This document shows, one piece after another, positions 1 to 64,000 of a DNA stretch of 64,000 nt (its first letter is position 1; each line of letters starts with the position of its first letter). The stretch is from assembly GCA_001179505.1 (NCBI GenBank), contig CDMY01000269.1, forward strand, positions 62,001 through 126,000, in the 5' to 3' direction. Under the pieces are notes generated by a model. The model worked only from the letters and a program-made list of their open reading frames with translations, searched no databases and had not been told where the DNA came from. This DNA comes from Vitrella brassicaformis CCMP3155 (lineage: Eukaryota > Protista > Chromerida). Made by a program: the position numbers and the translations under genes.

Positions 1-2031
1 CTGCCCACTCACTTGCTGAAGTATCTGTGCAGGTCGACGGTGCACCAGTCCTTGAGATAAGGCTCGATGTAGGTCGTTATCTCAGGAAGCTGACACACAG
101 ACACACACAGACACACACACATCCACCCTCATCCCCCGCCCAACCCGCTCGCGCACTTACCGCGAGCTGCCTCCGAATGATGGGGCTCTCAGGGTCCTGG
201 TCGACCAGCACGAATCGCCCGCCCGGCTTGAGAATGCGGAGCCCCTCCTGCAGGATCTTGAACGTCACGCCCTTGGGCAGCTCGTGCGACACGGCGAACA
301 TCGTGACCATGTCGAACGTGTCGTTGTCGAAGAAGGTGCGCTCGCCGGCGGCATGGTGGAACTCCATGTGGGGATATCGATACCGGGCTACCGCTATCAT
401 GTGGGGGGAGAGATCCACACCTGCAGGGCACGCACAGATACACAGACAGAAGCCCACCAGAGGAGGGAGGTCTCTGGCATGCCTCAGTGGGTGCGGGGCG
501 TTGTGCAGAGTTACCTACCTTCGACAGCCGCGCCCTGGTACTTGGTCTGCAGGAGAGCTGTCGAGTCGCCCGTGCCACAACCAATATCCAGCACCCTGAC
601 AGCCACAACTCACAACACACATGTCATACCGCCCCGCCCCGCCCCTCCTTGACTCGCTGATTGTCTCACCTTGGTTTGTCGACGGTCGGCAGCAGGTTTG
701 CTCTGGGGAAGGCGTTTCGCCCCAGTGTGGCTTCGGCCTCCCGCACGAAGAATGCGCTGTCGTGGTGGTGCTCGTGGCTGTGGAGCGGCTGGAACTGGTG
801 GCCGACGCCCAGCTCGATCTCGGTCCCGGTCTCCTCGAGCGCCTCGCTCCTGTAGCACGCTGTGCCCTGGAAGAGCGTCATGGTCGCCTTCATCGCTGCA
901 GACTGCTCCACTGCCTGGGGGTGGGGTGGGTGCGCAGAGAGGGAGAGAGACACGTATGGACGCGTGTGTGTGTGGTGAGTTGACTGACTGACTGACTGAC
1001 TGACCTGTGTGATGCATAGGTTGCCCTCAAGTATGCCGTGGATGGGTGCCTCGAAGTACTTGGGGATCTCTGTGCGGGGGTCGCGCGCTGCTCGCACCTT
1101 GTCGTCCCAATTCAACCACTGTATCCGACCGACAGAGGCAGCAACACATCACATCCCATCACATCACATCCCACACACACACATGCGTTCGCAGCCCAGG
1201 CAGTCAGTGGCAGTGTGTGGGGTGTGCGAGCGTAGCGTACAGTGAGGTAGTTGGACTGTTCCCAGTTGACTCCCCTGCTGGTGGAGGCCACCTTCATGTG
1301 GTCACGGATCGCACGCAGGATCCCCTGGATCAGAAAGTTCCTGCACACACAACACACATGCACCCCAAGCCAAGCCATGCAGGTGTGCATGCGCCACACC
1401 GCCATGACTGACTGACTAACCTGGGCCATGTTTTCCGCAAGTTCCGCAGGTAGTTCTGCCGCGCCCGCGTGACGCGGTCCTTGACCCACTTCCTCGAGCA
1501 CTTCTGCCGCGCCCGCTGCATCTCTCGCCGCTCCCACGACAGGCCATCATCACCATCTACCACATCGTCTGTAGCCGCAGACGCAGGCCGGCTCACACCC
1601 AAACCACCCGGCGGCGTCGGATACAGCGGCCTACTGCTGCTGCTGCTAGTGTCTTCCCGGTCCTCGGGCGCGAGCAGCTCACCGCCGGCGATGGTCACGT
1701 CGTCCTCGACCTGCCTGACGATCGCGTCGAGCTCCTGCATCTCCTGCTCCATCTCTGCCTCCCGCTTCTTCGGGCCAACCGGCGGCTCCGCCACCACACG
1801 CAGAGACGTCTTGGACGCCCTGCTTGATGGAGATCGGGGTCGAGATGCGGACGAGAGGAGGGAGGGGAGGGGACGGGCGGCGAAGGCGGCTGGCCTGCCT
1901 CGCCGGCTGCTCAAGGTGAAGGGCGCTCCGTTCTCAGGAGGGAGGGAGGACCTGCTGAGTGTGTGTGACCAGACGGCCAGACAGGACAGGCGGACGAGCA
2001 GCAGCAAGAAGAGCAGGGTGGCCAGATCCAT
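1..2031 (-). CDS. Plastid-targeted class I SAM-dependent methyltransferase (multi-exon; 3' end runs off the window)
   Basis: ATG 2031 opens a hydrophobic signal (MDLATLLFLLLLVRLSCLAVWS) and an S/R-rich transit-like stretch containing 'AAFAA'. Later exons read IPKYFEAPIHGILEGNLC, GVDLSPHMIAVA and FDNDTFDMVTMFAVSHELP...ILKPGGRFVLVD, which are Methyltransf_11-type motifs. The last visible exon (QLPEITTYIEPYLKDWCTVDLHRYFSK) ends at a GT donor near base 12. Confidence 0.8.
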
Positions 2032-2215
2032 CGTGGGTGTTGGCCAGGGGGAGGGGGCAAGAGATCCGCGTGGAGTTAGGGTAAGAAACCTGTGAAAAAG
2101 CTGCGCTGGCCTGTAAAGAGAGAGTTGTTTTTTTTCCGAGAGTGACAATCGATGCGTTCGTCGATTAAAGAGGTCAGAGAATGGCACAGGCACTTCATGG
2201 TTGCATGCACTGCCC

Positions 2216-3530
2216 ATGTTTCCTGTGCAGCAGTGGTTCCATGGCCTCTTAGTAGCGGTCTTGATCTTGTCGTCCCTCTTTCTCTCCCCGGCGGACGGCG
2301 CCGAGCTGAAAGGAGAGCATTCATCCTCTGGGCCGCCGCCATCTCAGCAATGCTGCTCCGGCCGCAGCCGCCTGCCCGTGGCGCCCATCACCGTGGCCAG
2401 CACCAGCAGCACTCGTAAAGGGCTGCATCTCCATCAACACCATGACATCACTGTGAGGCTGTGGAAGGCGCAGTTCCACCAGTTTGACGTCGATAGAAGC
2501 GGTGTTCTGGAGGGCGGGGAGGTGGTGGTGTGTCTGCTGCGTGTGGTGGGCGCGTCGACGAGGGCTGCGGTGCTGCGGCAGGTGATGGGGGTGGTGGATG
2601 GCGACGCCGATAAGGCGCTGAGCTTCCCGGAGTTTGTTGGGCTGTACTCTCGGGTACCATGGGAAGAAGCAGGAGTTGACATGCTCCCTCCCATGTGTGT
2701 GCCCTGGCTGTGTGCAGTTGACGAGCGGCTCGACGAGAGCCAACATCCAACGATTCAGCAAATACGACATGGTGAGAGAGAGGAAGAAACCGGGAGAGCG
2801 AAAGGCAGGCTGCCTATCAGCTGACGATCTGTGCCGTCTGTGTGTGTGTGTGTGTGTGTGCAGACAGGTGACGGGCGTCTGAATGCGCTGGAGCTCTTTC
2901 TTTTGTCCATTTCCCGGCCCCACCCCTTCATAATGCGCCTGTCCAACGCTCGTGCGAAGATGCACCAGTTCGACAGAGACCACGACGGCTTCCTTGACTT
3001 CAACGAATACGAGGCAGGCACAGCACAGAGAGAGCGCGGGAAACTGACTGCGCAGCAGTGATTGTGGGTGTGGGTGTGTTTGTTTGTGCGCAGGACATGG
3101 CGCTGGAAGACGGCTTGGAACGGCAAGTAGAAGACGCATTCAGGAAATATGACCAAAGTGAGGGAGGGAGGGAGTGAGCGGATGGATGGATGCGCCAGGG
3201 GCCGGATGGAGGGGAGGCATGAATTGTGTTTTGGTGGTGTGGTGGCAGATGGCGACACTTTCATTTCTCGGAGGGAGCTGCAGCTGGCATATGAGACACT
3301 CGGCTACACCGTGAGCTGAGCTACCGACATACACACGCGTGCCGTGGCGACAAAGATGCGGGCTGATTTGGTTTGTGTCTCATTTTCTCGTGTATTGTCA
3401 GTTCGCTGATGTGTCCGACCCGCTGCTGGTGGAGTACCACAACATGCTGGACATCGACCTGGACGGATTTGTCAGCTACTCTGACTTCAGGGGTGGGTTC
3501 AAGGGCGGCCATCCATCTCTATCTCTCGCT

Positions 3531-3570
<40 letters not shown>

Positions 3571-3773
3571 TGTTGGTTGGTTGGTTCTGCAGACCATTCC
3601 AATGCCCAGTTTCTGGAAGAGCAGGCCGGGGGCCTCGCTGTGACGGAGATCTGAATGGCTGGATGATGAAAGGGAGAAATGCTGCCATCGATGGTGGGTG
3701 GATGCGTGTGTACGTGTGTGTCGGCGACCTCTACCTCTGTAGTGAACGCGCTCATTCCCACAGACGGGATTAA
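2216..3773 (+). CDS. Signal-peptide, multi-EF-hand calcium-binding protein (CREC/calumenin-like architecture)
   Basis: ATG 2216 opens a hydrophobic leader (FHGLLVAVLILSSLFLSPADGA). EF-hand loops occur in successive exons: DVDRSGVLEGGE, DGDADKALSFPE, DM|TGDGRLNALE, DRDHDGFLDFNE, DIDLDGFVSYSD. Stop TAA at 3771-3773. Internal splice sites are only partly resolved. Confidence 0.75.
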
Positions 3774-3882
3774 ATGTTTAATGGTCTCTGTCTGTTGACG
3801 CTTCCCGCGTCACAGTGGACCCGCGCACTCACACACACACGGACGGCATGGCTGCATGCGCCCCGCCACCGCCCCGCCACAT

Positions 3883-6073
3883 TTACGGTCTGTCTGCCCT
3901 CTGTCTGTCTTGCTGCGCCTGTGCTCTGAAGCTCTCCAACACCGACAGGGGATCGATCGTCAAACCAAGATATCCTGCACACACACCACACACACACACA
4001 CGCATCTCTCCACCACCCCTCCCGCTCCTCCCCTCCCTCCCTCCCTCCCTCCCTGCCACCCACACCCTCACCCCTGGCCATCCAGTCTCCCTCCGTCTCT
4101 TCATCAACAACTGGGAAGTCCCCATACCGCCGAATGAGCGTGTCGGTGAGCACCCGAGCGTCGCTGACGGTGTCAGCGATGGTGGCGCCGTGGTAGCTGG
4201 TGCCCGCCACGTCCAGCCACGGCATGTGCTGCGCGCGGTGGCGGTGCAGCGCTATGAGCCTCTCGTGGAAGCCTACGGGGTAGATGGGGAAGGCCTTTTC
4301 GCACCACCGGGCGCTCGTCTCGTCAGGGAGGGTGTCGATGCGCAGGTGGCTGCGGCAGACCTTGACGGCCTCCCGCACTCCGTCCTCGATGCTCGACACA
4401 CCACCACCGCCACCACCACCACCGACCTCACCGTCACCAGCCTCGCTGCCCCTCCTGACCCTTAGCCACACGCCAATCCTGTACACACACACATGGATGG
4501 ATGGATGGATGGATGGGCGACCCATTGGCACAGACGCAGCACACACACAATGTGCTGTGTGGTGTGTGGTGTGGTGTGCTGACGGCTGACCGAGTCATCA
4601 TCTTGGTGACATTGAGGTTTGGGAATATGTTGGAGTCCCAGAACACGCCCAGCAGGTGGGGGTGCACAGACGGCGGACACGCGTACCCCAGACCCTGTGG
4701 TGTGGGCAACGAAAGCAGCACATCCCACTATGCGTGGATCGGATCACCCACTTTCCTTTTTCCCATGTACTCTGAATCGTTTGTCGAGGACGGGCTTGTT
4801 GTAGCCCAGGTTGACCACCACGGCAGACTCGTGGGCGGCGACAAAGGAATCCAACAGCCCACACACCGTCGTCCCATCACCGTCCGCGATCACGCCATCA
4901 AACTGCATACACCCAACCCAAGAAAAGCAGCAGCGGTAGCCACGTTTGGCGCAGTTCACTGCTTCCCCACTCACAAACACCCACCCACTCACACCCACCT
5001 GGCTATGGCGAAGCACGGCTGCCAGGTCGTCGGGCGGGATGGCTGCTATGACGTGGTCCGCCAGGATGGGAGGACCACCTGACGAGTCGGCAAAGGACAC
5101 CTCCACCTTCCGACAAACACACAGGCAGACAGACAGACAGCAGGTGGCCGTGTACAATCAACACATCACGTCTTCTGCATCCCTCTCCCTTCATGTACCT
5201 TCTCGCCAGTGGGTCTCATGGCTGCCACTCTGGCGTCGGTCCTCAGCTCAAGGAAGGGTGTGGGTGCGTCGGTGGTTGTGGGTGTGATTGTGGGTGTGCC
5301 CCGGTATCCGTCAGCCTCCTTGAGCGCCTGCACGAGCACTCGTATGAGTGCCTCACAGCCCTCGTGAAGCGTGAAGGTGCGGCCGCCCTCATACTGGACC
5401 TGCACAGAAACAGCTACGGCATGGCTGCCCCCCATGTGTGCGTGTGGATGGCTACACACCGACCGCCTGATTGAGAGGGTCCCATGGCGGGATGTCCAGC
5501 CAGCTGTCCTTGGAAGCATACACAAAGTCGCTGACACACCACACCCCACACCCACACCCACACACACGATGGGAACATGAGAGCGGCTCCACTCCCCATG
5601 TTGGTCCATCTCACCCTCTTCTGGGGAAGAGCAGCGCCCGCATCAGCGACCCCCTCCGCCTCTCCAGGAACCACAGACGCGGGAAGTGCGACCGCGTCGA
5701 CATCTGCCGGGCGTCGCCGCCCAGCAGTGCGCGGCAGTAGGGCACGATCAAGTCATCCGTGGTGCGCCGACCAACACGACGGACGGCAAAGTCATACACG
5801 CTCTCATCCTGACCGACACACCGACAGACACACACACACACAGGCAGACAGAGGGAGATACAGGTAAGTGCGTGGCGATTGAGTGTCTGGCCTGGCGACC
5901 GACCTCTGCGTTGCCTGGCGGGACGAACATCTCCCTGAGCAAGGCCGGTCCATATCTGAGAAGGTCGAGGCGGCTGGGGACGCGCCTGATCTTGCCGTTG
6001 ATGTGGAGAAAGCGGTCGTTGCCCTTGCTCTTGGAACTCCCCGGAATCACTGAGTAGGGTGTGCCCCACACAC

Positions 6074-6116
<43 letters not shown>

Positions 6117-6656
6117 ACGACAGACAGACAGACAGACAGACGACAGACACGTGTGACGCTCTCCTTCGCTCTCTCCGTTCCGTTCCCTCTGTCTTACCGA
6201 GCATGCCTGCGCCGAGCATTTTGAGGAGTCCGAGCAGCTCGCGGCCGCCCTTGGTGAGAGTGAAGAATCGAGGGCCCTGCTCGAACAGGAACGACCCCTT
6301 CATCTCCGTCTGCACCCAACCGCCCCACCGAGAGGATCCCTCCACCTGCACACAAACACACACACATACATACATTTGTGCCACAGGTTTGATTGTCCGG
6401 CTGTGTGTGCTTCTCTCTGGTTCCTCGTCGCTCTCTCTCTCTGACCAGGGTGAGGGCGGCCTGTGGGAGTCCGCATCTCAGGAGATAGGTCGTGACGAGT
6501 CCGGCGACTCCGCCGCCGATGACGCTGCAGATCCATCCGGCGCAGTGCAGAACGAACATACATAAAGGCACAACCAACACGTACGTGTATTCATTTCATT
6601 AATCTCCTCGCAGAGCGCCTACCTCGTACATACCAAAAGTGTGGAGTTCGACTCAT
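3883..6656 (-). CDS. PPOX: Protoporphyrinogen oxidase (HemY/PPOX family)
   Basis: The spliced N-terminus reads MSRTPHF|CVIGGGVAGL (exon 6634-6656 joined to 6524), giving the FAD GxGxxG motif. Also GGWVQT..FLFEQGPRFF, DESVYDFAVRRVG...ALLGGDARQMS, ADHVIAAIP, VVVNLGY, GFGYL, GVFWDSNIFP, and AFPIYPVGF...WLDVAGTSYHGATIADTVSDA. Stop TAA at 3883. Confidence 0.92.
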
Positions 6657-6842
6657 CGCAGATGCGGCATTTTGCCCAGATCCAGCTCGCTATCCTTCTC
6701 AGCACACTTTTCCCACATCATTGGCCCCCGCAGTTACTCCCCAGAAGCAGCCAGCGGTTTCGGCAGCACAGCACATTTGCGAGCTATTGCTGATCGTCTG
6801 GCGGGAAAGAGGCGAGTCGAGGGCACGGCAGCTGTGCACGGG

Positions 6843-8601
6843 ATGGCGATTGTCATGTGGGACTTATTTGTCATCGGGATCTGCCTCCTCGGCGCCTCAG
6901 CCGTCACGGCTACCACGGCGGCATCTGGCGCGTCCGAAGCCTTCGTGCCGTCACGCACACTGCCAGCCGCACCGCAGACAAGGCGTACGCACACAAAAAG
7001 CAGAAGGAAAGAGGTAGTGTGATGTGATGTGATGCTTTTGATTGTCTGTCCACTCTACTCATGCAGGGTCCGTGCAGGTGCGTCGAGGCGACCTGCGGAT
7101 GGAGAACTTCTTCGGGCAGGTCGGCCTCGACCAGGCCGAGGTGGCTGGCGTGGCGTCGTCAGAGACCCTCCTCAGGAAGTATCTCCGCGAAGAGAAGAAG
7201 GACATCGTCCCTCCGTGAGCACACCACAGATGCAGCCACGTAGCGATGTCCCTCCGAATGTTTGGTGGGTTGTGCTGTGCTGTGCTGTGCAGGACGGCAG
7301 CCGAGTTGCGTGACGAGTATCCTCTGCTCGACCGGCTGCGTGACCTGAAACTCCTGTCGGCACTCGCTGAGGTATGTGTGATATGTCTGCCACCAACACA
7401 TTCTCGTGCAATCCATCCATGTGTATGTGTGTGTGTGTGTTTGTGTGTGTGTTTTGTGCAGTCTGGGCTCTTGCGTGCTCTTGAGGAGAAGGGCCTCACG
7501 CTTTCACAAGTCGAAAAAGCGCTGCCCGTTGGTGAGTCACTGAGTCACTCAGTGAGTGACGCCTGCCCATTCGATGATTTAATCCGCTCGTGGCGAAATG
7601 TGTGTATGTGTGTCAGCCGAGCGGTTCGGTCTGCTGTCGCTGGCGGCCAACAACCTGCCCACGATCAAGAACACCCTGCTGCCTCTGCTGGTCGAGCCAG
7701 CGCCAGCTCTGCTGCCCATCGCCACGGCGGCCGTGAAGGCGCCGACCTCCCTCTACACGGCTGTCATTCCACTCGCACTCACCGGAGCAGGTCAACCGAC
7801 CGACACACTAAGCTGCCTGCACCATGGATGCTCATGTGTGGGTGTGTGGTGTGTGTGCAGAGGTGGGGGTGCATTTGGGGTTCAACAGCATACCGCTGGA
7901 TGTGGTCGCCGCCCTGCCCCTGCTGGGCGGCGCTGCCGCGTCCTTCACAGTCGGCAGCTTCCTCGAAGCGCTAGGGAGCGGGAACGGCGGCACCACCACC
8001 ACCACGACGAGTGCTTCCGTTGCTGCGCCCTCCCTGCCGTCGTTCCCTCGCGGCGCCCTGGCGGCCTCTGCAGGTGCATTGCCACTCAGAGCAGGTAAGC
8101 CAGGCCCATACGTACACCCACACACTCACCCACTCATCCCCACATGTGTGTGAGTGTTTGTGTGCCCGCGTGCAGCGCCCAAGGCGGCTCCCCGAGCGTC
8201 CCCTCCCCCTCCGCCACGGGCACCCCTCCGCCCGGCCGTGCCTGCAAAACAAAGGCCAGCGGGAGGACCGGCACCCAAACCGAAACCAGGTATGACGCAA
8301 CCGACACACACATGCAACACACACACGTGTGTCATTGGGACGTTCCATTCTCTCTGTCTGTCTCTGTCCACCTTCAGTGGCGCGGCCCGTGGCGCCACCC
8401 CCCGCACCGAGGAAGACAGGGCCCATCCCCACCCGGCCTCCGCCCGCATCAGCGGCAGCAGCCAAGCGGACGGTCACCACCCCACCGAAGCAGCCCGCCA
8501 AGCCGGCAGCCACCACGAAGGCACAGCCCGCCGGCGTCAAGAGGATCGTTGCGGCGCCTTCGTCCACCTCCATCGGGGGGCAGCAGCTGAGGAAGGCCTA
8601 G
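6843..8601 (+). CDS. Plastid-targeted DUF1118-like protein with Pro/Ala/Lys-rich C-terminal tail
   Basis: Signal peptide followed by 'SEAFVPSR', a bipartite plastid leader motif. The core LLDRLRDLKLLSALAE|SGLLRALEEKGLTLSQVEKALPV|AERFGLLSLA resembles the repeated KLLS/GLLS pattern of DUF1118, followed by two hydrophobic segments. Stop TAG at 8599-8601. Confidence 0.6.
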
Positions 8602-9326
8602 ATGGACACACACAAGAGAGAGAGAGCTGGTGCAGGGACAGTCATTCTGCCGAACGAAGCTTGATATCCGGCCATATATCAATTTTTTGGATGGCTGGTG
8701 TGCGCTCAACGGTCTGCTTTTCGTGCTGCGTGAGTGGTGTATTGTGGTCTGGTGTGGTGGGTGTGGTGTGTCGGGTAAGTTGGTCGGTCATGTCTCGCTC
8801 TCAGTTTTGTCGCTGAATAAATGACTGTCCGTCTGTCTGTCTGTCTGTCTGTCCGTAAGGTATTTTTCCATGCTTGCAGGATGGCATGGATCACATGAGT
8901 CACGACACGACCGATGCACGTCTCTCTGAAATATGGCCGCTCCACCAGCTCTCGCCACACCACCCTGGCCGCACAAAAGCAAGATTTGTTGGGTTGTTGG
9001 GTTGAGGCAGATACGAAAAGCTAGCTGCCGTATCTGGATGTTCTCGTTGGGTTGAGGCAGATACGGCAGCTGGCGTCCGGCTCGGGCGGCCAGATGAGCC
9101 AGGGCGAGAGCCTCGCCAGCAGCAAGCCCATGATGCGATGCGGTCGTCAAGCGGTCGCACTATGCGAGGACGACGCCGCACGCGGTTTAGCTCGATGATG
9201 CGGTGCTTTGATAGAAGGCGAGATGAAGGGCTGTTCCAGGGGGAGGTGACGGCGCTTTTTTCCGATGTCGATCGGGCAAGCTGAAGTTGGGGGCGTGGGC
9301 GTCTCAAAGTGTTTTCCCCTGTCGTC

Positions 9327-10666
9327 ATGAAGCATTTGAGAGGCGAAGGAACGGAGGACGAGCAGCAGTCCCTCAAAGGCGACAAGGACGTCGAGAGCCA
9401 GGCCCCGGCCGGCAAGAAACCTGCACGCAAATCAATATTCTGGAGGCTGCGCAGAGAAAAGGACGAAGACGAGGAGACCGAACAGCCAACAGCCGCTGCT
9501 GCCGCTGCTTCTGCCACCAGTGCTCAGCCGCGAAGGACCACCTTCTTCCTGCGTGCTCCACGCAAGAGCGAAATCGAGCTGGTGCACGTGCATTGCAGAC
9601 AAACACAGAGACATCCATGCGACTTGAAGTTACCCGTCGCATGTGCAGGGGAAGGAGTGGCTGTACACGAGCTGGTCGAGGCTGCAGAGGAACGGGCCGA
9701 TGATTCTGAAGGTGTTGGGCTTCGTCGGCGGCATCGGGCTGATATTTGAGGGCGTCGATGACGGGTGGTTGAGACACTTACCGTCCCCTTACTTGGTCGT
9801 CCAGTTCTCCTTGTCTCTCTTCTCAGGATCTTCTCCCTCCTAAAGCCGCTGCATATGGTCCTGGACGCCTACCTGGTGTTCTTCGGCCTCTTGTTCGTCT
9901 TTCTAGAGTGCCCCCCGGCCATCCACGCCATGCCGAGCTTCCAGCCCATTCATCGCTTCCTGCGCAAGTACGCCTACTTCACCTGCGGAATGGTCGGCAG
10001 GGGCCTCCTGCAGGTGCGCACCATTCCCTACAGCACCTGTCAGCCAGGATGCAATCGGTCCTCTACATCTGTCCTTGCAGGTATTCATTGCAACGCTTCT
10101 GCTGCCGGACATCGGGCATGGCAGCAGGCACCGTACCATCATTGGCATCGCCTTGAGGATTGTGGGTGTGGCCAATCTGCTGACGGGCGGCTTCGTGGCG
10201 AGGAAAGTGCGGGAGCTGAAGGCTCAGATGATAGAAAAGCTGATTGAATCGAAAGAAGCCAAAGGTGACCACACATGTGTGACGCAGGGGGAGGCGACAT
10301 GCATTGGTTGTCTCATCTGCCTCTCTTGCAGGTGAAGAGTTCGATGAACACGAAATCAAGTTCATCCAGAAGAAGTTCGAAGCCCTTGATCTCAATGGCG
10401 ACGGTAAGTAATCGACTTTTCCCTCTGCTGTCTCTCAGCTTGACTTGACCAATCACTGGTACGTATGTGCAGGGTACGTGGATCTGCATGAGCTGAAGGC
10501 CGGTCTGAAGCACCTCAACTTCGCCCTCGACGAGCGGACGATAGAGAGGACTTTCCAGGAGTATGTGACGGGCCGGGGAAAACCCAAGGCCATCACGATT
10601 GATCAATTCGTCGAGTGGTGGTGGGCGCGGCGCACACAGATTGATTCATTCCTCCACATAGCCTGA
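9327..10666 (+). CDS. TVP15/COPI-associated-type membrane protein with C-terminal EF-hand pair
   Basis: Transmembrane exons ILKVLGFVGGIGLIF, VLDAYLVFFGLLFVFLE, RKYAYFTCGMVGRGLLQ|VFIATLLL and IIGIALRIVGVANLLTG show the TVP15 pattern. They are followed by KKFEALDLNGDG|YVDLHEL and AITIDQFVEWW. Stop TGA at 10664-10666. Confidence 0.7.
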
Positions 10667-10934
10667 GCCGCTGTACGTGCTGTGTCCCTTTCTTGTCTGG
10701 ATGCGAACAGGTACAAGTATCAGACAAGAGAGAGGAGCAGCACAAAATAGAAGCAGACAAGCCAGTGTGGGTGTGGGTGTGGGTGGCTGCGACGGGATGC
10801 GATTGAATCGATGTCAGCGAGGAGACGTATACGTCGTCATGTGTGTGCGCTGGTCGATAAATTTCCCATCAGATGTGAGCGTAGCAAGGGAAACGCACGT
10901 GATCGGTCATTCACAACAGGCACGACACCACCGC

Positions 10935-13050
10935 ACCGTGAGGTCGGTGCATGTGCGCCAGCACCAAGCCTTTTCTTTTTCTATACTCGTTGACACCAGC
11001 AAGTATCAGTTTGTCAGCGTGCCTTGTCCTTGTGTAACATTTGAATGAATAGAGTGCTCGCATCATCCACCAGACGAAACATCCTGCCCTCTACCAGCAA
11101 TGGGCCTCTATTGCCAGCAATGGGGGTCTATTGCCAGCAATGGAGGGAACCGACGGCAATGGGGGTCCATTGTCAGCAATGAACGTCGACCTTCATTGTG
11201 CGTGTCTTGCAGGGGCATTTCAATCATCTCGCCATTCTCGGCCGGCTCTGATCAGATGGACAGACAGCAAGAACACGTTCTCACGAGAAACAGACTCCTT
11301 CTCACGAGAAACAGACTCGAGAATGGCCAGAAAGTGATTGATTGAATGAATGAATGAGTCAACGAATGATTGAATGAGTCATTGACTTCTGAGACCTCTT
11401 TGCAATGGTGAATGAATGATTGATTGATTGATCAAGCTGAACATAGATATGAATCAGCCACACAGCAACCTGAGCGGGTCAGTTTTTCCGCCACTTTATG
11501 GACATTTCGCGAAATGTGCTGAGGCACTTTGAGGGATGGTAGAGGGCACGGAAACGTGCATCCAGACACGCAGAATGACCACCATTCACGTGAAATCACG
11601 ATTGTTCGCACGTGAATTCACGACATGTACAAAGACCGGGAAGGAAGAACAGAAAGGGGATAAGTGCACTACTCTTGCCCAGCGCCAAAGCGACAAAATC
11701 ATCGATGGTGACAGACACACAAATGGATGGATGGATGGATGGATGCATGCATTGATGGACTGATGTGTCTCGCCCTCTGAGAACTGATGTGTCTCGCCCT
11801 CTCTCAGAGGGCGATGTCTCGCCCTCTCTCAGAGGGCGAGACACATCAGAGGGAGGGACCAAGGCGTGCAGCAGACACACACAAAGTTGAGGTCCTGCTT
11901 GATGAGCGGCTCATGTCCATTCACCATGCCTCGGCGTGCCTGTGTCTCGTCCGTGTTGTCGTGTGTGGGGGTGTGCGGGTGGGTGGGTGGGCGTCTGGCG
12001 TCAGGTTGATCTTGACGATGCGGGCCAGGTCGAGGTAGTTGGATCGTTGGCAGTCGACCATTGGGGAAGGTTGTCTCGACGTGTGTCTGACCTGCGATGA
12101 GGGTCAGGTCAGCACCAAACACTGCACCACAGGGCAGGCAATGTAAATAAGAATGTGGTGAGCATCGCACAAGCATTCGTCTTATCGACTGACCTCAGCT
12201 CATCTCGGCACTGTTGTTGCCTATCCACTGCAGTGCTGCTTGGTGTACCTCGCAGGATGCAGGCGAGAAGGTCGACGTTGAACGGGTAGAGCAGCTCGCT
12301 CAGGAGAGAGGACGAGACACAATCATACGCAGCCTGAAGTAAGTGAAGGACATCGACACACGCAGCAAAGTGCCGCTTCCATGGGTATGTCCTCGTCAGA
12401 TGCCTGTGGGTACCTGCTCCTCGTCAGATGGATGGGTGCGCGCAAGTCTGCTACGGGTCTTGAAATCATAGTCGAGCTCCTGCTTGCGACGTGCGATAGC
12501 CGTCACACTGTGGGTGTGATGCGGCACGCCTGGAGGACACTTGGGCAGCTTGTTGGCGTCAGGCGGAGCAACCTCTGAGTGAAGGAAAGGGAGAAGTGAA
12601 CATACCATTCATTTTTATTCATTCATTCATTCATCCGTTCATCCATCTCACCGGGTGCTTCCTCCTCCTCGATGGGCGGCTCGTCCTCATCGTCAGCAAG
12701 TGGGTTGACATTCAGTGGCGAAATGCTGCCCCTCCCTCGCCGTGCCTGCTGGCGGCCGTCGTCCACCTCCTCCTCCATATCATCATCATGCTGGGCGTGC
12801 TAGTTGGGCACGTCGACGCCGACACGACGATGTGTGCTCTGACAAGTCGACGTCATGGTCGTCCACCGCACGCTCCGTGACGACAAGTTGCAGTGAATGA
12901 CAGAAGTGATAGTGAAAGAGCTGTCAATCAGTGCTGACCTTTCTGCTCGGCCTTCTCAGCGCCTGAGTGAGAGGCAGAAACACGGACGAGTGAATGGATG
13001 GTGTGCTTTGCCATTGTTGCTTCTCTCTTACCCTCTGATTTGCTGCGCAC
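10935..13050. repeat. Copy 1 of a degenerate ~2-kb tandem duplication
   Basis: 10935-11440 matches 14057-14560, and 11706-13050 matches 15393-16714. Includes a ~20-nt minisatellite (ttgccagcaatgggggtcta-like, 11090-11200) and tctcacgagaaacagactc twice. Confidence 0.85.
11880..12600 (-). pseudogene. Possible spliced-gene remnant inside the duplicated unit (product unknown)
   Basis: Exon-like blocks bounded by pyrimidine-rich acceptors and GT donors read EVAPPDANKLPKCPPG..., AAYDCVSSSLLSELLYPFNVDLLACILR and VDCQRSNYLDLARIVKINLTPDA. I could not build a continuous ORF, and the two copies differ by indels. Confidence 0.3.
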
Positions 13051-14056
13051 TTTGCCGCCTTCCTTCCTTTCGGTGTTTGTATGTGCCGCCGAAAAAGGGG
13101 CGCGCTGCAATCCAAGCCGATCTCTCACGACGTACATGCAGCTAGGCTGGCCAGGGACGGGAGGGGGGGCAATCAATCCGTGCACTCTGTGTCAGTGATC
13201 CATCCGTCATCAGTCGATTGCTGCATGCGATGGATGGATGGGTGGGTGGCTCTGTCTGCATGTCTTATATATTCTGGCGTACGTGTGCACCGGGCCGGAT
13301 GCATGGGACCACATTGGGGGGGCCGGGTGGGCTGGCACGTGCGTGGCATGGGCGAGAGGAAGAGGATCGAGTACATGGCATGTGTGGGCATGGGTGTCGC
13401 GTGTGGGTGTCGGTCGACTGGCTGGAGAGTCAGCGAGGCTCCTAAACAGGGAGTGGCTGACGTACCCGCAGGCCGGCAGACACACACACACACACAGAGA
13501 CATGCATGATGGAACAGATGGATGGATGGCAGGTGTGAGAGGGACGCACGTGACGATGAGCGTTTCATTGCGTCGATGGGGGGGAGAACGTTCTTAGCAA
13601 TGAGTTGAACAACACACACATGGAGCAACCACTGCACAGGTAGACTGTCCGGTGCTCGTTCGTCCGTTTGACAACCCAAAACATGCCACAAAACGCTCAG
13701 CAGACAGACGGCCAGCACGCTGCGCTACAGCTGGGCGGCCGGCCCCATCTGCATGCACACGTACGCACCTGCCCATCTACTCAGCCATCTGTCTCCACAC
13801 AAACAAGCAAACAAACACGCGTCAAGGCCTGCAGCGACACCGAGAAGTTTTCTCAAAGATCCGTCTGCACATTTTGTAAAGAAGCGAGAGACATGTCTCC
13901 TCACCTTGTGAATCTCGAGTTATAACTGTTTTTCGACAGCGAGGTCATGTACAGACATACTACAGAACCGCTCAATTTGATGTATACGCACCCACCCACT
14001 TCTGTAGTATGCCCCTTTCTCTGTAGAGGAGAGAGAACAACCACGTCATCAGCCAT

Positions 14057-16714
14057 ACCGTGAGGTCGGTGCATGTGCGCCAGCACCAAGCCTTTTCTTC
14101 TTCTATACTCGTTGACACCAGCAAGTATCGTTTGTCAGCGTGCCTTGTCCTTGTGTAACATTTGAATGAATAGAGTGCTCGCATCATCCACCAGACGAAA
14201 CATCCTGCCCTCTACCAGCAATGGGCCTCTATTGCCAGCAATGGGGGTCTATTGCCAGCAATGGAGGGAACCGACGGCAATGGGGGTCCATTGTCAGCAA
14301 TGAACGTCGACCTTCATTGTGCGTGTCTTGCAGGGGCATTTCAATCATCTTGCCATTCTCGGCCGGCTCTGATCAGATGGACAGACAGCAAGAACACGTT
14401 CTCACGAGAAACAGACTCCTTCTCACGAGAAACAGACTCGAGAATGGCCAGAAAGTGATTGATTGAATGAATGAATGAGTCAACGAATGATTGAATGAGT
14501 CATTGACTTCTGAGACCTCTTTGCGATGGTGAATGAATGATTGATTGATTGATTGATCAAGCATCAACGTCGACCTTCATTGTCCTGGCATTTCAATCAT
14601 CTCGCCATTCTCGGCCGGCTCTGATCAGATGGACGGACAGCAAGGCCAGCCAAGATGCGATGCCGTGCAGTCATCAGCTGCCCGTCACGTCACAGGGGAA
14701 GGAAAGAAAGGAAAGACAGAGAGGACACAGCCGTTAGCCGTTAGCGAGCTTGAATTTTGGCGTGCCCTTAACCACCGTGCCACCCTCCTCCATGGAATAA
14801 TAGTTTTCTGCCGACTACTGCCGACCCGTCAACAACTCCCACCTCTCTGCCTGCTCGCAGGCATACCTGCTTGCCTGCCCATTTATTCGTCTGTCTGCCT
14901 GTCTGTCTACCAAGTTGAACGTCTGACTCGCACCGCAGGCTCTGCCTGTCGCTTGCTCTTGCAGACGAGCTGCGGGTCACATCCGGTGGGTGGCACTCGT
15001 CGGCTGCGAATGTCCTGCAGCCCTGCCATCATCGGTACGAGAACGTTGAAGACACACACAAGGGTCAGGCAGTGAAGATCTCGCACACACACNNNNNNNN
15101 NNNNNNNNNNNNNNNNNNNNNNNNNNNNNNNNNNNNNNNNNNNNNNNNNNNNNNNNNNNNNNNNNNNNNNNNNNNNNNNNNNNNNNNNNNNNNNNNNNNN
15201 NNNNNNNNNNNNNNNNNNNNNNNNNNNNNNNNNNNNNNNNNNNNNNNNNNNNNNNNNNNNNNNNNNNNNNNNNNNNNNNNNNNNNNNNNNNNNNNNNNNN
15301 NNNNNNNNNNNNNNNNNNNNNNNNNNNNNNNNNNNNNNNNNNNNNNNNNNNNNNNNNNNNNNNNNNNNNNNNNNNNNNNNNNNNNNNNNNNNGATGGTGA
15401 CAGACACACAAATGGATGGATGGATGCATGCATGCATGCATTGATGGACTGATGTGTCTCGCCTTCTCTCAGAGGGCGAGACACATCAGAGGGAGGGACC
15501 AAGGCGTGCAGCAGACACACACAAAGTTGAGGTCGTTCTGCTTGATGAGCGGCTCATGTCCATTCACCATGCCTCGGCGTGCCTGTGTCTCGTCCGTGTT
15601 GTCGTGTGTGGGGGTGTGCGGGTGGGTGGGTGGGCGTCTGGCGTCAGGTTGATCTTGACGATGCGGGCCAGGTCGAGGTAGTTGGATCGTTGGCAGTCGA
15701 CGTGTGTCTGACCTGCGATGAGGGTCAGGTCAGCACCAAACACTGCACCACAGGGCAGGCAATGTAAATAAGAATGTGGTGAGCATCGCACAAGCATTCG
15801 TCTTATCGACTGACCTCAGCTCATCTCGGCCCTGTTGTTGCCTATCCACTGCCGCAGACGGTCTCTGTGGTTCACATGTTGCAGTGCTGCTTAGTGTACC
15901 TCGCAGGATGCAGGCGAGAAGGTGCATCGATTCCCTACTGCCCCTCCTCCAGGTCGACGTTGAACAGGTAGAGCAGCTCGCTCAGGAGAGAGGACGAGAC
16001 ACAATCACACGCAGCCTGAAGTAAGTGAAGGACATCGACACACGCAGCAAAGTGCCGCTTCCATGGGTATGTCCTCGTCAGTTGCCTGTGGGTGCGCGCA
16101 AGTCTGCTACGGGTCTTGGAATCATAGTCGAGCTGCTGCTTGCGACGTGCGATGGCCGTCACGCTGCGGGTGTGATGCGGCTCGCCTGGAGGACACTTGG
16201 GCAGCTTGTTGGCGTCAGGCGGAGCAACCTCTGAGTGAAGGAAAGGGAGAAGTGAACATATCATTCATTCTTATTCATTCATCCTCCTCCTCGATGGGCG
16301 GCTCGTCCTCATCGTCAGCCAGTGGGTTGACATTCAGTGGCGAAAGGCTGCCCTTCCCTCGCCGTGCCTGCTGGCGGCCGCCGCCCGCCTCCATATCATC
16401 ATCATGCTGGGCGTGCTAGTTGGGCACGTCGGCGTCGACGATGATCATCAGCATAACAACCAAACACAGCACCGACATGACAACTCGTCGTCATGGTCAT
16501 CCACCGCACGCTCCGAGTCACGGTCCTGATGAAGTTGCAGTGAATGACAGAAGTGATAGTGAAAGAGCTGTCAATCAGTGCTGACCTTTCACTCGTTTGC
16601 TGGCCTTCTCAGCGCCTGAGTGAGAGGCAGAAACACGGACGAGTGAATGGATGGTGTGCTTTGCCATTGCTGCTTCTCTCTTACCCTCTGATTTGCCGCG
16701 CACTTTGCCGCCTT
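14057..16714. repeat. Copy 2 of the tandem duplication (with extra sequence and an assembly gap)
   Basis: Near-identical blocks to 10935-13050, plus unique sequence at ~14560-15090 and an N-run. Confidence 0.85.
15093..15392. other. Assembly gap
   Basis: 300 N. Confidence 1.
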
Positions 16715-16839
16715 CCACGTCGTGGTAAATGCATGCACCGTCAGGGGGCAGGAAGGACGCCCACACCCGGTCCGGGAAAAAAGAAGGATTTCTCCCATAT
16801 GTATGTACATCTGTATACATGCGCTCGACTTTGATGTCG

Positions 16840-17104
16840 AAAATCGCTTCTAGCGCAAGAATGAGAAGGCCAATCGGCCAAGTTTTTGGTGGAGCAGAGG
16901 CGCCATTCAATTCCCCACAACATAGGCAGCTCGGATTTTCGAGAAACGTGTTCTGTGTGGAGTTTTCCTTAGGTCTACGTGACGGCCTATATGTCTGCCG
17001 GCACAAAATCGCTTCTAGCGCAAGAACGAGAAGGCCAATCGGCCAGGTCTTTCGCCTGTTAAGTGCCCCAGAGGGAGCCCGAAAACATAGGCAGCTCGGA
17101 TTTC
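16840..17104. repeat. Two-unit ~165-bp direct repeat
   Basis: aaaatcgcttctagcgcaagaaYgagaaggccaatcggccaRgt at 16840 and 17005; aacataggcagctcggattt at 16919 and 17084. Confidence 0.85.
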
Positions 17105-17765
17105 CGAGAGCGGGTCTGTGTGTGGCTGTGCGCCGAAATCGGTAGTGTCTTGCGACATGCTCAAAAAGGTGGCGGTTTGTCAGAACCGCTCAGTTTGCTG
17201 TGGACAGCACATGCCACCAGCCCTGAACCGTATTGACATGTCAGTACAAGCCACGTCAACGAGTGTGTTAAGGTCATTGCAATCCGTACACACACGTCAC
17301 GAGAGAGATGCGTCCACATGAATGATTCCGATCATCGATGTGTCTTGAGCTCCTCTCACCCACACACCACACCACACCTACACGTGCCCTGAGTGTGTCC
17401 CACCTGCCTGTGTGTGTTTCCATCTGTCTGTGCCTGCGTCTGTCTGTCAGTCAGTCTCTTCTCCCTCACATGATGGCAAAAGGCGAGACAGCACATCCAC
17501 ACAGCCACAGACAGAGAGAGAGAGAGAGAGGCGGGGTCTGTCTGTCTGTCTGTCTTGTCTTCTCACGCACACACACATGCAGACTGGATCGATCGTCGGA
17601 TGGACGGGATGCGATTGATGCGACGCCGACGGACGGGCGGATGAACAGAATCTCACCTGCACACCCAACACACAGACAGCGATGGATGGATGGATGGGAT
17701 GTGTCTGCCCTCCCTCTCTGCTGACGTACTCATTCGTACTGTCTGTGTCTTGTTTGTGTGTGGTC

Positions 17766-18584
17766 TTATTGGGGAGGGTGCCAGCCGCGGAGAGAGTAGG
17801 GGTCGCTGAGACGGATCGCCAGACGCATGTCAGACACCATGAGCGTGACACGTCTGCACACACATGGCCAACGGACGGACAGATGGACAGATGGTGTGTT
17901 GCAATGTGTTGTGTGTGTCGGTCAGATGGACAGCTCCTCACTTTGCGTGGATGGTACACTGCATGGCGTCCTCAAACAGCCGCACAGCGAACGCCTCGGT
18001 CGCCTCCTGCATGGCCAGCATCGCACTCGCTTGCCAGCGGAGGCCGCCCGGGGTACCCACCTGCTCCTGATCAGAGAGAGAGAGAGAGAGAAAGAAGGGG
18101 CGTGGGTGTGTGTCGAGTGGGTGTGTCTACCTGGCAGATTTCTTTGACGAGGCGGCGGAAGGGCAACTTGCGACGCAACAGGTCAGTCGACTGCATCAAG
18201 GCATCACATCACATCGGCACACACACAAACATGAGCAAGACAGAGGTGAGGAGAGGCAGTCACTGCCTGTGTCAGTGAGAGAGTCAGTGAGTGCCTCACC
18301 TTCTGGTACTTGCGGATCTCACGGAGCGCCACTGTGCCGGGGCGATAGCGATACCGACCTGCAACCGACAAACACACAATCACACAGTCAGATCAACACA
18401 ACACATCCATCCATCCAATCATTGCAATGGAATGCACCCCGTCCATCCAGCCACTCCCTTCACCCTCTCATCCACCTGTTTTGGTCATCTTTGGGTGTCG
18501 CTTCTTGTCGCTGGCGGCGCTGAGTGTTTCCTTCTTGACGGCCTTGACGTCCTTCCGCATTGCCTGTGCCTTGGTGCGTCCCAT
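17766..18584 (-). CDS. CENH3: Divergent histone H3 variant, centromeric H3 (CenH3/CENP-A)-like, 5 exons
   Basis: Spliced protein: [36 protein letters not shown]|[20 protein letters not shown]|[20 protein letters not shown]|[42 protein letters not shown]|[28 protein letters not shown]. All introns are GT-AG and the frame is continuous. Confidence 0.85.
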
Positions 18585-19452
18585 GGGGCTGCCGGCTGGC
18601 GACTCTGAGCGAGGGTCAGGGGTGTCAGAGGGCCGGTACTCGACAGGTCAGACAATCAACCGACCAAACACACGAGCGGATGGACCGATCGGATGGATGA
18701 ACCGACAGAAATTAGGCGAAAATTTATGGACGGAGAGAGAAGCAATCGAGCATCTCGCATCTGTTTTTGCGTATTCCGTTTACGTATCGCATCCTGTCAA
18801 CACGAACCGCCCGTGGCGCTCTTTCACATCCAACGGCAGGCATGGTCAAATGAAGCACAAGGCACGACAGCTTCCCATAATCACACACATTCACATGACT
18901 CACTCACTATTCTACACACACCCCACTGGGCACTGACGAGGGACGGACGCGGGAGGGAGGGAGGGAGGGAGGGAGGGAGGAAACAAAAATGAAAACAGCA
19001 AGCGCTGGTAAAGAATTCACACGCTCTCAGCGTCCACTGCGATTGACCTCGACCACACCAACAACATTCCCATGCCCACACGGCAGTGTGTGGGCATGGA
19101 AGATTGTCGGAAGGATCAAGCAAAGTCACAGTGTCAGTCGACGCGAGACAAAGCAGATGACCAACATGACTACCTCACAACACACACACACGCTCAAACC
19201 CCTCGCGCAGCCTGTCTGCCTGGCATCCACGGCTGTCGCATGCAATGCATTCATGCAGATGATGGACACTCTTGCGCACACGACATCTGTGCAAGCAAGA
19301 CTGCCGATTATGTGCACGTCGAACATGTGAGGGCCGAGTCAGCCATGGCAAACCGCTACCGAACTCACAGCAAACATTACACTACACAGCCCCCCTTGTC
19401 CACCCACCCCGGTGTCTATCTGTCTGTACGCGTCCGTACGCATGTGGTGGTG

Positions 19453-20278
19453 TCATGATCTCGAGGCCCCGGAGATAACGGACCACAGTATGGTGAAGCC
19501 GAAGGCCGTGTAGAGGCAGTAGCGGGCCCACTTGTACCTCTGCGACCCCTGCTGGGCGTCCATGTTGACACAGAAGGCGATGCAGCCGATGATGGGGAAG
19601 AATATCGACAGAATGCACGATATCTGCAGCGACACACCCATACACGTCACCACGCATTATGTGTTGGTGTGTGGAAGTAGGTGACTGGCTATGATTGTGC
19701 CGATCTATCTCACTCACCCTCGCACAGCTGAGCTTCCAGCTCATGTCGTCGTCGTATACCTGCTCCTGCTGCATCTGTGGCAGGCCGCCTTGCACCTCCT
19801 GCACCCCAATCACATGTGCACCGCCCCACCCCTGAGGCGACCCGCCCCACGGCGGCTGCACATACTGCGGCCGATAAGGTCCCGCGCCGCCCCCTTGGTT
19901 GTCCTGCCACATTTGCGCATACGTCGGTCCACCGCCTTGCGGCTTCTCGCCTGCGTCCGTCGCCACTGGCTGGCCGACAACATACGGCAATGGTTGAGTG
20001 ACTCCTGGTGTTGACGGCACGGTGGACGATTGGTCGTATGGCGGTACGGGGCTAGGTGTGTACTGCGGGTTGACGGGGGAGCTGTGGTCTTCGCCAGAGA
20101 TGTGATAAATCGCTTGTGAGGCAGCGGGGCCGGGGGATGGTGAAGTGCCGTTCGTCGCTGGCCAGTTGACGGGCGGTGGCTGGCCTGTGGATGTGTAGGC
20201 TGGCGGTGAGGCGCCGGCAGTGCTGTACACGGGATGAGGCTGGCTGGGCGGAGGGTCAACAGAGGGATATGATGACAT
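19453..20278 (-). CDS. Proline-rich, two-hydrophobic-segment membrane protein (CD225/dispanin-like), paralog 1, intact
   Basis: P/Q/Y-rich exon 1 (PPAY, VPPY), one intron, then exon 2 ISCILSIFFPIIGCIAFCVNMDAQQGSQRYKWARYCLYTAFGFTILWSVISGASRS*. Confidence 0.7.
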
Positions 20279-20336
20279 AACGGCGGCTGCTGATGGCAGA
20301 TCTTGATTGGTTCTAAGTCTCAATGATTATCGGGAA

Positions 20337-20399
20337 TTGAACAGCAGCAGCTAAGGGGAGGGCAGATCTTCAGGGTTTGGGTTTCAGGGTTTAAACCCT
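20337..20399. repeat. Short dispersed repeat with telomere-like GGGTTT units and the palindrome AGGGTTTAAACCCT
   Basis: ttgaacagcagcagctaaggggagggcagatcttcagggtttgggtttcagggtttaaaccct, with a near copy at ~21918-21972 and partial copies at ~24370-24392 and 25981-25993. Confidence 0.7.
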
Positions 20400-20615
20400 T
20401 TGGTCTCTCTCCCACCTCCCAGAGGGAGTGGAGCTCTCGCGGGAGGTGTCGCCTCTCCCGTGTCGCACATTCCTGTCGCCGACTCTCGCCGACGAGCACT
20501 CACGTTTCTTGAACAAAAGAAGCATTGCCAGCGAAGATCTCGGTCCTCAGCTGGTGAATCACATCCTCCGCCTCTTTCCTCCCAACAGTCCTTGCAAGCC
20601 GCAGCCGCATCGCTC

Positions 20616-21237
20616 ATGACATACCCCTCGGTTGAGCAGCCTTCCCTCGCCCAGCCGCAGCCCGTCAACTGGCCATCCGCCGACATCGCCTCACCCACCA
20701 CTGCACCGGCATACGATGTGCCCCAGACGATGCCGGTTGTTATCGGCAAGCCAATGGCGACGGCAGACACAGCCGGAAGGCCCGAGGGCGGTGATCAGCC
20801 GCAGTATGTGCAGCCATAGACGGTGCAGCCGCAGTTGGGTGGTGCTCATGTGATCAACGTGCCGGAGCCGGTAGTGTACAATCCGGGACACGAAGATGAG
20901 AAGTCAGGCCGGCTCACCTGCTTGAAGGTGAGATAGATCGATGTGGGCAGGGAGGCAGAAGCGGCCAGCCATACATTCTTCCCCCTGTGTGTTGTGTTGT
21001 GTTGTCCGTTCATCATTCCAGGTGTCCTGTGTGTTGTCGGTGCTAGTCTTCCCCATCATCGGCTGCATCGCCTTCTGCCTCACCATGGACGCCAAGAAGG
21101 GGTCGCAGCGGCGCAAGTGGGCCCGCATCTGCCTCGCCACGGGCACGATCATGACGATCTTGTTCGTCACCTGGTTGGTCATGGTCATACGCTCCGGGGA
21201 TTCCTCTTATTCTTACTCTTACTCCTATTCTTTTTGA
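20616..21237 (+). pseudogene. CD225-like paralog 2 with a premature stop
   Basis: Colinear with paralog 4 (26194-26785), but CAG is TAG at 20817-20819. The exon-1 remainder and exon 2 (VSCVLSVLVFPIIGCIAFC...KWAR) are otherwise intact. Confidence 0.7.
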
Positions 21238-21993
21238 CAAGAGCTGTCAAGAGCACAGCTCTCTTGTCACCTGCCTGCTGCGTTGGCTGTCCTCAGTCAG
21301 TGAGTGTCAAAGTGTGTCGTCCCCAGCCAGCCAGGTAGCTCGAGCGGCGTGTGTGTGTACGTGTGTGTGTCCCCCAACCGGGATCTTCCTGCCGGTTGGA
21401 TGGAGAGGGTCAGTGAGGGAGTGAGTGGCGGTGTGGTGTATGGACTGCATGTGTGCAGTCTTCTCTTGTGTGGCTGGCTGGCTGGCTGTCGTGCTCGTGT
21501 GGCGCATCTCGTTCTTTGGTGCGTGCCTCACTGCATCCACGGCTGCGCGGCCCGGTTTGCGGCGCAGATCCAGAACAGCATGGTGTGAGGGGGTGGTTGT
21601 CAGGGAGGCCTCTGTCTGTATGGTGATTGTGCCTTGGTGCCTTGTGTCTGTCGTCGCGTACTGGCTGTCTTGCGCCCCTTGCTTCGCTCCCTTCCTGCGT
21701 TTGTGTTGTCTTCGTCTTGAATATGTGTGTGTGTGTGTGTGGCTGACTGACTGGCGGACCAGGGGAGGCAGTGGAGCCTCTGCTCTGCAGAGAGATGTAT
21801 GGTCTGGTATGTGTGTATGTATTTGCATGTTGCGTGTTGATGAGACTTGTTTGATTCAAGTGGGCATGACGTAATACTATTCACTGCAGAAAGCGTGTGT
21901 GCGCACAACTAATTGTGTTGAACAACAGCAGCCAAGGGAGGGGAGATCCTCAGGGTTTGGGTTCCAGGGTTTCTTCTGGGATGATATCGGTTA

Positions 21994-23749
21994 ATGGGCA
22001 ACAGAGTGCCGAGGACGAGCAGCCAGCAGGACTGGCCTGCCATCCGCAACCAGAGCCTCGACGTCATTCATCGAGAGGGCAGGGATGAGCTGCACAAAAT
22101 CAAGGCGGTCGGCAACCTCAGAATCAGCGCCCGGTTCCTCTCGGGCGTCGACTTCGAGCCGGCTGTGCTCCGCCGCCGCCTCCGCGGCGCCCTGCACGAC
22201 ACCCAACTCGCCGACGGGACGCCGCTGGATGCCGTGGTGACGTTCGACATAGACAATCTCGGGAGCAAGCTGCTGCTGCAGGTGTGGGTGCCCTAGACAC
22301 GGGGGATGGATGGATGGATGGATACTCTGGGTGTGTGTGTGCAGGCGTGGTGGCTGGTGGAGCACCAGCAGTGGGATGAGGCGGCCGACGCGCTGCGGCT
22401 GGCCCACCAGCTGACCTACTGTGAGCTGCCGGTCATCGTCACACAGCAAGATTTAGAGAAACACCGTAGCAAACAGGTCGGTGGGCTGATAGGCGAAGGG
22501 GACGGGTGGGTGGCACTCATCTCTCTGTGTTTGTGTGATGTGACGGATGTGTGTGACGTCAGGCGTATTTGGCTGAGCCGCGTGTGGTGGCGCTGTGGAA
22601 GATGGTCGGCCGCTATGTCGACTTCGGTGGCGAGCGGGGCAGATTTGAGCTGTTCGACCACGGCAATGGCGACCTGCGGGCCGTCAAGGACGAGCCCGAG
22701 CACCGCCTCAATCTGACCCCCCTGCCCCCCGCCCACCCCTACCACACGCACACCAGCCCCCACAACCCCCCCGTCAGACACCACATCGCCGGCTACAACG
22801 ACGACAGCGGCTGGTACGGCTGGTACACTGGTGGCCGGGTGATCACCGATGCGTCATTTTCCTCCTTTTTGATGAGCACCATCCTGCTGCGCACCTATCC
22901 CGACATGCAAAATACCGAGAAATTCATAGACCGGTCGGCCAGTCCGTAAGGGGCACACCGATTGTGGTCGTCCCTGATGCTTCATTGCCTGGCTGTGTGT
23001 GTCTGTCTGCAGTGATGCCCGTGGCGGCGTGTTGGCGGGTCTGCTCGACCAGTCGGTCCACCAGCCGGTCGAGGGCACCACGGCCGCCATGGCGTTTACC
23101 ATTGCCAACTACGCACCACACAAGTACCTGCTGCTGACGCCGTTCGACCACCCATTCATCGCATCCATCGACATCGACGACTCGGGGAATGGACAGGGCA
23201 AGCCACAGACGAGAGAGGGCCACCCAGACAGACAGCCCGTTCATTCCGCTGTGCTGTGTGGCTGCAGTGTGTGTGGCGGTGTATACGACCGAGCCGCTCG
23301 CAGCGGGTGTGTCTGCTGATGCGCCCTTCAAGCAGCGCTTCCCCCGCACCACCGCCATGGCGCGTTCCGTCCTGGGACCGATGACGATCGCACCCATAGT
23401 GTTCGACGGTGAGGACCCCAATGAGGACGACAACGGCGATGGGCAGGACGACGATGGCAATAGCGATGAAGGTGGGTGGGTCTCTCTCTCGGCACAGGGG
23501 CCCTTGATGGATGGTCAGGTCGGTCTCACTTGTGTGCTGTGTTGTGTGCAGATATGGGTGGCGATAGCGATGACGGGGAGCGCAACGGCGGCGATGAGGA
23601 GGAGGGTAAGACAGACAGCACGAGGTGAGGTGCATGAAGCAAAGCCAATCTGGCTTTCCCTCCTTTGTGTATGTGTGTGGTGGGTGGCTGTGCCTGCAGC
23701 TACGGCGGGTGACGGGGGCGGTGGAAATGACGGACACGATGATATATGA
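21994..23749 (+). CDS. Lineage-specific multi-exon protein of unknown function with acidic C-terminal tail
   Basis: Exons join in frame through GT-AG introns (MGNRVPR...LLLQ|AWWLVEH...|AYLAEPRVVALWKMVGRYVDF...|...DDI*). A close inverted paralog lies at 63306-64000. Confidence 0.7.
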
Positions 23750-24809
23750 TGTTGACACAGGTCGGTCGGTGGCACGTGTGTGTGTGTGTGTGCTGATTGT
23801 CATGTCTGTGTGTGCAATGATGGCAGGTTAGTTCGCTAGAGGTGGCGGCGAGGCGGTGTAGCTCACCCGACGGCACAAGACGGGGAAGGCATGGAAAGAG
23901 AGAGAGAGAGAGAGAGAGATGGGTGTGGTGTAGACAAACAAGAGGGGTGGGACGGGCTGGGTGTGTGTGGGTGCGTGTGCATACTCTACGCTTGGTGGAA
24001 CTCCCTTGCGTCCCTCCCTGGATGGACGGCCCTTGTACAGATCGACAGACAAGCGTGTTTCATTAACGAACGAATGAGTGAATGATTCGACCGTGCATCG
24101 CTGCATTCGACTGCATCAATCCGACCGTCCGTGTCATCCATCTCTCCCTCATCCACGATAGCCACGAACGCCAAACGAGACAGACAGTCAGACACACAGA
24201 AGTCACCAGACCGACCCAAGCACCTCACGGTCATCACAGTTTGGTTCTCCTCGGCTGTGGCTTGGCAGTCATCACCCCATCCCATCCCATCAGCGGCAGT
24301 TTCACCGGGAAACAGTCAAGCACTCGGCTGTTTCAGCATGACGCAAAAATGCTTTGAGATCTGACCTGTCTCAGGGTATGGGTTTCAGGGCGGAGAGTTC
24401 AGTTATCACACGCATGCAGTCCAGTGCACACAACACACACAGGTGGGTCAGGTCAGTGCACGCAAGCCCTATCAACACACACACAAATCGACTGACTACT
24501 TGACCCCCCACAGATCAAGGCGATGCGCCACTCAATCAATCCGACATATACTGCCAAATGACTGAAACAGAATGTCTGCCTTCGAGGTACAGCCTTCTGA
24601 TCGCCCCCATACACAGCAACGACATTCGCTTGCCCACGAGGCAGTGTGTGAGCCGTGCCAGGGGACATCATCCGTCTGCTCAAGGGAAATCACTCACAGC
24701 GGCCGTCAGTCAGTCGGCAAAGCAGGGGAGGCAGAACACCAACATCGCATCACACATAACACATAACGCATACGTCACACCAGTGAGTCCAGCGAGATCC
24801 TCCCCTCCC

Positions 24810-25392
24810 TCAGGAGGTTGCCAACACCAGAATGATGATCAGCGCGATGACAGCGATGGGGGCGATGAGGCATTAGCGGGCCCACTTGTACCTCTCCGTC
24901 CCCCTCTTGGCGTCCAGGTTGACACAGAAGGCGATGCAGCCGATGATGGGGAAGAATATCGACAACACGCACGATATCTGCCCACACACACACAGAGGGA
25001 GAATGTTTGGCTGTGCGAGCAGCTGCCCACATCTCTTTGTGTGTCACCTGTGCGCAGGTGAGCATAGATTCTTCAGCTCTGTCCTGCACCTCGACCACGT
25101 GGATGACGTGAGCTCCGCCATTTAATGGCTGCGGCTGGACGTACGGCTGCTGGACGACGGGCCCTCCCACGCCTCCCTGGACCATCTGGGTATACGTGGG
25201 ACCAGCCGCCATCGCCAGCGGCTGTCCGATGGCGTACGGCGCCGGCTGGACGACCACCGTAGTGGTGGACGGACCCGCGGACGACTGCGGTACGGGCGTG
25301 GGCGAGTACTGGGGGTTGACGGGCGAGGTGTGGCCTTCGATTTCTTCAGAGGAGTAAGTCGGAGGAGCGTCGACGGACGGAAAGGATGGCAT
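24810..25392 (-). pseudogene. CD225-like paralog 3 with a nonsense codon before the second hydrophobic segment
   Basis: MPSFPSVDAPPTY...|ISCVLSIFFPIIGCIAFCVNLDAKRGTERYKWAR*CLIAPIAVIALIIILVLATS*. The TAA at 24873-24875 aligns to TAC (Tyr) in paralogs 1 and 4. Confidence 0.7.
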
Positions 25393-25576
25393 TGCGGACG
25401 ACTGTTAGGCTGATGTCAACGAACGAAGAAAAGTCCAGCAGCAGGGCAAAACGGATTGGAAGGAAGATGGAATGTGCGCCTTTGGGACACTCAAAGGCAG
25501 CTCGCAACCCGAGAGTTAAGAGAGCTCAAAGGAAGCTCGCAACCCGAGAGTTAAGAGCGGATGTCCTCCTGGGTTC

Positions 25577-25899
25577 TGTTGAGGAAATGATGTGTCGGCC
25601 CGCAGATGGATAACCTCGGCTATAGCCTGATTGGTTTCTCAACAGGTCATGAGCTCCACTAACCTCAGTTGGAACCCCGATGAGCGGTGATGCCTAGGGC
25701 CAAACCGGGCGGAGAACAATCCTGCTGAGCGCTGCGGAGGGGTCGCGAGTTCGATTCCTGGAGCAACACCGGAAACCTTGGAAAGGCAGGAGCGGAAAGG
25801 GGGTATCCTATCTCTGCGGTCCGAAGGGGGGTGTTGAGGAAATAATGTGTCGGCCCGCAGATGAATAACCTCGGCTATAGCCTGATTGGTTTCTCAACA
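25577..25899 (+). mobile_element. Complete TRIM (terminal-repeat retrotransposon in miniature), 323 bp
   Basis: 68-bp LTRs at 25577-25644 and 25832-25899 (66/68 identical) with TGTTGAG...CTCAACA termini. 5-bp target-site duplication GGTTC at 25572-25576 and 25900-25904. PBS-like GGTCATGAGCTC directly after the 5' LTR. Polypurine tract GAAGGGGGG directly before the 3' LTR. No coding capacity. Confidence 0.92.
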
Positions 25900-26193
25900 G
25901 GTTCCTCTGTGCATGTGGAGCGTGCGTGGCTGATTCCTGTTGCGTCGTTCGGTTGATTGTGGGCTGGCCGTTTAGGACATAGGTTTAAACCCTTTGGTTT
26001 CTCGCCTATCTCTTCGTGCCCTCTCTTCCCCGTCCCCGTGTCGCACATTGCTGTCGCCGACTCTCGCCGACGAGCACTCACGTTTCCTGAACAAAAAAGG
26101 CATTGCCGGCAAAGATCTCGGTCCTCAGCTAGTGAATCACATCCTCAGCCTCTTTCCTCCCAACAGTCCTTGCAAGCCGCAGCCGCATCAGTC

Positions 26194-26785
26194 ATGACGT
26201 ACCCCTCGGTTGAGCAGCCTTCTCTCGCCCAGCCGCAGCCCGTCAACTGGCCGTCCGCCGACATCGCCGCACCCACCACTGCACCGGCATACGATGTGCC
26301 CCAGACGATGCCGGCTGTCGTCGGCCAGCCACTGGCGACGGCAGACACAGCCGGAAGGCCCGAGGGCGGTGATCAGCCGCAGTATGTGCAGCCGCAGACG
26401 GTGCGGCCGCAGTTGGGTGGCTCTCATGTGATCAACGTGCCGGAGCCGGTAGTGTACAATCCGCCACACGAAGATGATAAGTCAGGACGGCTCACCTGCT
26501 TAATGGTGAGATAGATCGATGTGGCCAGGAGAGAGAAACGGCCAGCCGTACATTCTTTCCCCTGTGTTGTGTTGTGTTGTCTGTTGATCATTGCAGGTGT
26601 CCTGTGTGTTGTCGATCTTCTGGCCCATCGGCTGCATCGCCTTCTGCCTCAACATGGACGCCAAGGAGGGGTCGGAACGGCGCAAGTGGGCCCGCTACTG
26701 CCTCTACACGGCCACCATCGGCATGATCATCGGGGTCATCTGGTTTGCCATGGGTGGAATGCAATCCTCTTATTCCTCTTATTAA
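26194..26785 (+). CDS. CD225-like paralog 4, intact
   Basis: MTYPSVEQPSLAQP...RLTCLM|VSCVLSIFWPIGCIAFCLNMDAKEGSERRKWARYCLYTATIGMIIGVIWFAMGGMQSSYSSY*. The unit 25980-27010 resembles 20390-21410. Confidence 0.72.
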
Positions 26786-27691
26786 CCATTGACTGACAAG
26801 AGCTGTCAAGAGCACAGCTTTAGTCGTTTTCATTCCTTGTGTATCGTGCCCACCTGCCTGCTGCGTTGGCTGTCCTCAGTCAGTGAGTGTCAAAGTGTGT
26901 CGTCCCCAGCCAGCCAGGTAGCTCGAGCGGCGTGTGTGTGTACGTGTGAGTGTCCATGTCTGTCTGTCTGTCAGTCCCCCAACCGGGATCTTCCTGCCGG
27001 TTGGATGGAGAGGAGGGGACGGGGGGAGGGAGGGAGGGAGGCACAGCCATCCAGATGGATGGAGCATATCGGTGCGTGTGCATTCTCATGATTGGCCGAG
27101 GGAACTGCTATGTCTGTGGATGGCCCTTGTACAGCCAGACAGTGGTGGTGACCATCCGTGCTACTGTGACTCCTGACTGACTTCATCCATGTGTGTCCAT
27201 CAAATGTAACGAAAACATCTCTGTCTGTCGTCTTGATTACCTATCGCGCACACGAGACTGCCCGTCCGTCACGTCTCACTGAGATGCATCAGAGTCTGTC
27301 GCACACGGCCCTTTCTGTACAGACAACCCTGCACACGAGTACGGCAACAGACGCTCCACCGGGAGTGTATATCTAATCAACTGGCAGCACCCCATCTCGC
27401 CGCACTCTAGCAAAGCTAGCAGCGTGGCCTTCACCCCCGTCGACAGCTCTTAAAAACATTTATATCGACACACACATCCATCAAGCTGTCTGTCTGTCTG
27501 TCTGTCTGTCTCAACAAGGGCCAAGGTCCTCTCTGGCTGTCTGACCGTCTCACTCCTGACTAATGGCCAATGCGATCCCATGAGGCGTGTGTGGACACGC
27601 TCACCACAGAAACAAAGACAAACAGAAAAGGTGCGATGTGCGTATGGACACCGATCTGTCGCTGCAGAGTACATGAGTTGCTGGCTGTGTG

Positions 27692-29251
27692 TCATCCGTC
27701 CTGACGGCTGATGGCCCGGCGGATCCGGATCCGGATGAAGGCCATGTCGGCGATGCCCCCGAAGATGGCCTCTCGTGCCGCACCGATCAGTGCCGCCTCC
27801 ACTCTCCCCTCATGAGACCCATCGCTGTCTTGGGGCGGCTCCACCAGCAGCGACATGCTCATGCCTGATATGCCATACTGCCCAGACGACACACACAGAC
27901 ACGGACGAAACTCATGTGCCGCATCTGTGTGTATCATGTGTCGACTGACCTCTTTGACTTTGTCGATGACGTGTTGCAGTTTGTCGCCGTGCCGCTGCCT
28001 CTTGTCGGCCGCCATCATGTCCATCTCACGCTCAATGGCCGACACCAGACGAGCTGAGTCCCACGACTGACTTAGGTCCAAGCCTCCGTCCCCCCTCACA
28101 CCATCCCCAGGTGGCCACTGGACGAACCCGCGCCGCTTGAGTGACTGCAGGAAGCGCCGCAGCTGCGATATGATGACGAGTGCGATGCCCTTGTGGAGGC
28201 CGAGGTCGCGGCCGATGTCCTCACACGCCGCCACACTGTCGATGTCGTCCAACATGTCCAACAAACTCACTGCCAAACCGACCTCCAACTCCTGCACACA
28301 CAGAAGAGACAACACACACATTCATACCGACTGTCATGTGTGTTGCTCGTTGCTGACCATGATATTGTCGGCTACGTGTCGCATGTCGGGTGATGCGTCG
28401 GCCTTGAGCAGCTCCACCAGGTGAACCTTCGTCAACTCATCGAACGGAATCACCTCCCCCTCGCGGTTGCCGTCGCCACGTGCACCACCCCGCCCGCCGT
28501 CATCCATCATGCGATCGGCCGTGGTCGGCTCTCGGGCATCAGGTGCGTGTGGGTCATTCACTGGTGGACGGGGCGGTGGCATCGTCACGTCGGCGTCGAG
28601 TGTCTGGTCGCCAGCAGGCAGCTGCTCGTCATCTGCCGCCTTGAGTCGCTTGGGCCTGGGTGGTGTGGTGTGTTGCTGCCGATTGGTCTTCTGAAGCTGT
28701 TTGATGAATCGACTGGCGGCTTCCTTGATGTCCTCGCCGTCACGCTGCCCCACCATGGCCGGCAGCTCGTGACGCACAAACGAGTCGATGGACGCAAAGC
28801 TCAGAGAGGGGACGGCCGCCAGCATCGCCCCAATGTTGTGACCCACTTGACCAAACAGGCGACAGAGGACCATCCGCTGGGCGTGTGTCATGGGCTGCTG
28901 GTCCTCAGTGCCGTCCATGTCCATCTCCTGCTGGCGGCATGCCCAAGCGGCATCGATGGCCGCCCCCATGGCCTCCCTGGTGGCCGCTGAGAGGGGCACC
29001 GACTGCACTGGGGTGCCAGGCAGGACCACCTCGACGGCCAGCTGTGGCAGGGCAGACCCACTCCTGAAGCGCAGACAAAGGGGGGCGTGTCGGGATGGGC
29101 TCGGCCGAGTGCCTCCAGCTGCTGGTAGAAGTGGCGAATCAGATGCCCCTGCTGCACCGGCGTCACACGAGGGCCGCGACTGGCCGTGCGATTCGTCGGC
29201 GGCTCAGGCAGAGCGTCTTGCTGCAGCCGACTGAGGGTGTCGCTCTTGAGC
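27692..29251 (-). CDS. 3' part of an ApiAP2-array gene (middle helical domain, SAM-like domain, C-terminal helical domain); 5' end in a gap
   Basis: Paralogous to 31982-33600: LAVEVVLPGTPVQSVPLSAATREAMG..., FDELTKVHLVELLK...|ELEVGLAVSLLDMLDD...DLGLHKGIALVIISQLRRF, ending RRAISRQDG*. Carries a shifted G-run at 29080-29085. Confidence 0.65.
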
Positions 29252-29551
29252 NNNNNNNNNNNNNNNNNNNNNNNNNNNNNNNNNNNNNNNNNNNNNNNNN
29301 NNNNNNNNNNNNNNNNNNNNNNNNNNNNNNNNNNNNNNNNNNNNNNNNNNNNNNNNNNNNNNNNNNNNNNNNNNNNNNNNNNNNNNNNNNNNNNNNNNNN
29401 NNNNNNNNNNNNNNNNNNNNNNNNNNNNNNNNNNNNNNNNNNNNNNNNNNNNNNNNNNNNNNNNNNNNNNNNNNNNNNNNNNNNNNNNNNNNNNNNNNNN
29501 NNNNNNNNNNNNNNNNNNNNNNNNNNNNNNNNNNNNNNNNNNNNNNNNNNN
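29252..29551. other. Assembly gap
   Basis: 300 N. Confidence 1.
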
Positions 29552-29991
29552 GGGGGGGGGGATGGGGGGAGGGATGGTGTGTTCGTGTGTATGGGCCATG
29601 CGCGTTGCGCCGCACACGGAAAGGCGTCTGTGGCTGTGACGTATATGTGTGCCAAGTGGGAATAGGTTGCACTGTGTTTGTATTCTGCCGCGGACAGGTA
29701 GTCTGGTGCGTGCGCGTTGGTGTATGGCGTGTGGCATGCCTGCCTCGGTGGTGTGGTTTCTGCAGTGTGCGTGTGTGTCGTGTGGTGTGACTCGATGCTG
29801 CCTCTTTTCTGTGCGATGAGTCCCCAGCTGCTTGCAGTAGTGATCCCGCCTGCACTTTGCTCTCTTGCCTGCGTGAATGGATGCCCGGTAGACTCGAGAT
29901 CAGACGATCTGGTCGCTATAAAAAAGAAATGCAAGCTTAGAGTGAGGCTCGCAATGCGGAGGGAGAAAGGTCCACAATTGGTGAGAGCACG

Positions 29992-31031
29992 ATGCCTGTT
30001 GTAATCATCAGCAACCCTGCAGCGCTTGGTAAGAGGAGATGGAATGTATTGTGTGCTTGTTGCGCCCGTGCATGTGTCTTGTTCGCGTCAGACACGCTCA
30101 AGGCGACAAAGAAGCTCGTCGTCATCGACTTCACCGCGTCATGGTGCGCACGCACCCACGCAGAGAGAGGCTGCAAGTGGCCGGCCAGATCTGCCTCATA
30201 CATAACATTGGGTGTGTCATTTCATTCGCCACACACAGGTGCGGCCCCTGCCAGCGGATAGCTCCCGAGTACGAGAAGCTTTCCAACGAGTTCACCAACG
30301 ACACGGCATTCTGCAAAGTCGACGTTGATGAGAACAAGGTGACAGACAGAGAGGGGTGGGGCAGTCATATCGCTCACTTTTGCTGCACATGTGTGTGTGT
30401 GTGTGTGTGATGTGTGGGTGCAGGAGACGGCCATGGCGCACAAGGTGGAGGCGATGCCGACCTTTGTCTTCGTCAAGGGCGGTGCTGAGGTGGAACGGCT
30501 GAAAGGCGCAGACCCTGCTACACTGCGGAAGGTGCGTGCCGACCACACTCGCACAGACTGCCAACTGTGTGTGTGTGTGTGTGTGTTTCAGTTGGTCGAG
30601 AAGTACGCGCCTCAGCAGCTGTTCACTGGTGGCGGCCACACTTTATCTGAGCCCTCGCACGCCCCGCCGCCCCCCGCACCCAACACCGCCAAAGACCACG
30701 ACTACAGCCCACCCATCAACACTGACAAGCCCACCACCAAGGTCGGTGTGTGCCCACTCACACACTTGGCAGCCAACGGTGCCCTTTGTGATGACACTGA
30801 CTGCAGGTGACGCTGCGGCTGCACACGGGGGAGCAGGTGAAGCTGACCTTCAACAGCTCCATGGCCGTCAAGGAGCTGTACGCTGCGGCCTCCAAGGCGA
30901 GCAACATCGGTGTGGCCGACTTCCGGCTGTTCTCGTCGGCGGCTTTCCCTCCCAAGCCGCTGGACGACCATGCGCAGTCGCTTGAGGAGGCGGGGGTGAT
31001 GGAGTGCCTCGTCACGCAGAAACTCAAATGA
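29992..31031 (+). CDS. Thioredoxin (WCGPC) - SHP box - UBX fusion protein
   Basis: KLVVIDFTASW|CGPCQRI...FCKVDVDENK|...VEAMPTFVFVKGG (thioredoxin), then LFTGGGHTLS (SHP-like), then VTLRLHTGEQVKLTFN...FRLFSSAAFPPKPLDD..SLEEAG (p47-type UBX). Stop TGA at 31029-31031. Confidence 0.88.
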
Positions 31032-31981
31032 AGGACAGACAGACAGACAGACAGACGGGGAGATAATTCATTCGTCCATGCGAGGGAGGTGAGGCTGCTG
31101 TCTGGTGTGTCTGAGGCTGGAGAGGGGATGCCTGGAGTATGTTATGTGTGTCGGTTGACTGACGATGGGGCCTCCCTCATAACATACGCTCTGACTGAGT
31201 CGTGTCGATGGAGCCGGGGGCGGTGCGGTGCCTTTATGTATGTACTTACTCGTGGTGGCGGCTGGCCTGGCCGGCTGGCATCTTGGGTCGGTGTGTCTGT
31301 CGGTGTGGTGCCCCCCTGAATGCCTTTTTGAAGTAAAGACCATTGATAGATACCAGGTTGGTGATGCTTTGGATTGCATGCGTTCGTCAGTGCCTCTTCG
31401 GGCCGATGGCCGTGAGGCCGGCCACGATCTCATCATAACGGAGGTAGTGGCCCTCTTCACGGTAGCGGGCACCACGAGACACAGACGAATGCCATGCGAG
31501 TGCGAGAGAGGCACGTATGATTGTATGCGACAGAGGTGTGCTGACTGAAATGCCGAGAGGGACAAGATGGAAGTACTTTGACGTGTCGTATCAATTGCGG
31601 AATGTCACCAATACAACCCTGCCTGCCGAGAACACACGAGGAACAAGCCAAATCCTGCCTCACTCATCGCTGCGGCAGGCCTGACCGGCTGGCTGCACCA
31701 AGGAAGCATCGACGGATGTGCACAGTCATACACACACATACAACACACAGGAAAAGGGCGCAGCCCTTTTCCTGTCATGCACAAGACAGACATATGGGCA
31801 CACACGTGAGTTGACGCAAACGCGAGCAGACGGCCACGCCACATTGAGCTAATTCGAGGCTAATTAAACGCACCAAAATGCATCACGTGCATGTCTCAGA
31901 CTGCCTAACGCGAGGCCACGGATTCTAATTAATTACAGGCGAAAACGCGCCGATGGACACGCTCACACGCACACTGGTGGC

Positions 31982-34384
31982 TCATTGGTCTTGTCGGCTG
32001 ATGGTGCGGCGGATGAGCGATTTGATGACCAAGTCGAATATGCCCCCGAAGACGGCCTTTCGGGCCGCGTCGATGAGTGCCGCCTCCACTCGCCCCTCAT
32101 CAGACCCATCGCTGTCTTGGGGCGGCTCCACCAGCAGTGACATGCTCATGCCTGCTATGCTATACTGCACACACAGCACAGACATTGACATGTGCTCTAT
32201 GTGTTGCGTGTGGACTGACCTCTTTGATTTTGTCGATGGCGTGTTGCAGTTTGCCGCCGTGCCGCTCTTTCTTGTCGGCCGCCATGACGCCCATCTCACG
32301 CTCGATGGCCGACGCCAAACGAGCTGAGTCCCACGACTGACTTGGAGCCAAGCCTCCCTCACCCCTCACACCATCATCGCCAGAACCAGGTGGCAACTGG
32401 ACGGCCGCCCGCCGCTTGAGTGCCCGCAGGAAGCGCCGCAGCTGCACTATGATGACGAGTGCGATGCCCTTTGGGAGGCCGAGGTCACGGCCGATGTCCT
32501 CACCCGCCGCCACACTGTCGATGTCATCCAACATGTCCAGCAAACTCACCGCTGTGCCGATATCCAATGCCTGCACACACAGAAGAGAAGACGACACACA
32601 TACATATAACTCAGCCTGCCCTCACATGTGTCTGTGTGGTGTGCTGACCATGATGTTGTCGGCTAAGTGTCGCATGTCGGGTGATGGGTGGGCCTTGAGC
32701 AGCTCCACCAACTGAACCTTCGTCAGCTCGTCAAACGGAATCATCTCGCCCTCCCTCTCGCCATCCCCGTCACCACGTCCAGCGTCCCGTCGTCCGTGCG
32801 TCGCCCCGTCCACCATGCGAAGGGCAGCGGCCGGATCTCGTGCATCGGGCGTCACATCAGGGGTGTGCGGGCCATTGGCTGGCGAGAGGGACTGCGTCTG
32901 CGGGACCACATCGGCCGCGTCTCGACTCATGGGCTGCGGACGTGACAGTGGCTGCGGCACATTGGGCGTCTGTTGGCCACTCGGCAGCTGCTCGTCATCT
33001 GCCGCCTTGAGCGGCTCGAACATTGCTGGTGTGGGGTGCTGGTGACCGCGGTGGTGGTCGAGGTCTCTGACGAATCGCTTGGCCGCCTCCTTGATGTCCT
33101 CGCCGTCACGCTGCCCCACCATGGCCGGAAGCTCATGGCGCACAAACGAGTCGATGGACGCAAAACTCAGAGCTGGGGCGGCCGCCAGCATCGCCCCAAT
33201 GTTGTGACCCACTTGACTGTACAGGCGACAGAGGGCCATCCGCTGGGCGTGTGTCATGGGCTGCTGGTCGTCAATGCCGTCAATGTCCATCTCCTGCTGG
33301 CGGCATGCCCAAGCGGCATCGATGGCCGCCCCCATGGCCTCCCTGGTGGCCGCTGAGAGGGGCACCGACTGCACTGGGGTGCCAGGCAGGACCACCTCGA
33401 CGGCCAGCTGGGTCAGGGCAGACCCACTCCTGAACCGCAGACAGAGAGGCGTGTCGGGATGGGCTCGGCCGAGTGCCTCCAGCTGCTGGTAGAAGTGGCG
33501 AATCAGATGCCCCCTCTGCACCGGGGACACACGAGTGGCCGTGCGATGCTCCCGCAGCCCACCAGGTGGGCCCTCCCGCAGCCAACTGGGGGCCTCGATG
33601 TCCCCCGGCGAGGGATTGCACTCGAATCGGTCGTCTCTGCGGGGCCGCGGTCGGTGGGTGTCACGGCAAGCCGAAGGGTGCAGGGGCACACCGCCCCCCA
33701 CACCACCGTCACGCAGCTGAGGGGTCTGTCGCTGTTTGGCGGGCAGAGGAGGATCGTCGCCATCGTCGGCACTTCTCCAGTCAGCCGGGTCGCCATGCCT
33801 CTTGGCCCCTCCCTCTGACGTGTGCAATCGCTCCATCTTCTGTCTGTGTGCGATGGCGGCGTCTTTGGCCTCCTCGAAGCCAAGCTGCTTGACGGAGAAG
33901 GACTTGTACCTCCTGCTGTCGCCCACCTGCCAGTCGGCCTGCCATGCGTTGACTTTCTTGTGGTAGCTGACGCCCTTGACGCCGCTCTGATGTTCCAATC
34001 GCTCCCGGACTGTGGCCTGCCCTGTGCGCTCCATCTCACGACGATGCTGCTCGGCCAACGCCTGAAGGCAAGGGAGAGAGAAGGGAAGCGAATGGTCCAT
34101 AAGCACCTTTGCTTAAGGCCGTGTAGGTCTCGCGCACCTTTGCTTTGTCGAAGCCGTGCTCTCGGACTGTGAAGAGCTTTTTCTTCTGCGTGGTGTCATC
34201 CTTCGCATACCATGTCGACCTCCACGCCCGGGCCCTCGCATCCCAGGAGACGCCCACGACCGTTGACTGATGCTCGGCACCTTTGCGGATGGCGGCCGTC
34301 TTGCCCTTGGTGGCCTCGGCTGCATTGCCGGCCTTTCGTCTCTGTCGCCTCTCGACGGTAGATGGGCTGCTGCTGGCGGATGGG
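31982..34384 (-). CDS. ApiAP2 protein: tandem AP2 pair + middle domain + SAM-like + C-terminal domain; 5' end in a gap
   Basis: HQSTVVGVSWDARARAWRSTWY...FTVREHGFDKAK|ALAEQHR...HQSGVKGVSYHKKVNAWQADWQVG...KSFSVKQLGFEEAKDAAIAHR. The frame is open through to RRTISRQDQ* at 31982. Confidence 0.85.
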
Positions 34385-34684
34385 NNNNNNNNNNNNNNNN
34401 NNNNNNNNNNNNNNNNNNNNNNNNNNNNNNNNNNNNNNNNNNNNNNNNNNNNNNNNNNNNNNNNNNNNNNNNNNNNNNNNNNNNNNNNNNNNNNNNNNNN
34501 NNNNNNNNNNNNNNNNNNNNNNNNNNNNNNNNNNNNNNNNNNNNNNNNNNNNNNNNNNNNNNNNNNNNNNNNNNNNNNNNNNNNNNNNNNNNNNNNNNNN
34601 NNNNNNNNNNNNNNNNNNNNNNNNNNNNNNNNNNNNNNNNNNNNNNNNNNNNNNNNNNNNNNNNNNNNNNNNNNNNNNNNNNNN
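34385..34684. other. Assembly gap
   Basis: 300 N. Confidence 1.
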
Positions 34685-37600
34685 CGGCATCGATGGCCGC
34701 CCCCATGGCCTCCCTGGTGGCCGCTGAGAGGGGCACCGACTGCACTGGGGTGCCAGGCAGGACCACCTCGACGGCCAGCTGTGGCAGGGCAGACCCACTC
34801 CTGAAGCGCAGACAAAGGGGGGCGTGTCGGGATGGGCTCGGCCGAGTGCCTCCAGCTGCTGGTAGAAGTGGCGAATCAGATGCCCCTGCTGCACCGGCGT
34901 CACACGAGGGCCGCGACTGGCCGTGCGATTCGTCGGCGGCTCAGGCAGAGCGTCTTGCTGCAGCCGACTGAGGGTGTCGCTCTTGAGCATAGGATTGCGG
35001 TCGAGTCGGTCGTCTCTGCGGCGCCGTGGCTTGGTGTCACGGCGAGCCGTAGGGTGCAGAGGCACACCGCCCCCTACACCACCTTGACGCAGCTGAGGCG
35101 CCTGTCGCTGTTTGCCGGGCAGAGGATCGTCGCCATCGTCGGCACTTCTCGAGTCTGCCGGGTCGCCATCCAGCATCGCCGCTCGCTCGGACGTGTGGGA
35201 CTGCCTCTTCAAGATGGCCCGTAGGTGGCTGATGGCGGCCTCCTTAGCACCCCGTAGCCCAGCTGCTTGACGGAGAAGGACTTGCTCTTCCTCCTGCCGC
35301 CCACCTGCCAGCGGGCTTCCCATGCGTTTTTCGTCTTGTCGAACCTCACGCCCCTGACGCCGCTCTGGTGCTTAGATCTCTGCTTTATTGCCGCTTGGCC
35401 AGTGCGGTCCATCTCGAGACGGTGCTGCTCGGCCAACGCCTGACGCACATTTGAGAAAAAATAGAGGATAAGATGGAGGCAGGGTGCTGGAATGCGATGT
35501 CGGTACCTTTGCTTTGTCGAAGCCATGGTCCTTGACATAGAAGGTCTTGAGCTCCTCGTTGCCGCTGCTCTTCTCGTACCACTTCGCTTTCCACGACTGC
35601 TCCCTTGCATACCACGAGACGCCCGACACGTGCGACTGGTGTTCGGCAGCCTTTCGTGTGACGGCCTCGCCCTCATCCCTGGCTGTCTTGTTGGCCTGTG
35701 GCCTCGGCTTCCCCTCGATGGATGGTTTGCTGCTGCTGGACAGAGCCGTATCTCTGCGGCGGTGCTTTCGAGAGGGGCTGTGGTCGGCCGACTCGTCACG
35801 CAGCGAACCCTCTGGCCGCACCGAACCACTCCCCTCCTGCTGCCGGTCGAGCCATGAGAGGTCGATGACGCTCGCATGGTCGCCGAGTTTGTCACGGTGG
35901 ATGGTGTTGCGGTACGCCACACATTGGCGGAGAGCCTCGATGATGCTGTCACGGGAGTCAGGGGCGTCGATGACGAACTTGCGGAAGCCCAGGTGCTTGC
36001 CCTGGCTGTCAAAGTACGCGGCGAAACGTCTCGGTGAAGTCATACAGACGCCGAATCTGACGAGACGCCAAAGATAGGATGCAAAAATATGTCGCTCCCC
36101 CTTGTCGTGTGTGTTGCTCACCCTCCATTGGCGGGCGGACAGGCGTCGTTGAACCGTCGTACCAGTCGGTTCACCAGGGCCGTGGCGAGAACAGGTCCAG
36201 TCAGCCCATCCACGTCGGCCTCATCGTGCGCCCCCTTGCGGTCGACAGTCTGGCGCTTGGGGGCGGGGCGACGCGGCGGGTCCCCTTGGCCTGGACGATG
36301 GGGCGATGATGATGAGATTTGCGACTCCGTCTCAGACGATAAAGACATGGCGGCCTGCCGGCTTGACTGACTCGCTTGTTGTTTGCGGCTGCGACGGCCA
36401 GGAGGAGGGCGGTCGACCTCGATGTCTCCACGGGGCTCCACCTCCTCTGACACCGCCCCTCCCTTAGGTGTGTGGCGCCCCTCCCGTCTATGTCGGGGCG
36501 GTGTCTGATGGCGGGAAGCCTCCGCTCGATCGCAACGAGCGGCAGAGTTGGGAGAGGGAGCTGGATCGTGGACGGGCTGGCCGTCGCTGCCCAAGAAGGT
36601 GTAGTGCTGCTCTTGCATGGCCTGTCTGTGTGCTATCGCGGCGTTCTTGGCGACTTCATGGCCGAGCTCTTTGACGGAGAAGGACTTGGTCCTTGTTTGG
36701 CCGCCCTCCTTCCAGGTGGCAACCCACGCGTTGTTCTTGTAGTGGACGCCCCTGACGCCGCTCTGGTGCTCCGCTCGCTTCTTGATGGCCGCCCGGCCAG
36801 TGCGCTCCATCTCGCGACGATGCTGCTCGGCCAACGCCTGCTAAAAAAAGGATCACGGACATGAGAGAGTGCGTGTGTCATGCGTTGTTCTTTCTTGCCT
36901 TCTGCACCTTTGCTTTGTCGAAACCGTGCTCGCTGACGTAGAAGTACTTGCGTTCCTCCTTGCCGCCCTCGTACCACGACGACACCCAGGCCTGTTGCTG
37001 CTCGAGCCAGCGGACGCCCGAGACGTCTGACTGATGCTGGGCGGGCTTGGGGATGACGGTCTTGCCGCCTTGGGTGGCCTTGCGCCTCGGCTGTCCGTCG
37101 GACAAGGACATGTCACCATGCCGATCCATGTCATCACGACCACCGGCACCGCCCCCATCCTACACCCTGCCGTGGTGCTTCGGACGCTTGGACGCCGTAC
37201 CATCACTCGTGCCCTTGCCGGTTTCACGATTCTGCAGCTGTTGCTGTGGGTGCAGGTTGATCCTCTGCACGTCGATCATGATAGCACCACCACCAGGGCA
37301 GCTGTCCTGCTGATCCAAGTGCCGAGATGACGCCATGCTGCCGCCCCGCATATCGATATCATTCTCCTGTGCAGCGGGGGGCGACGGCTGAGGGCGGGAA
37401 GCTTCGGGTCGACCGTGGCCGGCGGCAGAGTGGTGAAGAGAAGGCGGCTGATGGACGGGCTGGCTGTCGCTGCCCAAGGGGGTGGAGCGCCTTTCCTCCA
37501 TAGCACGGCGGTGCGCGATCGCTGCCTGCTTGGCAGGCTCGTAGCCGAGCTCAGCGACGGAGAAGTACTTGGTCTTCGTTTTGCCCCCCACCTGCCATTT

Positions 37601-40600
37601 GGCCACCCAGCGCTTCTGTGTCTTCTCGAAGTTGACGCCCCTCACGCCGCTCTGATGCTTGGATCTCTTCTTGGTTGCCGCCTGGCCAGTGCGCTGCATC
37701 TCACGACGATGCTGCTCGGCCAACGCCTGACAGACACATGACAGGCACAACATGGTCTTGTGGTGTTGCCCTTAGCTGCACCTTTGCTGTGTCGAAGCCG
37801 TGCTCCCTGACGTAGAAGGGCTTGTACTTCCTCTTGCCGCCTTCCAACCAGTCGGCCCTCCATGTTTTTTTCGTCTCTTCGTAGGAGACGCCCGTGACGT
37901 CCGACTGATGCTCGGCAGGTTTGCGAATGACGGTGTTGCCCTTGCCGGCCTTGTGCCTGGGCTGTCCGTCACGCGAAGACACGTCATCAGCCCAATCCAT
38001 GTCGTCACCGCCACCAACACCACCCACATCCGCCCCGCCACCGTCATGATGCGTCGGACCCTTGGAGGCTGCACCAGCACTCGTGCCTTTGTCGGCGTCG
38101 TGCTTGTCCGTTGGCTGTGGGTGCAGATTGATGCGCCGCACGTCGACCATGGTTGCACCGTCGCCAGCCGTGGCGTTGCGGTGGTGGGCCGCTTGGGCGG
38201 AGGCACGCAGGATGAGACGGGATGAAGTCACGTCAGGCACACTGAAGACACGCTCGTCGTGCTTGGCCTCCCCGTCCCGTCGACAAGCCACGAAGCTGGC
38301 CTCCTCGGCGTCCCACTCGAGACCAAAGCTGCATGGCACACATATCAAGGAAAACGATAATGAGTGGCCTATTCCTGTCTGCGGTCTGCATTCCTGCTAT
38401 CCACCTGTCGGCATCGCCTCGGTTTACGTCCGTCAGCTGTCGCCTTGCCTGCTCCACCAGGCTGGCTGCCAGAGCGTGGCCGCTCCCCTCACTCAGCTTC
38501 GCCGACACATGTCTTTCCTTCCCGCCTCCCGACCGGTCGCGACGGCGCTTGGCCCCCGGTCGATGTGGCAGCTCCTCGCCCTCACGACGGCGATGTGCCT
38601 CCGATGTGGGTCGAATGGGAGGCGGCAGGAGTTCATCCTGACTGTCCCTCCTGCTGCCCGGGCGATGGCTGGGCTCCCCACTCTCCGGACCAAACGGGTC
38701 GGCCATCAGCCTCTCACTGACACGATGTGCGGACCGGCCTCTGTGGCGGCGCCCAGGCTGAATATGGGGCGCCATGGGGTCATTGCTGTCAGGTGTGTGG
38801 TCACTGGGGCCCTCAGATAGAGACGGGGCCGGCATGGGCTTGCGCCTCGCTCCGCTGCGGCGGCGCGTCCGAGGTCGATTGCAGCCGTCGGGGCTGATGT
38901 CATCGAGCCAGCTGATGTCCAGGGGGACGGCGGCCTCTCCCGTACTGACAGTGCTCAGACGGCTGAGCTCCTCGACAGCGCGGCGAAAAGCGGCGACAAC
39001 GGCCGAACGGGAGCTGAGGTCGACCACCGGGACATCGACAATGCGCTCAGTCGCACCCTCCCCGACAGAGGACGGCACACGGACACGGAAGCTGCCGTCC
39101 TGCCAACACAGCCCGCATGACCTGCCCGAAAGAGCCAAACCCACACACACATGCACACACGCGACAAATCTGGCCCTTCCTTGTCTTCCCTTGTCTTTCC
39201 TTACCCGTCGCTGCTTAGGACATCAACCAGCGCAGCAGCCAGGTCGCCGCCCTTCATCCCACCCATGTGTGGCCCGCAGCTGGGGGGGCCGTGGCGGCGC
39301 GCCGAGTGAATCGCACCATCATCATTGGGGGGGCTGCAAGGACGGCCTTTATCGCTCTTCGCCCCGCCCTCTGACGTGCGGCGCTGCGACTCCAGGGCAC
39401 GTCTTTCGGCGATCGCGGCACCCAGAGCACCATCATAGCCGAGCTTGTCGATGGAGAAAGACCTCCACTTCTCCTTGCCTCCCTCACGCCAGGTGGCCAC
39501 CCATGAGTTGCTGCTCTCGTTGTACCTCACGCCCTTGACGTCGCTCTGGTGCTCAGATCGCTTCTTGACTGCTGCCCTCCCCGTACGCTCCATCTTGAGA
39601 CGATGCTGCTCGGCCAACGCCTGATACACACAACACACATGAGAGAGATTGACGATCGCCGTTGGCGTCGCTGTTGTCAGTACCTTTGCTTTGTCGAAGC
39701 CGTGCTCCCCGACAAAGAAGTCCTTGTACTTCCTGTCCCCCTTCTCATACCACGACACTCTCCACGCCTTGTCCCTTTCCGCCCATCTGACGCCACGGAC
39801 GTCTGACTGGTACCTGCCCTCCCTGGCGTTGGGCGTCGGTGCTCCGTCGTGGGCTGGGGGGCAGCTGCCGAGCGGATGTGTGTGGCGAGGCTTCGGCGAT
39901 GGGCTGCGATCGACGGCTGACTCCTCATCGGCGGGCCCTGCCGACTCGGTGACTCTCTCCCCGCTCACAGTGGACTGAGGCCGATGACCATGGCGACGTT
40001 TGGCCGACAGACCTGGAGAAAACAACACAGACAGTCACAACTGCTGGGTGAGTATCACACACAGGGTGGGTACCTTTGTGACGGCGTGGCTCGTTGTGAG
40101 GTGGCTCAGCCACCCAACCACCAGCAGCAGCAGGGGGCATACACGAGGGACCGGGTGCACCGATGGGTAGCGCGTCGGCGGCGCGGCCAGGAGCGCTGCT
40201 CGACTCTGCACACAAGAAAAAACAGCAGCACGCACACAATGATATGCATCAGAGTCCCCCAGCCTCCTGTCATCCCGACCATCTAATGGCCTGCCTCTTC
40301 GGCCCTTGGGCTCAATGCGGGGCGGCATGGGGTCACGCTTGTCGAGTGGCGGCGGAATGGACCCGTGTCCCGCGAGAGGTGAGTTGCCATCCCCTGCTGC
40401 CCCTCGCTGCGCCTCCTCGAGCCACGAGAGGTCGATGAGCACCCCCTGGTCGCCCAGACGCGAGCTGTGCAGGGCGTTGCGATACTCGACGGCTTGGCGG
40501 AAGGCCGTCAAGATGGCCTCACGGGAGGTGACGTCCTCGCCGACACTGAACTGGCAAAGATCGACAGTGGCCGCAGCCTGGCTGTCCCAGAAGTAGCCCT

Positions 40601-43513
40601 CGAACACATAGGTTGCCCGCCATGAGACGCCGACACTGACACACACACATATCCAGAGACGAGTCCCTCATGACATCCGTCCGTCCGTTCTTGCTGCGAG
40701 TCGTCCTCCCTCGCGTACCCTCCGTTGTTGAGGCAGAGGGAGTGGACATTTGGCTGCTCCTGACGCAGCCGCCGCATCAGTCCACGACCCAACGCGTCGC
40801 CCGTCAGCCCGCCCAGATCGCAGCGGTCAGACGCAGGCGAGAGGCCGCCATCCTCCTCGTCCATCCGCCGCTGCTTGTTTCGCTGGCTGCCATTGCGGCC
40901 CTCGTGTGAGCCACTGCTATCGCTGCCGCTCCATGGAGGCGCCCCTCTCTCGAATGGGGAGTGCCGCTGCTCCATCAAGGCCCGTTTGTGCCGGGTGGCG
41001 GCATCCATAGCAGCCTCGTAGCCCAGCCTGGTATGCTGCCGATTGGTCTTCAGAAGCTGTTTGATGAATCGACTGGCGGCCTCCTTGATGTCCTCGCCGT
41101 CACACTGCCCCACCATGGCCGGCAGCTCGTGACGCACAACGACTCGATGGACGCAAAACTCAGAGAGGGGACGGCAGCCAGCATCGCCCCAATGTTGTGA
41201 CCCACTTGACCATACACACGACAGAGGACCATCCGCTGGGCGTGTGTCACGGGCTGCTGGTCCTCGGTGCCGTCAATGTCCATCTCCTGCTGGCGGCATG
41301 CCCATGCCGCATCGATGGCTGCCCCCATGGCCTCCCTGGTGGCCGCTGAGAGGGGCACCGACTGCACTGGGGTACCAGGCAGGACCACCTCGACGGCCAG
41401 CTGGGTCAGGGCAGACCCACTCCTGAACCGCAGACAAAGGGGGGTATCGGGATGGGCTCGGCCGAGTGCCTCCAACTGCTGGTAGAAGTGGCGAATCAGA
41501 TGCCCCCTCTGCACCGGCGTCACACGAGGGCCGCGACTGGCCGTGTGATTCGTCGGCGGCGTAGCCGGTGGGCCCTCCCGCAGCCAACTGGGGGCCGGCG
41601 AGGGATTGCGGTAAAATCGGTCGTCTCTGCGGGGCCTCGGTCGGTCGGTGTCACGGCGAGCAGTAGGGTGCAGTGGCACACCGTCCCCCACACCACCGTC
41701 ACGCAGTTGAGGCGCCCGTCGGTGTCTGACGGGTGGAGGATCGTCGCCATCATCGGCACTTCTTGCATCAGCCTGGTCGCCATGCCTCTCCGCCCCTCCC
41801 TCTGACGTGTCCAATCGCCCCATCTTCTGTCCGTGTCTGATGGCGGCCTCCTTGGCACCCTCGAAGCCAAGCTGGTCGACGGAGAAGGGCTTGGTCTTCT
41901 GCTTGCCGGCCTCCTGCCAGCTGGCCACCCATGAGTTGCAGCTCTTGTGGTAGTGGACACCCCGCACGCCGCTCTGGTGTGTCCTCCTGACTGATGCCCT
42001 CCCCGTACGCTCCATCTTGAGACGATGCTGCTCGGCCAACGCCTGAAGCCAAGACGGAATAAAAATAAGGTGTGTGGCGCCTCTCGGGTTTCTTCCCACC
42101 TTTGCTTGATCGAATCCATGATGTTTCATGTAGAAGTACTTGTGCTTCTGCTTGCCGTCACCCTTGTCGTACCAAGTCGCCACCCAGGCCTGGTCCTTCT
42201 CAGCCCAGTGGACCCCCTGCATGGCAGACTGATGCCCCGCACGCTTGCCGATGACGGCCTTGCCCGTGCCGGCCTCGGCTGTCTTGCCGCCCTTGCGCGT
42301 TCGCGGCTCCTTCTTGGCCCACAGACCTAAGAGAAAACACCACAGGCACCCAAAATGGATGGGTGGTCGACGATAGGAATGGTGTGGCTGTCTACCTTTG
42401 TCACCGGGAGGCTCATTGTGAGGTGGGTCAGCTGAGCCACCACCACCACCACCAGCAGCAGCGAGGGTCATGGACGAGGGACCGGGGGCACCGGCGGGCG
42501 GTGAGCCATTGACGGGGGAAGGGACGCCAATCAACTCTGCACACATGGAAAGACGAACACACACACAATGATATACGTTAAAGTCCCCAAGTCTCTCTCG
42601 TTTCTGCTCTAGCCTTACCTGCAGCAGGTTTCCACTGAGTGACGGTCCGCTCGACGCCATCGATGACATCCGACACACTCTCGAACCGATCGTCAGTGTC
42701 TGCCGTGCCGTTGCGGACGGCCACCAGCAGGTCGCTCAGCATGCTCGTGTCCCAGCCCCTCACCACATCGTCGCGAGTGAGAAGCGCCCGCACCCACAGC
42801 GGCGGCCGGTCGGTCCCTCCCCCCTCCCCCCGCCATGCCGTCACCGCATACCGCTGGCCGTCGCCCTCGTCGGCCACACTGAACTCCAAACCCTCGTACT
42901 CGGCGGAGTAGTTGCGGTGGCCGGGGGTGCCCTTGTTGTGCAACACATCCGACAAGGGGATCGGCCGGCGGCTTGACGTCCTCTCCCGGTTGGAAGTGGC
43001 TGCAGGTCCCTCACTTGAGTGCGGCCCGCCGCCTTGCTGCTTCTTCGGGTCGCGTGGTGCGTGATGCTGGTGGGTGGGCGACGGGTGCCGTTCTGCTGTG
43101 CTGGTGTTGTCGTGTGGTGCTGGTGTGTGTCGGTCTGCGGGGGCTGGTGGCAGTGGGTAGGGGTAGGGGGATGGGTGGGGTTGGGCGTCGGTCGTCTGCA
43201 AGGGTCCTCTGTCGTCTTGGACATTCGCTGCTACACCACCCTGACGCGGCGGATTTGCTGATACACCAACACGCGGTTGGCAGCCGGCGCCAGTCGGCTG
43301 TTCAAGGCCCTCCGGGGCGGCCGAGTGGCGCCGCTGATGAGATACAGACGAGCGGTTGTCCTGACGCATCTCCCTCTCTGGTACGGCCGCGCCGGCAGCA
43401 TGTGACGACGACCCATGAGTCGCCGAGGCCGCCTGCAAGATGTCTGCCAGAGCCCGAGAGCCGTCCTCTGCTGCTGGTGAGAAGCCGGCGGGATGAGTAT
43501 GTCGACTCGCCAT
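34685..43513 (-). CDS. Multi-AP2 (ApiAP2) exon chain: 5 canonical AP2 pairs + 4 atypical AP2-like domains; one giant gene or several fused/disabled genes
   Basis: ATG at 43513. Exons can be joined by GT-AG introns all the way down to the gap. The motif GV.W/Y....W.A.W..GG....K.F.V...G.D.AK..A..R recurs. Disruptions: frameshift ~41138, TAG 37160-37162, frameshift ~35251, G-run ~34817-34822. Confidence 0.8.
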
Positions 43514-43800
43514 CGTCACTTTTGTTGCTGCCGTCCGTCCGACTCGCTCACGGGCTCCCCGTTGGCGCCATCAGAAGCAGAGATCACCAAGGTGCGGCAT
43601 CACCGCTCCCGACACCCACCAAGATCGCCAAAAGCGACAAGGGGAGGCGAGTGCACCATCAGATCTCCGTCTGCAGGCCATTCATGATGGGGTCAGCGGC
43701 GTTCTTCGCAAACCTGCGCGGAATCTGAAGCGTGACGCGAGCTACGAAGTGAAGCTCGCGCACTTTCGGCCTTTTCCCCCGAGAACGGCGCCTTCTGACC

Positions 43801-45413
43801 ATGACGAGCCAGCAGCAGGGAGTTGATCTGTCGCGAGATCCCAAGTACAATGTCAACTACACAGGCGCCGCCACCGATGCCAGAACAAGTGAGCACACCA
43901 CACCACACCGCAGCACACTCAGCCCAGCCCGGCACGCCACAGCCCAGACAAGGAAGCCACAGAAAGGAAGAAGAACCAGCAAGAAAGAGACGGCGCAGAG
44001 CAGATGAGATGGCACTCCTCCCAAGACGCCATCGGCAAGGAGGGCGTGTATGCATTTGGCGAGCAATGCTGTCCCTCTCTCTGGGTGTGTTGTGCATTTA
44101 GATGCCGAGCAGGCGCCGTTGATGGAGGACATCGGTCGGCGTGTGGGTCAGGAGGTGATGGATCAGACCAAACAGGGGCTGCAGGACTTGGGCACCAGGA
44201 TGCTCACCGAGGGCAGCAAGTGGTGGGAGGCCAACAGGAAGGAGTTGGAGGGTAAGCAAGTAAGGGAGCCGGTCTGGCCTCGGCACCCAGTGAGGACACA
44301 GGCAGGCAGGCAGGCAGGCAGGCCGCCCAGCCAGCCAGCCAGCCAGCCAGGGTCAGACAGGGGAGGGAGGGAGGGTAGATATCCGCTGTGTGGGTGAGTG
44401 AGTCAGCGGAGTGGGTCGGTGTGTCTGTCTGTGATGATAGTACTGGGCACTGATCGCCTGCCTGCCTGATACAGACAGAGCGGGAACGACATGCTGCACA
44501 CAATACCATATACGCTGAGACATCCACACACACAGATGCGTTTCTTTGCATCCTTCTGTATATACTGGGGTGGGCTCTTTCTCTTGCTTTGCCCGCCATG
44601 CCATTGGTGGTGAATTGATTGTGGTTGTCTCCCTCCCTGTGTGCGTCTGTCTGTGGCTCATTCATTCCTTCAGGTCCGAAACCCCTGCGCATCTTCTGCT
44701 TCATCGGTCAGTGCAGTGAGTGGTTCAGTGCAGTGAGTCCGTCCGTCCATGGCCTTTCCCACGTGTGCGTGTGTGTGTGTGGTGTGTGTGTGGTGTGTGT
44801 GCGTGTGTGGCCAAACACAGGCGGTTTGCTGATGTTCATAACGTCGCTGCTGGGCATGATCAACCCCTTCGCTGCCGTATTCAACGCCCCCAACTACATA
44901 CTCCAGACCTTCTTGGGGTACGCACGCACGCACGCCACAGGCCCACAGTCGAGCACCCACCCATCTCACATAGATGGGGCGTGTCGTCACTCACCTTCTC
45001 TCTATGTATGTATGTTGTGCGGTCAGTCTGTTTGGGTTCGTGACGATGATCCTGGAGGCGTCCAACATCCCGTTCCTCGAGCGGCTGCGGCCCCACGTAG
45101 AGGAGTGGGCCAAATTCCTCACAGTCATCGGCGGAAAGGGACTCTTCTACATGTTCCAGGGTCAGCTACACTGTGTCACACGCGCGGGCTGCCCACACAC
45201 ACGCACACACACCGCCGATCTGTCTGTCTGTGTGTCAGGGTTCCTCGCGATCTCTCTGTGGGGGCTTCTGGACGTCATAGTGGGGGCATACATGGCCGGC
45301 CTGGGCCTTCTCTGCGTCGCATGGCACTTCGGACTCGTCAAGAAAATATCCAGGGTGGGCTAGGCGACAAAACAACACACGCCACACAGCGCATTCTGGC
45401 TGTGCAATCTCTC

Positions 45414-45447
<34 letters not shown>

Positions 45448-45584
45448 CGGATGGTTTGTGTCGATGTGGCCAGCGCCAACGGCAGCAGGCGGCCAACGAC
45501 CCGTCGGCCTCTGGCCCCGGGATGGCCACACAGCAGGGGACCGGCCCGGGGGGATACGCCCCCATGCCACAGGGCGGCGTGTGA
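43801..45584 (+). CDS. COPI-associated/TVP15-family Golgi membrane protein
   Basis: GPKPLRIFCFIG|GLLMFITSLLGMINPF...YILQTFLG|LFGFVTMILEAS...EEWAKFLTVIGGKGLFYMFQ|GFLAISLWG..IVGAYMAGLGLLCV. Stop TGA at 45582-45584. Confidence 0.85.
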
Positions 45585-45735
45585 TGTGATCCACCCATAC
45601 ACTACACGGGCGTATTAGCCTCCCCGTCCTCTCTGTCCACCACTCACACACGGACAGACAGTCGGCGTACCTAATTAGTTACCAAGACGGTTTCTTAGAC
45701 ACTTTTGGGGGATGGATGCTCTAGACTCTCTCTGA

Positions 45736-48700
45736 TTATTTTTGCGCCGAGCCAGCGTGCTTTACTGCTGCGTGCGGCCGGAGGTCTGCCTTGTCCGCCT
45801 GCCTGCGTTTGTGATTGTAAGTAAAGGGGTGGAGGGGGGAGGGCGACGGCAGACGTTCACTCACTGCACGGGCGGCGCGGGGCGGGGCGCTGCTGGGTGG
45901 CCGCGATGTCGTCGCGATAATTGATAGAAGACAGGGGGGAATGTGTGGATGCGATGCGTGTGTGTGGCGGGTGGGGTGCGACAGTCCAAAGCCGTCGCAT
46001 CCGATCAGCCGATCCACTCACCCACCCACTTTTGCGTGACGATGATGGCCTGCCTGGGTGGGTGAGGGGGGATGCATGGCGTGGGTAGGTAGACTCATTC
46101 GGTGGACACGTATGTATTGCCAAGTGCCGCTTTCTTTTATCATTCGTGCGTGCGTGCGTGCACGTGTGTGTGGACCGACCGGTGTGCAGCAATGTGGTGC
46201 CTTATGCTCGCTCCCTCTCTCGACGTACGTGTGTGTGGATGTGTGTGAGAAGCGTGTACGGTTTTGCACTTGGCTGGCCGTTCGCATGGCTGGCTCCATC
46301 ACGCAGGTTTAATAAGCTCATTCCTTCCTTGATCGACCCACTGCATGCCGTCACAGGTACATGTATGTGTGTGTGTGTGTGTGTCTGTGTGTCCCCTCCA
46401 CACATGTAGTCATCGATACATAGATACATACATGTATGTGAGTGACCCATACATCCAATCGACTCGTTCGTTGCGTGGCCGGCCGGAATGCATGGACGAA
46501 CGGACAGATATGCATGCATGTCTCTCTCTCCCTGCGTGACATGACTGACTGAATACTCTCTTTCTTGCCGATACAAACACCTCTCACACACATCGATGTG
46601 ATGGACGGTCACGGACCATTCAGCACCTCCACTCTCTTCCGCAAATTTGCTCGCAGACTCTCAAGGTCCTCGTGGGACCGGTCAAAAAGCCGATTAATCG
46701 CCGCCCCATGCTTATCAATGTGCTCAGCCGCCCTCGCCTGCCAATCGTCCAGATCCCTCTCCGTCATGGTTTTCTTCATCCGCAGCCGACTCAGCGCCGC
46801 CCTCTCCGTCGCCACATCCACCTCCATGGTGCTGCTGTCTCTGTCTCCTTCTCTACACATTGACGTGATGTGATGCATCTCGGCCCGGCTGGCCAACGGG
46901 GGCAGACTGAGCCTCGATGGAGGCCCGCTGATTGGCAGAGGGAGGATGGACGGAGAGGAGTCGGGGGTCGAGACAGAGGGTGCGAGCCGTGCCAGGCTCA
47001 TGTCGACTTCGCTGGCCACGCTGCGTTGTGCCGTCGCCACCAGGGCATCGTAAGTGTTGGCCTCCCCCGCTGTGAAAGGGCTGATAGCCAGCGACTCACC
47101 CCCATAGTCATCAGCCTCTCCTCCGTCTCTCAGCTGCAGGGTCGCTGACGAGGCCGGCCGGCGGCCGTCATCCAGCGGCTGCGACGGGCTCCGCATGGTG
47201 GTATGGAACGCTGAAAAAGCAGAAGAGGCCGCCTCGTCCAGTGGCTCATCGTCAAGGTATTCCAGGTGGGGGAGGCGGGCCAACACAGCCATGAGGCTCT
47301 CGGAATCTGCAGACGACACATGAGGATGGTCGCTGCTCGGTGGGGCCTCGATGGCAGGGTGAGGCGCGGCATTGGTAATGGGGAGGGCGTCCTTTGAGGG
47401 GGAAAGGGGGTTTCCCTCCAGCCGCAGCTCACATAACCTGGCAAGAGTCTTCAGGGTGTCCAACGACTCCACATCTCGCAACCTGAGGACAAGACACAAC
47501 GAACGGCAAGGTGGATGTCTCCGACCGAGAGCAGCTGCCCTGACATGTTGTGTGAGAGGTCGAGTATCTCCACGTTTGGGGTTCTGTCTGCAAGGACCGT
47601 CAGCACGCCTCCATCCAGGCTGTTCCTGGCGAGTGACAGCTGCGTCAGCTCCGAGAGCAAGGGGAACGCGCGAAGGTCATGGTCCGATAGACAACACGAC
47701 TCGAGGAACAAGGTCTGAAAGGGGCGGGCAGCACAAGGTACGTATGAATGCACCCGTATAATATGTGTGATGCTGTCAGTGTATTGCTCACCTGCAGCTT
47801 GCTCAAGTGATCCAGGAAGAGGATAGGAGGAGGCTTAACGCGCACTCGTGTCGCCTTGCCCGTCCATGTCAGCGCAGCCCCGCCTGCACTCACATTGGTT
47901 CTCTGCAACTGGCCGCTGAGAGTACTGACTGATCTGCTGGCTGCTTCATTGCCGCTCTTCTGTGCCCTAAGTGAGGACAGCAGGTCTCTTATCGAGCCAC
48001 GAGCCACCATCCTGGTCCTGACAGATGGAGAGGTGGAAGTCTCGGTGGGCGGCTGCTCGACTGGGGGGCAAGGAATAGGCTGACCAAGGGGGTTGTGGCT
48101 GATGTCCAGCTCAGTCACATTTGCGAGGTTTGCAAAAGCGAAAGCGTCGACGGGTTTGTGCTCGCCGAGGCAGTTGGCGTCGAGATGAAGCGTCTCCAGC
48201 CGCCGCAGAGGCTGCAGCCCCTCCACCTGAGCTATCAGGTTGCCCGATATGAAGAGGTGTCTCAGCTTGAGGAGCTTCCCCAGGCCATCGATGTAGGTGA
48301 GGCGATTTCTGGAGAGGTTGAGAGACACGAGATTGATGAGTGTGTCGAGCCCGCTGATGGATTCGATGGCATTGTCGTCCATATCGAGGTGTGTGAGGCG
48401 TACGCACCCCTCCAGCCCCTGGATGCCACGAATCGAGTTCGCATAGAGCCGAAGCTCCGTCAGGGACGCCAGACGGCTGAGTGGCCGCATTATTGTCATG
48501 GGATCGGCTGGCTTTGCACCATCAGTCTCTGTCGTCGCAACATCAGATGGGGGCTCCGATGTCGATGTGTGGTCCTCAAAAGGGAGGTCATCAGCCAGAA
48601 GAGACGACAGATTGTTGCACGACAGGTTGAGCGAGCGCAGAGAGGGGCCGTATCGCGACGCCAGCAAGGAGAGGCCGTCAACCCTGTCGATGAAATGGAA

Positions 48701-49212
48701 GCTGAGGTCCATCTTCAACGCTCCATCACGATCTCTCTTGGCCTTGACGGCGCCATTCTTCGTATCCTCCTTCTTTGTGGCCTCCTTTTCACCCTTAGGC
48801 TCCTCTTGATCTGTTGAAAGGAAGGACTCGGATGGCTCGCCAACGTCATCCAGATCCATCTCCACCGTGCTGTCGTCCCTCTCATCGACGGAATCACCAG
48901 CCTTTGCAGGGATCTCATCAATTGCTCCATCGGTGCGGCGGAAAGAGGGTGACTCAGCTCGGTGGAGAAAAGATACGGACCGCTCCTGCAGACAATGATG
49001 GGCAAATGACTGCATGCAGCGTCTGTGTGAACGCATTATCTCACCAGCAGGGCCTCGTCAATCTCCGGCGGCTTCCCCTCCCATCTCTTGCTCTCCGAGA
49101 GATGTGCGGCCGTGCGGTCGGAGGAGGCCAGCGAAGTGGAATCGCCCCATCTCTCAAGCAGGCTCTTGCTTGGGCCTGCAGGAGGGCGCGTTTTCACCTC
49201 GGAAGTTGCCAT
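45736..49212 (-). CDS. SDS22-type leucine-rich repeat protein with C-terminal coiled coil
   Basis: ATG at 49212. Repeats LTELRLYANSIRGIQGL, LTHLDMDDNAIESISGL, LVSLNLSRNRLTYIDGL, LRHLFISGNLIAQVEGL and an LRR cap (LCELRLEGNPL). The unspliced frame stops at 46609; probable small further exons run to TAA 45736, so the 3' end is uncertain. Confidence 0.8.
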
Positions 49213-49298
49213 TCTCTCGGTTGAGACGCCGAGGCCCCCAGTCCGTGGGGGCTCCTTTCCCTTCCCCCCCTCTCTCCCCTCCTCGGTCGGCCACAATC

Positions 49299-52200
49299 AT
49301 GTCTGGAGGTGTGATCAGGCCGAATGACCCCACTGTGGAGGACAAGATTCTCGGTTAGCGGCGATTGTCACACATTACACGTCAAGGCGCCACAATGAAT
49401 GTGTTCTTCGTCTGTTGGCAGGCCAGGGCGGGGAAGGAACGGTGTACAGGGGTGTGTGGCGAAGTCCAGATGGAAATATTTCTGTGGCTGTCAAGACATT
49501 CAAAGCCAACGAGGAGCTTGACGAGGGAGTACGGCTACAGAGCCCTATAGCTTTCCATCATGACGCCCGCGTGTGCGTGTGTGCGTCACGGTGTGCAGTC
49601 ACAGTTCATGGAGGTGCTGGAGGAGTTCCTTCCGATGCTCCCCCTTTGTCACCCCAACATAGTGAGGGTGCATGGTGTCTGCAAACACGACAAATACGGC
49701 CTCGTCATCGTCACAGGTGACAATCCTTCGCTTCATCCAGCTCCCTACGTGTCGTTTGTCCTTCTCAGAGTTGTGTACGGGCGGCTCTCTGGCCTCCTAT
49801 CTGGCCAAGCATGGAGCCCCACCGCCGGAGCGGCGCGATAGGTTCATGAGAGAGGTGCATGACGCACAGAAAGAGAGTGTCGTCTGTGTCTCTCTATAAG
49901 TGTGTGCGTGGATGTCAGATATGTGAAGGTGTCCAGTACTTGCATGATAAGAAGATCATCCACGGTGACTTGAAGCCCGAAAATATACTGGTCTCAGCAC
50001 ATCACTCACGCATTACTCGATCAAAACAGGTTCCTGTTGTCGCCCGTACTTGTCAGCTGACGGAGGGTCTCGTCATCAAAATATTGGATTTCGGGATAAG
50101 CCGGGGCGCTGAGAGAAAAACCACTGTGACTACAGGTATCCGTAGAAAGTGGAGGATGCGAACGTCGCCGCACAGGTGCTTGCGCTGCAGTTGCTGGAAC
50201 CTTCTACTATATGCCTCCCGAGGGCATCGAACCGGAGTGTAAGCATGCCGAGATAAGATGAGCTCCTGGGATCACTGTGTCTGGTGCATTCATAGTGGGA
50301 AAACTGACGACGAAAGCTGACATTTGGGCTGTTGGCGGCGTCGCGATTGAGCTACACGGAGGTAAGAGATAAGAAAGAGCGCAGCTCAAATGCAAGACGG
50401 ACCGTATTTGATTCAGGCCGGCGGCCCTTCGAAGGCTTTGGGCCGGCACAAATTCTCCACAAGGTCGTCAACAAGAAGGAGGTGAGATGCCATCACCTCT
50501 GCTTTCAACTTATCAGACTGACTCGGCCCGTAAAAGTCCTGCATCGGCCTTCCTTTTTATCAGATTCCTGACATCCCGCAATCCTTGCTCCCGCATATCA
50601 AGAACGCCATCAAGGCATGCCGAATAAGTTCACAGCATCCGTCTCCTTACTGTCTCTCTCCATGGTGATCAGAGTTGTTTCATCTTCAAAGCGGCCAATC
50701 GGCCAACAGCCACACAGGTCGTATGAACTTTCATCAAGGGTGAGAAACGCTGGGGCTCACTGGGGCTCACATACTCGGTGCGTGTACGTTTCAGTTTCTC
50801 GATAAACTGGGGCTGTCTCGTTCGATGTCAAGCGGACAGCCGACGGATACGACTGAGGAACCGCCGACGAGCCCATGGGAATGGCTATTCGGCGGAAAGG
50901 CCAAGCGACAAGGTCCATCTACAGTATATGCATGTTCTTCGATAGATGGTCTCATTCTTGATTTCAGATGCCCTCTCACTTCCTGCGGCTCGCGGTTCAC
51001 TCGGGAATGTGTCTCCCGCCGGCCATTCATCGGCTAGCCGCATGAGCATGGCCAGCACCATGCCAGGGCCGCCCAGCACTGCGTCTCCCTCTCAGTCGCC
51101 CATTGAGGGAAAGGTGAGTGAGACGGGCAGGCAGGCTTTCCATCCCACATGTATCTGCACAATCACGTGATGTGTCGGAGTGTGGTGGTGTGCATGTGTC
51201 AGTTGGGGTCTACTACGTCCACCACGGCTCCTCCAACTCGCTACTACGGTATGAGGGATGGAGATCAGCAGAGATCTGACGGCATCTGTGGACAGACAGG
51301 CGGGAAAGCGTGTCGGGAAGCCAGCTACGATTGCCAACTGTGTCAACTGTGTGTGTATGGTGTCCTTTCCCTTGTTTTTTCCTCAGTTGATCCGTCGTCT
51401 GCAGGTTTCAGCCACGGCACGTACCCGTCACCGTACGGCATGCCGCTTGGTCCGCACGGGTACCCAGGTGGTCCGTATGGCTACCCGGCCTACCCGCCGG
51501 TACCAGGCCAGTACTATGCCCCCGGGGCCGGCCAGTACTATGCGCCGGGGGCGGCTGGCGTTGCTCCCACAGTGTATGGTGGGCCCGGTGGTCACACTCA
51601 GGCGGTGCTGCCCGCTGAGCATGCCAAGGGGGGCGAGGCGGACGAGCCCAACAGTCACATTCAGGTGGTGCTCCCTGGTGAAGATGCCGAGGGGGGCGAG
51701 GCGGACGACGATGAGGGCGGCAGGAGGACAGGAGGGCCGGCGAAAGGCGGCAAACTCAGCGCTGAGGAGAAGGTATGTAAGTGGTATGTATACGTACGGT
51801 CCCGTAGGTGTGTTGTGTGGCTGAGTGTCTGTTGTGGGCGGGCAGAAGGATGAGAAGGCTCGTCTGCAGCGGGTTGTCAAGGACTTCGCAAAGGTACTGA
51901 CTTACTGACTGTCACGCATTCGTGTGTGCGAAGAGGTCATTAGACAATCAGGCCTGTGTGTGTCTCGTCTCGTCGTCCTGTGTCTCTCTGTGTGCATTTG
52001 TGTGTCGGTCAGGATGCCGTCGGGGGGATGGAGATGACGGTCATAGACCTCGACGGTACACAGGCACAGGCCCGCCCAGGAGTGTCCAAAGTTCACCCTC
52101 TGGATGAGTGTGCAGGGAGGAAGTTCAGGACTCTCTTCCAAATGGACAGCTACCTCCAGGTAAGCCAGCCACTCACAACACAACAGACAACCCCACTGCA

Positions 52201-52772
52201 GTGCAGCCACTGTCTGTGCGATGGCCTGTCCGTCCGTAGTACTTCACGTTCGAGCCGGTCAAGGGCGAGGCTGTGCCAGAACACATGAGGAAGATCGAAA
52301 TGAAATCGGTGGGTGCGGCGCGGGAGGACGTGGGGACAGATCCTGTCTATGTCGGTATGCGCGTGTGTGCATGTACTCAGGTCGACAGTGTGTACAGGGA
52401 CAGCAAGGTCATGAAGAAGAAACCCAACTTCCCCTTCCCCGAAGACGCACCACACTGTGTCGGTAAGATGCCCATCAAATACTTCCCCCCATCCATGTGT
52501 GTGTATGTGTGTGCGTAGGATTCGAGACTCGTGGGGGTAGGGTCAAGTTATTTTTCCTTATCCCCGAGGAGGATGCCCGGGACAACTTCTACACATGTTT
52601 CAAAGTACTCAGGTGAGGACACACTCACACACAGAGGGAGACAGGCAGGAAGGGCGGCGTAGTCATGTCAGCCAGAGAGAAAGAGCCAGCCGCCAGCTAA
52701 CGAGTGGGTGGGAGAAGACACACATGACTGTTTTCTGGCAGACTCAGCGTGGAGGTCAAGAAGCAGTCGTAA
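49299..52772 (+). CDS. Ser/Thr (TKL-like, non-RD) protein kinase fused through a Pro/Gly/Tyr-rich linker to a C-terminal PH-like domain
   Basis: ILG|QGGEGTVY, VAVK, HPNIVRVHG, HGDLKPEN, DFG, GTFYYMPPE, DIWAVG and SCFIFKAANRPTATQ|FLDKL continue in frame into MSSGQ... and KARLQRVVKDFAK|DAVGG...LFQMDSYLQ|YFTF...DARDNFYTCFKVL|RLSVEVKKQS*. Stop TAA at 52770-52772. Confidence 0.75.
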
Positions 52773-53203
52773 CAATTGGTGCCCTATTCTTCCAGCTGAC
52801 AGGATTTTGGTCGGTACGTGTATGTCATGTGATTGTGAACGATCAGGAGGCAGTGAGACAGGCCGGTAAGACCACCGAAACTTAGATACTCAATGTGTCC
52901 TCTGCCTTCTCGCGCCATGTCACTGCTATCAGAATCATGCGCTCTGATACAGCCATGCAACACGGCACAGAAAGCCGGCAAAAAAGGCTTAACACATAGT
53001 CTTGTCGCTCACAAGCATTACACACTCTGATTAAGCCGTCCATTCATTCATTCAGACTATGCAAGTATGCACTGTTTTGTCAAGCAGATCTAGCCCAGCT
53101 CGAACGTTGTCACACCGTACCTACACACACAGCAAAGTACAGCAGCAACAGCCATCAGAGAGAGGCGGGGAGCTGCAGAGAGAGACCGACGTGAGCTGTC
53201 TGA

Positions 53204-54471
53204 CTATCCCAGGGTTGTTGTGGTCAGGCCATACCTGACGCATACACACAGCACACACGAAGAGTATCCATCCACCATACGAGAAGCGCCAAGCCACCCA
53301 CCCACTCACCATTTGTTGAGGCCGCCATTGAGGTGACTGACTTCGCTGCCGTCCGAGTGCTGCGGTTTGAGATACATCCGGCTGGTGCGGAACACCTCAC
53401 CCATCCCGTACCTGAACAGGGACGATCAGACATCGTCATGCTCGAATGAGGCGCTTCTCAACGTGGGCCTACGTGTCTGGCAGGTGATGGCTGTGTGGGT
53501 TCTTGTCGGTGTCAATGCAGTCCAGGTAGACGGGAATGGTCGATGAGCCACCTGCAGGCGACAGACAAACATGAAAGAACGGAAAACGGCCCCTGCTGTC
53601 TGTCGCGGCGCTGCTGCCCACCTGACAACTCTTTGGCCTTGCTGTCCTTGACGAGGTCCACAGCGGCGCCGAACAGCGCCTCAGCAGTGGGCAAGCCGTC
53701 AGCGAATAAAGGGCCAACTTTGAACCCGCGGAAGCACTCGCGAATCACGATATAGCCCTCAATGTTGCCATCGTTGGCTCGATGGATGAAGCACGCATTG
53801 TTCTTGACCCACGGCAGCAGGAAGCTCCGCCGGCCGCAGCCGAACACCGCTGCGTCATAAGCCACCAGCTGATCAAACACAGCCGCGTCATCAGCCGACA
53901 GCCGGCTCACGCCGCTGGCTGACGCGTCATCCCTCTCGATGACTGTGGTCGATGTCACCCTGAGCTCATAGCGGACCGACGAGAAGGCCACCTCAAAGCC
54001 GCTCTTTGCGTATCTGTCTCTCTGCTCGACCACCGCATCGAGTCCGAAGACGACATCAGAGCCGCCGTCACGCTGGCGGCCGTGCTCCAGTGCACCGTTC
54101 CACAGTGCTGCCCCGATGCCCTTGCGACGATGCTCCTGGGCAACGATGAAGAAACCGAGGAAGCAGTAGCGGAATGGGCGGCCGTCTGTCGTTGTGAGTG
54201 GGTACTGGACACACGAGATGCAGCCGATGGGGACGGTGCCTGGATTGGGAGACTTGGACTCGGCGACAATGTAGCCCTCGCTGTCAGTCGCGAGGAAGGC
54301 GGACGCGTCGGACAAACCAGGATTCCTGCGTTCGACAAGTGAATTGACATGCGTCGCAACAACTTAGATCTGCGATTGCTTTGGCTCTTACCATCCCTCC
54401 TGCCGTGCCATCTCGACACAGAACTGCACCTCAGCATCGCCCTTCATCAAACGCAAGGCCAGCGCTTGCAT
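53204..54471 (-). CDS. Two-domain GNAT acetyltransferase (bacterial YitH-like)
   Basis: MQALALRLMKGDAEVQFCVEMARQEGW|NPGLSDA, FLGFFIVAQEHRRKGIGAALW (acetyl-CoA motif A), GLDAVVEQRDRYAKSGF, GFKVGPLFAD, RTSRMY, W|YGLTTTTLG*. An alternative ATG lies at 54495. Confidence 0.88.
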
Positions 54472-54640
54472 GCCCTCAACAGATCTTGGAAACATTGGAA
54501 TGGACCAAAAATGATCAAGCCACCACCCCGAGGCTTCCACAGGCTTCTGGGATGCCGGAAGCCTCAGAAGCAGACGCGAGCTTTTCAGTTGGATCGACAG
54601 ATCTGCACTCGCGACGGAAAGGCCGGGAGGAAGAACGCAA

Positions 54641-55678
54641 ATGAGGAGCGCACTGCTGCAGATTGTGAACGCCGCTTGTGCGGCAACGAGTCTTCGACTG
54701 CTTCTCGCTCTGCCGGCTGCCTCTATTGCGTCCCATGGCAGCCAGTCGCATCTCCCATCGACAGCCCTCACCCCTGCATTCACACCGTCTTTACTGAGGA
54801 GAAGCATCCCTGGCCATGAGGCGGCGATGCCATCTGCGATGACACAGCGGCGCCGGTGTGTGCGGATGAACGTGTTGACGGATCTATGGGGAGGCTATCT
54901 GAGCAGCCTGGACGCCCAGCCGCTGCTCACCAAGTGCCTCACCAGCGGCGTCATCCTGCCAGCCGCAGACATCGCAGCACAGGTGTGTGCATACGGCCGA
55001 GGCGATACAACACCCATGTGAGCTTGTCGTCGATATGGTGCCTCTTTGTTCACTGCAGTTGATCGAGAAGCGCGGAGATCCATCAGCGCCACGCGGCATT
55101 GACTTCACCCGCACCTCCCGATGGCTGGCGGCCGGCTTCCTCCTCCACGCCCCATGGAACCACTACTGGTACAACTTTCTCGACGCCCGTGTGCCGCCGC
55201 CCACCGAGCCGCTGAGCGGCATCAATTTCTTGAGGCTGGCGTTGGATCAGTTCCTGCAGGCGCCCGTCTTCACGGCCCTCTTCTTCGCTGGTCAGTGCAA
55301 AGGACATAGAGAAGGCAGAATGACGACTCTCGTGTCATTTGTGTGTGTGTGACATTGTGTGTGCAGTGCTGCAGCTGCTGGAGGGCGCTAACACTCAGGG
55401 CGTGCGGGACAAGCTGAGCCGAGACTGGTGGAGCACCATGAAGACCAACTGGGTGGTGTGGCTGCCCGCGTCCTTCATCAACCTGGCCTTCGTGCCGACT
55501 GCTCTCAAGCTGCTGTACGTCAACGTGGTGAGCCGGCATGGCGTGAGGAGGGCAAGAGCCGACCGAAGCCGCACACTGTGATTCTCTGGTGTCTGTGTGT
55601 TGTCAGGTGTTCTACTTTTGGTCTATATTCCTGTCGATTGTGGCCAACAGAGATGTAGAGCCGCAGAAACAGACATGA
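54641..55678 (+). CDS. Mpv17/PMP22-family membrane protein with probable plastid leader
   Basis: YLSSLDAQPLLTKCLTSG..ADIAAQ, DFTRTSRW, HYWYNFLD, LALDQFLQAPVF, NWVVWLPASFINLAFVP...LYVNV|VFYFWSIFLS. N-terminal hydrophobic/Ser-rich extension containing 'PAFTP'. Confidence 0.9.
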
Positions 55679-56553
55679 GAGAGACTCGTGCCGGTGGTCT
55701 GATGGTAAGTACTGCTCTCGCCCCCTTGGTGTTTTGCGTCTGTATCATGTCGTCCGTCACGATGGTGGACACAGTGGCATCCAGTCTGTGTGTCGCCTGC
55801 GTGGACGGGGGGAGGTTCAGATGCGGACACAAAGGGGCAAGAGCGCCGGGTGCCTAGGGGGTGTATGTGCGAGAGTTTCCATGACAGCTCAAGTACATAT
55901 GAGTGACGTGCTCATGACGGGTTTTTCGGTCTCTGTTCCTTCATTGATGTGTGTTACGCTACACGCGACGATGTCGCCGACATACATACATGTAACCTGT
56001 CTGTCTTCCAGCCTGCCTGTTAAGGTGGGGTGCGGTGTGAGCAAGTTACATATGCTCGACTACCCGGCCCAGTCGCCAGTCTTGACTAAAGTGCTGCACA
56101 CACCACACCACACTTCACCACACTACACTACCTGCAGACATTCATACGTACACGTAGATGGCATGACTAACTAATTGCATTGCACGCACCCATCAGTGCG
56201 ACTAAACACGCACTCGTCATAATAGAAAGGTATTATGGCTTCCATCATCTCGCTGACTGACACGGACTAAACTCACACACATGCATGGGGGCCGAAAAGT
56301 TGTGTTACACCTTTCACTCACTCACTCACTGACGTCAGGTAGGCCGGTCAGTCCGTCGCTGTGTCGGTCGGTCGGTCGCTTGGTCGACGGATGGACAAAT
56401 GATGATCTGCACACGTAACCATATTTGGTCGGTCACAGCCATCGCACGCTCACACTCTCACGCACACATACACGCATCCACGCACCCCCAACCACCCCAC
56501 CAATCCCTATTGCGGGAACCAAAGAAAAAAACAAAACACCCCACATGCACCCA

Positions 56554-56853
56554 NNNNNNNNNNNNNNNNNNNNNNNNNNNNNNNNNNNNNNNNNNNNNNN
56601 NNNNNNNNNNNNNNNNNNNNNNNNNNNNNNNNNNNNNNNNNNNNNNNNNNNNNNNNNNNNNNNNNNNNNNNNNNNNNNNNNNNNNNNNNNNNNNNNNNNN
56701 NNNNNNNNNNNNNNNNNNNNNNNNNNNNNNNNNNNNNNNNNNNNNNNNNNNNNNNNNNNNNNNNNNNNNNNNNNNNNNNNNNNNNNNNNNNNNNNNNNNN
56801 NNNNNNNNNNNNNNNNNNNNNNNNNNNNNNNNNNNNNNNNNNNNNNNNNNNNN
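56554..56853. other. Assembly gap
   Basis: 300 N. Confidence 1.
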
Positions 56854-56933
56854 CCCCTCCCCCCACCGCCTCCAATGCCACCAATCAATCCGATTAATCA
56901 GTCCATCAGTCAACCAATCAGTCAGTCAGTCAG

Positions 56934-58040
56934 TCACTCCCCTTCGCTTCTCCGCCTGCCTTTTCTCCTAAGGCTGATGCCCGACAGGCGCGTCTTCTCC
57001 AACCAGGACCCCAGCTTGGCCAGCGCCGCCTCCCTCTCGCTGCAGGCCGCCCGGCCGTGCCGCCCGTCGTCACGGCGCACTATCCGGAACTTCCCGGCGC
57101 GCGTCACCTCCTGCACCGAGCCCTCCTTGGCCGTGGCCGCCTCGTCCATATTGGCCGTCTCGGTGCTGCGTGTGGTGGGCATCTCGCGTGGTGGCGACCG
57201 GTTGACCAGGTTCTCTTCCTCGACGTCGGTCACGTTAGGCGAGGCCTCGATGAAGGTGATGCCGCGAATGAACTGCGTGAGGGCCGGGGGGGAGCCGTCG
57301 GATGACGGCGAGCGGCCATTCAGCCGGGACAAGATGGACAGCGCCTCTCGCTGAAGGCTGAGGTTCTCCTCGAGCAAGTCGTGGTATCTGACACGCTTTG
57401 TGGCGTCGCTGTCACCGTCCTCTCCCTCTCCCTCTCCGTCGGCCATGTCATGCTGCTCCTGCTGCAGTGCGTGCCGGTGTGTGTGGTGGGGCTGCTTGTC
57501 GGACGGCTGTCCGGCCGCCTCGTCTTCGGGCGGTGTGATGCCCTGCCGTGTGGGGCTCTCGAGGATGGCCGCTAGATCACTGGCCTGCCCCACCTCCAGC
57601 CTTAATGCATTCTGAATGATGTTCCGCTGCCGCTGGACATGCGACTGAAACCGACGAACAGAAACACATGACCAGTGCCAGGGTCTGTGCAAAGGGGTGC
57701 GTCATACCACGAGCAGTTTCTTCTCTGCCTCTAGCCTCCGTATCTCGCTGTCCTGATACTCCAACAACCTCTGCCAGATGTCAACCTGCAGAACACAATG
57801 CCGGCACACACACGCGCACAACTGTTGTGTTCTCAATGCGCCTTTGTGTGCCGTATTAGTCACCTGGCTTCTCAACGCCTCAACTTCATCCTTTAGTCGG
57901 ATCCTCTCGAGCAGCTGCCTCCGCTCTCTCTCCTGCCTCTTGTCGTTGCCTGAACTGCTGGAACTCCGTGACGCCTGGCTATCTGACGGAGGACTGTCCA
58001 GCGGCCGACGTATAATAGAGCCGGACGTAGAGATAAGCAT
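56934..58040 (-). CDS. Coiled-coil protein of unknown function (3' end uncertain, may continue past the gap)
   Basis: ATG at 58040. Heptad-rich exons (ERERRQLLERIRLKDEVEALRSQ, WQRLLEYQDSEIRRLEAEK, YHDLLEENLSLQREALSIL) with GT-AG junctions. Confidence 0.55.
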
Positions 58041-58208
58041 CAGCAGTCAGCGCCTTGAGATTTTCTTCTTGCTATCTGCGAGCTAAGCGTTCCGAGCTAC
58101 TTCGAATTTTCCCCGGCGCCATTCGCCGAGAAGACGAGCACACGCAGCAGCGCGTTGAGTGTGTTCAACGATTCCATCGTCATTTGTCGAGATCCATCAA
58201 CCTGAAAG

Positions 58209-61200
58209 ATGCCGAAAGGTTCATCGTCAGTGTCGAAGGCCAAGGACTCCGGCAAGACCAAGAAGCTGCTCAAGCTCAAGTCCAAGCTCCAGCAAGCCGC
58301 CAGGGGCAAGATCGGCAGCAAGCAGAGGGAGAAGAGGGGCAAGGGCGTTAAGTTCGACTATGACCAGTTCGCCAAGCAGTTCCGAAAGCTGCAGGCAGGC
58401 GGCTCGCGGGCAGATTGGGAGGTTGCCGACGACGAGAGCGTTGCATCTGACGAGGCGTTTGATGCCGATGACGAGGAGCAGTACGGCGAGACTATAGCGA
58501 GCATCAAATCGAGGGCAGAAGGGGCCCAAGAGGGACAAGAAGAGAGAGAGGAGTGGGACGAGGGCGACGATCATGACGAGCAGATGGACGCCTCGGCCAA
58601 TCCAGGGCTCTTCCTGGACAGATTCATGTCTGATGACATCGACATGCCCCTACCCGACCAGCCACCGGCCTCTCAGAAGCCCGCCAAGCGGCGAGGGATG
58701 CCGAGCGGGCAACATGACGACGAGGGAGAGGGAGAGGGGGATGGGGAGGAAGATGCGGATGATCTGTCGAAGCTCGTTGAGATGCCTGACGAGAACGATG
58801 CCCCTGACCCAGCAGAGCAGTTGCGCCGTCGCGTCTATCAGGAGTCCAGGCCTGAATCCGTCTTCGATATCGGCCCAGGTACGATTGGGCCGCAACCGCG
58901 TGTATGATTGGATGCCCGCTCGTTCGTTCGTTGTGTGTGTTGCCTTCCTGTTGTCATTCAGACGCCGGTGGTCGACGGGATCAGATCACGACCGATGACA
59001 TTTTGGCGACCCTCCAGACCGACGCCGCACCGCCGAGAGGCGATGGTGCAGACCAGGACGAGGAGGAGGGGGAGGGGCAGCGAAGCGCTCGGGACGATGG
59101 CGTTCGTGGCGCCGCCAGCCAACTGAGATCTGAGCTAGAGACCCTGCAGAGAACAGTAGGCCGATGGATGGATGGATGGCCAACGAAATGAATGGACACG
59201 ATGTGTGTGGATGTGATACTGTGCCGCGTATGTGTTGTGTGTGTGCAGACTGCCGTGAGTGAGCCGTTGTCAGAGCCCAAGGCGGCTCGTGTGGACAGGA
59301 AGCTCAAGTATGACTTTGCGAGGAAGGACATACAGAAGTGGCTGCCGCAGGTCAAGAGGAACAGGTCAGCCAGTCAGTGAGTGAGTGACGACAAACAGCC
59401 CCTTCATCTCGCCTGCCCTCCTGCATGTGTGTGTGTGTGTGTGTGTGTGTTGGTTCAGGGAGTCTGAGCAGCTGCAGCTGGGCCAGGTGCCTGACGGCCT
59501 CAACAACTCTATGTAAGGGAAAGAACACACACACACACACGCATAAGGCGACCGAAGGAGACACCGCACCGTACACTAACTACACTATTCCGCTGTGGGT
59601 GTCAGGGCCAACATCGTCTCCTCGTTCAAGCCATCGACCGACTTCGAAAAGGTGCGCACTCACACCCGACCTATCGCATTCATGGCCTTCTGGGCTGGGC
59701 GGGTCCTCAGGAGTTGTTGACGGCTCTGGAGGAGTCTGGTCTGCAGGAGAACGACAGAGCGGATGAAATGCCCGACGTGGGTGGCGGGGAAGAGGTGAGG
59801 GGGCGGGGAGGGGGAGGGGGGCTGCATGCGCTGCGCACGTGGTGGGCAGGTCGGCAGGCAGGCAGGCAGGCAGGCAGTCGGTAGGTGGTGTATATAATGA
59901 TGAGACTTGTGCCATAGGAAGTGCCGTCTGATGGGTGCCTTATTGGATCAGCACCCACACACATGACGCACAACAGCACTGCTGATCGATACATACATCA
60001 TCGCACACACAAGCACCCACACACATCAACGTGTGCACTCATCACCGACCCCCTTCTTGGTCGCCCTGTCTCTGTGTGTGATGTGTGTGTCCATCAGTCC
60101 GCTACATTGAAGCGTCTGAAGGCCCTGATGTTCCGCGAGCAGCGCCGCAACGCCCGGCTGGCCAAGATCAAATCAAAGACCTGGCACAAAGTCCACAGAA
60201 AGGTACGCATCCATCGCACACCCACGCACACGACGCAGGGGGGAAGTGACATCTGTGTGTGTGTGTCGTCATCCCATCCCATGTCAGGCGGAGGCTCGCG
60301 AGAAGGAAAAGCTCATGGCGCGGCTCGCTGTGGAGGACCCCGGTAAGACCATATTCAACACACTGCCGACTTTTGTGGACTCCCACTGACGCGCCTTAAT
60401 TGTTCAGAGCTGGCGCAGTCCATCCAGAAGGAGTACGAAGAGAAGCGAGCCAGGGTAAGACATCCAGTGCCCCACCATAACGACACACCCACACAATACC
60501 GTCATCCCGTTGATTTGATTCGCTGCAGGTGCGTATGTTGGAGCGGTCAACGGCGCGCAAGAAGTGGGCTCGACTGGCGGCTCGGTTCGGCGGCAAGGCC
60601 GTGCAGCCCCTCATCACCGAAGCAGCACAGCGCGAACACGACGAGAAGGCCGCCATCGACAAAATCGCCAAGACCAAACCCGGCAACGCATACACACAAG
60701 GTAGGTAGGGACACCGGTGGGGCGGGGCGGGCCAGCGGAGCAACACAAGACACAGACACACAAATCGGGACCACTTGTTGCAGGGGAAGATTCGGACGAA
60801 GAAGTTCATTTGACATCTGACGAGGAGGAGGAAGACGACGACAAGGCCGAGGGAGGTGGTGGTGGTGGCAGCTACGAGGAGCAGGTCAAGGGCAAGGCCA
60901 AGCTGCTCGCACTCGACGAGCTCAAACAGACTGACGGTGAGGGGAAGCGGCGGGCGAACCCATTCACATGGGTATGGATGTCTGTCTGCATTTCGCAGAA
61001 CCTCTGCCCGACACGGGTCTGTTTGCGCTGCCCTTCATGCGCAAGGCCATCGAAGAGGAGAGGTAGGAACCTTGCTTGCACACACCGACACCACACACAC
61101 ACGCACCGGTGTGTCCCTTCCTATATCTTCTGTGCGTCAGGGAGTCGAGCCGTCGTGAGGCCGAGAAGCTCCTGCAGGAGCTGGAGCAGGAGACCGACAC

Positions 61201-62834
61201 CCATCCACACAGAAGACCCGACCCACGAGACGACCTGCAGCTCGACCAAGAGGACAAAGAACCCGATGACCACGAGAGCCAGCGGATCGCCGCAGAGAAG
61301 GAGGCCAAACAGGCCGAGAAGGAGAAGAAGAAAAAAGCCAAGACCGTCCGCTTCCGGGAAGAGGACCTCGAGAAGGCCAGGGAAGAAGTGAAGGGGATGC
61401 TTGGCCAGGACGGCGACCTCATAATGATGGCTGGCGACCACACACACCGGCCTCGAGAGTCCCTCCCATCTGCCGCCCTGCACACCAGCACCTCCACCAA
61501 GGTGCGCGTCGACCAGCCCCTCACCACACGTATGCCGGCAAAGCGACCACGCGACGAGCACCAGCACACAGACGAGCAGGAGCACCCGCCAAACCCCTGG
61601 ATCGATGGCTATGTGCCTCCCAAGGACGACAGCAAAAAGAAGAGACGAAAGACCAAGAAGGGGCCGGCTGGTGGGGATGGTGACGGTGATGGGGCTGGTG
61701 GCGAGGAGGAGGATGTGTTGGCAGGGTTTGACGTGGGCAGCACTGAGGAGAGGGAGCAGCAGCGGGAGCTGCTCAGACAAACCTTCCAGTCGTCGACACA
61801 CGTACGCACAACCCACCCAACGCACTTTGTTTGCTTCATTGCACCAAGTCCCCGGTCTGTCTGTGTGGGTGTGTCTGTAGGAGGACGATTTTGTGCGTGA
61901 GGTGGGCCAAGACGAGGACGAGAAGCTCACCGCCGAAGAGAAGAACACATCAGCAGGTTCGTTCACCACCCCACAACACACAACATCCACACATCAGACA
62001 CATATCACCCTCTCTCTCTTCCCCTGATTGGTTTTGTCAGATCTGCCCGGGTGGGGCGAGTGGGCGGGGTCTGGTGTGCGTCCGAACCGCCGCAAGCAGC
62101 GGGAGAAGGAGGTGAAGGAGCGGCAGAAGCAGGCTGCCATCGCCAAGCGAGAACACCAGGTGCGGCGGAAGCCTGTGAGCGTCACCCAATGCCTCGACAG
62201 GAAGGCCGCCAAATACTACACCACCACAGTAAGTCGGTCCCACACACCACACCGCACACAGACGCAAGGAGGGAGGAGGAATGTTTGTGGTGTGGTGTGG
62301 TGGATACTTACTTCAGGTGCCTCATCCATATCAGTCCAAGCAGCAGTACGATCGGATGCTGCAGTAAGCAAGAGTACACACAAGGCCTGGGGGAGGGGCA
62401 CCGACAAACAAATCGCCCGTGTGTGTATGTCAGGCACCCGACAGGCCCGGACTGGAACACCACTGCCGTCTTTCACCGACTGATTCAGCCCAAGGTACCA
62501 ACACGCAGACTCGCAGACAGACAGGCACAGCACAGAGGGGGACAGGACAACACTCCTGAACCCCTCTGTCATGTCATATACTCACTCTTGTTTGTGTGCC
62601 ATCAGCTGAATGTGCGTGTGGGTGCGGTGGTGCCCCCACTCCAACACGCCAAACACCTTTCGCCAAAGGTAGGGAGGGACATCGATGACACGCATCTTCC
62701 TCGGTGTGACTGCAATGACTGGACTGGTGGACTGCATGTGGTACTTGGTGTGGCGTGTGGTTCAGGCTCGCGATTCGTTGCTGCGTGCATGGGACAGCAA
62801 GGCCAAGCCACAGCAGAGGAGAACCAAACTGTGA
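58209..62834 (+). CDS. UTP14: U3 snoRNA-associated protein 14 (SSU processome)
   Basis: KWLPQVKRNR, FKPSTDFEK, LKALMFREQRRNARLAKIKSKTWHKVHRK, KWARLAARFG, GLFALPFMRKA, DLPGWGEWAGSG, KAAKYY...VPHPYQSKQQYDR, PTGPDWNT...LIQPKVNVRVGAVVPP. Last exon ARDSLLRAWDSKAKPQQRRTKL* with TGA at 62832-62834. Confidence 0.93.
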
Positions 62835-64000
62835 TGGATCGTGAGGTTCTTGGGGCGGTCTGGTGACTTCTGTGTGTCTGTCTGTCTCGTTGGGCGTTCG
62901 TGGCTATCGTGGATGAGAGATGGATTGGGTTGATGCAGTCGAATGCAGCGATGCACGGTCGAATCATTCACTCATTGGTTCGTTAATGAAACACTCTTGT
63001 CTGTCTGTCGATCTGTACAAGGGCCGTCCATCCAGGGAGGGAGGCAAGGGAGTTCCACCAAGCGTAGAGTATGCACACGCACACACACACACACCCAGCC
63101 CGTCCCACCCCCCCCTCTTGTTTGTCTACACCACACCCATCTCTCTCTCTCTCTCTTTCTTTCCATCCCTCCCCCGTCTTGCGCCGTCGGGTGAGCTACA
63201 CCGCCTCGCCGCCACCTATAGCGAACTAGCCTGCCATCATTGCACACACACGACGATCAACACGCATGTGCGCATGACGTTCTCACACCTCACCCCCACT
63301 CCCTCTCACCCACCTGTGCCGCCGCCATCGCCGTTGTCGTCCTCATTGGGGTCCTCACCGTCGAACACTATGGGTGCGATCGGTCCCAGGACGGGGCGCG
63401 CCAGGGCGGTGGTGCGGGGTAACCGGTCCTTGAAGGGCGCATCAGCAGACACACCCACTGCTGGCGGCTCGGTCGTCAACACCCTAGCACACACTGCAGA
63501 CACACAGCACAGCGGAATGGGCTGTCTGTCCAAGTGACACTCTGTCGTCTGTGGCTTGCCCTGTCCATTCCCCAAGTCTCCGATGGCGATGTATGCGATG
63601 AATGGGTGGTCAAACGGCGTCAGCAGCAGCTCCTTGTGTGGTGCGTCGTGAATGGTAAATGCTATGACGGCCGTGGTGCCCTCGACCGGCTGGTGGACCG
63701 ACTGGTCGAGCAGACCCGCCAACACGCCGCCACGCACATCGCTGCAGACAGACACACACAGACAGGCAATGAAGCATCAGGGACGACCACAATCGGTGTG
63801 CCGCTTCCCGACTGGCCGACCGGTCTATGAATTGCTCGGTGAGATGCATGTCGTCAATTGTGCGCGCCAGGATGGTGCTCATCAAAAAGGACGAAAATGA
63901 CGCCTCGGTGTACATGTCATCAGTGTACCAGGCGTGTTCCTCCTCGTCGTAGTGGCCGATGTGGTGTCGGACGGGGGGGTCGTGGGGGCTGGTGTGTGGG
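62800..64000. repeat. Inverted segmental duplicate of ~22750-24270
   Basis: Coding, intron and 3' flank sequences align as the reverse complement of the 21994-23749 gene region and its downstream flank. Confidence 0.85.
63306..64000 (-). CDS. 3' part of a paralog of the lineage-specific gene at 21994-23749 (5' end outside the window)
   Basis: YTEASFSSFLMSTILARTIDD, GVLAGLLDQSVHQPVEGTTA, LLLTPFDHPFIA and PRTTALARPVLGPIAPIVFDGEDPNEDD match the + strand gene. Confidence 0.75.

Follow-up and report, generated by a model that had tools for sequence, protein, structure and literature searches.

A 64,000-nucleotide stretch of Vitrella brassicaformis DNA (hereafter the window) carries at positions 25577–25899 a compact unit in which two 68-nt direct repeats flank a short interior. 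The locus raises the question of whether this unit is a mobile element in its own right and, if so, on whose machinery it depends. An earlier sequence-only reading had taken it for a structurally complete, non-autonomous LTR mini-retrotransposon. We verified all of the structural hallmarks behind that view, and the element is very probably a non-coding TRIM/SMART that keeps only the cis-acting parts needed by the Ty1/copia replication machinery.

Architecture, setting and copies of the 323-bp unit

We read the window from 25300 to 26200 and delimited its repeats with a repeat finder. The 5′ LTR (25577–25644) and the 3′ LTR (25832–25899), both on the forward strand like the other features of the element, differ from each other by 2 mismatches, and the 5′ LTR is the same as the majority form of the family LTR. 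The repeats seem to be 71 nt long because GGT opens both the primer-binding site (PBS) and the 3′ flank, but their true length is 68 nt. Both have TG...CA ends, and their termini, TGTTGAG/CTCAACA, form inverted repeats of 7 bp, or of 10 bp if one G-U pair is allowed. The target-site duplication (TSD) GGTTC at 25572–25576 is identical to the one at 25900–25904. Between the LTRs, the 187-bp interior (25645–25831) comprises a leader, a variable middle and a conserved 3′ part. It opens with the putative PBS GGTCATGAGCTCCAC (25645–25659), a variant of the family site GGTYATGWGCCCAC with C opposite A37 of the tRNA and one inserted T, and it closes with the polypurine tract (PPT) GAAGGGGGG (25823–25831), which adjoins the 3′ LTR. 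No open reading frame of at least 90 amino acids was detected in the interior. The element is thus non-coding and, with a total length of 323 bp, falls under the TRIM limit of 1 kb. On re-reading the window, the LTRs, their TG...CA ends and 7-bp inverted termini, the TSD, the PPT and the coordinates previously assigned to them all proved correct, as did the description of the interior as 187 bp of non-coding DNA.

The element sits in an intergenic spacer. An open frame has its first ATG at 26194, ~290 bp downstream of the element, and the neighbouring open frame on the other side lies on the minus strand. Judging from frame orientation and spacing, it plausibly occupies a promoter region. Neither of the two flanking open frames matched a Pfam family. 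The frame at 26194 begins a block that is duplicated 5.58 kb upstream with 94% identity; the duplicated block starts 131 bp downstream of the element, and the paralogous spacer falls 332 bp short of this one, a difference that approximates the length of the element plus its TSD. The two spacers are too diverged to be aligned across the insertion point, and no paralogous empty site could be read from them. Immediately upstream of the element, at 25490–25557, are two tandem 33-nt units (CTCAAAGG.AGCTCGCAACCCGAGAGTTAAGAG), 35 bp apart.

We searched the genome of Vitrella brassicaformis (72.7 Mb in 1064 scaffolds; PMC4501334) using the 323-bp unit as the query and obtained 41 matches. Six of these are full-length copies with 84–100% identity, located on contigs C269 (the window), C340, C261, C307, C477 and C515. 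Isolated 68-bp units account for ~30 matches, many of them 97–100% identical to the window repeat, and a few partial relatives make up the remainder. Nineteen copies were extracted with their flanks, and TSDs were assessed in 18 of them, comprising five intact full copies and 13 solo units. A perfect 5-bp TSD was found in 16 of the 18 copies, every one different, where the chance probability of each perfect 5-bp match is ~1 in 1000. All five intact full copies have one (GGTTC, GCTCT, AGCCG, GAGGC and AGGGG), and so do 11 of the 13 solo units, each with its own sequence; of the remaining two solo units, one matches at four of five positions and the other lies directly next to a different element. 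The TSDs of the full copies bracket the entire unit and not the single repeats (5/5 intact copies), a hallmark of LTR elements that are inserted by integrase and later reduced to solo LTRs through LTR–LTR recombination. The recurrence of the same structure in five more full copies and in ~30 solo repeats with TSDs of their own places the window structure far beyond chance. The genome thus holds what the sequence-only reading had said to look for, namely multiple copies with different 5-bp TSDs, and it holds solo LTRs in addition. Together, these data provide every structural feature expected of a TRIM/SMART: TG...CA repeats, TSDs of one fixed length within the 4–6 bp range that differ in sequence from copy to copy, a PBS, a PPT, a non-coding interior and a length under 1 kb.

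Two further loci were considered as larger relatives of the element and rejected. The one on C797 is a 5′-deleted relative of the TRIM; the one on C832 has an assembly gap within it and different LTR types at its two ends. A metagenome scan with the LTR core returned zero matches. Near the copy on C261, at a distance of ~350 bp, lies a near-perfect, GC-rich hairpin of ~32 bp (L003:2167-2234), whose match to an Rfam miRNA family is spurious.

Alignment of the six full copies showed that the PBS-side and PPT-side junctions are conserved in all of them. Averaged over pairs, the LTRs are ~95% identical and the interiors 89%, with the first half of the interior more variable; the majority line of this alignment was used solely for counting differences. 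The two LTRs of a copy differ at 2, 4, 5, 5 or 8 of 68 positions, and the window element, having the smallest count (2/68), is the least diverged full copy. To this extent the earlier description of it as young holds. The description is weak in absolute terms, as 2/68 corresponds to ~3% and the PBS has acquired an extra base, and it is merely relative because 68 bp gives very coarse dating.

The primer-binding site and the initiator tRNA

In the window, GGTCATGAGCTC stands directly 3′ of the 5′ LTR, and the earlier reading took the core of the site, GGTTATGAGCCC, to be the Ty5 form. The site had previously been placed directly after the LTR and counted as differing from the Ty5 form at 2 of 12 positions. 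The placement stands; in alignment with the other copies, the T in the window sequence ...GCTCC turns out to be an extra base and not a substitution.

A contiguous-pattern search for the anticodon arm of the nuclear initiator tRNA-Met gave no match, because the gene contains an intron; a pattern gapped after the anticodon recovered it on the minus strand of C378 (C378:53638-53708), and the 5′ two-thirds of the gene were read by follow-up patterns. The gene has the anticodon CAU and a 9-nt intron after position 37. The encoded tRNA has U8, A9 and A14, GG in the D-loop, a paired D stem (GCUC/GAGU), an anticodon stem (GUGGG/CCCAC) with three closing G:C pairs, and the T-loop AUCGAAA, which supplies A54 and A60. 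Three G:C pairs together with A54 and A60 are hallmarks of the eukaryotic cytosolic initiator tRNA. Position 1 is apparently C, as opposed to the usual A.

The sequence GGTTATGAGCCCAC is the reverse complement of positions 27–40 of the spliced nuclear initiator tRNA, with 14 of 14 positions matching. It constitutes the PBS of the TRIM copy on C307 and recurs as such at no fewer than nine sites of another LTR family, B, described below. The TRIM family site GGTYATGWGCCCAC is complementary to the same tRNA positions, and the arm itself reads GUGGGCUCAUAACC. The complementarity to the initiator tRNA-Met anticodon arm that had been predicted for this organism was therefore found, and in the C307 copy it is exact. 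The other five of the six full copies depart from perfect complementarity at one or two positions. Most TRIM copies have C at PBS position four, opposite A37, and some have T at position eight; the window copy combines the C opposite A37 with one inserted T. In initiator tRNAs, A37 is usually hypermodified and a poor pairing partner, and the PBS position opposite it may therefore be unconstrained. The elongator tRNA-Met, which is encoded by an intron-bearing gene (C322:120101-120184) and is the only tRNA-Met among the 34 nuclear tRNA loci fetched, does not match the PBS.

A plastid primer was also considered. The anticodon arm of the plastid tRNA-fMet, GGGCUCAUGACC, exactly complements GGTCATGAGCCC; its gene, on contig C467, belongs to the wrong compartment. 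C467 is 71 kb long and contains more than 20 tRNA genes arranged in clusters (Asn-Ile(GAU)-Arg; fMet, Ala(UGC), Lys). It is evidently the plastid genome left within the nuclear assembly, and its tRNA is therefore an unlikely primer for a nuclear element. The initiator-type tRNA-Met of C467 has G37.

Priming from the anticodon arm of tRNAi-Met by a half-tRNA is known in Drosophila copia and yeast Ty5 (PMC5371799). Judged by its complementarity, the Vitrella PBS would be of this kind, as it is predicted to pair with the anticodon stem-loop and not with the 3′ end of the tRNA.

Several observations on tRNA genes were made in passing. Introns of 9–10 nt after the anticodon are present in three nuclear genes, those for initiator Met (C378), elongator Met (C322) and Tyr (C376:82972-83054), and because of such very short introns, contiguous anticodon-arm patterns miss nuclear tRNA genes. 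In the window itself, a 92-nt tRNA-Ile(UAU) call at 36457–36548 presumably contains an intron as well. Contigs C991, C1054, C166 and C847 carry tRNA-Ile(GAU)-tRNA-Ala(UGC) pairs with an encoded CCA, and C991 additionally has a bacterial-type tRNA-fMet. These contigs resemble bacterial rRNA-operon spacers and look like residual bacterial contamination of the assembly.

Longer LTR families and candidate partners

A non-coding element of this kind would need a coding partner, for which the earlier reading had proposed a Ty1/copia element. Matches to RVT_2, the copia reverse transcriptase, number at least 63 in the genome, several of them in open frames of more than 1000 amino acids. One such frame, on C515, contains gag_pre-integrase, rve (integrase core), SH3_retrovirus and RVT_2 domains. 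When the element's junctions were mapped genome-wide, the LTR-to-PBS junction returned only the known TRIM copies, and the PPT-to-LTR junction returned the TRIM copies plus a sister family, A2. The PBS type is common to the TRIM and two other LTR families, A2 and B.

The LTR of A2 is 213 bp long (for example L012:1291-1503 on C430), three times the length of the TRIM LTR, and has an unrelated middle. The two LTRs have in common their first ~27 nt (TGTTGAGGAAATGATG..CCCGCAG) and their last ~12 nt (GTTTCT(T)CAACA). Next to the A2 LTR comes GGTTATAGAGCCCACTGAG, which is the TRIM type of PBS with an extra A, and then ACTGA as in the TRIM; the purine tract before the A2 LTR resembles the TRIM PPT. 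LTR termini, PBS, leader start and PPT are thus common to both, as one would expect if the TRIM were a parasite of the A2 machinery. Copies of A2 are found on C430, C369, C374 and C926 and range from 1.4 to 5.15 kb, the 5.15-kb copy lying at C430:41353-46501. The locus C369:40556-44241 is a tandem arrangement (LTR-interior-LTR-interior-LTR) of deleted derivatives, with spacings of 1392 and 2079 bp. In the C430 copy, no Pfam domain was detected in the last 1.3 kb, and no RVT_2 match was found on that contig; A2 is for this reason no more than a candidate partner. Upstream of the window element, no A2-like LTR remnant was found within the window.

On C430, a reversed solo TRIM LTR immediately adjoins the end of the A2 3′ LTR (L012:1504-1571), with no recognisable TSD. 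On C926, an A2 LTR lies 3.3 kb upstream of a copia reverse transcriptase, and the locus was examined as a possible autonomous element. It was rejected, since the sequence after the LTR is not a PBS and the LTR is accordingly the 3′ LTR of another copy.

Family B (C89, C416, C832, C861 and C1037) has LTRs ending in ...TTACGCAACT, followed by the exact initiator-arm PBS GGTTATGAGCCCAC. After the PBS comes a frame of 471–529 amino acids, which has no Pfam match and is possibly Gag. In a deleted copy on C861, the PBS region is joined to an SH3_retrovirus domain. Many family B copies are incomplete because they run into contig ends or assembly gaps. The family B LTR was considered as a long form of the TRIM LTR and rejected, as no similarity was found between the two. 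For a coding copia element on C515, in the stretch C515:46400-53300, a pattern match to TGTTGAAGAAACG after a purine tract suggests a 3′ LTR beginning with that sequence.

Among the genome matches, comprising the A2, B and RVT_2 loci as read, no coding element with the TRIM's own LTRs was found. The Ty1/copia partner thus stays a proposal: copia pol genes are present, and the cis-acting parts recur in A2 and B, but a coding element with matching LTRs was not found.

Alternative readings, proposed replication and known TRIMs

Solo units outnumber full copies by ~5 to 1 and deviate slightly less from the majority sequence than full-copy LTRs do. Both observations are unusual for such short LTRs and count against the TRIM reading. 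An alternative that would account for the excess of solo units is that the 68-bp unit is itself mobile as a MITE-like DNA transposon, with the 323-bp form as a composite or a rarer product. Several solo units are indeed 100% identical to the 5′ repeat of the window, the termini are inverted over 7 bp perfectly and over 10 bp with one G-U, and the solo units carry their own 5-bp duplications, 11 of 13 of them perfect. We nevertheless regard this account as very unlikely, since in all five intact composites the TSD flanks the whole 323-bp unit and not each 68-bp unit, and the interior is homologous in 6/6 copies. It also leaves aside that the 5′ junction coincides exactly with a tRNA-complementary site and the 3′ junction with a purine tract, that both junction features appear in longer LTR families too, and that solo LTRs keeping their TSDs are the expected product of recombination. 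A different view of the same repeats, and the one that had been named as capable of overturning the first reading, is that they are C/D box snoRNA genes or snoRNA-derived retrocopies. In C/D snoRNAs, the C (RUGAUGA) and D (CUGA) boxes form a kink-turn beside a terminal stem. The repeat has AUGAUGU near its 5′ end and CUGA near its 3′ end, a 10-bp terminal stem and a length typical of such RNAs. However, no Rfam family matched the window or four other copies at E-values up to 10, and the repeat folds no more stably than shuffled sequences (z-scores of -0.8 to -1.0). Among 23 LTR copies, U is changed to C in the C-like box of seven, and G is changed to A in the D-like box of four. On the 3′ strand, CUGA stands four unpaired bases away from the stem; a canonical kink-turn would not have its unpaired bases on that side. 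The fixed 5-bp TSDs, the PBS and the PPT are left unexplained. With Rfam, fold and box conservation all failing to support it, the snoRNA interpretation appears extremely improbable.

Transcription by Pol III, in the manner of the Cassandra/Helenus kind of TRIM ('TRIMp3'), was weighed on similar grounds. An A-box-like motif in the LTR (TAGCCTGATTGG) precedes a B-box-like motif in the leader (GGTTCGAACCC) by 44 nt, a spacing that is tRNA-like in most copies; a second B-box-like motif, GTTCGATTCC, lies at 25749–25758, where it had been described before, and the interior is free of any run of four T. Against this, a covariance model that we trained on 21 nuclear tRNAs from the same genome scored held-out control tRNAs at 42–68 bits. 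In the TRIM copies, it found only an 11-nt B-box in the interior, at 7.2 bits and an E-value of ~3. There was no Rfam tRNA match, the first B-box is mutated in the window copy, and the second varies at its core and shifts in position among copies. The B-box-like motif reported earlier is therefore real as a motif, whereas a functional role in Pol III transcription is unsupported, the 11-nt match being at noise level. Judged from the sequence, the small-RNA-derived Pol III promoter inside the LTR that characterises the TRIMp3 elements Cassandra, Helenus and Ajax appears to be absent, and there is very little to be said for placing the element among them. Another thought concerns the 68-bp LTR, which may be too short for a conventional U3-R-U5 organisation, so that transcription would be unconventional and use either a split Pol III-type promoter or obligatory host read-through. 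We think this very unlikely. Were it true, a promoter-seeking and still-active TRIM in an alveolate would be possible, and the high ratio of solo to full copies could reflect an unusual propagation of the 68-bp unit.

The preferred reading, a TRIM/SMART that relies on Ty1/copia proteins, can be set out as a working mechanism. The parts kept by the element would be the LTR termini for integrase, the PBS, a short leader, the PPT for plus-strand priming and the second LTR. The template RNA could plausibly come from genes nearby whose transcription reads through into the element. This RNA would be packaged and reverse-transcribed in trans by copia Gag-Pol. As with Drosophila copia and yeast Ty5, cleavage of tRNAi-Met in its anticodon arm would supply a 5′ fragment as the primer. 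Integrase would then insert the element via a 5-bp staggered cut, and the solo repeats would arise by LTR–LTR recombination.

The TRIM class is already well known, and priming of TRIMs from the initiator anticodon arm is already published for fungi (PMC10886601). The biology of the Vitrella element is otherwise ordinary for a TRIM. Ours is, as far as we found, the first detailed anatomy of such a family from the chromerids, which are free-living and closely related to the apicomplexan parasites. A Vitrella copia lineage that primes from the spliced tRNAi-Met arm, as complementarity predicts, would widen the range of the half-tRNA mode. For practical purposes, masking or annotating the ~40 short, gene-proximal copies is advisable, as they could otherwise pass for regulatory motifs or genes for small RNAs.

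The TRIMs described so far come from plants, green algae, insects (Hymenoptera), cestodes, bivalves and fungi (PMC10886601), and no described TRIM family from alveolates was found in the literature searched. The genome paper of Vitrella tabulates a bulk class, 'putative TRIM/LARD', amounting to 93 kb, and describes no element (PMC4501334, supplementary file 2). The earlier statement that no TRIM was known from chromerids thus holds for described families, although a bulk entry was already in print. In that study, LTRharvest and LTR_FINDER were set to LTRs of 100–1000 bp and a spacing of 1–15 kb, and de novo repeat clustering was also run (PMC4501334). With these settings of LTR length and spacing, the two LTR programs could not detect the element.

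The closest parallel in size is the SMART/FRetro129 element of grasses, which is 292 bp long and has 85-bp LTRs, a 5-bp TSD and a copia partner (PMC3281118). Both it and the Vitrella element (323 bp, with LTRs of 68 bp) are tiny and non-coding, have TGT...ACA ends and a 5-bp TSD, and leave solo LTRs. In both, what links the presumed Ty1/copia partner to the small element is not the whole LTR but a short motif within it, together with the PBS and the PPT. The two differ in that they have no sequence kinship and that the host here is an alveolate alga; moreover, solo units exceed full copies in Vitrella, whereas the reverse is true of SMART, and the Vitrella copy number (~40) is far lower. The element had been thought very small for a TRIM; it is not the smallest, since the smallest reported TRIM, CcaRetroS9, is 233 bp long with 52-bp LTRs (PMC4717578). 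TRIMs in general, CcaRetroS9 included, have the same architecture, size class and near-gene location as the Vitrella element. With regard to priming, the nearest counterparts are the Helenus TRIMs of fungi and their Copia partners, in which the PBS matches the anticodon loop of spliced tRNA-iMet and insertions have 5-bp TSDs (PMC10886601). Helenus LTRs carry a tRNA-derived Pol III promoter, in contrast to the Vitrella element, in which none is detectable. The two are alike in the intron-bearing tRNA gene, in a PBS that fits the spliced form and in the 5-bp TSD, and with Helenus, copia and Ty5 alike the Vitrella element shares a PBS directed at the anticodon arm of the initiator tRNA-Met.
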